This document shows positions 1 through 36,000 of a stretch of 36,000 bases of DNA, one piece after another; the stretch's first letter is position 1; every line of letters starts with the position of its first letter. The DNA is from a virus, in IMG/VR virus record IMGVR_UViG_3300002092_000018, positions 1 through 36,000 of that record; one strand, written 5' to 3'. Position numbers and translations under genes: made by a program. The notes below the pieces were generated by a model. That model did no database searches. It worked only from the letters and a program-made list of their open reading frames with translations, and was not told the origin of the DNA.

Positions 1-83
1 TGCACAAGTCGGCATTGGCGCATTGGCTGGCGGCGGCGGGGAAGTGGGCGCACAGATTGCCGAAGCATACGGACAGCCAGAGA
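1..83. repeat. Junction overlap, copy A (identical to 35918-36000)
   Basis: Base-by-base comparison of both window ends gives 83/83 identity. Confidence 0.95.
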
Positions 84-2305
84 AAGTGCAAGAGATTGCG
101 CGGCTTGCTGGTGGTGTCGTTACGCCGGAATTCGGCGGACTGATTCGATACGCCGGAAGCAAGCTGATTGGAAAGGGCATGGGGGCTTCAGTAAAAGAAG
201 CCGCATCCGCGCTTGCTGACGATCTTGGTCTTGACTACAAGGCTCTTTCTCCCTCGCAGCGCAGCTACATCGAAAAGGTTGCGGCTGATATTCGTGGCGG
301 CAACAAGAGTGACGATTCTCTCAAAGCCGTTTATGAAACGCTGGACGAAGGATCAAGGGCAATCGTCAAGAAGTACAGCACTTCTGCGACTGACCTTGAG
401 TTCCAAGCTGAACGCCTGAACGCTCTTGCGGCAAAGGGCGGCACAGATGGGCAGCGCGTTGGCACGATGGCAACGGATTTGTCTGCTGGCGCACAGCGGC
501 TTGTCAAAGAAGCGCAAGACAGCGCGAATGCAATTTTGAGAGCAGCAGAGGATAGGGCAGCAACGATCAGGTCCGAGAGCAAGGCAAAGGGAACTGAGCG
601 TGTCGGCATGGCTGACATTGACGCTCAAGATGTCCTGCAACGTGGCAAACAACGGGCAGATCAAATCTTGCAAGAGGCGAATACTCGCGCAACTCGCTTG
701 CGTGAAGTTGCTGACCGTGCGCGTGAGTCTGCCGGGAAGAGGGTAGAGGGCGCAACGGCAGATGTGTCGAAGGTTGGCGCACCGCAGTTGCCCACGCAAA
801 CCGGGAACAAGATTCGTGAAGCGGTCATGCCCCTGTTTGAAAAGCTGAAAGCAATTCGGTCCGGCAACGCAGAGAAGCTAAAGGGCGAGGCATTTGACTT
901 TGCCGCAATGCTTGAATCAAGCGGGAAATTCGCCAAGGACACGGCTGCATTCAGGGACGCTCTTCAGTACCTTGACGCTGAAATCAAGAACACAACTCTT
1001 GATGTCGTGCGGTCCCCGCTGACTCGCATTCGTGACGCTCTTGAGCGAACCACGGTCAATGATGAAGGGATGGTGATTGAAAAGCCGCCTGTCACGTTTA
1101 GCGGACTAGAAACCATCCGCCGTTTTTTGCGTGACCGTTCGTATGGTCTACCCGCAGAGGGATTCGATGCCATCAACCAACAACAGGCAGGAAAGCTGGC
1201 GCGTCTTGTGGAGGACATTCAGCGCGAGTTCTCGCCAAGCATCGAAAACTTTCTCACGAAGTATGCGGAGGATTCTAAGCCGCTGACCGACTTCAAGACA
1301 AAGCTAGGCAAGTCGATTGTTGGCGTTGAAGATTTTGACATGGGTCGTTTCGTTACGGACCCGGCTGACATTGGCGCAAAGTTCTTTCGCACGGAGTCCG
1401 GGGTAAGGGACTTGATTACCATGTTGGGCGGGGATGTTACCGCTGCTGAAGGGATTGCAAGAGGCTTTGTCATGGACAAGCTGCGCAGTCCCAATGCAGA
1501 CAGCATCAAGAAGTTCATGGACGGTCCTGCCCGTGATTGGTTGACGCAATTCCCCAAGCTGAAAACAGAACTTGAATCGGCTGCACAAAAGATGGGCGGC
1601 GCGGAGTCCGTTGCAAGCAAGCGCACGGCATTGTCATCTTCTTTGCGCGGCAAGGCATCAAGCCTGTTCGACAATGCGCCAACCGCAGCCGGAAAGGTGT
1701 CGGGCAAAGCAGAAGATGAAGCGCAGCGCATATCTCGCCGTGGCTTGCGCGAACAAAGCATTGCCGTTGCCAAAGGTGAGCGCGAAGCCGGGTCCACGTT
1801 GTCACAGGGCGCAACAAAAGCTGGTGGAGAACTGTCGGGCGCAGCAAAAAAACTGAGTGCCGAGGGCGAGAAGATTCGCGTCTTGATTATGGGCGATTCG
1901 TTCCCTGCCGAGCGCGTGAAAGAAGTCATCCTGTCCGGTTCGCCTGAGTTGTGGTCTGAAGTCGGTCCGCTGATTGCACAAAAGCCAGAGGCAAAGAAAG
2001 CGTTTGTCGATGCGGTCCGGCAAGTAGTTGCGGACAAGGCTGCGGCTTCCCCCAAAGGGGTTGTCGATGCGTTCAACCGCAACATTCGTCCTGCCCTTGA
2101 ACAAACCGGGTTGATGTCAAAGGCTGAACTAAATTCCTTGCAAGCAAAGATTGACCAGATCAACAAGACGGTTGACGGTCCGCGCAAAGCAGGGCTGATT
2201 CAACGCGCAATCACAAACGCGCTGACCGCTGAAACGGCAAAGGCTATCAATGCCTTTACCGATCCGTTTGGTTCGATGGCAAGGCTATACCGGAGTTACA
2301 AGTGA
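2..2305 (+). CDS. Large internal virion / ejection protein, C-terminal 767 aa of an 891-aa ORF that begins at 35547
   Basis: The reading frame is continuous across the junction: the codon phase of ATG 35547 matches the phase of 23..2305. The protein is Ala/Lys/Glu-rich and low in complexity. It is the last and largest of four large genes after the tail genes, the position held by T7 gp14-16-type core proteins. No enzymatic motif was recognised. Confidence 0.7.
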   Translation, partial: AQVGIGALAGGGGEVGAQIAEAYGQPEKVQEIARLAGGVVTPEFGGLIRYAGSKLIGKGMGASVKEAASALADDLGLDYKALSPSQRSYIEKVAADIRGGNKSDDSLKAVYETLDEGSRAIVKKYSTSATDLEFQAERLNALAAKGGTDGQRVGTMATDLSAGAQRLVKEAQDSANAILRAAEDRAATIRSESKAKGTERVGMADIDAQDVLQRGKQRADQILQEANTRATRLREVADRARESAGKRVEGATADVSKVGAPQLPTQTGNKIREAVMPLFEKLKAIRSGNAEKLKGEAFDFAAMLESSGKFAKDTAAFRDALQYLDAEIKNTTLDVVRSPLTRIRDALERTTVNDEGMVIEKPPVTFSGLETIRRFLRDRSYGLPAEGFDAINQQQAGKLARLVEDIQREFSPSIENFLTKYAEDSKPLTDFKTKLGKSIVGVEDFDMGRFVTDPADIGAKFFRTESGVRDLITMLGGDVTAAEGIARGFVMDKLRSPNADSIKKFMDGPARDWLTQFPKLKTELESAAQKMGGAESVASKRTALSSSLRGKASSLFDNAPTAAGKVSGKAEDEAQRISRRGLREQSIAVAKGEREAGSTLSQGATKAGGELSGAAKKLSAEGEKIRVLIMGDSFPAERVKEVILSGSPELWSEVGPLIAQKPEAKKAFVDAVRQVVADKAAASPKGVVDAFNRNIRPALEQTGLMSKAELNSLQAKIDQINKTVDGPRKAGLIQRAITNALTAETAKAINAFTDPFGSMARLYRSYK

Positions 2306-2508
2306 AGAAAAAAGACAAGGGTATCAATTCGGTTCTTGAGTCATCTATCGACAAGCTGCTTGAACAGGTAATGAATGATGAGAAGGCAACCCTCATGGAC
2401 AAATGTCGCGTTCTGGACCGCGCTATCAACGTGGAGAAGCTGAAACTCAAAATCACGGAAGATGAGTGGGGATCAGGGTTCATTGCCCCGGAGGATGAAC
2501 AGGAATAA
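2302..2508 (+). CDS. Hypothetical protein, 68 aa, acidic C-terminus
   Basis: The GTG start overlaps the upstream stop (GTGA). It is on the same strand and tightly packed in the late operon. Confidence 0.5.
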   Translation: MKKKDKGINSVLESSIDKLLEQVMNDEKATLMDKCRVLDRAINVEKLKLKITEDEWGSGFIAPEDEQE

Positions 2509-2538
2509 ACTTACAGCGTTTTTAACAAGGGGATAAAA

Positions 2539-2754
2539 ATGGACGTTATTGCGCTGGTGTCGTTGGCTCTGAAGGTTATCTCGGAGCGTTTGCTTGTGAT
2601 TCTGTGTCTGCTGCTTTCGTTTGGTCTGTCGTGTTGGGTGATGTATTCGCCAAGCTACGAACGGCTTGCAACGATGGCATTCTTTTCAATCTTCAGCTAC
2701 TTGTGCATTCGCAATAAGGATGTGAAACATGAAAACCCAAAAACGCCCGAGTGA
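2539..2754 (+). CDS. Small membrane protein, 71 aa, 2-3 hydrophobic segments (possible holin partner, antiholin or immunity protein)
   Basis: RBS AAGGGGA lies 5 nt before the ATG. Hydrophobic stretches include VIALVSLALKVI, LLVILCLLLSFGLSCWVM and MAFFSIFSYLCI. It sits just upstream of the holin and endolysin. Confidence 0.65.
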   Translation: MDVIALVSLALKVISERLLVILCLLLSFGLSCWVMYSPSYERLATMAFFSIFSYLCIRNKDVKHENPKTPE

Positions 2755-2947
2755 CATCAATCAACAACCCTCAACTGCGGTCCGTCCGCCGCTTCCCCGT
2801 GATGGGAGCATGGATGGGTGCAACCGATTCACTCCCGGCAAGATACCGCATGGAGGCCTGACAACGGTGTGGGGCTTCGGTCCCAAGAACACCAAAGACT
2901 CCAGCACTTCCAAGCCGGGGAATGCTGGCGGCAAGCGCATCATCTAG
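2729..2947 (+). CDS. Hypothetical basic Pro/Gly-rich protein, 72 aa (uncertain)
   Basis: It is the only same-strand ORF filling 2755-2959. RBS-like AAGGATG precedes the ATG, and it overlaps the previous gene by 26 nt. No signal peptide or lipobox is present. Confidence 0.35.
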   Translation: MKTQKRPSDINQQPSTAVRPPLPRDGSMDGCNRFTPGKIPHGGLTTVWGFGPKNTKDSSTSKPGNAGGKRII

Positions 2948-2959
2948 GCGGGGACGGAC

Positions 2960-3463
2960 ATGGATTGGAAAGAACTAGGCACAGCAGTTGCCAAAATCGG
3001 ATTGCCCCTGCTTGGGGCGGTTTTACCAATCCCCGGTGGCGCGGCTATCGGGTCCGCCCTCGCAGCCGCTATCGGCGCACCAAGCGGTCAGCCACAGGAC
3101 ATTCTTGCTGCTTTGACTTCAAGCGCGGAAGCGGTCCAAAAAGCCAAAGAGTTTGAAGCGCGGCATGAAGAAACCATGCTTCAGATGCAAGTCAACGCAG
3201 ACATTGCAGAGGCGCAAGAAGTTACTAAACGCCAGCAAGCGGACATGGCTTCTGATTCATGGCTTGCCAAGAACATCCGTCCGATGACGCTGATTGCAAT
3301 CCTTGTCGGCTATTTCGTATTCGCCATGATGTCAGCCTTTGACAAGCCAGCCGATCCCGAATACATCAAACTGCTTGGTCAATGGGGGATGCTAATCATG
3401 TCGTTTTATTTCGGCGGCAGGACACTTGAAAAAATTGTTGGCATGAGGGAACAAACCAAATGA
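2960..3463 (+). CDS. Holin, GTA-type 3-TM holin family-like
   Basis: The Gly/Ala-rich hydrophobic N-terminus is DWKELGTAVAKIGLPLLGAVLPIPGGAAIGSALAAAIG. A charged helical linker follows, then C-terminal TM segments (RPMTLIAILVGYFVFAMM, WGMLIMSFYFGG). This matches the architecture I recall for the holin-of-3TMs family. The stop overlaps the endolysin start (ATGA). Confidence 0.7.
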   Translation: MDWKELGTAVAKIGLPLLGAVLPIPGGAAIGSALAAAIGAPSGQPQDILAALTSSAEAVQKAKEFEARHEETMLQMQVNADIAEAQEVTKRQQADMASDSWLAKNIRPMTLIAILVGYFVFAMMSAFDKPADPEYIKLLGQWGMLIMSFYFGGRTLEKIVGMREQTK

Positions 3464-3972
3464 TCGACTTTGACAAATCGTTTGCGCGGCTCATCAATTC
3501 TGAGGGCGGCTTCAGCAACAATCCTGCGGACGATGGCAACTGGACCGGGGGGCGGCAAGGGCTGGGCGAACTCAAGGGAACAAAGTACGGAATTGCTGCG
3601 GCAAGTTATCCGTATGTCGACATCGAGAATCTGACGCTGGAAGCCGCCAAAGCAATTTACAAGCGTGACTTTTGGGACATCCTTGGGGATGCGGATGGGG
3701 CAATCAAATATCAATTGTTTGATGCGTCCGTAAATCATGGTCGACCAAACGCAATTCGGTTTCTGCAACGCGCTATCGGGGTTGCGGACGATGGTGACTT
3801 TGGACCGCATTCACTCGCCGCCTTGCAAGCAATGGAAAAGAACGATGTCTTGTTCCGGTTCCTTGCCTACAGGTTCAAGTTTTGGGCTGCGCTCAAAAAG
3901 TTCGATACTTTCGGGCGAGGATGGGTCAACCGGGGCGCAGATGACCTTTTGTATGCGTCAGAGGACAACTAA
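3460..3972 (+). CDS. Endolysin, glycoside hydrolase family 108 lysozyme with C-terminal peptidoglycan-binding repeat
   Basis: The N-terminal motif LINSEGGFSNNPADDGNWTGG...GTKYGI resembles the GH108 EGGY-type catalytic signature. The C-terminal VADDGDFGPHSLAAL resembles a PG_binding_3-type motif. Confidence 0.85.
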   Translation: MIDFDKSFARLINSEGGFSNNPADDGNWTGGRQGLGELKGTKYGIAAASYPYVDIENLTLEAAKAIYKRDFWDILGDADGAIKYQLFDASVNHGRPNAIRFLQRAIGVADDGDFGPHSLAALQAMEKNDVLFRFLAYRFKFWAALKKFDTFGRGWVNRGADDLLYASEDN

Positions 3973-3996
3973 GGCAGGGTTTTCCCTACCTTTTGC
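3971..3996. terminator. Shared hairpin between the convergent endolysin (+) and methyltransferase (-) genes; putative bidirectional terminator
   Basis: AAGGCAGGG-TTTT-CCCTACCTT forms a 9-bp stem with one mismatch, followed by TTTTG on the plus strand. The hairpin overlaps both stop codons (3970-3972 and 3986-3988). Confidence 0.55.
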
Positions 3997-4561
3997 GGAT
4001 AGCGACTTGGCTTGACAGCAGAATCAGGTCGCTTTTTTCGCTGAAGATGGTCGTAAACAGGTCTATGGCGATTTTGGGGCGGTTTAGCAGTCCGGGCATA
4101 TCGTTCCATAGGTAGTCATCAAAAAGCAGCACACCGCCCGGTTTCGTCAGCCCAAACGCCATTACAGCATCCGTCAGAACGTCCGGGGCGGCATGGCTTC
4201 CGTCCACATAAACAAAATCGAATTGACGCGCCGCAGCAATTTGCTCTGCCATGCCCAAGTAAGAGGGTCCGGCAAAGGCGCGAACGGTTTGCGTTTCCTT
4301 GCGGACCCATTCGACATTCTTGCGCCACGTTTCAAAGAGATTGTTCAGGTTCAAACAGGTATGCTCTGCGGACCCCTCAAAGGTGTCCAGACAAACCAAT
4401 TCCCCATCTTGAGTAAGCATATTCTCAAGCATCCAGCACGTTGAACGTCCCTCAAATGCGCCTATCTCAAGGATGCGCCTTACAGGTCCACCCATGACTT
4501 GTTTGATAGCCTCAAAGTGAGGGATATTGTGCGAGAACCAATCTTGCGAGAATTGGAGCAT
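3986..4561 (-). CDS. Class I SAM-dependent methyltransferase (Methyltransf_24 / O-methyltransferase-like, not a DNA MTase)
   Basis: The SAM-binding motif is RILEIGAFEGRSTCWML, and the second motif is FDFVYVDGSHAAPDVLTD...KPGGVLLFDDY. No DPPY or PC-type DNA methyltransferase motifs are present. RBS is AAGGACAGG. Confidence 0.8.
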   Translation of the reverse strand: MLQFSQDWFSHNIPHFEAIKQVMGGPVRRILEIGAFEGRSTCWMLENMLTQDGELVCLDTFEGSAEHTCLNLNNLFETWRKNVEWVRKETQTVRAFAGPSYLGMAEQIAAARQFDFVYVDGSHAAPDVLTDAVMAFGLTKPGGVLLFDDYLWNDMPGLLNRPKIAIDLFTTIFSEKSDLILLSSQVAIRKR

Positions 4562-4579
4562 TCCTGTCCTTTGTTTTGA

Positions 4580-5371
4580 CTACGGTGCGGGTACAAGCCG
4601 CCCATCGAACTGATATGAACCAATATGGCTCAAGACAGCCCACGGTGCGCCATAAATCTTGCCGCCGATCTTGCGGTATTGAGCGCAAAAGTGATAATCC
4701 TCAGACAGCAAGCGATTCGTACCCTCTTCAATGCTGGTAGAAAAGTATTCGTGAATCTCTTCCCGCGCCTGAAGTGTGTTGCCCAAGTCGGCAACATCGT
4801 TGTTATAAAAAGGAGTGTGCGGCTTGAGTTCTTCAAACACGTTTCGCTTGATGAGCAGAAAGCCTGTGCCAGCGTTTTGAATCTCGACAGGCTCATTGAC
4901 AGGCACGGTAACGCTTGGCGCATAGTCAACAAGGTTAACGACAAACGAACCCGTGTGATGCTTGAGTTGATCGTCAGGAACACCGCTGGCGATTGCTTGA
5001 CGGACCGATTGCCAATTGATTTCCTTCTTGGGATAGATGCCGCCAATAACATCCTTGTTGGCAGCAAGCATCCCAACAATGTCCATTGCATTGAAACTTA
5101 TGTCCGCATCAATGAACATCAGGTGAGTCGCATCCGACTTGAGAAACGCTTGCGCCAGCGCATTACGAGCGCGGGTAATCAGCGATTCGTTGTACATGAA
5201 TGACATGACGGATTCGATGCCGTGCTGCGCCAGCACTTGCGTTGCGTTGATGATCCCTTGGCAGTACGCGCCAGTACAAACGCCGCCATACATGGGCGTT
5301 GCAATCAGGACCTTGGGGCGCGACAAGACTGCGGGTTGTTCTTGCGCCGGGGTAAGGGATTCGTCCATCAT
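4580..5371 (-). CDS. Glycosyltransferase, GT-A fold-like (DxD = DAD)
   Basis: Features are KVLIATPMYGG, NESLITRARN and THLMFIDADISF (the DxD motif), then IGGIYPKK. The architecture resembles family-2-like nucleotide-sugar transferases. The start overlaps the upstream stop (ATGA). Confidence 0.7.
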   Translation of the reverse strand: MMDESLTPAQEQPAVLSRPKVLIATPMYGGVCTGAYCQGIINATQVLAQHGIESVMSFMYNESLITRARNALAQAFLKSDATHLMFIDADISFNAMDIVGMLAANKDVIGGIYPKKEINWQSVRQAIASGVPDDQLKHHTGSFVVNLVDYAPSVTVPVNEPVEIQNAGTGFLLIKRNVFEELKPHTPFYNNDVADLGNTLQAREEIHEYFSTSIEEGTNRLLSEDYHFCAQYRKIGGKIYGAPWAVLSHIGSYQFDGRLVPAP

Positions 5372-5745
5372 TCTTCCTCTACAAGGTCGATCAGTTGCGA
5401 CAGGGTTGCGTGAGTCGAAATAAGTTCGCCCGGAGTAGATGGCCCCATGAATTGAATGTAAGCCCCAAGCGCATCACGATCCGCTTTTGCTTGCCGGATC
5501 AGGGAGCATTGATGGCAGTTGCAGGAGTTGTCAACCAAGCGCAAATCCATGACGCTTGGCTCTTGCGTAAGCTGGTACGTTCCATCTTCATAGGCAGTTT
5601 CAACCTTGCCTTGGTGAATGAACACAACAGGCTGTCCAACGCCCTCATTGGGGACCCATGCGATCACTTTGACCGGGGTCCCTTGCGAGTTGACAACGGC
5701 TGCGCCAGCAAGCGCGGCAACGATATTGAATGGAAGAGTTTTCAT
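5368..5745 (-). CDS. Hypothetical protein, 125 aa, hydrophobic N-terminus and internal CxCxxC
   Basis: RBS GAGGAAATCAA precedes the ATG. It is the first gene of a tightly coupled three-gene cassette with the GT and MT genes. The N-terminus MKTLPFNIVAALAGAAVV could be a signal sequence. Confidence 0.6.
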   Translation of the reverse strand: MKTLPFNIVAALAGAAVVNSQGTPVKVIAWVPNEGVGQPVVFIHQGKVETAYEDGTYQLTQEPSVMDLRLVDNSCNCHQCSLIRQAKADRDALGAYIQFMGPSTPGELISTHATLSQLIDLVEEE

Positions 5746-5883
5746 TTGATTTCCTCAGTCAGTTAAGTGGTGTCCCCTGCCCATATCCACCGGGGGACGC
5801 GATGTTCCTAACCCCACTTGCTGAAGGTGGCTGCGACAGGCTCACAGTAGAGGACCACTACCCTTGCGGGTAACAGACAGCGA
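5746..5883 (-). promoter_or_regulatory. Structured 138-nt intergenic spacer separating the recombination module from the 125aa-GT-MT cassette
   Basis: The hairpin TACCC-GCAA-GGGTA (minus strand, 5859-5872) lies 12 nt after the nuclease stop. The stem GTCCCC/GGGGAC (5772-5798) is nested inside AAGTGG/CCACTT (5765-5819). No ORF is present. Confidence 0.5.
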
Positions 5884-6201
5884 CTACGATATATCCTCGA
5901 CACGCAAAACGTAAAACCCTTTACTGTTCTTGCGCCAGCCGTGGACTTCAATTCTTACCCCTGCATCACGCACGATAGCGAGAGTATCAGAAGCCATGAT
6001 CTTCTTGATGCGCTCCGACACTCCGCTTGCCGTGACTTGTACCGCTAGAACTTCGCCCTTTCTTAGGCAAAGCAAATCGCACCATCCCCATAGGTCTTGA
6101 CGGATTCTGGCAAACGGATTCCAACGCTCAACAACGTCTACCCTGTAGCCCATTTCTTTTAGGTGGGCAATGCTGCGCTGAGTCGGAGTTAGTTTAGCCA
6201 T
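5884..6201 (-). CDS. Small PD-(D/E)xK-like nuclease (Holliday-junction-resolvase-like), 105 aa
   Basis: The pattern GYRVDVVERW...RQDLWGWCDLLCL...VLAVQVT...IEVHGW resembles a small phage nuclease/resolvase family. It follows the exonuclease, RecT and SSB-like genes. Confidence 0.5.
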   Translation of the reverse strand: MAKLTPTQRSIAHLKEMGYRVDVVERWNPFARIRQDLWGWCDLLCLRKGEVLAVQVTASGVSERIKKIMASDTLAIVRDAGVRIEVHGWRKNSKGFYVLRVEDIS

Positions 6202-6230
6202 ACCACCATCAAGAAAAATGGGTTTCTGGA

Positions 6231-6524
6231 TTAGAACGGAATGTCATCATCACCAACGCTGGACCGATCTTCCCTTGGCGCATTACGATCCGCGCCAAAC
6301 TTGGATGCGTGGCTTGCCGGATCATAGTTGCTTTCCATGATGTAGACAAAATCGCGTCCGCCTTTAGTCTTGCGAATGTATGCCATCAGCTTGATCTTGT
6401 CCCCGGCGCGATAGTCCCTTGTGAGGACCATATCACCAACCAAGTCGGGGTGCGTTTCTTTTTTCTTGAACTTGTTTTCAAACAAGTAGCAAGTCCCATC
6501 TTTAACGGTAAATGTGTCAGCCAT
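6231..6524 (-). CDS. Compact SSB-like protein or SSB C-terminal-tip mimic, 97 aa, ending in DDDIPF
   Basis: The last six residues, DDDIPF, equal the conserved bacterial SSB C-terminal tip. A roughly 70-aa basic, beta-rich core is followed by a disordered acidic linker. It lies directly downstream of the RecT-like gene. Confidence 0.6.
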   Translation of the reverse strand: MADTFTVKDGTCYLFENKFKKKETHPDLVGDMVLTRDYRAGDKIKLMAYIRKTKGGRDFVYIMESNYDPASHASKFGADRNAPREDRSSVGDDDIPF

Positions 6525-6526
6525 GA

Positions 6527-7465
6527 TTACACCGCATCAGGGGTTGCAACAAACTCGTTGGAACGCCGCAAGTCATGCACAACTGCACCTGTTCCGCCCG
6601 TGTCGATCATTTGGGAAATTGCGATACGGTCTGTCATGGGAAGCGTCATCTTCGTTGCTTCGTTGACCTTGCGGAATGCGTTGATTTTTTCCTGCTTAAC
6701 ATCAGGCTTGAATTTTTCGCTGCCCATGATGCGATTGACCATGTTGACATAGGCAACGCACCATTCCGCCGCCGTGTCGTGATGAGAAAACACCGTGCCA
6801 TCTGGAAGCATAAGTTGATACGCAATACCCTCCGTATCGTCCTTGATGTCTGCCAGCGTTTGCGTGGTGAAGTCCTCTTTGTAATCCGCAACAGGCTCTT
6901 CACCGTAAACAGGATCAATCGCGGTAGGTTCCGCGACTCGCGTGATGGGCGTTATGTTTCCCATGTCGATTTCTTTACCCTTGCGCGGAGGATCAAACTC
7001 GGAAACCTCTTCAACCGAATACTGCCCCAACATACAAGCGGGATACACAGAACGAACGCCACGCGCAATGCACCGCGCCCGTAGCATATCCTCGGGGTAC
7101 TTCTCCCATCCGCTACCCGGACGCGCCAAACCCGCCTGACGCGCCATTTCGATTGTCCACTCAACGGTAAGAGTTCCGCCAGATTCGTGCGAGAACGTAC
7201 CGACACACTTTTTGGGGGTCATTTCACCCCATTGAACCTTGCCGCCCGATTGCTGGAAGCGCGACAGGATAGCTTGCGTCTTTAACGCAGGGCGACCTTG
7301 AATAACGTCATATTCCTGAACAACCGTAGCAATATGCTTTCCTTCGGCTTCAGCAACAAACATCAGCGCAAGGACTTGTTCACGGGTCTTGAATCCGTAA
7401 AAGCCGGACTTAACGATTGCGTCAGCCATAGACGCTTTATCTTGAAAAGGCACGAGATTGCTCAT
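6527..7465 (-). CDS. recT: RecT-family single-strand annealing protein with C-terminal extension
   Basis: Motifs include KSGFYGFKTREQVLALMFVAEAEG, IQGRPALKTQAILSRF and WEKYPEDMLRARCIARGVRSVYP. These resemble the RecT/annealase core. It is paired with a YqaJ-type exonuclease. RBS is AGAGGAAAAACC. Confidence 0.7.
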   Translation of the reverse strand: MSNLVPFQDKASMADAIVKSGFYGFKTREQVLALMFVAEAEGKHIATVVQEYDVIQGRPALKTQAILSRFQQSGGKVQWGEMTPKKCVGTFSHESGGTLTVEWTIEMARQAGLARPGSGWEKYPEDMLRARCIARGVRSVYPACMLGQYSVEEVSEFDPPRKGKEIDMGNITPITRVAEPTAIDPVYGEEPVADYKEDFTTQTLADIKDDTEGIAYQLMLPDGTVFSHHDTAAEWCVAYVNMVNRIMGSEKFKPDVKQEKINAFRKVNEATKMTLPMTDRIAISQMIDTGGTGAVVHDLRRSNEFVATPDAV

Positions 7466-7785
7466 GGTTTTTCCTCTTGGTCAGGTGTTGCCGTGTTGAA
7501 ATTCAAACTCTTTCCTACCCGGCAGAAAAAATGATAATTCCGTCTAAAGTACCGCTTGTCATTTTCATTGATCGAAAGGAACTGCCCCGGCTTTTTCATC
7601 TGAGCAATTAGATGCTCTCTGAAGCTGCCGGGGTCAATATCCAAAAGAATCAAATAACCGTCAGCGTGGTTAAAAAGAAAATTGACTGCTTCAAGTGAAC
7701 CATCCCTGCGAGAAGTGCAAGCCGCCTTTATTGCGGACACGATGACCGCAGACAAAAGATGATTGCAAGCCTCGGTTTGATTCAC
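7462..7785 (-). CDS. Hypothetical protein, 107 aa
   Basis: It has a GTG start with AAGG upstream. It fills the gap within the recombination operon, and its stop overlaps the recT start. Confidence 0.5.
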   Translation of the reverse strand: MNQTEACNHLLSAVIVSAIKAACTSRRDGSLEAVNFLFNHADGYLILLDIDPGSFREHLIAQMKKPGQFLSINENDKRYFRRNYHFFCRVGKSLNFNTATPDQEEKP

Positions 7786-7794
7786 GGCAGGGCC

Positions 7795-8121
7795 TTACGC
7801 CGCTTCTTTCTTGCTGCGAAAGCGTCCATTGCTGGCGCGTTCTTCGGCTTGCTGCTCCGTTTCCGGTTCAGCGGCAGCGGCTTCCGGTTCCGGTTCCTTG
7901 ACTTCGGCAGCGGGTTTGCCAGCGGCTTCCCATTGCTTGTAGGCATGAACGCTTGCGGAAGCGATACTTGCCGCCGCGCCGGACTTGTAGATGTTTTGGT
8001 CGCTGTCAATGAACGCCTGAACATCCGCCGAATTGTCGATCACGGATTGATGCGCGAGTGCTTCGGATTCGGTGAAAAAAACCTCACCGTCAGAAGTCTT
8101 GAATGCCTGTACGAGTTCCAT
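7795..8121 (-). CDS. Hypothetical protein, 108 aa, with a Glu/Pro/Ala-rich tail
   Basis: I prefer the start at MELVQAF (8121), which has RBS GAGGAA 7 nt upstream. The track start at 8136 overlaps the exonuclease stop. Confidence 0.55.
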   Translation of the reverse strand: MELVQAFKTSDGEVFFTESEALAHQSVIDNSADVQAFIDSDQNIYKSGAAASIASASVHAYKQWEAAGKPAAEVKEPEPEAAAAEPETEQQAEERASNGRFRSKKEAA

Positions 8122-8132
8122 CTTGAATTTCC

Positions 8133-9035
8133 TCACTTGATTAGGAAGCGTCTACTTCCGGGGGTTGAAATGATGAACTGCTTGTAAATGTCCGGCATGG
8201 ATTGCTTGAACAATTCCGCGCTGAACTTCTCACTTGCCTTGGAAGATTTCCAAGTGATAAGTGTAGAACCGTCAACGGACCGCAATTCGGAATTGCCGCC
8301 CATCATGTTTCGCAACTGAACCTCCAATTGCTCCGCCTCTTCTTCAGCCGCCTTGATGCGCGACTTCATTTGCTTGAGCATTGCAACGGCTTGCTCAACG
8401 CTTTGATTTGCCGTGATGACTCCCTCAGTCGATTGGGGGTAAAGCAACTTGGCTTGTTCGACTGTTTCTGCCGGGGGAGTTGTTCCAGCTTGAACGTGAC
8501 CCCAATAAGTTGCCATTGTCGAAATGAGTTCGTTGCGCTGCTCATCCGAAATGTCAAAAACGTGGTAGCAGAATTCCTGTCCGCCAAACAAGACCGCAAA
8601 GCAGACTTTCGGAATGTTGTGGACCGCCGATTCATGGACAAGCTGCGCCATGTCGGTTTCAGGAATGCGCCCGGTTTCAAAATCGTATTTGGACCTGATT
8701 GCCGCCGTGTAGTTTTTGGCTTCAACCAGCATATTTCCGCCGACTTCGATCCCATCAAAATGCGACTTGAGCCACGTTTCACGGGGATGGGTTAGCGCGT
8801 AGTCAGCGTCCTTGATTTCGATGCCCAAACGGTCCTGAACAAGCCCCAAAATGACAGGCTGCATGACATGACCCATGCGGACATTTTCACGGTCAGAAAT
8901 GTCCTCGGGAATCAGCTTGCCTTGCTTGATAAGGATTTGATCGACTGCCTTTCCTGCAACGGCTTGTCGACTGTCCCCGGACCACCATGCAGCATTGCGG
9001 ACCGCAGGGGCAAAATCAGCTTGATCGTTTGCCAT
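8133..9035 (-). CDS. YqaJ / lambda-Exo-type 5'-3' exonuclease (PD-(D/E)xK)
   Basis: Motifs are MGHVMQPVILGL and HFDGIEVGGNMLVEAKN (D...ExK catalytic motif). The size is 300 aa and it is paired with the RecT-like gene. Confidence 0.8.
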   Translation of the reverse strand: MANDQADFAPAVRNAAWWSGDSRQAVAGKAVDQILIKQGKLIPEDISDRENVRMGHVMQPVILGLVQDRLGIEIKDADYALTHPRETWLKSHFDGIEVGGNMLVEAKNYTAAIRSKYDFETGRIPETDMAQLVHESAVHNIPKVCFAVLFGGQEFCYHVFDISDEQRNELISTMATYWGHVQAGTTPPAETVEQAKLLYPQSTEGVITANQSVEQAVAMLKQMKSRIKAAEEEAEQLEVQLRNMMGGNSELRSVDGSTLITWKSSKASEKFSAELFKQSMPDIYKQFIISTPGSRRFLIK

Positions 9036-9040
9036 GATGA

Positions 9041-9358
9041 CTAGACCTCAAGTGTGATAGAAAGAAGATTGGCTTTTTGCTCTTCCAAGCGGTTTACCTT
9101 GGATTGCATTTCGGCGCGAATCTTTTTGATTTCAGCATCAATTGCTTTGACGCTATTGGTGACAAGCGACTTATGACTTGCAAACTTAACTTCAATTTCT
9201 GCCGTTCCGACAACGACATATCCATATTCGGACATATCGTTGTCCCCAAACGACAGGGCGGACCGGAGTGCTTCTTGAACGCCTGCGGACTTGGAATGAA
9301 TATCTTTGACCGTCAGACCATGATGGGGTGACAAAAGAACATTAGTGCTGATCTTCAT
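9041..9358 (-). CDS. Hypothetical protein, 105 aa, with a C-terminal coiled-coil-like segment
   Basis: I prefer the start at MKISTNV (9358), which has RBS AGAGGTAATCAAA. It is the first gene downstream of the 9405-9433 promoter. Confidence 0.6.
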   Translation of the reverse strand: MKISTNVLLSPHHGLTVKDIHSKSAGVQEALRSALSFGDNDMSEYGYVVVGTAEIEVKFASHKSLVTNSVKAIDAEIKKIRAEMQSKVNRLEEQKANLLSITLEV

Positions 9359-9404
9359 TTTGATTACCTCTAAGGTGATTAGGAACAACGTGGTATGAGC
9401 CTTG

Positions 9405-9433
9405 ATTATCAGGCATATTGAGAACATCGTCAA
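9405..9433 (-). promoter_or_regulatory. Sigma70-type promoter for the recombination module
   Basis: The minus strand reads AATAGAT-TTGACG-17 nt-GATAAT. The predicted transcript start is about 40 nt upstream of ATG 9358. Confidence 0.65.
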
Positions 9434-9765
9434 ATCTATTTTTCTATCGCTTTTCTCTTTGTGATAGGTTTTTTCTATATCTATTTCCATGCAAGAGCCA
9501 CAGCAATGATGATGATGCTATTCATCGTCAACGCTTCAACCCTTTCGGGCTGTCCGGTATCGCATACCGTTCCAATGCTTTATTTATCAGGGCGGGTGAT
9601 GTGGTCCCGTTCCACCAATGTCAATATTGCTTACCCTGTTTATCGCTTGGCTTGGAAACCTCGCGCACCCGTTCCTCTTGAGTCAAGGTGATCCGCTTTT
9701 CTCCCGCGCCAGCACAGACAGGCTGCATTACTTTCGTGCGGGGTACGGTTGTGGTGGTAAACAAT

Positions 9766-9834
9766 AAAAAAGCCGCTTTACTCTGCATCCCGGTGGAAAC
9801 CCCTTGCGGGGCGAGATACAGAATAAAACGGCTT
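9766..9834 (-). terminator. Compound intrinsic terminator ending the early gene block
   Basis: On the minus strand the outer stem is AAGCCGTTTTA/TAAAGCGGCTT (11 bp, 1 G-U). The inner stem is CTGTATC/GATGCAG. The apical hairpin is CCCC-GCAA-GGGG. A T6 run follows. The element starts 35 nt after the stop at 9869. Confidence 0.65.
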
Positions 9835-9868
9835 CGACTTGTTGCTTTCCACGACAACGATTCAGAAT

Positions 9869-10090
9869 TTATTCTATCCCGTTTTCTTTGTCAACCATCT
9901 TTTCCCTGTAGTCCCACACAATCGGAGGGAACGATTCATACCCGTACATGATGGTCCCTTTTCGCTCTATGGTTTCAAGCCATATCCAGCAATGGTCACT
10001 TACTCTGCGCGGGACCCATGCAAAGTAGGGATGCCAGTTTTGGATTCGATTAAGGTAAGCGTTGTAATTTTTCCCTATATCAATTTTCAT
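9869..10090 (-). CDS. Hypothetical protein, 73 aa, Trp-rich
   Basis: I prefer the start at MKIDIGK (10090), which has RBS GGGAGAAAGC. It overlaps the upstream gene end by 11 nt. Confidence 0.55.
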   Translation of the reverse strand: MKIDIGKNYNAYLNRIQNWHPYFAWVPRRVSDHCWIWLETIERKGTIMYGYESFPPIVWDYREKMVDKENGIE

Positions 10091-10379
10091 GCTTTCTCCC
10101 TTGCGCTGCGGCGAGTGCTGTTTCAATCAACGGCATAGATTTCCGCGCTTCCTTCCACGCCTGACCATCGTCGCCACCGTTCATCAACATATCGGCAAGA
10201 CGGTTACGGGCAGAGGTTAGTGCGGAGATCAGCAAATCGTGGCTGTTCACGCACTTCACGATGTGGGCGGCGACAGAGTTTTCTACGATGCACATCTGAA
10301 CGCCTTTGGCATCGTTGACAAACGTGTATTTGGCGCGGTGGTCGCCGGCTATCCACGGCGTATTCATTTCATTGCTCAT
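10080..10379 (-). CDS. Hypothetical protein, 99 aa
   Basis: I prefer the start at MSNEMNT (10379), which has RBS GAGGAGATCAGC. Confidence 0.55.
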   Translation of the reverse strand: MSNEMNTPWIAGDHRAKYTFVNDAKGVQMCIVENSVAAHIVKCVNSHDLLISALTSARNRLADMLMNGGDDGQAWKEARKSMPLIETALAAAQGRKHEN

Positions 10380-10671
10380 GCTGATCTCCTCGTGCGCGGA
10401 TTTCCTTGGCGAGTATTCCAGCGCATCCAATTAAAAATATATGCGTCCCTGTGTCGGAATCGCCGCTCTCCTTGCTGTCCAGAAAAACTTTTTTCTTTGC
10501 ATCACACACCTTCGCGCAAACCTCTCGTTCGATTGCCGCTGCTCTGGTGGATACTAGGGCGGCGAAGGCGGTGATAGGGTTGATTTCTTCTTTGCGGTCA
10601 ACATTGACATCGAAGTACAGAACTAATCCGCACTCCCGCGCCATGCTGATGATTTCGTCTGTGGGGATCAT
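10369..10671 (-). CDS. Hypothetical protein, 100 aa
   Basis: I prefer the start at MIPTDEI (10671), which has RBS GGAGGCAAGAA. The motif EREVCAKVC...IRARG is common in small uncharacterised phage proteins, as far as I recall. Confidence 0.55.
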   Translation of the reverse strand: MIPTDEIISMARECGLVLYFDVNVDRKEEINPITAFAALVSTRAAAIEREVCAKVCDAKKKVFLDSKESGDSDTGTHIFLIGCAGILAKEIRARGDQHEQ

Positions 10672-10871
10672 TTCTTGCCTCCGAACGATCCCGCTTCCAT
10701 GGGTATCACGTTTTCTCGCTCGGGGTCTTTTCTGGTGGCGTGACATTTTTGGCAGTAGGGCTTTGGCGGATTTGTCCCGTACCACGCACCGGAGAACACC
10801 ACTACTTTGCCGCCGCAAATAGAACACGACCCAATGACACGATGATCCGAATATGTTGCTGTATTGCTCAT
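10668..10871 (-). CDS. Small Cys4 zinc-ribbon protein, 67 aa
   Basis: I prefer the start at MSNTATY (10871), which has RBS GGGAGGATGT. It carries CSIC...CQKC pairs. Confidence 0.6.
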   Translation of the reverse strand: MSNTATYSDHRVIGSCSICGGKVVVFSGAWYGTNPPKPYCQKCHATRKDPERENVIPMEAGSFGGKK

Positions 10872-11140
10872 ACATCCTCCCACTTGTTTTCACTCATCAC
10901 CTTGACGATCTGCGCATCGACTTGCTCGACGGTGCAGCCTGAGATATGGGCGCAGAGTTTGAGGACGAAGGCGTATTTGGCTGCGTCTTGCGCTTGGGTA
11001 TGCAGGTGCGTCGATACAGCGCCCCAATCGCATTGCTTCGCGTCAGGTATTGGTTTAACGGGCGCATACTTACCTGACGAACAAACGTGAGAAACGTCGA
11101 AGGCAGACAGCAAATCGTTACAGAATGGGCATTGGCTCAT
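10868..11140 (-). CDS. Hypothetical Cys-containing protein, 90 aa (N-terminal CPFC)
   Basis: Its start overlaps the upstream stop. It is on the same strand and tightly packed. Confidence 0.5.
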   Translation of the reverse strand: MSQCPFCNDLLSAFDVSHVCSSGKYAPVKPIPDAKQCDWGAVSTHLHTQAQDAAKYAFVLKLCAHISGCTVEQVDAQIVKVMSENKWEDV

Positions 11141-11796
11141 GGCTTTTGCTCCTGTTGCATGGCTGCGTCGATTGCTTCAGACCAATCCTGCGGGTTAACG
11201 GCAAGCGTGATGTACTCAAATATTTCATCGCCCGTGTCGTGCTGTACCAGCCACCGATACCGCGCTGCGTCCTTCGCAATATCTTCATTGATACCCTCTC
11301 GCAATGCCTTGCCGATGTTCATGCCGATCTTCAGGGTCTTGCGGATTTCATCCATCTTCGCGTCTTGGTCTTGTGGCGCGGCTGTGCGTTCACCACGACA
11401 AAAAAGCATCATGGCGAAGTTGCCCACGTCAACGGGATCGCCTTTCGCAACGTGGCTCGCCAGAGAATCCTGAAGCATCGCGGTAGAGCAAGCGGCAGGG
11501 TCATTCCACCCTGCATAGCCCTTGGCGCGTTGCTTCGCCAATTTCGCTTTCATGGCAGCGGCAAACCTGTCTACCGCAAGATCATCTGCGTGGGCATCGT
11601 CTTGCGGCGCAGCGTTAATCGACACGCTGGATGGCGATGCCCATTCGGTATGCGTGGCTGTAACATCAGGCGCGGCAAGGGCTGCGTCGAGGATGGCGAG
11701 GGCTTCGCTCATGTCCTTTTTCATCGGGTAATAATCAACTTCATCAAGTGCCCAATTAAGCGCATCCCGGACTTTCTGCATTTCGTCGCGTGTCAT
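11137..11796 (-). CDS. Hypothetical protein, 219 aa
   Basis: It is the largest early ORF after ardC. The central segment KGYAGWNDP...HVAKGDPVDVGNFAMMLF and the C-terminal ARYRWL motif resemble recurrent phage domains of unknown function. No catalytic call is made. Confidence 0.6.
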   Translation of the reverse strand: MTRDEMQKVRDALNWALDEVDYYPMKKDMSEALAILDAALAAPDVTATHTEWASPSSVSINAAPQDDAHADDLAVDRFAAAMKAKLAKQRAKGYAGWNDPAACSTAMLQDSLASHVAKGDPVDVGNFAMMLFCRGERTAAPQDQDAKMDEIRKTLKIGMNIGKALREGINEDIAKDAARYRWLVQHDTGDEIFEYITLAVNPQDWSEAIDAAMQQEQKP

Positions 11797-11799
11797 TTT

Positions 11800-12018
11800 T
11801 TACTCCATCATTTTTGCTTTTGCCGCGCACCACTCGCAAAGACCATCTTTCAGGTCTTTTCGCGCTGTCGGGTGTCCGCACAAGTCGCAATCGGGGTAAT
11901 CGTTCGCGGGGGGTTCAGGGGGGTCGACTTCAAAGTAAGAGCCAACGATTGCAGACATGATGCACAGGGCAAAGACAATGCCCAAAGCAAGGGCATAGTT
12001 TTGTTCAATCCAATCCAT
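11800..12018 (-). CDS. Membrane-anchored Cys4 protein, 72 aa
   Basis: I prefer the start at MDWIEQN (12018), which has RBS GGGAGAAACAAA. One TM segment is present (ALALGIVFALCIMSAIVG), followed by CDLC...CEWC. Confidence 0.6.
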   Translation of the reverse strand: MDWIEQNYALALGIVFALCIMSAIVGSYFEVDPPEPPANDYPDCDLCGHPTARKDLKDGLCEWCAAKAKMME

Positions 12019-12056
12019 TTTGTTTCTCCCGTATGTGCGCGTATGAGTTGCGCGTA

Positions 12057-12215
12057 TTAGTTGCAAACAGTCACACAATTCTTACCGTCCGGTCCGCAGC
12101 AAGTGGTGCAATACGTTACGGTCCCATCTTTGCCGGAAATTGCAATCGTGGTGCAAGCATAGGCAATGCCGGAAAGTGCCAGAAACGCCCCTACAGCGAT
12201 AATTGCTTTAAGCAT
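12057..12215 (-). CDS. Secreted or lipid-anchored cysteine-rich mini-protein, 52-aa precursor and 32-aa mature form with 6 Cys
   Basis: The start at MLKAIIA (12215) has RBS AGGGGATTTACC. The signal peptide MLKAIIAVGAFLALSGIAYA ends in an AXA site directly followed by Cys. The mature sequence is CTTIAISGKDGTVTYCTTCCGPDGKNCVTVCN. Confidence 0.6.
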   Translation of the reverse strand: MLKAIIAVGAFLALSGIAYACTTIAISGKDGTVTYCTTCCGPDGKNCVTVCN

Positions 12216-12236
12216 GGTAAATCCCCTAGTCAGGTT

Positions 12237-12275
12237 AAAAAAGGTCCCCACGGCTTGATCTGATAAGCCGCAGGG
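12237..12275 (-). terminator. Intrinsic terminator or attenuator after the 133-aa gene
   Basis: The minus strand reads CCCTGCGGCTT-ATCAGATC-AAGCCGTGGGG (11 bp, 2 G-U), then ACC and a T6 run. It lies only about 20 nt upstream of the next start codon. Confidence 0.55.
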
Positions 12276-12282
12276 AGGTTTC

Positions 12283-12684
12283 CTACTCTTTGGTCAGTTC
12301 GGCAAAGGCTGCTTTGTATTGCCTTGAGGCTCTGGCTGCGGCAATATTTTCATCGCCTACGGGTGCAGACCCTTTGCCCCATCTGTCAATAATGGCCCAA
12401 TTCTCGCCAATGACATACACGCCATTGTCCCAATTATCGCAATCCATATTGACTAAGCACCCCATTCCGAGTCCTGTTTCTTTTTTGGTCCCTGTTGCTT
12501 CGTGCGCGATTCCACAAAGCCGCGCCATCGCGTATTGACTATCTGCCGCAGGGTCCCGGTATCCGCGATGCTTTGCCGCATCAAGCATAGCGAGAACATC
12601 TTCAAGGCTTCCGTTCCAGTGGAGATAAATCCCCACGCCGTTTGTTTTATCGGTTGAATTGGTGATTACCGCACGATTACCCAT
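12283..12684 (-). CDS. Hypothetical protein, 133 aa
   Basis: The ORF is clean with an upstream RBS-like GTGAGGCAATC. The motif GIYLHWNGSLEDV...YAMARLCGI recalls a recurrent phage family of unknown function. Confidence 0.6.
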   Translation of the reverse strand: MGNRAVITNSTDKTNGVGIYLHWNGSLEDVLAMLDAAKHRGYRDPAADSQYAMARLCGIAHEATGTKKETGLGMGCLVNMDCDNWDNGVYVIGENWAIIDRWGKGSAPVGDENIAAARASRQYKAAFAELTKE

Positions 12685-12726
12685 GATTGCCTCACAAGGT
12701 TAAGAGTGATTGCCGGGAATGACAAT

Positions 12727-12757
12727 CTGACAATGCCCTGATACAAGGCATTGTCAG
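12727..12757 (-). other. Perfect 11-bp hairpin in an intergenic spacer
   Basis: CTGACAATGCC-9 nt loop-GGCATTGTCAG lies immediately after the stop at 12764. No T-run follows on the minus strand. Confidence 0.6.
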
Positions 12758-12763
12758 GTGTCA

Positions 12764-12949
12764 CTAGCTAATCATGCCGGACAGTCCCGCATTTGACGGA
12801 TGAACGATGATCTGGCTTTGCGTGAATTTCAGGCAATACCAAAATACAGTTTCATCGTTTGCAGTAAAAAGCCAGCCGCCGTGAATCTTGCGCCATGCTT
12901 TCGCGTCAGGCGCATTGTCGAATTGCGCGTAAACCATTCCTTCAACCAT
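12764..12949 (-). CDS. Hypothetical protein, 61 aa
   Basis: RBS AGGGGACTGAT precedes the ATG. The protein is Trp/Phe-rich. Confidence 0.55.
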   Translation of the reverse strand: MVEGMVYAQFDNAPDAKAWRKIHGGWLFTANDETVFWYCLKFTQSQIIVHPSNAGLSGMIS

Positions 12950-12958
12950 ATCAGTCCC

Positions 12959-13045
12959 CTAGTTGGTTAAAACGATTGCAAACCATGCTGCGACAATAGC
13001 AACAATGGCAATGCACACTAAACCGGAAAGAATCTCGCCTTTCAT
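12959..13045 (-). CDS. Unlisted 28-codon single-TM micro-ORF (MKGEILSGLVCIAIVAIVAAWFAIVLTN)
   Basis: Its ATG overlaps the ardC-like stop (ATGA), with AAGGA 8 nt upstream. It exactly fills the spacer before the next gene. It falls below the length cutoff of the ORF track. Confidence 0.45.
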   Translation of the reverse strand: MKGEILSGLVCIAIVAIVAAWFAIVLTN

Positions 13046-13932
13046 GCTGCAATCCTTTCTCTTGCCGCATCCTGAACCTTGCAAGCATTGATGTAATCTG
13101 CGGCTTTCTGAGCAAGTGCTGCGGCTTTGAATATTGCCTTGCTATCTTCCCGCATTGCCTTTAGCCAGTTGGCGACATAACCGGCATGGCGCAATTCCCC
13201 TGCAATGCCGTAATCCTGACAAATGAATGCTGCGGTAAGTTCTGCTACTAACTCCTCAAAAGCATATTCGGGATTGCCGAATCTGCCTTTGCTTATGTCG
13301 CGGTCACAACGCGCCTTATCGCTGGTCCAATGTCCCAACTCGTGAAAGGCAGTTGCGTAGTAATGACAGGGGGCAGCAAAATCCTTTGGGAAAGGCAGTT
13401 GTATGATGTCACGGCTTGGCATGAAATAAGCGGAATCGCCACCGTGAAATATTTTCGCTCCTGTCGCAATGATGCGATTCTCTGCCGCCTGATTAGCGTC
13501 AAAGGGTTCCGGCATGAGTTCCGGCTCCGGCTGTTTGATCGTAATTCCGTCCACTTGCGCGACATTGAAAACATAGTAGGACTTCAGAACCGCATAGCCT
13601 TTTGCTTCGTTACCCTCTGCATCCGGCTGTCCCTTTGCGACCGGCTTAAAGAATACGATCTTGCTACCCTTTTCGCCTTTCTTGACAGTTGCGCCCAATC
13701 CCTGCCAATGCTTAAAGGTTCCCCATACAGGCGTTTCATACCCTCGCATCATGCCAACCATACCGAGCAATAAACGATTGATTCCCTGATAAGGCTTTTG
13801 GGTAACGATATTGCGATCAAGATTAGAGCCAATGGCATTACTGGCTTTCCAAGGTTTAATCCAAGGCATAGCCCCTGATTCAACTTGTTTGATGATGTCC
13901 GCAGTAATTTCAGCGTAGAGCGAATTCGACAT
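13042..13932 (-). CDS. ardC: ArdC-like antirestriction protein (N-terminal ssDNA-binding domain plus C-terminal HExxH metallopeptidase domain)
   Basis: The N-terminus reads MPWIKPWK...KPYQGINRLLL...WGTFKHWQGLGATVKKGEKGSKIVFF. The C-terminus reads FHELGHWTSD...YAFEELVAELTAAFIC. It is the first gene of the leftward arm. RBS is AGAGGGTTATCAACC. Confidence 0.85.
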   Translation of the reverse strand: MSNSLYAEITADIIKQVESGAMPWIKPWKASNAIGSNLDRNIVTQKPYQGINRLLLGMVGMMRGYETPVWGTFKHWQGLGATVKKGEKGSKIVFFKPVAKGQPDAEGNEAKGYAVLKSYYVFNVAQVDGITIKQPEPELMPEPFDANQAAENRIIATGAKIFHGGDSAYFMPSRDIIQLPFPKDFAAPCHYYATAFHELGHWTSDKARCDRDISKGRFGNPEYAFEELVAELTAAFICQDYGIAGELRHAGYVANWLKAMREDSKAIFKAAALAQKAADYINACKVQDAARERIAA

Positions 13933-13970
13933 GGTTGATAACCCTCTATAGTTAGATTAGGAATGCAATC

Positions 13971-13998
13971 ATATAATCACTTGACTGCATAGCTATAA
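13971..13998 (-). promoter_or_regulatory. Candidate leftward early promoter (extended -10)
   Basis: The minus strand reads TTATAG-16 nt-TTATAT, with TG one base upstream of the -10 (TGATTATAT). It lies about 40 nt upstream of the ardC-like ATG. Confidence 0.4.
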
Positions 13999-14110
13999 TG
14001 TTATCACTAATCACGCACCTAATGTTTGTCATTCGTTAACCCTGCCTTAACCACAGATTAAGACAAGGAATATTTAGTGTTCCCTCTATATCTATATAGC
14101 TATATATGTA

Positions 14111-14149
14111 ATAGATTTATTTCCTATCTATCTATAACTATATTGCTTA
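14111..14149 (+). promoter_or_regulatory. Candidate rightward promoter copy 1
   Basis: The sequence is ATAGAT-TTATTT-16 nt-TATATT-GCTTA. It shares both the upstream TAGAT box and the TATATTGCTTA block with copy 2. Confidence 0.45.
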
Positions 14150-14203
14150 GTATCCGAATAGGGGCAGAATCGTAATGCAATTGCTACTAGCTCTCGTTCT
14201 CAT

Positions 14204-14242
14204 TTAGATTTATCTATTGGGGACCGGGCTATATATTGCTTA
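14204..14242 (+). promoter_or_regulatory. Candidate rightward promoter copy 2
   Basis: The sequence is TTAGAT-TTATCT-16 nt-TATATT-GCTTA. Its geometry is identical to copy 1, which lies 93 bp upstream. Confidence 0.45.
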
Positions 14243-14289
14243 CCCTATGCAATGCTTAACCATGCCTGATACCCTTTTGGAAATGGTCC

Positions 14290-14339
14290 CTATTATCTAT
14301 TATCAATGCTGTATCGTTATTCAATAGAGTATCGCTATT
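14290..14339 (+). repeat. Short direct repeats in the long leader: CTATTAT x2 and GTATCGYTATT x2
   Basis: CTATTATCTATTAT lies at 14290-14303. GTATCGTTATT lies at 14311-14321 and GTATCGCTATT at 14329-14339. Confidence 0.7.
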
Positions 14340-14457
14340 AGGTGGCAACTGGATTGGACTTGAGATATGAAAAGAGGTAGCCCTTCTCCAACCTCCCCCC
14401 AAAAGAAAACGGTGTTTGTGTTATTGTGTTGACGTTAGTTATCAATGGGGATTAGCC

Positions 14458-14667
14458 ATGAGCATTGAGATTGAGAAGATGGTAGCGATACCTGAGAGTA
14501 AGCCCAAGTATCCTTATGAGGACATGAAGATTGGGGATAGCTTCTTTGTTAAGGGCGGGAACATCCAGACGATAGCCAATAGCAACTGGAGGAAAGGTAA
14601 GGCGTTGGGTATGAAGTTTATTTCCCGTCGTGTTGATGATGGTGTGCGAGTGTGGAGAACGGCATGA
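14458..14667 (+). CDS. Hypothetical protein, 69 aa, first gene of the rightward arm
   Basis: I prefer the ATG at 14458, which has GGGGA 6 nt upstream. The motif KIGDSFFV...GVRVWR recalls a recurrent small phage protein of unknown function. Confidence 0.55.
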   Translation: MSIEIEKMVAIPESKPKYPYEDMKIGDSFFVKGGNIQTIANSNWRKGKALGMKFISRRVDDGVRVWRTA

Positions 14668-14894
14668 CAGAGGCTATCAAGGTGAATGGGGAAGAGGCAT
14701 TGGTTGAAACCCCGGATGAGTTTCAGAGGCGGCGTTATCTTGATCTTGTGTGGAACATGGACAAGAAGCAGATGTTTGCGGAACTGATGCGGGTTCATGC
14801 GACATCGACTCAAATGCTCAATGCCGCGCAGTTGGAAATACAGAATCTTAAAGCGGTGATTGCAGAGTATGACGAACGTAAACGCTTGCATTGA
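14664..14894 (+). CDS. Hypothetical protein, 76 aa
   Basis: The ATG overlaps the upstream stop (ATGA), and GGAG lies 6 nt upstream. Confidence 0.55.
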   Translation: MTEAIKVNGEEALVETPDEFQRRRYLDLVWNMDKKQMFAELMRVHATSTQMLNAAQLEIQNLKAVIAEYDERKRLH

Positions 14895-15117
14895 CGGATC
14901 GCAGAGCCAAAATCGCTCTAGCGTTGCAGGACTGCGGGAAAGCCGTGTGCGCTATCGTGACGAGATGCGCAGGGCTATCTCTTGCGCGACTGCCGAGCAG
15001 AAGCGGCGGCTTGTTGCGGATTGGAAGCGGAAGTATTCTGATTTGATGGTGCGGGAGTTGGTGAGTCTTGCCAAGGTGAGTGAGATTCGTGATCGTGTCA
15101 GCCAATGGGAGCAATGA
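14860..15117 (+). CDS. Hypothetical basic protein, up to 85 aa (start uncertain)
   Basis: It fills the same-strand gap. The ATG at 14860 overlaps the previous gene by 35 nt, and an internal GTG at 14946 is an alternative start. Confidence 0.45.
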   Translation: MQSMTNVNACIDGSQSQNRSSVAGLRESRVRYRDEMRRAISCATAEQKRRLVADWKRKYSDLMVRELVSLAKVSEIRDRVSQWEQ

Positions 15118-15536
15118 TGAATATTGAAGATGTTCTTGAGATGTTGCGTCAGGAGCAGGTGCAGAAGGTGTACGCAAGGAATATGGCGTATGCAAAACCT
15201 GATTGGCAAACGGGGTTGGCGCAACTAAGTCCAGAGCAAGAGCAGCAATTCTTGCAGTGGGTTAAGGCAAACAATGTTCCCTTTAATCCTAACGATAAGA
15301 CCGCCGATTACGATATGCGCGGGTTCTGGCAAGCGTTGCAGCAGGGGGACCCCCGCGCTATGTCAGGGGTTAATCCAACAACGCAATCCCTGCATTACCC
15401 CGATGTCTGGAAAACCCCGTATCACGAATCTTTTTCTGCTGAATCGCAGTGGGCGGGGGATGGCGCACCAACATGGCAGGATGACAAGCTGGTTTCCCCG
15501 AGCGGGGAGATTATCTTTCAGGACAAGCCGGAGTGA
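15114..15536 (+). CDS. Hypothetical protein, about 140 aa, conserved phage domain of unknown function
   Basis: The ATG overlaps the upstream stop. The motifs YDMRGFW and HYPDVWKTPYHESFSAES recall a recurrent phage domain. It does not look like a terminase small subunit. Confidence 0.55.
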   Translation: MMNIEDVLEMLRQEQVQKVYARNMAYAKPDWQTGLAQLSPEQEQQFLQWVKANNVPFNPNDKTADYDMRGFWQALQQGDPRAMSGVNPTTQSLHYPDVWKTPYHESFSAESQWAGDGAPTWQDDKLVSPSGEIIFQDKPE

Positions 15537-17308
15537 GCAACTTCAATCTTCCGCAGTTTTATCGGTTTTGCAATCAGTTGCGGATCGAAACGAAAGAGAA
15601 GGGCTTGATGCGCATGACGCACTTGCTCGGGACCCAAACGTATGTGATGAACGAGATTGCCCAAGGGCTTAAGGAGGGCGTTCACCACTTCGTTATTCTC
15701 AAGGGTAGGCAGTTGGGCATCACGACTGTTTCTCTTGCGCTGGACCTGTACTGGCACTTCCTGAACCCCGGCTTGCAGGGGACGCTAGTGACGGACACGG
15801 AAGAGAACCGGGATATGTTCAGGTCGACTCTTTCGATGTACATGGACGGATTGCCCAAGGAATACCGCATTCCCCTGATAGCCCACAACCGCACTCAGCT
15901 TTCGCTGAAAAACCGATCTCGCCTGTTCTACCAAGTCGCGGGATTACGCGCCAAGGGGACGCTAGGGCGCGGCAAGGCGATTACCTTCCTGCACGGTACG
16001 GAAACGTCCTCATGGGGCGATGAAGAGGGGTTAGCGTCCCTGCTGGCATCGCTGGCGGAAACCAACCCCATGCGGATGTACATCTTTGAATCTACTGCCC
16101 GTGGATTCAATATGTTCCATGATATGTACACGACTGCCAAACGCGCCCGGACGCAACGCGCAATCTTCTGCGGATGGTGGCGCAACGAACTCTACATGAC
16201 CGATCCTGAAAGCGAGGTTTACAAAGTCTATTGGGATGGCAAGCTAAAGCCCGAAGAGAAAGAGTGGGTCAAGGAAATCAAGAAGCTGTACAACTTTGAA
16301 ATCAATTCCCGACAAATGGCTTGGTGGCGTTGGAAGATGGAAGAGGGCATCAAGGACGAACAGTTGATGTACCAAGAATTCCCCCCGACTGAGGATTACG
16401 CTTTCGTCCTGTCCGGCACATCCTTCTTTTCAAACGCACGATGCACGGATGCAATGAAGGACGCTAAGAAACTGCGCCCGGATTACTACCGCTACAGCAT
16501 GGGCGCGAATTTTCAAGATACCGAAGTGCTGCGCTCCACGGAACGACTCGCCACGCTCAAGGTGTGGGAGGAACCGATTGACACGGCTTTCTATGTAATC
16601 GGCGCGGACCCGGCGTATGGCTCAAGCGATTGGGCGGACCGCTTCTGCATCAAGGTCTATCGCGCATACTCTGACGGACTTGAAGAGGTTGCGGCGTTTG
16701 CCACTTCCGAAATGAACACCTATCAATTTGCTTGGGTGCTGGCGCATCTTGCCGGGGCTTATCGCAACTCGACACTCAACCTTGAGGTCAACGGTCCGGG
16801 GCAAGCGGTCATCAACGAACTCAAGAACCTGAAGCGTCAGGCGGCAAATATGGGCGACCAGATGGGCGCGGACTTGCTCAACGTGCTTGGCTCCATGCAG
16901 AATTACATCTGGCGCAAGAACGACTCCCTTGGCGGTATGAGCGCAAGCATTGGCTGGCTCACGACTACCGCCACGAAGGAAAGAATGTTGACGTACATGA
17001 AGGACTACTTTGAACGCCGGATGATGGACATCAAATGCGTTGACACGATTGATGAAATGAAAACGGTTGTTCGTGACGGAGGTTCAATTGAAGCGTCAGG
17101 GCGCAACAAGGATGATCGCGTTATTGCATCGGCTCTTGCTGCCGCTGCGTTCGCTGAACAAGTTCAACCCCAACTCATTGCAAGACGGATCACACGCAAC
17201 ATTTCGCGCAAGCAGGATGAGGCAAGGCCGGACGAAGCTGCGGTAGGAAAGAACGTATCCGACTATCTGAAAAAGATTGGAATGTATGGCAACGGCGGTC
17301 CTCACTAA
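15533..17308 (+). CDS. terL: Terminase large subunit
   Basis: The Walker A-like motif is ILKGRQLGITT (compare T4 gp17 SRQLGKT). The Walker B-like motif is ITFLHGTETSSW. Nuclease-domain acidic motifs are IGADPAYGSSDWAD and NKDDRVIASALAAAA. The start could be GTG 15533 or ATG 15608. Confidence 0.9.
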   Translation: MSNFNLPQFYRFCNQLRIETKEKGLMRMTHLLGTQTYVMNEIAQGLKEGVHHFVILKGRQLGITTVSLALDLYWHFLNPGLQGTLVTDTEENRDMFRSTLSMYMDGLPKEYRIPLIAHNRTQLSLKNRSRLFYQVAGLRAKGTLGRGKAITFLHGTETSSWGDEEGLASLLASLAETNPMRMYIFESTARGFNMFHDMYTTAKRARTQRAIFCGWWRNELYMTDPESEVYKVYWDGKLKPEEKEWVKEIKKLYNFEINSRQMAWWRWKMEEGIKDEQLMYQEFPPTEDYAFVLSGTSFFSNARCTDAMKDAKKLRPDYYRYSMGANFQDTEVLRSTERLATLKVWEEPIDTAFYVIGADPAYGSSDWADRFCIKVYRAYSDGLEEVAAFATSEMNTYQFAWVLAHLAGAYRNSTLNLEVNGPGQAVINELKNLKRQAANMGDQMGADLLNVLGSMQNYIWRKNDSLGGMSASIGWLTTTATKERMLTYMKDYFERRMMDIKCVDTIDEMKTVVRDGGSIEASGRNKDDRVIASALAAAAFAEQVQPQLIARRITRNISRKQDEARPDEAAVGKNVSDYLKKIGMYGNGGPH

Positions 17309-17681
17309 GGCAGAACTGCGGCGCATCATCCCGCGATTTATCGCTGACAAGAAGCGAGGGATTTCGCTGGAAAACTTCTGCGAGATTGCCGGGGTGGGCA
17401 AGTCGAACCTCTATCAAATCTTCATCTACAAGAATCACGAACTCAGCGAGATAGTCCAGCGCAGAATAAGCAAGGCGTACCAGCATTGGCGCAACGGTGA
17501 CATCGTTGTGATGGTCAACAGGGACAACACGAAGTTCCCCGATTACCGCAAGGAACCAAAGCCGCGTCTTGCCCGTGGATACGGGATCGAACTCAAGGAC
17601 GGACGTATGCAGTTGAAGATAGGCATTAGGAACAAGGCGGATTACGGCCCAACGATTGATGAGCAACTTAGAAGGGGATAA
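17286..17681 (+). CDS. HTH-containing protein, 131 aa (candidate terminase small subunit or late regulator)
   Basis: The helix-turn-helix-like segment is ISLENFCEIAGVGKSNLYQIF. It overlaps the terL 3' end and lies between terL and the portal gene. Confidence 0.5.
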   Translation: MATAVLTKAELRRIIPRFIADKKRGISLENFCEIAGVGKSNLYQIFIYKNHELSEIVQRRISKAYQHWRNGDIVVMVNRDNTKFPDYRKEPKPRLARGYGIELKDGRMQLKIGIRNKADYGPTIDEQLRRG

Positions 17682-18256
17682 TGATGGCAAGCAGAATTTT
17701 GCGTGACTACAAGTGTCAGGAACACGGGTTCTTTGAAGGTTTCCAACCGAAATGTCCAGAGGGGTGCGAAGGTGAACTTATTCTTCAGGTTTTTCTCAAG
17801 AGTCCGGGCTTTGTTTCAGCCAAGACAAAAGCAACGGACAAGAACATTGCCGGACTTGCAAAGGACTTTGGAATGTCCAACATCAAGTCAACCCGTGAGG
17901 GCGAACACCAAGAAGGTTATCTCTCCCGCAACAACAAGTTCTCAGAGCAAGCCTACGCAGAAGCGGAAAAGTACGCAACGAAGAAAGTCCCGCGCAAACG
18001 CAAAGGCAAGGCAGCAATAGATTCTCCCAAGCCCCCGGAGCCAAGACCGGGCGATGCGGCGATATGGGGCGGCGGTGATGGCAAGGGGATGTTTTCCAAC
18101 TTTGACCTCAAGACCGTCCTATCAGGACAGTTCAGCAAGCCAATCAAGGACGAATCCGTTGGCTTGACACCAAGAGCAGCGGGGATCAATAATGGTCCGA
18201 CTGCTGATCCGTCATCCACCTTGCATGACCCCGATAAATTGCAGATAAAGACCTGA
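17681..18256 (+). CDS. Hypothetical protein with N-terminal zinc-ribbon-like motif, 191 aa
   Basis: The start is coupled to the upstream stop (TAATG) and RBS is AGGGGA. The N-terminus YKCQEHGFFEGFQPKCPEGCEG resembles an FmdB-type ribbon with degenerate ligands. The C-terminal half is basic and Pro-rich. Confidence 0.55.
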   Translation: MMASRILRDYKCQEHGFFEGFQPKCPEGCEGELILQVFLKSPGFVSAKTKATDKNIAGLAKDFGMSNIKSTREGEHQEGYLSRNNKFSEQAYAEAEKYATKKVPRKRKGKAAIDSPKPPEPRPGDAAIWGGGDGKGMFSNFDLKTVLSGQFSKPIKDESVGLTPRAAGINNGPTADPSSTLHDPDKLQIKT

Positions 18257-18257
18257 C

Positions 18258-19889
18258 ATGATTATCCCATCTACTGCGGTTGAAAGAGAACTGTTCTACC
18301 GAGAAATCATGCAGAAGTGCATGACATCTGCGGAGGACCGCAAGCGCGACTATGAAGTATTGAAGTCGTACTATCTCTTCGGGGCGGGACCCAATCAACC
18401 TCCTGCCTTGTTCAACAAGATCAATCCGCACTTGGATCAACTGACCAGCTTCCTTTACTCTGCCGAGTCAACCCGGTTCTCAATTTCGATTGGCGCGTCA
18501 GTCGAGCCGTTTGAACACCGCAAGTCACCCAAGCTGACATCCGCGCTCAACGATGAGTGGTGGAACTCCAATGCGGATCAGGTGTTCTCTCTCGCGCTCA
18601 CTTGGTCATTGGTATACAACACAAGTTTTATCAAGCTGGTTTACAACAAGGGCATCCACCCCTACATGATCGAACCGGGGTCGGTTGGCGTGTTGCGTGA
18701 GGACACTCCTTACACGGACCGACAAGAGGCTTTTTGCCATCGTTATTACATGACGCGCTCTGACCTTTTTGCGCGGCTTTACAGTCACCCCCGGCGCGAG
18801 TCGATTGTGAAGCAAATCAACTCTTCACCGCGCATGACCAGCGACAACAGCGGGGACGGTGTGGCGCGGATCATCATGTCCGCCACGAACCCCACGATAT
18901 ACGGCAACGTCAACATGGATTTGTTTGGCGAAAACCGATACCGCGCACAGGTCGCAGAGGACACGATTGAAATGCGTGAACTCTGGCTTTGGGACGATTC
19001 AATTCAGGACTACCAATGCGTGACGTTTGCTGACCCGGACGCAATCATCTATGACCGACCCGGCTCAAGCCTGTTTCTCAAAGGCGAATCGCCGTTTGTG
19101 CAAATCTGCCCGGACCCGCTTCCCAACTATTATTGGGGGCAATCCGAATGTCAGAAACTTGTGATGCTGCAAGAGGTCCGAAACAACCGCATGACGGAGA
19201 TTCAGGACTTGCTGTCGAAGCAAGTGAACCCGCCAAAAGCGTTTTCAGGATTCAGCGGCATAGCGGAAGAGAAATACTTTGCGATGAACCGCGCTGGTTC
19301 GATGATTGCAACCGATATGCCCAACGCAAAGGTCGATTCTCTCGCGCCTGAAATGCCCCCCGATATTTTTGAAGTGATCCACGAAATTGACGCAATGTTC
19401 ATGGAAGTGTCCGGCATCAACAATGTGCTGTCCGGGCGCGGTGAATCTGGCGTTCGTTCATCTGGTCACGCATCCCAACTCGCAAGGCTTGGTTCAAGCC
19501 GTGCAAAAAAACGTGCTCTCATTGTCGAAGATAGTCTGGAAAAAGTAGCAACACTCTATCTCAAATTGATGCAAGTCTACGACCCCACGCACTACACCGA
19601 CACCGAGGGTACGCCTTTCATTGCCAAGCAGTTCACCAATGACTTTGTGGTGAAGGTTGACGCGCACTCCAACTCCCCGATCTTTACGGAGGACACGAAG
19701 GAACTCGCGTTCAGCCTGTTCAAGGCGGAAGTCATAGACAAAGAATCTCTTCTTGATCTTGTCGAACCGCCCATGAAGCAACTGCTCAAGGACAGGCTCA
19801 AGACGCGCCAGCAGAAAGAAGCGGACCAACCCCCTGCCGCGCCCGAGAAAGAGGGCGGCAAGCCGCCGTTGAAGATTGCAAAGGGATAG
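18258..19889 (+). CDS. Portal protein
   Basis: It is 543 aa and sits downstream of terL. Its size and position are typical of podovirus portals, and it has a basic/acidic C-terminal tail. The call rests on synteny and general similarity, not a diagnostic motif. Confidence 0.75.
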   Translation: MIIPSTAVERELFYREIMQKCMTSAEDRKRDYEVLKSYYLFGAGPNQPPALFNKINPHLDQLTSFLYSAESTRFSISIGASVEPFEHRKSPKLTSALNDEWWNSNADQVFSLALTWSLVYNTSFIKLVYNKGIHPYMIEPGSVGVLREDTPYTDRQEAFCHRYYMTRSDLFARLYSHPRRESIVKQINSSPRMTSDNSGDGVARIIMSATNPTIYGNVNMDLFGENRYRAQVAEDTIEMRELWLWDDSIQDYQCVTFADPDAIIYDRPGSSLFLKGESPFVQICPDPLPNYYWGQSECQKLVMLQEVRNNRMTEIQDLLSKQVNPPKAFSGFSGIAEEKYFAMNRAGSMIATDMPNAKVDSLAPEMPPDIFEVIHEIDAMFMEVSGINNVLSGRGESGVRSSGHASQLARLGSSRAKKRALIVEDSLEKVATLYLKLMQVYDPTHYTDTEGTPFIAKQFTNDFVVKVDAHSNSPIFTEDTKELAFSLFKAEVIDKESLLDLVEPPMKQLLKDRLKTRQQKEADQPPAAPEKEGGKPPLKIAKG

Positions 19890-19891
19890 TC

Positions 19892-20050
19892 ATGGCATCG
19901 AACAAGACCGCACCAAAAGCAGATCAGCCGCGAGTGACAACCGAAAACCTAAAGCGCGGCGATGACCTTGGGAAGATTCAACGCGCAAACACGGTCAAAG
20001 CATCGACACGCGCCAGCAAAAGAAGTGCTGGACGTTTGGGAAGAAGCTGA
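19892..20050 (+). CDS. Unlisted small basic protein, 52 aa (MASNKTAPKADQPRVTTENLKRGDDLGKIQRANTVKASTRASKRSAGRLGRS)
   Basis: The ATG lies 3 nt after the portal stop, with AAGGGA 5 nt upstream. It falls below the length cutoff of the ORF track. Confidence 0.5.
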   Translation: MASNKTAPKADQPRVTTENLKRGDDLGKIQRANTVKASTRASKRSAGRLGRS

Positions 20051-20131
20051 TAAGATTGCAGTTCCTTAGTCAGGAAAAGGGTGTAGCTGCCTTCCCTTTC
20101 AATAGGTGGCTCGGCTTCAAGGAGTGTCCAC

Positions 20132-20173
20132 ATGGCACGCAAAGCTCGCAAGGGTCGCAAGTCGCGCAAGTAA
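20132..20173 (+). CDS. 13-codon polycationic micro-ORF MARKARKGRKSRK
   Basis: A consensus SD, AAGGAG, lies 7 nt upstream of the ATG. The coding part is four tandem 9-nt units, CGCAAR-NNN (20138-20173). Confidence 0.45.
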   Translation: MARKARKGRKSRK

Positions 20174-20185
20174 TCCGAAAGGATT
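20172..20185 (+). other. GNRA-tetraloop hairpin AATCC-GAAA-GGATT overlapping the micro-ORF stop codon
   Basis: It is a perfect 5-bp stem with a GAAA loop. Confidence 0.6.
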
Positions 20186-20213
20186 CTTGCGGATGACCCG
20201 CACAAGTCCCCTT

Positions 20214-20250
20214 TGAGGGGGGGTGGGAACAAAAACATAACCCCCCCTCA
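20214..20250 (+). other. Very stable 11-bp hairpin TGAGGGGGGGT / ACCCCCCCTCA with a 15-nt loop
   Basis: The inverted repeat is perfect and contains G7 and C7 homopolymers. No U-tract follows. An alternative CCCC/GGGG pairing (20208-20220) competes for the G-tract. Confidence 0.7.
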
Positions 20251-20260
20251 CCCAACACAC

Positions 20261-20288
20261 TTGATTTTTGATAGGAAAGGATTATTCT
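20261..20288 (+). promoter_or_regulatory. Candidate sigma70-type promoter for the head-morphogenesis genes
   Basis: TTGATT-16 nt-TATTCT lies about 25 nt upstream of ATG 20315. Confidence 0.4.
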
Positions 20289-20314
20289 GGCGGCAATCTC
20301 GATAGGGAAATGCT

Positions 20315-20860
20315 ATGCCAGCGCAAACCGATCCCATGCTTGCCCTACTCAAGGGGCAAAAGGATTCCGCCACTCCGGGCGGCGTTCCTCCCACTCCTGA
20401 CAATCCCGCATCTGGGATGTCGGAACCCGGCTCACCCCCAATGGCAGGACCCATGTCTACCCCTGAACCCAAGTTGGGTGACAGGGAGGCGGCTATGGCG
20501 AACCTCGGCATTGTTGCCGATCTGCTTGAGCAATCCCTTTCCGCATTCGGCAGCGAAACGCCTGAAGGACAAAAAGTCCTAGGCGCGATCCGCACGATTA
20601 GCGGAATGCTCGGACCGCGCAAAGGCAAGACCAACGAACTGCAACAGGCTGAGATTCTTCAGTTGATGCAATCCCTGCCCAAGGCTGGCGGCACTCCCCC
20701 GGAACTCAAGGGGATGCAGAATGCGCCACCCGTACCCGGTATGCCGCCTCCGGGCGGTATGCCACCTCCGGGCGCACCGCCAATGGGCGGCAAGCCTCCG
20801 GGCGCACCTCCCGGCATGATGCCCCCGCCACTCGGCGGCGGTATGCCTCCACCCATGTAA
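20315..20860 (+). CDS. Pro/Gly/Met-repeat protein, 181 aa (head-module protein of unknown role)
   Basis: RBS is AGGGAAA. The N-terminus is Pro-rich. A helical-looking core follows. The 45-aa C-terminal tail is PPVPGMPPPGGMPPPGAPPMGGKPPGAPPGMMPPPLGGGMPPPM, which includes an 18-nt tandem duplication. Confidence 0.65.
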   Translation: MPAQTDPMLALLKGQKDSATPGGVPPTPDNPASGMSEPGSPPMAGPMSTPEPKLGDREAAMANLGIVADLLEQSLSAFGSETPEGQKVLGAIRTISGMLGPRKGKTNELQQAEILQLMQSLPKAGGTPPELKGMQNAPPVPGMPPPGGMPPPGAPPMGGKPPGAPPGMMPPPLGGGMPPPM

Positions 20861-20872
20861 CAAGGAAAGAAA

Positions 20873-21058
20873 ATGGACCTCTGGAAACCTCGCGGTACTG
20901 CTTCGCTCCGCAACCCGACCTCCAACGAGCAAAAGCACGGGCAGATTTACAATCCCCCGCGCTTCGCCCAACTCGGCGGTTTGTCCGGCGCAAGCAAGGC
21001 AACCCACAAAAACGCCATGACGCTTTCGCGTCCCGGTGACACCAAGAAAATCATCTGA
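20873..21058 (+). CDS. Hypothetical basic protein, 61 aa
   Basis: RBS AAGGAAAG precedes the ATG. It is on the same strand between head genes. Confidence 0.5.
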   Translation: MDLWKPRGTASLRNPTSNEQKHGQIYNPPRFAQLGGLSGASKATHKNAMTLSRPGDTKKII

Positions 21059-21076
21059 GCAGCAAGGGGATAAGAC

Positions 21077-21610
21077 ATGAGTAGCTTGGAAGATGTTTCG
21101 ATTCAACAGCGCGATCAACTCGCTTTGCTGTCCAAGAATCTTTCGGATGATCCGTCTACCCGGAAAGACTTTTTGAGGCTGGCAAAGCGGATCAATCCTG
21201 ATCTTGTCGTGCCTGAACTTGAGATCGAAGATCGGACCAACAAGGTCCTTGAAACGATCCAGAAGGAAAACGAGGAACTACGCAACTCGCTCAAGGACCG
21301 CGAACGCCGCGAGGACTTGGACAAGAAGCGGCAGAGCCTTATCAAGAACGGGCTGGCAAGCAACGATGAAGATGTTGCCGCCATCGAAAAGGTCATGCTC
21401 GAAAAGCATATCCCCGACCATGAAACCGGGGCGCAGTACTGGAACTGGATGAAGCAAGCCGCAGTCCCAACGCCAACAGGCTACAACCCGAGTGCTATCG
21501 CCAAGTTCGACTTGTCGAAGTACATGAAGAATCCCACGATGGGCGCACGGGAAGAAGCGTCAAAGGCTTTGCAGGATTTGCGGTCGATGCGGAGTCCAAT
21601 TCGTATTTGA
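21077..21610 (+). CDS. Scaffolding protein (putative)
   Basis: It is 177 aa and highly charged (Glu/Lys/Arg/Asp). It sits immediately upstream of the capsid gene. RBS is AAGGGGA. Confidence 0.6.
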   Translation: MSSLEDVSIQQRDQLALLSKNLSDDPSTRKDFLRLAKRINPDLVVPELEIEDRTNKVLETIQKENEELRNSLKDRERREDLDKKRQSLIKNGLASNDEDVAAIEKVMLEKHIPDHETGAQYWNWMKQAAVPTPTGYNPSAIAKFDLSKYMKNPTMGAREEASKALQDLRSMRSPIRI

Positions 21611-21624
21611 TTTGGGGATTAGTC

Positions 21625-21648
21625 ATCGGCTTAATGCCGGTATTTTTT
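21625..21648 (+). terminator. Weak intrinsic terminator-like hairpin between the scaffold and capsid genes
   Basis: ATCGGC-TTAAT-GCCGGT forms a 6-bp stem with 1 G-U, followed by A and a T6 run. Confidence 0.45.
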
Positions 21649-21671
21649 CAACGTGATTCAAGGAGATTCTC

Positions 21672-22682
21672 ATGCCAATAGGCGGCGGGATTTTACCGGC
21701 ATCGAATACGAGTCAGTACACCGAACTGACTTACATCACTCGCCGGGCTTTCATTCCCAAGCTGGTTGTCCAGCTTTACAACTCAACGCCTCTCATGGCG
21801 GCTCTGATTGCCAACAGTCAGTCAGCCTCCGGCGGCGTGAGTCAAGTCACCGTGCCTGTGCAAGGTGCTGCATTCGTGAACGCGCAATGGTCGGATTACT
21901 CCGGTTCGTTTGCTGCGCCCACGGTCCAGCAAGGCGCATTCAACGCTGAATTCAACCTCAAGTTGATGATTGCCCCTGTGCCGTTCCTCGGCATGGAAGG
22001 AATCGTGCAGCAAGACTATGCGGTCATTCCGCTGATCGAAGCGCGGATGAATGACGCGACAAACGTGATGATGGATGCGATGGCAACTGCCCTCTATTCC
22101 AACTACACGAACACGCAGCAATTCATCGGGCTTCCCGGCGCAATTGACGATGGCACAAACCTTGCCACCTACGGCAACATCAGCCGAACCAGCTACGCAT
22201 GGTGGAAGTCCAAGGTGTACGCTGCGGGGAACGTCAACCCCACGCGACAGAACATCCTGCAATACATCAGCGGCACGGTGAAGAACGGCGCGGAAGTCCC
22301 GACTTTCGGCGTGTGTGGATTTGGCACATGGACCCTGCTTGCTCAAGACTACGTTGGTCAAGAGCAATATGTCATCACTCCCGGTCACGGGTTCGATGGT
22401 GACAGCAACGGTCCCTCCGCAGCTTTCCGCGCCCTCATGGTCGCTGGCGTTCCAGTCTACCCCGATCCGTACTGTCCTGAAGGTACGGTGTACTTCATCA
22501 ACAGCAACTATCTCTCGCTGTACATTCACGAACAAGGTTCGTTTGTGTTCACCGGGTTTGAGTCCACGCTTCCCAACTGGCAAATCGGTTATGTGGGCGC
22601 GGTCTTGATGATTGCTGAACTGGTGAGTACCAAGCCCAAGTCGATGACTCGGGTTTCGGGCTACAACTCCATTTCGCTGTAA
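21672..22682 (+). CDS. Major capsid protein (HK97-fold type, inferred)
   Basis: It is 336 aa with a consensus SD, AAGGAG. It follows the scaffold-like gene, and its size and composition are typical of podovirus coat proteins. Confidence 0.8.
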   Translation: MPIGGGILPASNTSQYTELTYITRRAFIPKLVVQLYNSTPLMAALIANSQSASGGVSQVTVPVQGAAFVNAQWSDYSGSFAAPTVQQGAFNAEFNLKLMIAPVPFLGMEGIVQQDYAVIPLIEARMNDATNVMMDAMATALYSNYTNTQQFIGLPGAIDDGTNLATYGNISRTSYAWWKSKVYAAGNVNPTRQNILQYISGTVKNGAEVPTFGVCGFGTWTLLAQDYVGQEQYVITPGHGFDGDSNGPSAAFRALMVAGVPVYPDPYCPEGTVYFINSNYLSLYIHEQGSFVFTGFESTLPNWQIGYVGAVLMIAELVSTKPKSMTRVSGYNSISL

Positions 22683-22694
22683 GGAGAACCAGTC

Positions 22695-23048
22695 ATGGCA
22701 CTCGGCTTAAACAAAATCGTTCTCTCCGGCAACGGTGTCAACGTCCCCGGCGCGTATCTTCAATATACGCAAGTTTCCGCAAACAACGCGACTGTGGTGA
22801 TCCCGGCGGGACTCTACATCATGTTCCCCACGGCAAACGTCACGATTGAATCCGTGTCGGCGTACAACACCAACACGGCTTGCGCGACCCCGGCAACGTG
22901 GTCGACTTGGCTTGCCAACAACACGGGCGGCTTGATTATCTCGGATGGCACGAACACTCGCGCCAACGTGATTGTCGCAACTGCAACCACCATCACGCTG
23001 TCCACGGTGAACGGCGGAACTGCGGTTACAGGCACGTTCAACAGCTAA
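22695..23048 (+). CDS. Beta-rich small virion protein, 117 aa (possible capsid decoration or cement protein)
   Basis: RBS is AAGGAGA. The protein is rich in Thr/Asn/Val/Ala and lies immediately after the capsid gene. Confidence 0.5.
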   Translation: MALGLNKIVLSGNGVNVPGAYLQYTQVSANNATVVIPAGLYIMFPTANVTIESVSAYNTNTACATPATWSTWLANNTGGLIISDGTNTRANVIVATATTITLSTVNGGTAVTGTFNS

Positions 23049-23058
23049 GGGGATCGTC

Positions 23059-23520
23059 ATGGCAAATCCCGATTCGGTTTCCCAAAACACGCAAGACAAT
23101 TTCAGCAATTATTTGCTTGCGCGGATTCGGGCAACTCAACTGAACACCACCGGGAATGCGGCAGTTACCATCCCCATTCTCAGCGGTGGACTGACAAACG
23201 GGGGTGCTGTCGCCAACTCGGGCGGGGTCATTCTGCGGCGCATTACCGTGCAGAACCCCTCCGGAAGCGTTGCCTCTGCAAACGTGGCAATTGCTACGTC
23301 CAACGATGGCAACATTTCCAACGCTGTCGTTGCGAACGTGGTCCTATCCGCCGTTTCTGCTGCTGGTCGGTATCAAGACCTCACCATTAACGGCGCGTTT
23401 GGCGCGAACACAACCGTTTCCGGCAACAACACTTCTGCGCTTTATGTGATCGTCAACACAGCATCCGGCAACGCCAATACCGTTGACATTTGCGTGTGGG
23501 GCGATGTGGTGAATTTCTAA
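23059..23520 (+). CDS. Beta-rich small virion protein, 153 aa (possible decoration protein)
   Basis: RBS is AAGGGGA. Its composition is similar to the preceding gene. Confidence 0.5.
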   Translation: MANPDSVSQNTQDNFSNYLLARIRATQLNTTGNAAVTIPILSGGLTNGGAVANSGGVILRRITVQNPSGSVASANVAIATSNDGNISNAVVANVVLSAVSAAGRYQDLTINGAFGANTTVSGNNTSALYVIVNTASGNANTVDICVWGDVVNF

Positions 23521-23855
23521 TGTCAACGATCTTTGTAACCAACAACTCCGACAAGAAATTGTTGGATGGTTTTGCAGGAGCAAAATATGTGTTTGAGCCG
23601 GGGGAAACGGTAGAAATACCGACTGAGGCGGCACGGCACATTTTTGGTTACGGGGTCGATGACAAGCACCCGCATTTGGTGCGTCTTGGTTGGATAAAAA
23701 CCGAAGAGGATTGGGACGCTGGTGTTGAGCGTCTATCCAATTGGGTCCTTTCCGATCAGCCGCCGAAAAAGAACCAATCCTTATCCCCGTTGGTGGAACG
23801 AGTACCCCTGACATCTGTAAAGAAGTTAGGGGGAAAAGTCCTTAACGCTGCCTAA
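23520..23855 (+). CDS. Hypothetical virion-module protein, 111 aa
   Basis: I prefer the ATG at 23520, which overlaps the upstream stop (TAATG). Confidence 0.5.
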   Translation: MSTIFVTNNSDKKLLDGFAGAKYVFEPGETVEIPTEAARHIFGYGVDDKHPHLVRLGWIKTEEDWDAGVERLSNWVLSDQPPKKNQSLSPLVERVPLTSVKKLGGKVLNAA

Positions 23856-23871
23856 CGATTATGGATCGTAA

Positions 23872-24741
23872 ATGTCGCAAAACTTGTCCGGTTACATTAC
23901 GGAAGTCCGGCGTTTGCTGCATGATGCTACGGGAGTTTTTTATTCCGACTCGCAGCTAACCGACTACATCAATTCCGCACGGGATCGAACCGTGCGCGAC
24001 ACGGGTTGTCTGCGGACGATCCAAGTATCAAACACTCCTGCACCTGTAGCAAACCCGGTCAACGGGGTAACGGCAACCGCGCCTGTGCCGTGGACAGCAA
24101 GCACGGCATTCTCTCTGGATGCCTTTGTTTTTTCCAACATTTTCGTTTATCAAGTCACGCAAGCCGGGACCACGGATGCGACTGCGCCAGCGTACCCAAG
24201 CGGCACAAGCAACTATCCTCCCACGGCGCAATTCCTGAATGGAACGTGCGGACTAACGTATGTTGGAAACTGTGAGCAGATTCCCTATTCGACCCTGCCC
24301 AATGCGGCAAAAACGATTGACATCCTGAACGTCAATTTGTATTGGGGAAATACGCGAGTGCCGCTGGACTACTTGCCGTGGTCCGACTTCAATGCGCGGC
24401 TTCGCTTCTGGCAAAACTACATTGGTCGACCTGTCTGCTTTTCGATTTACGGTCAGAACACGATCTACATTGCTCCCGTGCCGGATCAGGCGTATCAAAT
24501 CGAATTGGACACGGTGATTCAACCGGACGCTCTCTTGTTGTCCGCGCCGACAGTTGCGGATTCGATTGCGGACCCGTTTACCTCTGCTCCCAAATACTAT
24601 GCCGCGCACTTGGCGAAGTTTTACGAGCAGTCGTTTGGTGAGGCTGAAATCTTCAAGCAAGAATATTTGAAGCAGATCACGCAAGTATTGAATTCTGTGT
24701 ACACGCGCCGCATTCCGTCCGTCTACAGCAGTCCCTATTAA
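23872..24741 (+). CDS. Head-tail adaptor (T7 gp11 / tail tubular protein A-like, putative)
   Basis: It is 289 aa and lies directly before the nozzle-like gene. The N-terminal helix ITEVRRLLHD...SDSQLTDYINSARDRTV is typical of connector/adaptor proteins. Confidence 0.5.
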   Translation: MSQNLSGYITEVRRLLHDATGVFYSDSQLTDYINSARDRTVRDTGCLRTIQVSNTPAPVANPVNGVTATAPVPWTASTAFSLDAFVFSNIFVYQVTQAGTTDATAPAYPSGTSNYPPTAQFLNGTCGLTYVGNCEQIPYSTLPNAAKTIDILNVNLYWGNTRVPLDYLPWSDFNARLRFWQNYIGRPVCFSIYGQNTIYIAPVPDQAYQIELDTVIQPDALLLSAPTVADSIADPFTSAPKYYAAHLAKFYEQSFGEAEIFKQEYLKQITQVLNSVYTRRIPSVYSSPY

Positions 24742-24743
24742 TC

Positions 24744-26741
24744 ATGGCGAACGCAGAGCAAAAGAAAAGTTACAAGGTAGTCAAGCAGTTCAAAGGCTTG
24801 AACACCAAGGCGAACCGTACCGCAATCGAAGAGGATGAATTCTCTTGGATTGAAAACGTGCATCCGATTGGTTACGCAAACCTGAAAGTAATTCCGCAGT
24901 CGACAGTTCAGCGCGATTCCGGCAATGCTGCCGTTGTGTTTGCAAACACGGTATCGCACTTGACCTCATGCAACGTGGACATCACGGATTACGTTGTTGT
25001 CTTTGAAGCGGATGGTAGTGCTGAGTGCTTCAACAAAGTTACGCTGACAAAAAGCACAATTGCAGCCGCAGGGACGTTTTCTGGCTCTGGTGTGAAAACA
25101 AGCCAATGGAAAAATGAGAGGATGTTGATCCTTGATCCGTACAAGGGCTATTTCACTTGGGACGGAAACAATGTCGTGTCTGTTGGCTCGGTTGGCATTG
25201 TCGCAATCACGAATGCCGGAACCGGATACACAAGCGCACCAACGGTTGTCATTGGAAGCCCAACGGATGTTCATGGCAGTCAAGCCAATGCCATTGCTGC
25301 CATCACAAGCGGCGCAGTCAGCCTCATATCAATTCAAAACGCCGGGGATGGGTACGGCACTCCCCCGCCTTCGATCACAATTTCTGGAGGCGGCGGCGCG
25401 AACGCTACTGCCATTGCCGGGGTAGTGACCTTTGCGGTTGGCACAGCGTCCGCTGTAGTCGTTTCTGGCGGCACGGGGTACACCAACTCAGCCAACACGG
25501 TTGTTGCCTTCTCAGGGGGCGGCGGAAGCGGCGCAGCGGCAACTGCGGTCCTGCGGGGAGGGCAGATTGCCGGGGTGGTTATCACGAACCCCGGATCGGG
25601 CTATACAAACGCTGCAAACTTGAGCGTGACGGTGACAGGCGGCGGCGGGACAGGCGCGGTACTGAAAGGTATTGTCAACAAGGATACAAACGTAGGAATT
25701 GCCAGCTTTTCAGGTCGAGTGTTTATTGCTGCCGGGAGAACCATCTTTTATTCCGCAGCAGAATCATATTCAGACTTTACAAGCGTGTCTGCCGGGTCGT
25801 TCGTGATGACCGATTCAACCCTGCATGGAAATATTGAGCAGATTCTTTCGGCAAACAATTTCCTGTACATCTTTGGCGATGATTCCATCAACGTCTTTTC
25901 AGATGTGCGCGTTGACGCAACAACTGGCGTTACGCTTTTCACAAATACAAACGTGAGCGCATCTGTTGGGTCCAAACGCGCCAACGCAATTTTCCCGTAC
26001 TTTCGATCTGTTTTGTTTCTCAATGATTATGGGGTGTACGCACTTGTCGGGTCGACAACTTCAAAGCTGTCGGACGCGCTTGATGGGATGTTTCCCAACA
26101 TTGACTTTTCAAGCCCGATTTATGCAGGGCAAGTGTTGCTGAACAACATCTTGTGCGCGGCGTTCAACTTCCGTTATTACGATGCGCAGTTCACGCAAAG
26201 CTATCGCTACATCCAAGCGGTGTTCTTTGAAAAGAAGTGGTTCCTCACAAGTCAGGGGGATAGCATTTCTCTCATCGTGTCTATCCCCGACAACGGGCGC
26301 ATTGACGCATACGGCATTGATGACAAAACGCTTTACGAGTTTTATGACGATGCGACTCTGCCAATTACAAGCCGGGTGCAAACCGCGCTACTGCCAATGG
26401 GCGATAACATCAGGACCAAGCAAGCACTCAAGATGGGTGTCGAGGCAACGTCAAGCAACATTGCCCCGGTTACGATCAATGTCACTTGCGATAGCGAGTC
26501 TGGATCGTCTGCGGCAATCGCTTTGTCAAGTTTGGTTAGCTGGCTCAACCTTAATTTGTTGACCGTAACTTGGACAAACAATTCTGGCACAACCATCGGC
26601 TTTGGCGGAATTGGATATTCGCTATACAAGACGGACGCGCAGCAGTATGGAAAGTATCTCGGCATCACGGTAACATCAGAAAGCCCCGCCTTTGTACAAA
26701 ACGGGTTTGAGTTTGAGCATGAATTAAGAGTGAGGTGGTAA
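24744..26741 (+). CDS. Tail nozzle (T7 gp12 / tail tubular protein B-like) with an inserted four-repeat domain
   Basis: The N-terminal FKGLNTKANRTAIEEDEF and the internal FSGRVFIAAGRTIFYSAAESYSDF parallel T7 gp12 LKGGISQQP and FFRNRLGFLSGENIILSRTAKYFNF. The protein is 665 aa. Confidence 0.65.
   Translation: MANAEQKKSYKVVKQFKGLNTKANRTAIEEDEFSWIENVHPIGYANLKVIPQSTVQRDSGNAAVVFANTVSHLTSCNVDITDYVVVFEADGSAECFNKVTLTKSTIAAAGTFSGSGVKTSQWKNERMLILDPYKGYFTWDGNNVVSVGSVGIVAITNAGTGYTSAPTVVIGSPTDVHGSQANAIAAITSGAVSLISIQNAGDGYGTPPPSITISGGGGANATAIAGVVTFAVGTASAVVVSGGTGYTNSANTVVAFSGGGGSGAAATAVLRGGQIAGVVITNPGSGYTNAANLSVTVTGGGGTGAVLKGIVNKDTNVGIASFSGRVFIAAGRTIFYSAAESYSDFTSVSAGSFVMTDSTLHGNIEQILSANNFLYIFGDDSINVFSDVRVDATTGVTLFTNTNVSASVGSKRANAIFPYFRSVLFLNDYGVYALVGSTTSKLSDALDGMFPNIDFSSPIYAGQVLLNNILCAAFNFRYYDAQFTQSYRYIQAVFFEKKWFLTSQGDSISLIVSIPDNGRIDAYGIDDKTLYEFYDDATLPITSRVQTALLPMGDNIRTKQALKMGVEATSSNIAPVTINVTCDSESGSSAAIALSSLVSWLNLNLLTVTWTNNSGTTIGFGGIGYSLYKTDAQQYGKYLGITVTSESPAFVQNGFEFEHELRVRW
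25191..25667 (+). repeat. Four tandem coding repeats of about 40-45 aa, consensus [IV]x[IV]xNxGxGYTxxPx[VI]x[IV]xGGGG
   Basis: The repeat cores are ITNAGTGYTSAPTVVIGSP, IQNAGDGYGTPPPSITISGGGG, VSGGTGYTNSANTVVAFSGGGGSG and ITNPGSGYTNAANLSVTVTGGGGTG. Confidence 0.8.
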
Positions 26742-28094
26742 ATGACCGGGGTCCCGAATACTTTCGCCAACGCAGCAACGTCAATCCCGCTGGCGCAGTT
26801 GGATCAAAACTTTGCAACGCCAATCACGCTTGGCAATGCAACGGTTACGCTTGGCGGATCGCTGTCGACCATCGGCAATCTCACTCTGACGAATGTCACG
26901 TTGACAAGCCTTGCTTCTGCTTTGACCGCAGCGTTTGGCGGCACAGGCTTGACAAGCCCCGGATCAAGCGGCAACGTCCTTACGTCTGACGGTTCTGGAA
27001 ATTGGGCAAGCATTGCCCCTGTATTGCCCGGTGGATTTGCTTGGCAGTCCGTCAAGACATCTGCATTTGCTGGCGTGACCAAGTGCGGGTATCCGGTCAA
27101 CACGACAGGCGGCGCAATCACGGCAACGCTTTCAGCCTCGCCCACGGCTGGCGATTACATGACGTTCGTTGACTATGCGCGGACGTTTGCAACCAACGCG
27201 CTGACCATCGACCCCAACGGCGGCAAGATCAATTCTGTTGCAAGCACTACGGTCCTGAACACAAACGGCGCATCCGTGTCGATTGTTTATGTCGATGCAA
27301 CGCAAGGATGGATTGCCTATTCGGGATTCTCTTCGTCCCCTATCGGCGCGTACTCCGCAAATTACTTGGTTGTTGCTGGCGGCGGCGGCGGCGGCAAAGG
27401 ATTTGTTGGAGTCGATAACGGCGCGGGTGGCGGCGCGGGTGGGACCTTGCCCGGTTCGTATTCTTTTGTTCCCGGCGTTGCCTATACCATCACCGTAGGA
27501 CAGGGCGGCGCAAGCGACAACAACGGAAACAACTCTTCTATCTCAGGCGTTGCAACTGCAATCGGCGGTGGTCGCGGTGCAAGCCAAGCTCTAGCAAATC
27601 CCTCTGGCAATGGTGGGAGTGGCGGCGGCGGTGCTGGCGGTTATTCGCCCGGAACGGGTACGGCAGGGCAGGGATTCGCTGGCGGCACAAACGCAGCGAC
27701 ATACGCAGGCGGCGGCGGCGGTGCGGGTGGGGTTGGCGGCAACGGGGTCGGCGGCACAAAGGGCGGTGACGGTGGCATTGGCGTATCCAGTTCGATCAGC
27801 GGATCAGCGGTGTACTACGGTGGCGGTGGCGGCGGCGGTGCTGCGGTTGGTGGTTCTGGTGGTCTTGGTGGTGGTGGCGCAGGGACTACCAACGCAGGGG
27901 TCGCAGCTACCGCGAATACCGGCGGCGGCGGGGGTGGCGGCGGCGCAACGTCAGGTGGCCTTGGTGGCGCGGGTGGGTCGGGCGTTGTCATCATTGCCTA
28001 TCCGGGCGCACAGCGCGGCACAGGCGGCACGATCACAACGGCGGGTGGGTACACTATCCACACTTTCACAAGCAACGGCACATTCAACGCATAA
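26742..28094 (+). CDS. Tail fibre protein with a glycine-rich domain
   Basis: The roughly 220-aa Gly-rich region starts YLVVAGGGGGG...TITVGQGG... and ends GSGVVIIAYPG...GGYTIHTFTSNGTFNA. This is characteristic of the phage glycine-rich fibre domain. Confidence 0.7.
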   Translation: MTGVPNTFANAATSIPLAQLDQNFATPITLGNATVTLGGSLSTIGNLTLTNVTLTSLASALTAAFGGTGLTSPGSSGNVLTSDGSGNWASIAPVLPGGFAWQSVKTSAFAGVTKCGYPVNTTGGAITATLSASPTAGDYMTFVDYARTFATNALTIDPNGGKINSVASTTVLNTNGASVSIVYVDATQGWIAYSGFSSSPIGAYSANYLVVAGGGGGGKGFVGVDNGAGGGAGGTLPGSYSFVPGVAYTITVGQGGASDNNGNNSSISGVATAIGGGRGASQALANPSGNGGSGGGGAGGYSPGTGTAGQGFAGGTNAATYAGGGGGAGGVGGNGVGGTKGGDGGIGVSSSISGSAVYYGGGGGGGAAVGGSGGLGGGGAGTTNAGVAATANTGGGGGGGGATSGGLGGAGGSGVVIIAYPGAQRGTGGTITTAGGYTIHTFTSNGTFNA

Positions 28095-28103
28095 GGAAGC
28101 ATC

Positions 28104-28430
28104 ATGGGACTTCAAGCATTTACCCCGATGGGGAATACTGTCACGTTTCTCGCTGCATCTTCCCCGCCGACTCCGGTTCAGGGCGTATCGTCTACGGGCG
28201 GGGCAAACCAGTATCTTGTGCAGAATTCGGGCGCAAGCATCGTGATGCTCGGCGTTGGCACAACGGCTGCTCTTGCCACAACCAATTCGGCAAACGTCAC
28301 AAGCACGGGTGCTGCAATCCCGTTGCTTCCATACACTACGCAAGTGTTTTCGTTTGCCCCCGGCGCGTACTTCACGGGCTATTGCGGAGCAACTTCACAG
28401 GTGTACATTACGCCCGGTGACGGTTCCTAA
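28104..28430 (+). CDS. Hypothetical tail-module protein, 108 aa
   Basis: RBS is AAGGAAG. The composition is beta-rich. Confidence 0.5.
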   Translation: MGLQAFTPMGNTVTFLAASSPPTPVQGVSSTGGANQYLVQNSGASIVMLGVGTTAALATTNSANVTSTGAAIPLLPYTTQVFSFAPGAYFTGYCGATSQVYITPGDGS

Positions 28431-28442
28431 TGGAGCGCAATA

Positions 28443-30155
28443 ATGCGTAGAGGCAACGCACGTTTTGGGAAGAGATCGTCCGGCTATCAAAATATGCTGT
28501 ACGAGATCATCCTCGGCGCATTCTCAGGTGGCGCACCGGGCTGGCTGTACGACGACAGCCGCATGGACACGCTGTATCAGGACTCTGCGGGTACAACGCC
28601 TGTAACCGCGCTTGAGCAGCCTGTGGGCTTGCAGCTTGATCTGTCGCAGGGGTTGGTGCTTGGTAGTGAGTTGATTACTCCTGCTGCAAACCGTGATTTC
28701 AGCAGCAATACTGGGTATTGGAGTCTCAATACCAACGTAACAATAGCCAATAATGCTTTGACATTTATTGCCAGCGGAAACACTTTCGGCGCAAGTCACA
28801 ATTCAATCTGTACGCCGGGGTCGGTCTACCAGATTACATACACGATTGGCACATTGTCATCGGGTGGTTTTCAAATCGAGTGCGGCGGCAACGTTACGCA
28901 GGTTCGTAGCGCAGTTGGGACTTACGTTGAAACTATTCTTTGCGGAAGCACAGGATCAGGGCGTATTTATCCTTGGTCTGTGGGCGCGTCAACTACCGGA
29001 ACGATTACAAGCATCTCCGTCAAGAAACTCGCAGGCAACCACCGCTACCAGCCCACCAGCGCGAACCGTCCAACTTGGTCGGCGCGGTATAACTTGCTGA
29101 CTAAGACGGAGCAGTTTGATAACGCAGCATGGAGTAAGTCAGGAACGGCGGGTGGTTCTGCGCCTGTCGTTACCGCCGATCAAACTATTGCTCCTGACGG
29201 GACGTTGACAGCAGACAAGGTCGTGTTTGCCGCGCCCACCAGCGGCGATCGTTCAACGCTTTCTCAAGCGTTTACTTCGACTACGGGATTCTCGTACAAA
29301 GGCGGCTTGTATGCGATGGCGTTTGCCGCCGGAGATATTGGCAAGACGATCATATTCCGTCAGGCTGGCGCAGCAGGGTATACGTCGATCACGTTGACTG
29401 CGGCGTGGCAACGGGTTCTCAGTACGGAAACAAGCGCAGGCGGTGGATTTGAAATCGCATTGCGCCCTGATTCAGGTTCATCTTCAGGTACGGTTTCTTG
29501 TTACCTATGGGGTGCTGATGCACGAAGTGCCGACCAGTCCAATACCCTGATCCCGACCTATCAGCGCGTGAACACCAGTACCGACTATGCGGGGCCGGAA
29601 GCAGGCTTCCCCGCCGGACTGAGGTGGAATGGCTCAAATAGCTGGATGCAGAACGCAAGCGTGGACTTCAGCGGGACGAATAAGGTCAGCGTGTTTGTGG
29701 GGGTGAGGAAGCAGAGTGATGCGGCCTTTGCCATTCTGAGCGAACTCAGCACAACGGTGGCTAACGCAGGAACATTTTCGCTATACGCGCCGAACTCTGC
29801 GGGGACGTATGTATTTGCGCTAAATGGCACAGCTTTATCCGGTCAAACCGCAACGACATTCACCGCCCCGATAACCAATGTTTTGTCTGTTGCGTATGAC
29901 ATTTCACAATCGACTGCTGCGCTTGAAACTATTCCGAAAGTAAATGGTATTACGCCAACCCTTGCGCTGTTTGGCGCAGCAAGTGCGGGGACAGGCAATT
30001 TCATAGCCGCCCCCACCTACTTCGGCGCACGAGCAGGATCAAGCGCGTTCTTCAACGGCCTCACTTTCAGCAACATCGCCATCGGGATCGCGCTGAGTGC
30101 GAGTCAGATTGCGGCGTTTGAAAGTTGGTCTAACGCACGCGCTCGCGCCTATTGA
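28443..30155 (+). CDS. Tail fibre / receptor-binding protein with CBM-like and LamG/ConA-like jelly-roll domains (inferred)
   Basis: The motif TEQFDNAAWSKSG...IAPDGTLTADKV is typical of carbohydrate-binding phage fibre modules. The C-terminal LRWNGSNSWMQ...FVGVRK... looks lectin-like. Confidence 0.6.
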   Translation: MRRGNARFGKRSSGYQNMLYEIILGAFSGGAPGWLYDDSRMDTLYQDSAGTTPVTALEQPVGLQLDLSQGLVLGSELITPAANRDFSSNTGYWSLNTNVTIANNALTFIASGNTFGASHNSICTPGSVYQITYTIGTLSSGGFQIECGGNVTQVRSAVGTYVETILCGSTGSGRIYPWSVGASTTGTITSISVKKLAGNHRYQPTSANRPTWSARYNLLTKTEQFDNAAWSKSGTAGGSAPVVTADQTIAPDGTLTADKVVFAAPTSGDRSTLSQAFTSTTGFSYKGGLYAMAFAAGDIGKTIIFRQAGAAGYTSITLTAAWQRVLSTETSAGGGFEIALRPDSGSSSGTVSCYLWGADARSADQSNTLIPTYQRVNTSTDYAGPEAGFPAGLRWNGSNSWMQNASVDFSGTNKVSVFVGVRKQSDAAFAILSELSTTVANAGTFSLYAPNSAGTYVFALNGTALSGQTATTFTAPITNVLSVAYDISQSTAALETIPKVNGITPTLALFGAASAGTGNFIAAPTYFGARAGSSAFFNGLTFSNIAIGIALSASQIAAFESWSNARARAY

Positions 30156-30171
30156 GTCCCAAGGATAAAAC

Positions 30172-30468
30172 ATGACCGACACCACACAAAATTGGGTATC
30201 TGCAACCGTCCTGATCGCCGCTGCTGACCAGCAAGGTGTACAGACTGCGCTTGCCGATCCCACGCTATTCGTCACCCCCGCAAGCCCAACGGGTCAGGAA
30301 CCGGCAACGGCGATGTTCACCTCCGGGCCGTTTGCCTGTTCGCTGATGGACGAAATGACCGCAAAGTCGTTTCCGTTCAATATTCATGTGCGTGACCCCG
30401 ATTGGCAAGTCGCACTCGCGGGTGAGGGGTTGGTGATGATTGTGCCGACTGATCCGATGGCGGGCTAA
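30172..30468 (+). CDS. Hypothetical protein, 98 aa
   Basis: RBS is AAGGA. It is on the same strand after the fibre gene. Confidence 0.5.
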   Translation: MTDTTQNWVSATVLIAAADQQGVQTALADPTLFVTPASPTGQEPATAMFTSGPFACSLMDEMTAKSFPFNIHVRDPDWQVALAGEGLVMIVPTDPMAG

Positions 30469-30477
30469 AGGATGCTC

Positions 30478-30732
30478 ATGGAACCTCAGACAATCATCAA
30501 TAGCGCGTTTGCTTTGATTGGTGGATTAGGTGGATTCATCCTGAATCGCGTATGGGAAGCCTTAAAAGACCTTCAATCAGCAGATAAAATCTTATCCGAA
30601 AAGGTTGGGTCCATTGAGGTGCTTGTGGCGGGGAATTATGTGTCTAGGGACGAATTCAACAAGTCAATTCTTGCCGTTTTTAACAAACTGGACCGCATTG
30701 AGGACAAGTTGGATCACAAGGTGGACAAATAG
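30478..30732 (+). CDS. Membrane-anchored coiled-coil protein, 84 aa
   Basis: I prefer the ATG at 30478, since AAGGA lies 5 nt upstream and the ATG at 30472 overlaps the RBS. One N-terminal TM segment is present (INSAFALIGGLGGFIL), followed by a charged helical region. The topology resembles an i-spanin, but no o-spanin partner was seen. Confidence 0.5.
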   Translation: MEPQTIINSAFALIGGLGGFILNRVWEALKDLQSADKILSEKVGSIEVLVAGNYVSRDEFNKSILAVFNKLDRIEDKLDHKVDK

Positions 30733-31082
30733 TGAATATGTCATCCCTTTCGATTGTGACTTTTGGAGATATTGAATCGCTGGATGAGTTTTTGTTTGAA
30801 AACGGGCTTCAGCACAAGATGTTTCGTGAAACATTCATGTCGCAAGGGATAATCACCCCGGCATACGACTTATTTGACGCAAACCCGGACAATTTGGATG
30901 ATTGGTTGCTCTCGCACAGCGATGAACACACTTCATTTGCAAGTTTGTTGGGGCTTAACAACCCGGTGAATATGCTTGATGTGGACTTCAATGTTGAGGC
31001 TGATTTTTACGATTGGCTTGCGTCCCATCTGTACATTCATCAACAAATTGCGAGTGTCTTGGGTATAAGTTCGACAGGTTGA
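30732..31082 (+). CDS. Hypothetical acidic protein, 116 aa
   Basis: The GTG start overlaps the upstream stop. An alternative ATG lies at 30738. Confidence 0.5.
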   Translation: MNMSSLSIVTFGDIESLDEFLFENGLQHKMFRETFMSQGIITPAYDLFDANPDNLDDWLLSHSDEHTSFASLLGLNNPVNMLDVDFNVEADFYDWLASHLYIHQQIASVLGISSTG

Positions 31083-31124
31083 AAAACTCTTCCCCCCCTT
31101 CAGAAAAAATCGGTTTTTGGAAAA

Positions 31125-32678
31125 ATGGACCCTTCACTACAACAGCAATACGGAATACCGATTGGGTCTTATTACGACTCCGGTAGTGGCTATGTTGTAG
31201 ACACTTGGGGCAACCCTTTAGGGACTCCTGAACAGTTTGGCGGAACGCAGCCAAATGGACCGGGCGGGGAGTGGACATTTCCGACTCAAGCATACGTTGA
31301 ATCGCCTCAGTATGGTCAAGTGCAAGTCAATGCGTCTGCACAACAACCCGCTGCCGCCAATATCGGTGATTTCACGACAGGCGCGAACGCGCTGCAACAA
31401 CAAGGCTTGTATCCCGGTCCCACGGACTATGAGGGAGTGTCGACCACGTTCTATGACAGGAATGGCAAACTTGCCTACTGGTATGGGGACATGGCGGCTG
31501 GTGGATCGACAACGCACGATTCAGGCTCTTTTGGATGGCATAGCGTCAACGAGTTGCAGCCACAGCAAGGAATCGACTCAAGCGGCAATACGGTTACGTT
31601 TACGCCCAATCCTCGGGTGGCAAAAGCCAAAGAAGAGGACCCGCAGCTAAAGACAGGCATTACGGGCGCGGCTGGTGTGCTGGCAAGCGTTCTTGCGCCT
31701 GAAATCTTGCCGGGATTGATTGGCTCAGTCGGATCGTCCATATCGGAAGCATTTTCGGTTTCTGCTGAAACGGCGAAAGCAATTGCGACTGCGGTAGTGA
31801 AAGGAGTTCAAGGCTCTCTCACAAGCGCACTTGGCGGCGCAAGCCTGTCATCCGCACTTGAAAGCGGCGCAATATCTTCCATGTTGCCATCTGTTGCGCA
31901 AGGCGTGTCGGATAGCCTCACAAGCATGGGCATATCCGCAGAAACGGCAAAATCGCTTACGGGCGTTGCAATGCAGACAATGAGTGGTGCGCTCAAGGGA
32001 GGCTTGTCAGGCGGCGCACAGGGCGCGGAAATTGGCGCGTTGACAGGTGCAGCAACAGGCGCGGCGGGTGAGGCTGCGGGTGCGCTAGGATCGTCTGCAA
32101 TGCAGGAATTTAACCCTCCGCAAACGATGGAGTTCTTGGGGACCGAATATGTTCTTGATGATGAGGGAAATTTTGTCCTGAATCAAAAAGGCGATCCCAT
32201 GACGCTGCAAGAATATCAGGACACAAACAAGCAAGCGTTTTCCACCTTTGCACAAAAGGTTGGTGCGCCATTTATTTCGCAAGACGTTTCCAACTTGTTT
32301 GCAACCCCCGCTGAACCGCAATCGCAAAGATCATCAACAACGACATCAAGCGGCGCATATTCGTCAAATGCGCCAGCATCGTCCAAGGCTTCTGCATCTT
32401 CACCAACGCCAACGCCAACGATGACGGGTAATGCCGTTTATTCGACCCCGACATTTAGCACGGGCGGAAGTACACTTACAGGCTCACCATCTACGCAACA
32501 GGGAGCACCGGGAACTCAAGCATTGGCTCAGGCATTGAACATTGGCAATCCGGCAAGCGCGACAAGTGACACGGGCGATAGCAGCACAACAAACGAAAGT
32601 GGCGGCAAGCAACAAAATGTTTGGAACACAGCGTCATTGAAAGTGAAAGACGCTATCGGGAGTCAGGAAAATGTCTAA
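31125..32678 (+). CDS. Internal virion / ejection protein 1, 517 aa, low complexity
   Basis: A central Gly/Ala/Ser-rich amphipathic region is present (GITGAAGVLASVLAPEILPGLIGSVG...), with a Ser/Thr/Pro-rich tail. Confidence 0.55.
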   Translation: MDPSLQQQYGIPIGSYYDSGSGYVVDTWGNPLGTPEQFGGTQPNGPGGEWTFPTQAYVESPQYGQVQVNASAQQPAAANIGDFTTGANALQQQGLYPGPTDYEGVSTTFYDRNGKLAYWYGDMAAGGSTTHDSGSFGWHSVNELQPQQGIDSSGNTVTFTPNPRVAKAKEEDPQLKTGITGAAGVLASVLAPEILPGLIGSVGSSISEAFSVSAETAKAIATAVVKGVQGSLTSALGGASLSSALESGAISSMLPSVAQGVSDSLTSMGISAETAKSLTGVAMQTMSGALKGGLSGGAQGAEIGALTGAATGAAGEAAGALGSSAMQEFNPPQTMEFLGTEYVLDDEGNFVLNQKGDPMTLQEYQDTNKQAFSTFAQKVGAPFISQDVSNLFATPAEPQSQRSSTTTSSGAYSSNAPASSKASASSPTPTPTMTGNAVYSTPTFSTGGSTLTGSPSTQQGAPGTQALAQALNIGNPASATSDTGDSSTTNESGGKQQNVWNTASLKVKDAIGSQENV

Positions 32679-34026
32679 AGCACTCAATAGCGCACTTGGG
32701 CTTGATATGTCTGAAGTGGCGCAGCTTCTTCGCAAGAAAGGGCGGGGTAAAGATACCGTGCTGGCGCACATTACGCCCAAAGAAGCTGCGCTGCTCAAGC
32801 GGCGCGGCGGCAGGGGTTCCATCAACCCAAATACGGGACTGCCCGAGTTCGATGACAGCGAGTTTGGCTTTGTGGACAACTTTGATTCCGGCTACACGCC
32901 TGTAGACTCCTATGGTGGCGGCGGGACCGATTGGGGCAACGGTGGCGGCGTTCCAATGAACATCAATATCCCGCAGCAGCAAGCGGGTCCATCCTCGACT
33001 GTCGATTGGTCCCAACAATACGACCCATCACAGGCAGGGCAGGGCGGAGTTGCGCCTGAACTTTCCGGGTATTCTGCGCCAGCACCTTCCGCAGATGCGT
33101 CATACGATTCTTTTGGCAATCCCGTACAGCAAGGATCGGCGGCAGCGACAAGCGCGGACGTTATGAGTCCGAATGCCCCTGCAAGTCAATTTCAAGACTA
33201 CAACGCGCCTCCTGCGGCTTCCCCGGCTGCGGGTGGCGGCGCACAGCAAGGCAGCGGGTCAGGCTGGTTGCAGACGCTTGCAAGTGCGCTAGGCACAACC
33301 GTTGCAGGACTTGCCAAAGCTGGCGTTCTCAGCGGCACAGCGGCACTTGGCGCGGCACAGGGTCAACAGTCTGCGGCACAAGGGCAGAAAGCAGCGGATC
33401 AGGTTGGCGCACTTGCCCCGGTTGCGGCAAATCGAGGCACGGTTGCGGCAACGGGTCTTGCCAATATTGCGGCTGCAACCCAACAAGCCGGAAATGCCGC
33501 TTCGCAAGCCGTGTCCGCAGTTGGACAGCCCATCAAAGACGTTGGGACCACGATGCTTCAAACGGCACAGGGCGGCGGCTTGACTCCGGCTGACCTTCAG
33601 GCGTTGGACATCCTTCGCGCACGGGGACTGCAAGACATTTCCAAGCGCGGCGGCGTTGGCGCAATGCAAGAGGGAGTTGCGGAATCTTCGGCGCGGTCCA
33701 CGATGGGACAGCGGGAGTTGGATCAAGCACTTGCGACATACAACCAAGGCGCACAGTACGACTTGGCGGCGCAGCAGATCAAACTCGCGCAAGACAACCT
33801 TGCAAGTCAGTATTACTCAAGCGCGATTTCAACCGCGATGTCACAAGCCAACTTTTCGGATGGGTACACAACCCAAGCGATCATGCTTGCTTTGCAAAAC
33901 GATCAGGTCACGGCACAGAACCTTCAAAAGCTGTATTCGTCATTGGCAAGCATTGCATTCGGCGGCGGCACAGGAAACGGCGCGATTACGATCAACACGA
34001 CCCCCGCTGCGCCGACCACGACATAA
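32671..34026 (+). CDS. Internal virion / ejection protein 2, 451 aa
   Basis: The N-terminal motif DTVLAHITPKEAALLKRRGGRGSINPNTGLPEF is one I recall as recurrent in podovirus internal proteins. The remainder is Gln/Ala/Gly-rich. Confidence 0.6.
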   Translation: MSKALNSALGLDMSEVAQLLRKKGRGKDTVLAHITPKEAALLKRRGGRGSINPNTGLPEFDDSEFGFVDNFDSGYTPVDSYGGGGTDWGNGGGVPMNINIPQQQAGPSSTVDWSQQYDPSQAGQGGVAPELSGYSAPAPSADASYDSFGNPVQQGSAAATSADVMSPNAPASQFQDYNAPPAASPAAGGGAQQGSGSGWLQTLASALGTTVAGLAKAGVLSGTAALGAAQGQQSAAQGQKAADQVGALAPVAANRGTVAATGLANIAAATQQAGNAASQAVSAVGQPIKDVGTTMLQTAQGGGLTPADLQALDILRARGLQDISKRGGVGAMQEGVAESSARSTMGQRELDQALATYNQGAQYDLAAQQIKLAQDNLASQYYSSAISTAMSQANFSDGYTTQAIMLALQNDQVTAQNLQKLYSSLASIAFGGGTGNGAITINTTPAAPTTT

Positions 34027-34035
34027 GGAGCGATC

Positions 34036-35547
34036 ATGGCTGAAGAAGTTCTATCCCAAGCACTCAATGCGGATATGCCCCGGTATCCGGTTGATGTTCA
34101 ACGCGCACTCGACTTGGGCGCAAAGAACGCAGAGGACAAAGCCGGGATCGAAGCAAATGTTGCTCAGAAGCAGACGGAGTTGATGACCCCTGCTTACGAT
34201 AAATATCAGGGCAAGATTGACCAGACACAGCAACAGCTTTCGGACATTGGACAGCAGCAACAAAAGCCGTTTGAGGTCCCCAAGGAAACGGCGGCGGATT
34301 TCGCGCAGCTTGGCGGCTTGGTGGCTGTCATCGGCGCAATGCTTGGAACGTCAGGCAAGATGTCTGCCAACAACGTGCTTGCCGCAATCACGGGGACGCT
34401 TGAGGGATACAAGTCCGGGCGCAAAGATGTCATTGCAAATTCGATCAAAGAGTTTGATACGAACATGAAGCGTCTTGCCGCAATGTCGCAGAACGCATCC
34501 GCGCAACTGGAACTTTACACAAAGTCCCTTGCGGTTGATAAGGACAAGGCGGCGCAAGTCCTCGCGCAATACAAGGCAAACCTGTACAAAGGTGTCGCGG
34601 GACAGGACTACAAAGCCAGTACCGCAATGGAAGCAATCAAGACATCGAACGAAATCAAGCGGCTTGGTCAACAGGCTGCGGAACTGTCGCAGCGGGTAAA
34701 CGAGTTCAATACACGGGAATTGCTTGGTAGTAAGTTGTGGGACCCGGAAGCGAAAGCATGGAAGGGCTACAACCAAAAGACGAAACAATACGAAGTCATC
34801 CCCGGAAGCGACAACCTTGTTACCCCGGCATCGACAACCCCACGCGCAAGCGGCGGCGGCTCTCTTGCTGCGCGTTATGCCTACAACATGGATGAAGCGT
34901 TTGCACAGGCTGCAACGGACGTTCTCAACGTGGCGGCAAGTCCCGCAGATACCGTCATGGGATCGTTTGCTGGAATGTCGGGCAAGTCGGGAGAGTCGCT
35001 TGTCACTTCCCTGTCAACGACATTGAGCCGCAACATTACGCCAGAGGACCAGCGGTTGATGCAGCTTATTGTCACGGGCTTGGATCAACACATGGCACGG
35101 GCGTTGGGCGGCGGTTACGCTAATTCCTCTGCCAGCAAGATCATTGACGCATACAAGGAGCAATTGCCGAGAGAAGGCGACTCCCCTGCGGTTACTGCGA
35201 TGTTCCTTGCGCGGATCAAGCAGGAACTTGGCGTGTTTGCCAAAGAGTTCAAGGGTCATCCCGGCGCGAACGACACTTACTTGCGGAATCAGGGCGAGTA
35301 CATGGACGCAATCAACAAGGCAATTCCTTTCAGCGTTCAGGACGTTCTCGCTGCGACTCGCGGCAACGCACAAACGAAGTCACAAGCGTTTTCATTCCTT
35401 GCCGGGTCCCCGAGCAATATCCCGCTGCCCGGATCAGAACAGCAAGGCGGCGGACAGTCCACGCAACGCGCAATGCTCAATGGGCGCGTGATCGTTGTTC
35501 GCGGCGGCAAGTGGGTTTATGAAGATACGGGACAAGAGGCGAAATAA
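34036..35547 (+). CDS. Internal virion / ejection protein 3, 503 aa
   Basis: It has a consensus SD, AAGGAG. The composition looks like long helices, and there is a hydrophobic segment FAQLGGLVAVIGAMLG. Confidence 0.55.
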   Translation: MAEEVLSQALNADMPRYPVDVQRALDLGAKNAEDKAGIEANVAQKQTELMTPAYDKYQGKIDQTQQQLSDIGQQQQKPFEVPKETAADFAQLGGLVAVIGAMLGTSGKMSANNVLAAITGTLEGYKSGRKDVIANSIKEFDTNMKRLAAMSQNASAQLELYTKSLAVDKDKAAQVLAQYKANLYKGVAGQDYKASTAMEAIKTSNEIKRLGQQAAELSQRVNEFNTRELLGSKLWDPEAKAWKGYNQKTKQYEVIPGSDNLVTPASTTPRASGGGSLAARYAYNMDEAFAQAATDVLNVAASPADTVMGSFAGMSGKSGESLVTSLSTTLSRNITPEDQRLMQLIVTGLDQHMARALGGGYANSSASKIIDAYKEQLPREGDSPAVTAMFLARIKQELGVFAKEFKGHPGANDTYLRNQGEYMDAINKAIPFSVQDVLAATRGNAQTKSQAFSFLAGSPSNIPLPGSEQQGGGQSTQRAMLNGRVIVVRGGKWVYEDTGQEAK

Positions 35548-36000
35548 TGGCTGACGAAACGCTACCACTTCCCCCCGGCGCAACGGCGATTGCTGACACG
35601 CCACCTTTGCCCGAGGGCGCAACTGCGGCTCCCCCGCTGCCCCCCGGCGCAAAGCCTTTTGGCGAATCGACTCAGCCCAAAGGCGGCGTTCCTGCCGCGC
35701 CTCAAAACAATTGGTTCACCACGCCGACAAGCAAGAAGCCGGGGTTGCTTGAGCGCGGGAAAAAGGTTGCTGAAGAGGCGGGGATTGGCGGCGCGATCGG
35801 GTTTTTTGCTCCCGAATTAACCTCTATGGCTGGCGTTGCCGCATCTGCATTTCCGCTGACTGCTCCGCTTGGTCCCCCGTTGCTGATGACAGGTTCAGCA
35901 ATGCGTGGAAGTCGGCTTGCACAAGTCGGCATTGGCGCATTGGCTGGCGGCGGCGGGGAAGTGGGCGCACAGATTGCCGAAGCATACGGACAGCCAGAGA
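35547..36000 (+). CDS. N-terminal part of the 891-aa internal virion protein that continues at 2..2305
   Basis: The ATG overlaps the upstream stop (TAATG). No stop occurs before the window end, and the frame is continuous through the 83-bp overlap. The N-terminus has three 12-aa repeats containing PLP[PE]GA[TK]. Confidence 0.7.
   Translation, partial: MADETLPLPPGATAIADTPPLPEGATAAPPLPPGAKPFGESTQPKGGVPAAPQNNWFTTPTSKKPGLLERGKKVAEEAGIGGAIGFFAPELTSMAGVAASAFPLTAPLGPPLLMTGSAMRGSRLAQVGIGALAGGGGEVGAQIAEAYGQPE
35918..36000. repeat. Junction overlap, copy B (identical to 1-83)
   Basis: Base-by-base comparison of both window ends gives 83/83 identity. Confidence 0.95.

Follow-up and report, generated by a model that had tools for sequence, protein, structure and literature searches.

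The gene under study lies on the minus strand of the window (the whole 36,000-nt stretch of viral DNA analyzed here), within a cassette in which a YqaJ-like exonuclease gene, two small ORFs, a RecT-like annealase gene, a 97-aa gene and a 105-aa ORF follow one another in this order (Table 1). Genes for an exonuclease and a single-strand annealing protein are present in one operon, the pairing known from the RecET/Red type. The stop codon of the annealase gene and the ATG of the 97-aa gene are 2 nt apart, and the 97-aa gene is translationally coupled to the RecT-like annealase. The initial annotation had described the gene as wedged between a RecT-like annealase and a small nuclease. The annealase was indeed found, with a match to phrog_561, but the nuclease was not, since no Pfam, PHROG or PDB match was obtained for the 105-aa ORF, which is 98% identical in the related locus L001. 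A canonical SSB was not found in the window, and neither was a recognizable polymerase, helicase or primase gene (early region), in agreement with the earlier statement that no phage replication genes are visible. The window also encodes an ArdC-like protein.

Table 1. Genes of the recombination cassette and parts of the 97-aa protein, with coordinates in the window
Feature	Coordinates	Strand	Evidence or remark
97-aa gene (core, linker, tip)	6231..6524	minus	DUF736-like small SSB-type protein; ATG start; TAA at 6231-6233
Folded core, residues 1-68	6321..6524	minus	AlphaFold2, column frequencies, core-only hhalign
Clade-specific insertion, residues 35-40, TRDYRA	6405..6422	minus	Loop between strands 2 and 3; 48/131 members
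Variable linker, residues 69-91	6252..6320	minus	Low confidence, pLDDT ~54-61; differs among close homologues
NAPRE linker motif	6270..6284	minus	Degenerate copy of Y-P-[RKV]-E-[VIL]
Tip DDDIPF, residues 92-97	6234..6251	minus	Same last six residues as in E. coli SSB
RecT-like single-strand annealing protein, 312 aa	6527..7465	minus	phrog_561 E 3e-20; Pfam RecT 21.8 bits, cut-off 24
YqaJ/RecE-like recombination exonuclease, 300 aa	8133..9035	minus	phrog_434 E 8e-44; Pfam YqaJ 25.2 bits, cut-off 22
105-aa ORF, putative resolvase slot	5884..6201	minus	Position only; slot = RusA or PDDEXK_15 in relatives

The 97-aa protein has the sequence MADTFTVKDGTCYLFENKFKKKETHPDLVGDMVLTRDYRAGDKIKLMAYIRKTKGGRDFVYIMESNYDPASHASKFGADRNAPREDRSSVGDDDIPF and ends in ...REDRSSVGDDDIPF, followed by TAA. 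When the last codons were read by hand, the exact DDDIPF tip that had been claimed for this ORF was confirmed at the position given in Table 1. An end of the form acidic-x-[IVLM]P[FWY] was present in 1 of the 513 ORFs of the window (six-frame, ≥40 aa), the 97-aa ORF alone. Two close homologues from metagenomes, with identities of 85% and 68%, carry DDDIPF exactly, and their linkers differ in both length and sequence. A codon-by-codon comparison with the L001 homologue shows 10 amino acid changes and 17 synonymous-only differences in the core, whereas the linker has 13 amino acid changes and 5 synonymous-only differences, plus indels, and the tip is kept. This codon comparison indicates that the core is under purifying selection. 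Conservation, synteny and the codon substitution pattern together rule out that the ORF arose by chance or is an artefact; it is a real gene, built as a domain followed by a flexible linker and a tip.

Relatives of the 97-aa protein and their genomic contexts

Searches of Pfam, PHROGs and NCBIfam with the 97-aa protein gave nothing significant, and in phage GenBank there was no match to 5 kb (megablast) or to the protein (tblastn). A scan of a genome collection with the alignment of the close homologues found no relative. An exhaustive HMMER search with a three-sequence profile yielded 30 representatives of about 70 to 120 aa, and a profile search with these 30 gave 163 clusters at E ≤ 0.001. 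The protein, which had appeared to be an isolated oddity, is therefore a divergent member of a large family that already bears the label SSB. The members, of about 75 to 126 aa, come from phages, prophages and plasmids; matching plasmid records numbered five, and the family is mainly phage-borne. They consist of a core of about 60 aa that is basic and rich in aromatic residues, a variable disordered linker and a [DE][DE]x[ILV]PF tip, and the core motif common to them reads roughly (K)PG.G.lFKN..K....HPDYKG......G....aW.K..K.G..f.S. An end of the form [DE][DE]x[ILV]P[FWY] was found in 131 of the 144 relatives collected, a set that is biased because the word index favors the tip. It was present in 22 of 32 proteins from the exhaustive search, and a genome scan seeded with nothing but core peptides recovered acidic-x-PF or a variant of it in 31/31 ORFs, nine of which have a short extension after the motif. 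Independently of the ends, a core-only hhalign comparison of the 97-aa protein with 83 members that lack the loop insertion described below gave a probability of 97% and an E value of 3e-11 over 55 columns, and therefore the homology of the 97-aa protein to the family does not depend on the tail.

Most relatives matched phrog_18154 (124 of 131) and phrog_7364 (99 of 131), both named "single strand DNA binding protein." The best PHROG match of the 97-aa protein itself was also phrog_18154, but with E 0.19 and 13.5 bits it stayed below the threshold; the intermediates P0004, P0005 and P0009 matched this model with E values of 1e-3 to 4e-3. The gathering score of DUF736 (22.1 bits) was passed by P0061 (27.0), P0053 (25.0), P0055 (23.1), P0099 (22.5) and P0085 (22.4), with matches that span only about positions 25 to 80 of the 99-position model. 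DUF736 was not matched by the 97-aa protein at E ≤ 1. The tie of the 97-aa protein to DUF736 is therefore only transitive, through these five relatives. Cultured relatives, which include phiEcoM-GJ1 gp15 (YP_001595410) and proteins of Salmonella phage PMBT28 (AUZ95521), Acinetobacter phage Bhz20 (XRX12777) and Klebsiella phage K21lambda1 (CAK6597163), are annotated as SSB or DNA-binding protein and have long Q/A/P-rich linkers and host-like tails. A literature search found neither a characterized family member nor a report of ssDNA binding by any of them. The 97-aa protein adds a new, divergent sequence to a kind that is known but biochemically uncharacterized, namely the small phage proteins of the DUF736-like type that have an SSB tail and are labeled SSB in PHROGs and GenBank.

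Two members have unusual domain arrangements that bear on the working unit. A Caballeronia plasmid protein annotated as DUF736 has two cores in tandem and ends in EDEDIPF, and the core is also duplicated in tandem, independently, in P0099. Since the core was doubled within one chain on two independent occasions, the sequences suggest that the working unit of the family is a dimer. In P0069 and P0135, N-terminal domains precede the core as fusions, and these had no Pfam or PDB match. For these domains and the 105-aa neighbor in the window, the basis for a putative nuclease function is limited to position and a D..E.K-like motif.

Near-invariant positions in the family are F15, N17, K20, P26, D27, G30, G41, W49, K/R51 and G56. 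The core of the 97-aa protein is aromatic-rich and mildly basic (pI 8.7) and departs from near-invariant residues at four places (W49 to Y, Y28 to L, K29 to V and S61 to Y). A loop insertion of 5 to 6 residues (consensus DYKAGD) separates the 48 of 131 aligned members that have it, among them the 97-aa protein, from the 83 that do not. The strict motif Y-P-[RKV]-E-[VIL], 5 to 12 residues before the tip, was present in 20 of the 48 members with the insertion versus none of the 83 without it. NAPRE, the degenerate copy in the 97-aa protein, is kept in the close homologues P0002 and P0003. The NAPRE/YP[RK]EV motif may give the phage annealase or the exonuclease a second place to dock.

The cassette order of the window recurs in L001/L002, L006/L007, L008 and L053. 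The annealase in the same position of L001, L002, L006 and L008 is 43 to 83% identical to that of the window, and the cassette exonucleases, which are kept in L001, L006 and L008, are 41 to 84% identical across loci. The last cassette slot is taken by a 105-aa ORF, RusA or PDDEXK_15, depending on the locus; the RusA slot is also found in L052. In every metagenomic context examined, an annealase gene lies within about 2 kb upstream of the family gene. This annealase is RecT-like in the window and in L001/L002, L006/L007, L008 and L053, and it is of the ERF type in L009/L010, L011 and L054, where members without the insertion adjoin it or lie within about 2 kb. In cultured phages with a replisome of their own, the family gene follows the genes for a helicase and a DNA polymerase, and in 2-aminoadenine siphoviruses members without the insertion lie between the helicase-DNA polymerase genes and PurZ. 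The complete genomes of phages Bhz20 and PMBT28 have no SSB-type gene other than the family gene, according to the annotation and to phmmer searches with approximate N-domain sequences of the E. coli and B. subtilis SSB. Added as one block, the helicase and the "SSB" of PMBT28 raised DpoZ-dependent incorporation of dZ in E. coli (PMC12944874; bioRxiv 10.1101/2025.10.22.683976).

These contexts bear on the possibility that the protein is an adaptor, whose core or NAPRE/YPREV motif binds the phage annealase or exonuclease, and not DNA, while the tip links the resulting complex to host SSB-interacting proteins such as the replisome and PriA. That the gene is strictly coupled in translation to the annealase gene in the relatives as well would agree with such a function, as would the confinement of the second linear motif to the clade that is found in the YqaJ/RecT-like cassette. 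However, the same core also occurs beside unrelated partners, the ERF annealases and the helicase-PolA modules, and therefore a common ligand such as ssDNA fits better than one protein-binding surface. Moreover, direct binding of SSB tips by annealases has already been described, which makes an adaptor core unnecessary. We consider this function very doubtful.

The core and its relation to canonical SSB

The initial annotation had stated that the folded part is unlike that of a canonical SSB, and this held in all comparisons. PF00436 did not match the 97-aa protein or any of about 50 relatives at E ≤ 1, and TIGR00621 did not match the core of any of about 50 members scanned. With the NCBIfam SSB models and E. 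coli SSB (1EQQ), the relatives aligned at the linker and the tip only, with scores far below the cut-offs. In the PMBT28 member, residues 72 to 113 align with residues 136 to 178 of SSB, and NEPPMDFDDDIPF is identical to E. coli SSB; in relatives the identity reaches up to 13 C-terminal residues, the number seen in this member. Judging from these alignments, the "SSB" label in the databases probably comes from similarity of the linker and tip and not from that of a DNA-binding domain, and therefore it is not independent evidence; for phrog_18154 and phrog_7364 it seems to rest on the tail similarity alone. PDB sequence searches with the full profile and with a 52-sequence core profile gave only chance matches, to SLA1 and optineurin. 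The relationships to DUF3127 and T7 gp2.5 that had been brought up for the 97-aa protein found no match of any kind.

The AlphaFold2 model, which was built on 131 sequences, is a moderate-confidence monomer with a mean pLDDT of 75, a pTM of 0.51 and a pLDDT of about 84 to 89 in the core; an alignment of the three close homologues alone gave a pLDDT of 41. The predicted strands comprise residues 11 to 16, 28 to 33, 45 to 52 and 58 to 65 and are followed by a short helix (69 to 75). In the model, the loop after strand 1 is long, that after strand 2 is variable, and strands 3 and 4 are connected by a tight Gly hairpin. The model has four strands versus the five of an OB barrel, and there is no helix between strands 3 and 4. 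The order of strands and loops in this model would be compatible with a small SH3/OB-like barrel. Foldseek gave no significant match in the PDB, the best being ribosomal proteins with E 0.27, although small barrels are hard for Foldseek; the fold check that had been proposed thus returned no standard OB SSB. In BFVD, Foldseek matched only uncharacterized phage proteins of the same family, one of them a phage protein named SSB (E 0.065). The core is not a recognizable OB SSB, because the SSB models skip it and the AlphaFold2 model has no significant match in the PDB. Its shortness, in contrast, which had been used as an argument against an OB fold, carries little weight, since the OB domains of cold-shock proteins have about 70 aa.

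If the core were nevertheless homologous to the canonical domain, as a small beta-barrel of the OB or SH3-like type that is cryptic or much reduced, the 97-aa protein would be an ordinary short SSB. The overall SSB architecture is present, the modeled strand and loop order would accommodate a small beta-barrel topology, and the BFVD match that is named SSB points in the same direction. On the other hand, neither of the two SSB models detected the core in the members scanned, the 52-sequence core profile found no match among PDB sequences, and Foldseek found none among PDB structures despite the many SSB structures deposited there. The number of strands and the missing helix also speak against homology. 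We therefore regard an ordinary short SSB as very unlikely.

A possible role in recombination

We favor, with moderate confidence, the view that the 97-aa protein is a miniature SSB-like partner that coats ssDNA and makes a tip of the host type available to the annealase as well as to SSB-binding proteins of the host. Probably as a dimer, the core would bind the 3' single strands made by the exonuclease, and the contact to ssDNA would be made by the conserved aromatic and basic residues F15, K20, W/Y49 and K/R51. The flexible tail would present the host-type SSB tip, which, by analogy with Red-beta/RecT and HK620 Sak4, may load the cognate annealase onto the coated ssDNA. The tip would also recruit host SSB-interacting proteins such as chi/Pol III, PriA, DnaG and others, and this recruitment could let recombination intermediates of a phage that lacks a replisome be replicated.

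Several lines of evidence led us to favor a miniature SSB-like partner. These are the architecture and its conservation, the link to the family that is independent of the tail, the position beside annealases or within replication modules, and the finding of a sole SSB-type gene in Bhz20 and PMBT28. The PHROG labels, tails that track the host SSB, the tandem cores and the precedents for annealases that read the tip point the same way, and the effect of the helicase-"SSB" block of PMBT28 provides indirect functional support. What counts against it is that the literature search found no report of ssDNA binding, that the label apparently derives from the linker and tip, that the core matches neither an OB/SSB sequence model nor a solved fold, and that the PMBT28 effect was obtained with the helicase-"SSB" block as a whole. 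The loss of near-invariant residues, the only mildly basic character of the core and the moderate confidence of the model also count against it.

The question whether such a protein is a miniature SSB or a mimic of the SSB tip had been raised for the 97-aa protein alone, but it applies to the whole family. As a mimic, the protein would not bind ssDNA at all; small and stable, it would bring SSB C-terminal tips into the cell in large numbers. The tips would fill the SSB-binding pockets of ExoI, RecJ, RecQ, PriA, UDG and others, and host enzymes would be kept off the phage recombination intermediates, or SSB-dependent host responses would be blunted. The tail is indeed the only part with demonstrable similarity to SSB and copies the host SSB tail closely, as seen in the 13 identical residues in PMBT28, whereas no relation between the core and a known DNA-binding fold was detected. 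In the 97-aa protein, several near-invariant core residues are lost and the tip is perfect. Host 3' exonucleases such as ExoI are guided by SSB, and enzymes so guided would attack the very substrate that the annealase needs. However, a decoy would not need a core that has been kept in hundreds of lineages and in which aromatic and basic positions of the exposed type are invariant. Furthermore, members hold the position of the SSB in phage replication modules, where they are the sole SSB-type gene, and the tandem-duplicated cores point to a functional oligomeric domain and not to a passive carrier. A decoy of this kind is unlikely in our view. We likewise consider it improbable that the family, the 97-aa gene included, is not a DNA-binding SSB and hijacks or titrates host SSB-interacting proteins to the benefit of the phage annealase.

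If the 97-aa protein is a miniature SSB-like partner, the family would have the smallest SSB-type core known, of about 60 aa, which resembles no solved structure and yet joins the host network via the same C-terminal tip. If a phage has no replisome, a host-type tip on ssDNA that is coated by a phage protein would be a simple route to Pol III, PriA or primase. Compatibility of the SSB tail is known to limit the transfer of annealases between hosts, and recombineering with RecT and ERF annealases could draw on the family for partners that are compact and matched to the host. A result on ssDNA binding would also assign a function for the first time to Pfam DUF736, which is among the core genes of many conjugative elements. 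If the family does not bind DNA, the "SSB" annotation of hundreds of phage genes is wrong. Taken alone, the gene is unremarkable, but experiments on the family would be inexpensive and could give a clear answer.

Comparison with known systems

Small phage SSBs of an atypical kind serve protein-primed replication in the case of PRD1 P12, Bam35 B35SSB and phi29 p5; to our knowledge, these proteins do not carry a bacterial SSB-type tip. P12 (PMC11886824) as well as B35SSB and p5 (bioRxiv 10.1101/2021.03.25.437074) are ssDNA binders without a classical OB fold. Non-OB binding of ssDNA therefore exists in phages, but none of the three matches the 97-aa protein in sequence or structure.

The phrog_18154 and phrog_7364 proteins share with the 97-aa protein the core motif, the disordered linker and a [DE]Dx[IL]PF tip, and like it they are phage-encoded and located in DNA metabolism modules. 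The 97-aa protein differs from them in that it stays below the threshold of both HMMs, has the 5- to 6-residue insertion between strands 2 and 3, and replaces the near-invariant W49, Y28, K29 and S61. Its linker is short, with the extra NAPRE/YPREV-type motif, and its gene is located in a YqaJ/RecT-like cassette and not after helicase-PolA. DUF736 (PF05284), to which the relatives lead, is a gene of unknown function that is present on all Mesorhizobium conjugative elements of the ICEMlSymR7A type (PMC8627217).

E. coli SSB and the 97-aa protein have the same order of domain, disordered linker and acidic tip, and DDDIPF is identical in both. However, the core of the 97-aa protein has about 60 to 68 aa and four predicted strands, whereas the OB domain of E. 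coli SSB has about 112 aa, and the linker has 23 aa versus about 56 aa in E. coli SSB (PMC7145534).

In bacterial SSBs, the stretch that Red-beta and RecT proteins recognize comprises the last 7 residues (bioRxiv 10.1101/2020.04.14.041095). Sak4 of phage HK620 needs the last 6 residues of the neighboring phage SSB, a 21-kDa monomer that forms a tetramer, to bind and anneal SSB-coated ssDNA (PMC5928155). The partner SSBs in the HK620 and Red-beta/RecT systems have a canonical or distant OB fold, whereas the core of the 97-aa protein is not recognizably OB. In HK620 as in the window, however, the SSB-type gene adjoins the gene of the annealase.

Linker motif and position of the tip

In part of the family, which comprises the phage, prophage and plasmid relatives of the tip protein, the linker has a conserved linear motif of its own in addition to the tip. 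This motif, Y-P-[RKV]-E-[VIL], is found 5 to 12 residues N-terminal to the tip (relatives P0004-P0043). Among the 131 aligned members, this motif was found in 20 of the 48 that have extra residues between strands 2 and 3 but in none of the 83 insert-less proteins. The clade with the motif is the loop-insertion clade, and it is located in YqaJ/RecT-like cassettes.

If docking requires a free terminal Phe carboxylate, an internal tip would be unexpected. D-[DE]-IPF was internal and followed by a short extension in 9 of the 31 genomic family members, at loci L017, L020, L025 (Mesorhizobium wenxiniae), L028, L030 (Cupriavidus), L033, L034 (Variovorax), L040 and L044. The residues beyond the motif are frequently AP(E)(W/F)R, as in DDEIPFAPEWR.

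Tandem and possibly fused cores

In two independent proteins, a single chain contains a tandem pair of cores but only one linker and one tip, which come after the cores (see the table). This arrangement hints that the single-core members function as dimers. In four metagenomic proteins of about 210 aa (P0069, P0072, P0120 and P0135), an N-terminal domain of about 130 aa is joined in frame to the core and tip. These domains are of two different kinds with a D...E.K-like motif, and a Pfam search with them gave no match. The usual start Met is retained at the junction; the four proteins could be true fusions, or else missed stop codons or gene calls.

Neighboring genes in the window

The tip protein gene is followed by a 105-aa ORF, for which no family was detectable in Pfam, PHROG and PDB searches. 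Its product is 98% identical to that of L001, a metagenomic relative with the same cassette, compared to 83% for the annealase and about 70% for the tip protein. An ArdC-like gene (Pfam ArdcN plus MPTase-PolyVal) also accompanies the cassette in L001, in L006 and in the contig of P0036. In the related phage contig L006, this gene is directly followed, upstream of the exonuclease-annealase cassette, by a gene for a 204-aa protein with a match to the sliding-clamp domain DNA_pol3_beta_2 of Pfam.

The early operon of the window ends with the glycosyltransferase-like and methyltransferase-like genes (3986-5371, minus strand), for which DNA or host-surface modification functions are possible. A low-GC stretch, probably a divergent promoter region, has the early genes, on the minus strand, to one side and the packaging and structural genes, on the plus strand, to the other.

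Features of the window and of related loci
Feature	Location	Strand	Match or remark
Methyltransferase-like gene	3986-4561	-	phrog_2675, E 3e-7
Glycosyltransferase-like gene	4580-5371	-	phrog_1574, E 6e-45
105-aa ORF	5884-6201	-	RusA/PDDEXK_15 slot of relatives
Degenerate motif copy NAPRE	6270-6284	-	window version of Y-P-[RKV]-E-[VIL]
ArdC-like anti-restriction/ssDNA-binding metalloprotease homologue	13042-13932	-	phrog_7245, E 1.6e-82
Low-GC stretch	about 13950-15100		GC 0.44, GC skew sign change
204-aa protein	L006:2246-2860		sliding-clamp domain
Tandem-core protein P0099			
Tandem-core protein WP_165989324.1	L056:2770-3267		Caballeronia plasmid pSBC1_4

Family members in 2-aminoadenine phages

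In every PurZ/DpoZ phage examined, namely, the 2-aminoadenine phages of Acinetobacter (L013), Klebsiella (L014) and Salmonella (L051), a family member is encoded between the genes for DNA polymerase and PurZ. The last 13 residues of the PMBT28 family member are identical to those of E. coli SSB.

Follow-up and report, generated by a model that had tools for sequence, protein, structure and literature searches.

The window analysed here is a stretch of 36,000 nt of IMGVR_UViG_3300002092_000018 (positions 1 to 36,000 of the record), and all features described below between 19892 and 20860 lie on its + strand. In the head-morphogenesis module, after the portal gene and ahead of the scaffold/capsid genes, it carries a polycationic micro-ORF. 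The spacer around this ORF, about 260 nt long and rich in predicted structure, is otherwise untranslated. Two genes border this region. orf52 (19892–20050), which starts 2 nt past the portal stop, is a conserved small basic protein of 52 aa (net charge +9) with an N-terminal PKADQPRVTT motif and a basic tail rich in G/R/S; an ORF with this motif occurs at 72/83 loci in 53 distinct sequences, and tblastn finds matches in many pattern-selected loci as well. The first long ORF after the gap begins at 20315 and encodes a 181-aa Pro/Gly/Met-rich protein (20315–20860), whose gene is what usually follows the micro-ORF cluster. Its function is unassigned and none of its 753 homologous clusters is named; AlphaFold2 gives it a confident two-helix core (about residues 54–99) at a mean pLDDT of 60, and outside this core the model is of low confidence and the chain probably disordered. 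All features that the original prediction had listed for this gap were present when the sequence was read directly, namely the 52-aa basic ORF, the micro-ORF at 20132–20173 with AAGGAG 7 nt before its ATG, coding DNA made of exactly four (CGC AAR NNN) units, a 5-bp GAAA-tetraloop hairpin overlapping the stop (20172–20185), a perfect 11-bp G7/C7 stem within 20214–20250 and a TTGATT-16-TATTCT promoter-like element (20261–20288). Further analysis upheld the gene and the hairpins as real, but did not uphold three of the interpretations offered for them: a protein-binding array, a lambda N/boxB-like pair and a leader peptide that selects between exclusive hairpins.

The micro-ORF opens with the ATG at 20132, ends with TAA at 20171–20173 and encodes MARKARKGRKSRK, a class-A peptide with a net charge of about +8; its Shine-Dalgarno sequence occupies 20119–20124. 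The fourfold (CGC AAR NNN) pattern occurs once in the window compared with 0.00 expected from 100 shuffles, and Tandem Repeats Finder reports a period of 9 with 4.1 copies. This 9-nt periodicity of the DNA simply results from encoding (R-K-x)4. All 80 of the informative relatives, which were picked by portal and extend far enough past the portal gene, have the micro-ORF in 1–3 tandem copies each, and hence the feature lies far beyond chance. The reading frame is under purifying selection, with an in-frame pN/pS of 0.27–0.39 for class A and 0.41 for class B versus 1.7–4.3 in shifted frames. Third codon positions are variable throughout (12/12), compared with 5/12 for first and second positions; arginine is written as CGY, AGA or CGG and serine as TCN or AGY, and the stop is TAA in 84/85 distinct micro-ORF DNAs. 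Alignment of relatives, which had been proposed as a check, thus shows the frame kept with synonymous changes and the stems kept with compensatory ones. No antisense frame is consistently open over the micro-ORF region in relatives, and for this reason the antisense ORFs annotated in MW202753 and MW202825 are regarded as spurious. Judged from these sequence patterns, the micro-ORF is a genuine, strongly conserved and previously unannotated coding gene, and few conserved protein-coding genes known from phages would be as small.

Peptides of this family are 10–18 aa long and mostly 12–14 aa (12–13 aa in the lineage of the window, 13–18 aa in a distant lineage). They consist almost entirely of arginine (31.6%) and lysine (31.0%; together about 63%), spaced by Gly, Ser, Ala and Thr; there are hardly any aliphatic residues or Phe, and neither a signal sequence nor amphipathic or hydrophobic residues are found. 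The C-terminal residue is K or R in all 123 distinct peptides, within a shared C-terminal core of the form [K/R][K/R]-[G/S]-R-K-x-R-[K/R]-COOH. Arginine at −5 and lysine at −4 are both present in 44/44 class-A peptides, and in 77/79 and 78/79 class-B peptides, respectively; class B lay outside the selection made by the search pattern.

Two predicted RNA structures precede the gene. The hairpin Ha (TTCCT-TAGTC-AGGAA, 20062–20076) changes its stem sequence in relatives while keeping the pairing (TTTCC/GGGAG, ATACC/GGTAT, TTCCC/GGGA), and in relatives with an upstream class-B micro-ORF it comes right after the class-B stop codon. PK1 (20078–20111), 8 nt upstream of the Shine-Dalgarno sequence, has the layout of an H-type pseudoknot, with S1 at 20078–20081/20094–20097 (AGGG/CCCT), S2 at 20085–20092/20104–20111 (AGCTGCCT/AGGTGGCT), L3 at 20098–20103 and the conserved loop sequence TGTGGCTGCCTT. 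Across 101 non-redundant sequences 91.4% of its cells are paired, compared with at most 64% in slid controls, and there are 123 double-change cells versus 25.4 ± 4.0 in shuffles (0/500 shuffles as high); the first pair of S2 is A-U in the window and G-C in most relatives. As far as the comparison of relatives can tell, PK1 is a covarying pseudoknot. Copies of classes B and C have no PK1 upstream.

Downstream of the gene, H1 (AATCC-GAAA-GGATT, 20172–20185, extendable by AAG/CTT to 20168–20188) encloses the stop codon, and a hairpin beginning at the last sense or stop codon is seen in 64/96 non-redundant relatives. Its loop is variable: among the 96 there are 38 GNRA, 4 UUCG and 54 other loops, many of them of 5–6 nt, and the closest relative (L003, portal 92% identical) has UUCG. 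GNRA or UUCG tetraloops are found at H1 in 42/96 on the + strand and in none on the − strand, and the mean dG is −14.6 kcal/mol versus −7.5 ± 3.2 kcal/mol in shuffled sequences. One and the same peptide can be accompanied by unrelated H1 stems or by none, and at a distant locus (L134) the next gene follows the micro-ORF directly, with no hairpin. We conclude that the GNRA hairpin H1 is a stability hairpin. H2 (CTTGCGG-ATGAC-CCGCA(C)AAG, 20186–20206), with a conserved TGACC in loop and 3′ arm, is present in most relatives in the form YTTCGG..TGACCGAA. Covariation and the tetraloops specific to the + strand mark the hairpins around the micro-ORF as genuine RNA-level structures.

The G7/C7 stem, 11 bp of TGAGGGGGGGT/ACCCCCCCTCA (20214–20224/20240–20250), forms S2 of a second H-type pseudoknot, PK2 (20207–20250). 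An alternative pairing of its G-tract with the preceding C-run, as had been proposed, is possible on paper, but the conserved partner of TCCC (20207–20210) is GGGA (20225–20228), and because GGGA sits just 3′ of the G-arm the structure is a pseudoknot rather than an alternative hairpin. These two segments make up S1, and an A-rich L3 (20229–20239) follows; the conserved loop sequence is GGGAA..AAATA. Both stems covary. S1 takes 26 distinct forms among relatives, some with U.G pairs (TCCTG/CGGGA, GTTCC/GGAAT), and the arms of S2 become GGGGGAGG/CCTCCCCC, GGGGCAG/CTGCCCC or TGGCGGTTG/TAACCGCCA. With S1 and S2 parsed by anchors, true S1 partners form 4.10 bp on average versus 3.24 ± 0.09 bp when partners are permuted (at most 3.59 in 1000 permutations); the sequence-only alignment, poorly registered in this 3′ region, lends weaker support (78.8% paired versus at most 65% when slid). 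Whatever the role of the peptide, the locus thus yields two new, well-covarying RNA pseudoknot motifs.

After PK2 comes a predicted sigma-70-like promoter for the downstream head genes (20261–20288), consisting of TTGATT (20261–20266), a 16-nt spacer and TATTCT (20283–20288). It falls below the threshold of a generic promoter scan; the combination of hairpin and promoter occurs once in the window, and nearly all relatives have TTGACA 1–9 nt past PK2. The sequence that follows S2 in most relatives, ACTTGACA, is the −35 element of this promoter, and TTTT stands there in L002 only. In the window the stem is followed by CCCAACACAC, and the terminator scan shows no intrinsic terminator at 20214–20260.

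The signals of the micro-ORF look built for high late output. GGAG or AGGAG at a spacing of 6–9 nt precedes 138 micro-ORFs in relatives, and within the window the full AAGGAG is found at 4/21 gene starts inspected, those of the micro-ORF, the major capsid gene, p117 and p503. CGT and CGC make up 87% of the arginine codons in micro-ORFs versus 57% in long ORFs, and GGT 80% of the glycine codons versus 43%; this restricted choice could alternatively be caused by constraint from RNA structure. Together with the frequent tandem paralogues (1–3 copies) and the surrounding RNA frame, the capsid-grade ribosome-binding site and the codon usage make the locus a small natural cassette for expressing a micropeptide at a high level. 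In the lineage of the window no promoter can be recognised immediately before the micro-ORF, so that there only the ribosome-binding site and a stable RNA would be left to sustain high expression.

Contigs with the gene number >500; they belong to a large freshwater phage clade that is uncultured and has an SU10-type portal, and each source is a freshwater site (Manatee Spring, or a lake at Umea, Kiruna or Deming). A sister lineage with 28–30% portal and 33–42% capsid identity has the micro-ORF in syntenic position and retains the C-terminal core [G/S]-R-K-x-R-[K/R]; the micro-ORF is there the first cistron of the head operon, right after a TTGACA-N16-18-TAnnnT promoter. In the distant lineage a counterpart of the 181-aa protein (24–32% identical) comes after the micro-ORF. 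The gene is always in the head module, even where the portal gene is inverted. A search by portal found no cultured relatives, and the best cultured or named capsid matches (Myxococcus phages Mx8 and Mx9, Stenotrophomonas phage BUCT555 and a TM7 phage) reach 23–27% identity; scanning the head modules of four distant records (Mx8, BUCT555, the TM7 phage and metagenomic MW202803) revealed no polybasic micro-ORF. The host search of genome contigs returned only 7 matches, none in prophage form, of which 6 are phage contigs that binning had placed in unrelated MAGs (two betaproteobacterial, the others Legionella, Saccharibacteria, Opitutaceae and Terrimicrobiaceae). A Gram-negative host is likely given the GH108 endolysin with a PG_binding_3 domain, encoded among the lysis genes at 2960–3972, and the two contigs in betaproteobacterial MAGs.

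The original prediction knew of no described system with such a layout, and our searches of Rfam and of the full-text literature agree. Rfam 15 gave no match at gathering thresholds over the whole window and, at E-values up to 10 over 19700–20500, nothing between the orf52 stop (20050) and 20315; chance matches far below threshold fell within the downstream gene (two) and across the portal/orf52 junction (one, 19820–19913). Full-text searches found no description of polycationic or protamine-like peptides of this kind in tailed phages. The gene sits in an annotation blind spot: it falls under the length cut-off of gene callers, and the peptide would be destroyed by the trypsin step of virion proteomics. 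Since >500 contigs of an abundant clade carry it, its omission from annotation is systematic.

As the best reading we tentatively propose an abundant late nucleic-acid-binding peptide that acts in head filling or DNA charge neutralisation; that it is abundant, binds DNA, enters the virion and regulates its own synthesis is what we infer. Among the functions raised in the original prediction, that of a packaged DNA-neutralising peptide would thus remain the best fit. The RNA frame, with PK1 on the 5′ side and H1, H2 and PK2 on the 3′ side, would shield a short mRNA segment from nucleases, and the peptide, as a nucleic-acid-binding polycation, would be required in stoichiometric amounts during the filling of heads. 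Bound to phage DNA it would be a non-diffusible multivalent counter-ion, which could ease packaging and keep densely packed DNA stable in fresh water of low salt content. PK1, which closely precedes the Shine-Dalgarno sequence, is a plausible site of autogenous translational control by excess free peptide. Intercistronic stabilising hairpins are known to set differential expression within operons such as puf, pap and malEFG, and there, too, stable structures follow a small, highly needed cistron and precede distal genes; unlike those, the 3′ element predicted here is composite (tetraloop hairpin, second hairpin, pseudoknot) and leads into a fresh promoter.

A fuller version of this proposal, in which counter-ion peptides of 12–14 aa are made in capsid-like amounts from a nuclease-protected mini-mRNA, co-packaged with the genome and tuned in their synthesis by excess peptide on the pseudoknots, is conceivable but doubtful. 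The DNA packed by tailed phages is generally regarded as naked and accompanied by small ions, which counts against a co-packaged peptide. The strict conservation of G/S-R-K-x-R-K/R also exceeds what a bulk counter-ion would need and hints at a specific partner, be it RNA, portal, terminase or capsid. If the peptides are packaged, the accepted account of genome neutralisation and pressure in tailed phages would have to be revised; co-packaged counter-ions may be an adaptation to fresh water of low ionic strength, which, if true, would provide a simple testable tie between environmental ionic strength and virion design.

Packaged polycations are described in other viruses. The Arg/Lys-rich J and VP8 proteins accompany the DNA into Microviridae capsids, are needed for packaging and are retained with the genome, and their hydrophobic or aromatic C-terminus is anchored in the capsid protein (PMC11281519). 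phiX174 J and gokushovirus VP8 resemble the peptides described here in being tiny Arg/Lys-rich products (pI about 13) encoded among morphogenesis genes, but they measure 24–40 aa compared with 10–18 aa, and any homology would be conjectural at such lengths. Where J and VP8 bury a conserved hydrophobic or aromatic C-terminus in the capsid protein, the peptides here end in R-K or R-R and lack any such anchor, which argues against packaging in the manner of J/VP8. Moreover, J and VP8 belong to ssDNA phages with T=1 capsids and no terminase, whereas the phages here are tailed, package dsDNA by terminase and often have tandem paralogues. Core polycations of eukaryotic dsDNA viruses are packaged with the DNA, where they serve condensation and the modulation of internal pressure (PMC6755088, PMC6163548), and adenovirus protein VII condenses DNA and reduces capsid pressure (PMC6755088). 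Adenovirus mu/VII, baculovirus P6.9 and ascovirus P64 are comparable as polycations, packaging being putative for the peptides here; they are larger proteins, or are cut from precursors by a viral protease, and belong to non-tailed eukaryotic viruses, in contrast to a peptide translated directly from its own 12–13-codon cistron.

The peptide could instead be an RNA-binding regulator, its arginine-rich motif acting on PK1, PK2 or the hairpins to control the junction between portal and head operons by setting processing, stability, translation or termination, as a minimal pair of the N/boxB, Tat/TAR or ribosomal-protein kind. Two covarying pseudoknots with conserved loops flank the micro-ORF, the conserved G/S-R-K-x-R-K core suggests specific recognition, and PK1 lies immediately before the Shine-Dalgarno sequence. 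The leaders of T4 gene 32 and of ribosomal proteins likewise have an H-type pseudoknot a few tens of nt before the start codon, but PK1 has no sequence similarity to them and no Rfam match, and binding of the peptide to its own leader is putative. We consider such a regulator unlikely, given that H1 offers no specific partner (GNRA, UUCG and hexaloops alternate), the same peptides are found with unrelated H1 stems or none, PK1 is missing before class-B and class-C copies, the L134 micro-ORF has no following hairpin, and tandem copies with a capsid-grade ribosome-binding site suggest a bulk need. The suggested parallel to lambda N, a basic peptide beside a short GNRA-looped hairpin, fares worse. 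Lambda depends on a conserved fold of the boxB loop, whereas here GNRA is found in only 38/96, the closest relative has UUCG, loops are freely exchanged and the hairpin is sometimes absent or displaced. Lambda N is a protein of 107 aa whose C-terminal parts contact NusA and RNA polymerase; here the arginine-rich motif is the whole product (12–13 or 13–18 aa), and a 13-aa peptide is too short to bridge to RNA polymerase or Nus factors, so a lambda N-like role is disfavoured.

The extreme positive charge and small size of the peptide, together with a likely Gram-negative host, would also suit a late polycation directed at the host, which could displace divalent cations from the outer membrane at lysis in the manner of disruptins or spanins, mask debris, or compact or inhibit the nucleoid or ribosomes. 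Cationic phage lysis peptides such as phiKT gp28 exist. However, the micro-ORF is never linked to lysis genes and stays in the head module even next to an inverted portal gene, and its product has none of the signal, amphipathic or hydrophobic features mentioned above; we regard this role as quite improbable.

Less probable still, and in our judgement very unlikely, is a leader or upstream ORF acting in cis, for which the act of translation alone would matter, opening H1, shielding the RNA from Rho or picking among folds ahead of the head genes, with the peptide as a by-product. The micro-ORF does lie in a structured, otherwise untranslated spacer, and because its stop is embedded in H1, as in 64/96 relatives, a terminating ribosome must melt that hairpin. 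Against this reading, purifying selection on the amino acids is strong while synonymous change is free, the motif is kept across lineages with different downstream structures and promoter positions, and the 1–3 paralogous copies have a Shine-Dalgarno sequence each. The form put forward in the original prediction, a leader peptide choosing between exclusive hairpins as in trp/his attenuation, fails in addition on the RNA: C-run and G-tract give a pseudoknot in which S1, with its 26 covarying variants, is compatible with S2, a dedicated promoter follows, and outside L002 most relatives lack a U-tract past PK2.

A likeness to an actinobacterial ribosomal bL37-like peptide was also considered and rejected as driven by composition, the lysis genes indicating a Gram-negative host. 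An element read at the DNA level, with the CGCAAR repeats and the G7/C7 dyad bound by protein as an iteron-like array or as an activator operator before the −35 element and the ORF incidental, has next to no probability: the 9-bp periodicity is real, the dyad occupies roughly −40 to −75 relative to the promoter and has an A-rich loop resembling an UP element, and S2 taken alone shows no strand asymmetry (mean 7.51 bp on the + strand versus 7.43 on the −; 50 versus 61 G.U pairs), but the repeat nucleotides, unlike those of iterons, vary at all third positions (CGC/CGT/AGA, AAA/AAG) without changing the amino acids, a synonymous-substitution pattern that effectively refutes the micro-ORF as a DNA element. 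The dyad arms change completely between relatives yet stay complementary, as the operator of a conserved protein would hardly do, the H1 tetraloops are specific to the + strand, and the U.G pairs of S1 correspond to C.A mismatches on the opposite strand.

The gap between the portal and head genes carries a 13-codon polycationic micro-ORF on the + strand, and the features from which the original prediction was built (the Shine-Dalgarno (SD) sequence, the ORF, its repeat, both stems and a promoter-like element) were all found where it placed them. The SD AAGGAG (20119-20124, +) is followed by a 7-nt spacer, an ATG at 20132 and a TAA at 20171-20173, giving the product MARKARKGRKSRK. The coding DNA is exactly (CGC AAR NNN)x4, which Tandem Repeats Finder reports as 4.1 copies of period 9; the window holds a single occurrence of this CGCAAR-type periodic pattern, versus 0.00 expected from shuffles. 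The gene on the 5' side of the gap (18258-19889) has an SU10-type portal domain (PF23899), and the head genes beyond it include the major capsid protein (21672-22682, phrog_9953).

In 72 of 83 loci the portal stop is directly followed by orf52 (19892-20050 in the window), a conserved basic protein of 51-54 aa and net +9 that matched no Pfam or PHROG family. Its N-terminal motif PKADQPRVTT looks invariant, and its basic Gly/Arg/Ser tail is similar to the micro-ORF peptides, of which it might be an 'anchored' version. The usual neighbour 3' of the micro-ORF cluster is a Pro/Gly/Met-rich protein (20315-20860, 181 aa) with 753 homologous clusters, none of them named; the only confident part of its AlphaFold2 model is a two-helix core (~residues 54-99), scaffold-like in style. 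Between this gene and a coiled-coil scaffold-like gene (21077-21610) sits a conserved 61-aa basic ORF (20873-21058, net +7), which shares 57% identity with the corresponding ORF of MW202753.

Scanning IMG/VR with the portal yielded at least 552 relatives, of which the best 80, with portals 68-92% identical, were studied. One to three tandem polybasic micro-ORFs are present in 80/80 loci with enough DNA 3' of the portal gene (83 loci in total), each with GGAG or AGGAG 6-9 nt before the start codon. The 138 ORFs left after the SD filter form three classes: class A, last in the cluster (n = 71, typically M(A)RK[AS]RKGRK[ASG]RK); class B, upstream in the cluster (n = 59, typically MRKSHKKSRKSRR or MYKKMKRGRKTRR); and class C, first in the cluster (n = 8, typically MARKSKKGRKSCK). 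Only two phage relatives are in GenBank, the Manatee Spring metagenomic genomes MW202753 and MW202825 (~68% nucleotide identity); both retain the micro-ORF with synonymous differences (MARAKRKGRKARK and MARKARKTRKGRK) and have a second polybasic micro-ORF upstream.

Alignment of related genomes, the check proposed with the original prediction, showed that the stems covary and that the reading frame is kept, with pN/pS (Nei-Gojobori) of 0.27-0.41 in frame versus 1.7-4.3 in the two shifted frames. Variable sites comprise 12/12 third codon positions and 5/12 first and second positions; Arg is encoded by CGC, CGT, AGA and CGG, Ser by TCN and AGY, and the stop is TAA in 84/85 distinct DNAs. By these alignments the micro-ORF is a genuine gene that its relatives conserve. 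Given the synonymous variation and the in-frame pN/pS, the 9-nt DNA periodicity therefore reflects the coding of an (R-K-x)n peptide and is no DNA site. No antisense frame over the region is consistently open across relatives, and hence the minus-strand hypothetical proteins that GenBank places across the micro-ORF and pseudoknots (records MW202753 and MW202825; L001 4740-5038 and L002 4665-4925) are probably artefacts masking real + strand micro-genes.

The 194 loci yield 123 distinct peptides of 10-18 aa, composed of R (31.6%), K (31.0%), G (8.9%), S (6.7%) and A (5.3%), with acidic and aliphatic residues essentially absent and K or R at the C terminus in all. Nearly all copies of classes A and B alike have R at position -5 and K at -4; this motif is partly by construction in the class-A copies of loci L083-L196, which were retrieved by a KGRKxRK-TAA pattern, and is unbiased by that pattern in class-B copies and in all of L001-L082.

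Two H-type pseudoknots flank the gene. PK1 (S1 20078-81/20094-97; S2 20085-92/20104-11; +) lies 8 nt 5' of the SD. Among 101 non-redundant sequences 91.4% of its cells are paired (slid controls, <=64%), with 123 double-change cells versus 25 +/- 4 after shuffling; some subclades have an irregular S2 centre. The S2 pair 20085/20111 is A-U in the window, as in L003 and L136, its closest relatives, and G-C in most relatives, a compensatory double change within the window's own sequence. On the 3' side, hairpin H1 (AATCC-GAAA-GGATT, 20172-20185, +) overlaps the micro-ORF stop, and 64/96 non-redundant relatives have a hairpin starting at the last sense codon or stop. Mean dG is -14.6 versus -7.5 +/- 3.2 kcal/mol for shuffles. 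The H1 stems are wholly different between subclades. The + strand tetraloop is GNRA in only 38/96 and UUCG in 4/96 (42/96 in total; 0 on the - strand), and H1 is not a specific partner, which speaks against the N/boxB-like recognition proposed originally. Hairpin H2 (+), with a conserved TGACC, is followed by PK2 (+), whose S2 is the perfect 11-bp G7/C7 stem (20214-20224/20240-20250) and whose S1 pairs TCCC (20207-10) with GGGA (20225-28). S1 covaries in 26 distinct versions, among them TCCT/AGGA, ATTCC/GGAAT, ATCAT/ATGAT, TGTC/GACA and CCGCT/GGCGG, and true partners pair over 4.10 bp on average versus 3.24 +/- 0.09 when permuted. The arms of S2 covary too; taken alone, this stem has no strand bias. 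A promoter-like TTGATT-16 nt-TATTCT follows at 20261-20288 (+), and TTGACA lies 1-9 nt 3' of PK2 in nearly all relatives. The combination of hairpin and promoter occurs once in the window, and no Rfam family matches the RNA elements of the locus.

Of 21 gene starts inspected across the window, full AAGGAG precedes only 4, namely those of the micro-ORF, major capsid gene, p117 and p503, and ribosome-binding sites are weak at the portal, terminase and Pro/Gly/Met-rich genes. CGT+CGC supply 87% of Arg codons in micro-ORFs versus 57% in long ORFs, and GGT 80% versus 43% of Gly codons. With its SD, narrow codon use, tandem copies and stable flanking structures, the locus looks like a cassette for an abundant peptide.

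A DNA-pattern scan of IMG/VR found the same kind of head module in 112 of 114 new loci among the matches listed. Six of the 114 (L109, L120, L134, L145, L179 and L196) are members of a far sister lineage, in which the portal is 28-30% and the capsid 33-42% identical. All of these except L134, together with the MAG contig L204 of the same lineage, share a layout of a divergent portal gene, a consensus sigma-70-like promoter (TTGACA-N16-18-TAnnnT), a GGAG SD, one micro-ORF as first cistron (e.g. MRATRHKGRKGRK or MIATFERRHKGRKGRK), a strong GC hairpin 3' of it and a homologue of the Pro/Gly/Met-rich gene. The promoter thus precedes the micro-ORF there, whereas it follows it in the window's lineage; the distant 5' leader seems to form a hairpin with a loop able to pair with sequence further downstream, sometimes the SD. 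In L134 the portal is co-oriented and the next gene begins 6 nt past the micro-ORF stop, with no promoter identified and no hairpin in between. Intermediate lineages (portal identity 50%) have 2-3 copies directly 3' of the portal gene. Its place in the head module of near, intermediate and far lineages shows that the gene travels with this module. A stricter pattern matched 7 contigs among 185,579 prokaryotic genomes, 6 of them phage contigs binned into unrelated freshwater MAGs, and none in isolate genomes or prophages of that set. Portal and capsid searches found no cultured relative, and polybasic micro-ORFs are absent from four distant GenBank records scanned (Mx8, BUCT555, TM7 phage and metagenomic MW202803). 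All source samples of micro-ORF phages are fresh water.

Our preferred model, held at somewhat less than even confidence, is that the peptide would be made late and in abundance, bind nucleic acid and, during head filling, act as a non-diffusible counter-ion for the ~35-kb genome, with PK1 perhaps serving as a feedback site for free peptide. Among the readings offered originally, the packaged polycation survives; N/boxB-like recognition, attenuation and a DNA array fall away. The model is consistent with the charge, the head-module position, the design of the expression signals and the fact that all sources are fresh water; precedents for it are J/VP8 of Microviridae (PMC11281519) and the core proteins of adenovirus (PMC6755088, PMC6163548). 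What counts against it is that the G/S-R-K-x-R-K/R motif is tight, which hints at a specific partner, and that the peptides are without a capsid anchor. The conserved flanking RNA structures would suit an RNA-binding regulator acting on the adjacent pseudoknots, but with H1 not a specific partner we consider this unlikely. Charge and size would suit a host-directed polycation, a still more doubtful role because the gene is never linked to lysis genes. A pure cis-acting leader, or the attenuation first envisaged, is improbable, since selection at the amino-acid level, the paralogous copies and the pseudoknot fold of PK2 all contradict it. A DNA array is the least credible reading, and for the ORF the synonymous variation of the repeat nucleotides in effect refutes it.

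Among known kinds, the peptides come closest to the small basic packaging proteins of Microviridae and to protamine-like core proteins of eukaryotic dsDNA viruses. We file the peptides with neither, because several features that define those kinds are absent or not in evidence. The micro-ORF family, PK1 and PK2 appear to be undescribed.

Elsewhere in the window, an ArdC-like N-terminal domain (PF08401, E 5.9e-35) is fused to a zincin-like metallopeptidase (PF18818, E 4.6e-45) at 13042-13932 (-), a predicted anti-restriction-type protein of the early region, and weak RecT-like and YqaJ-like recombination gene matches lie at 6527-9035 (-). At 2960-3972 (+) a GH108 endolysin with a PG_binding_3 domain adjoins a weak 3-TM holin-like match, a pairing that points to a Gram-negative host. 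The adaptor protein at 23872-24741 (+) is, like the portal, of SU10 type, and the two suggest a podovirus-like connector.
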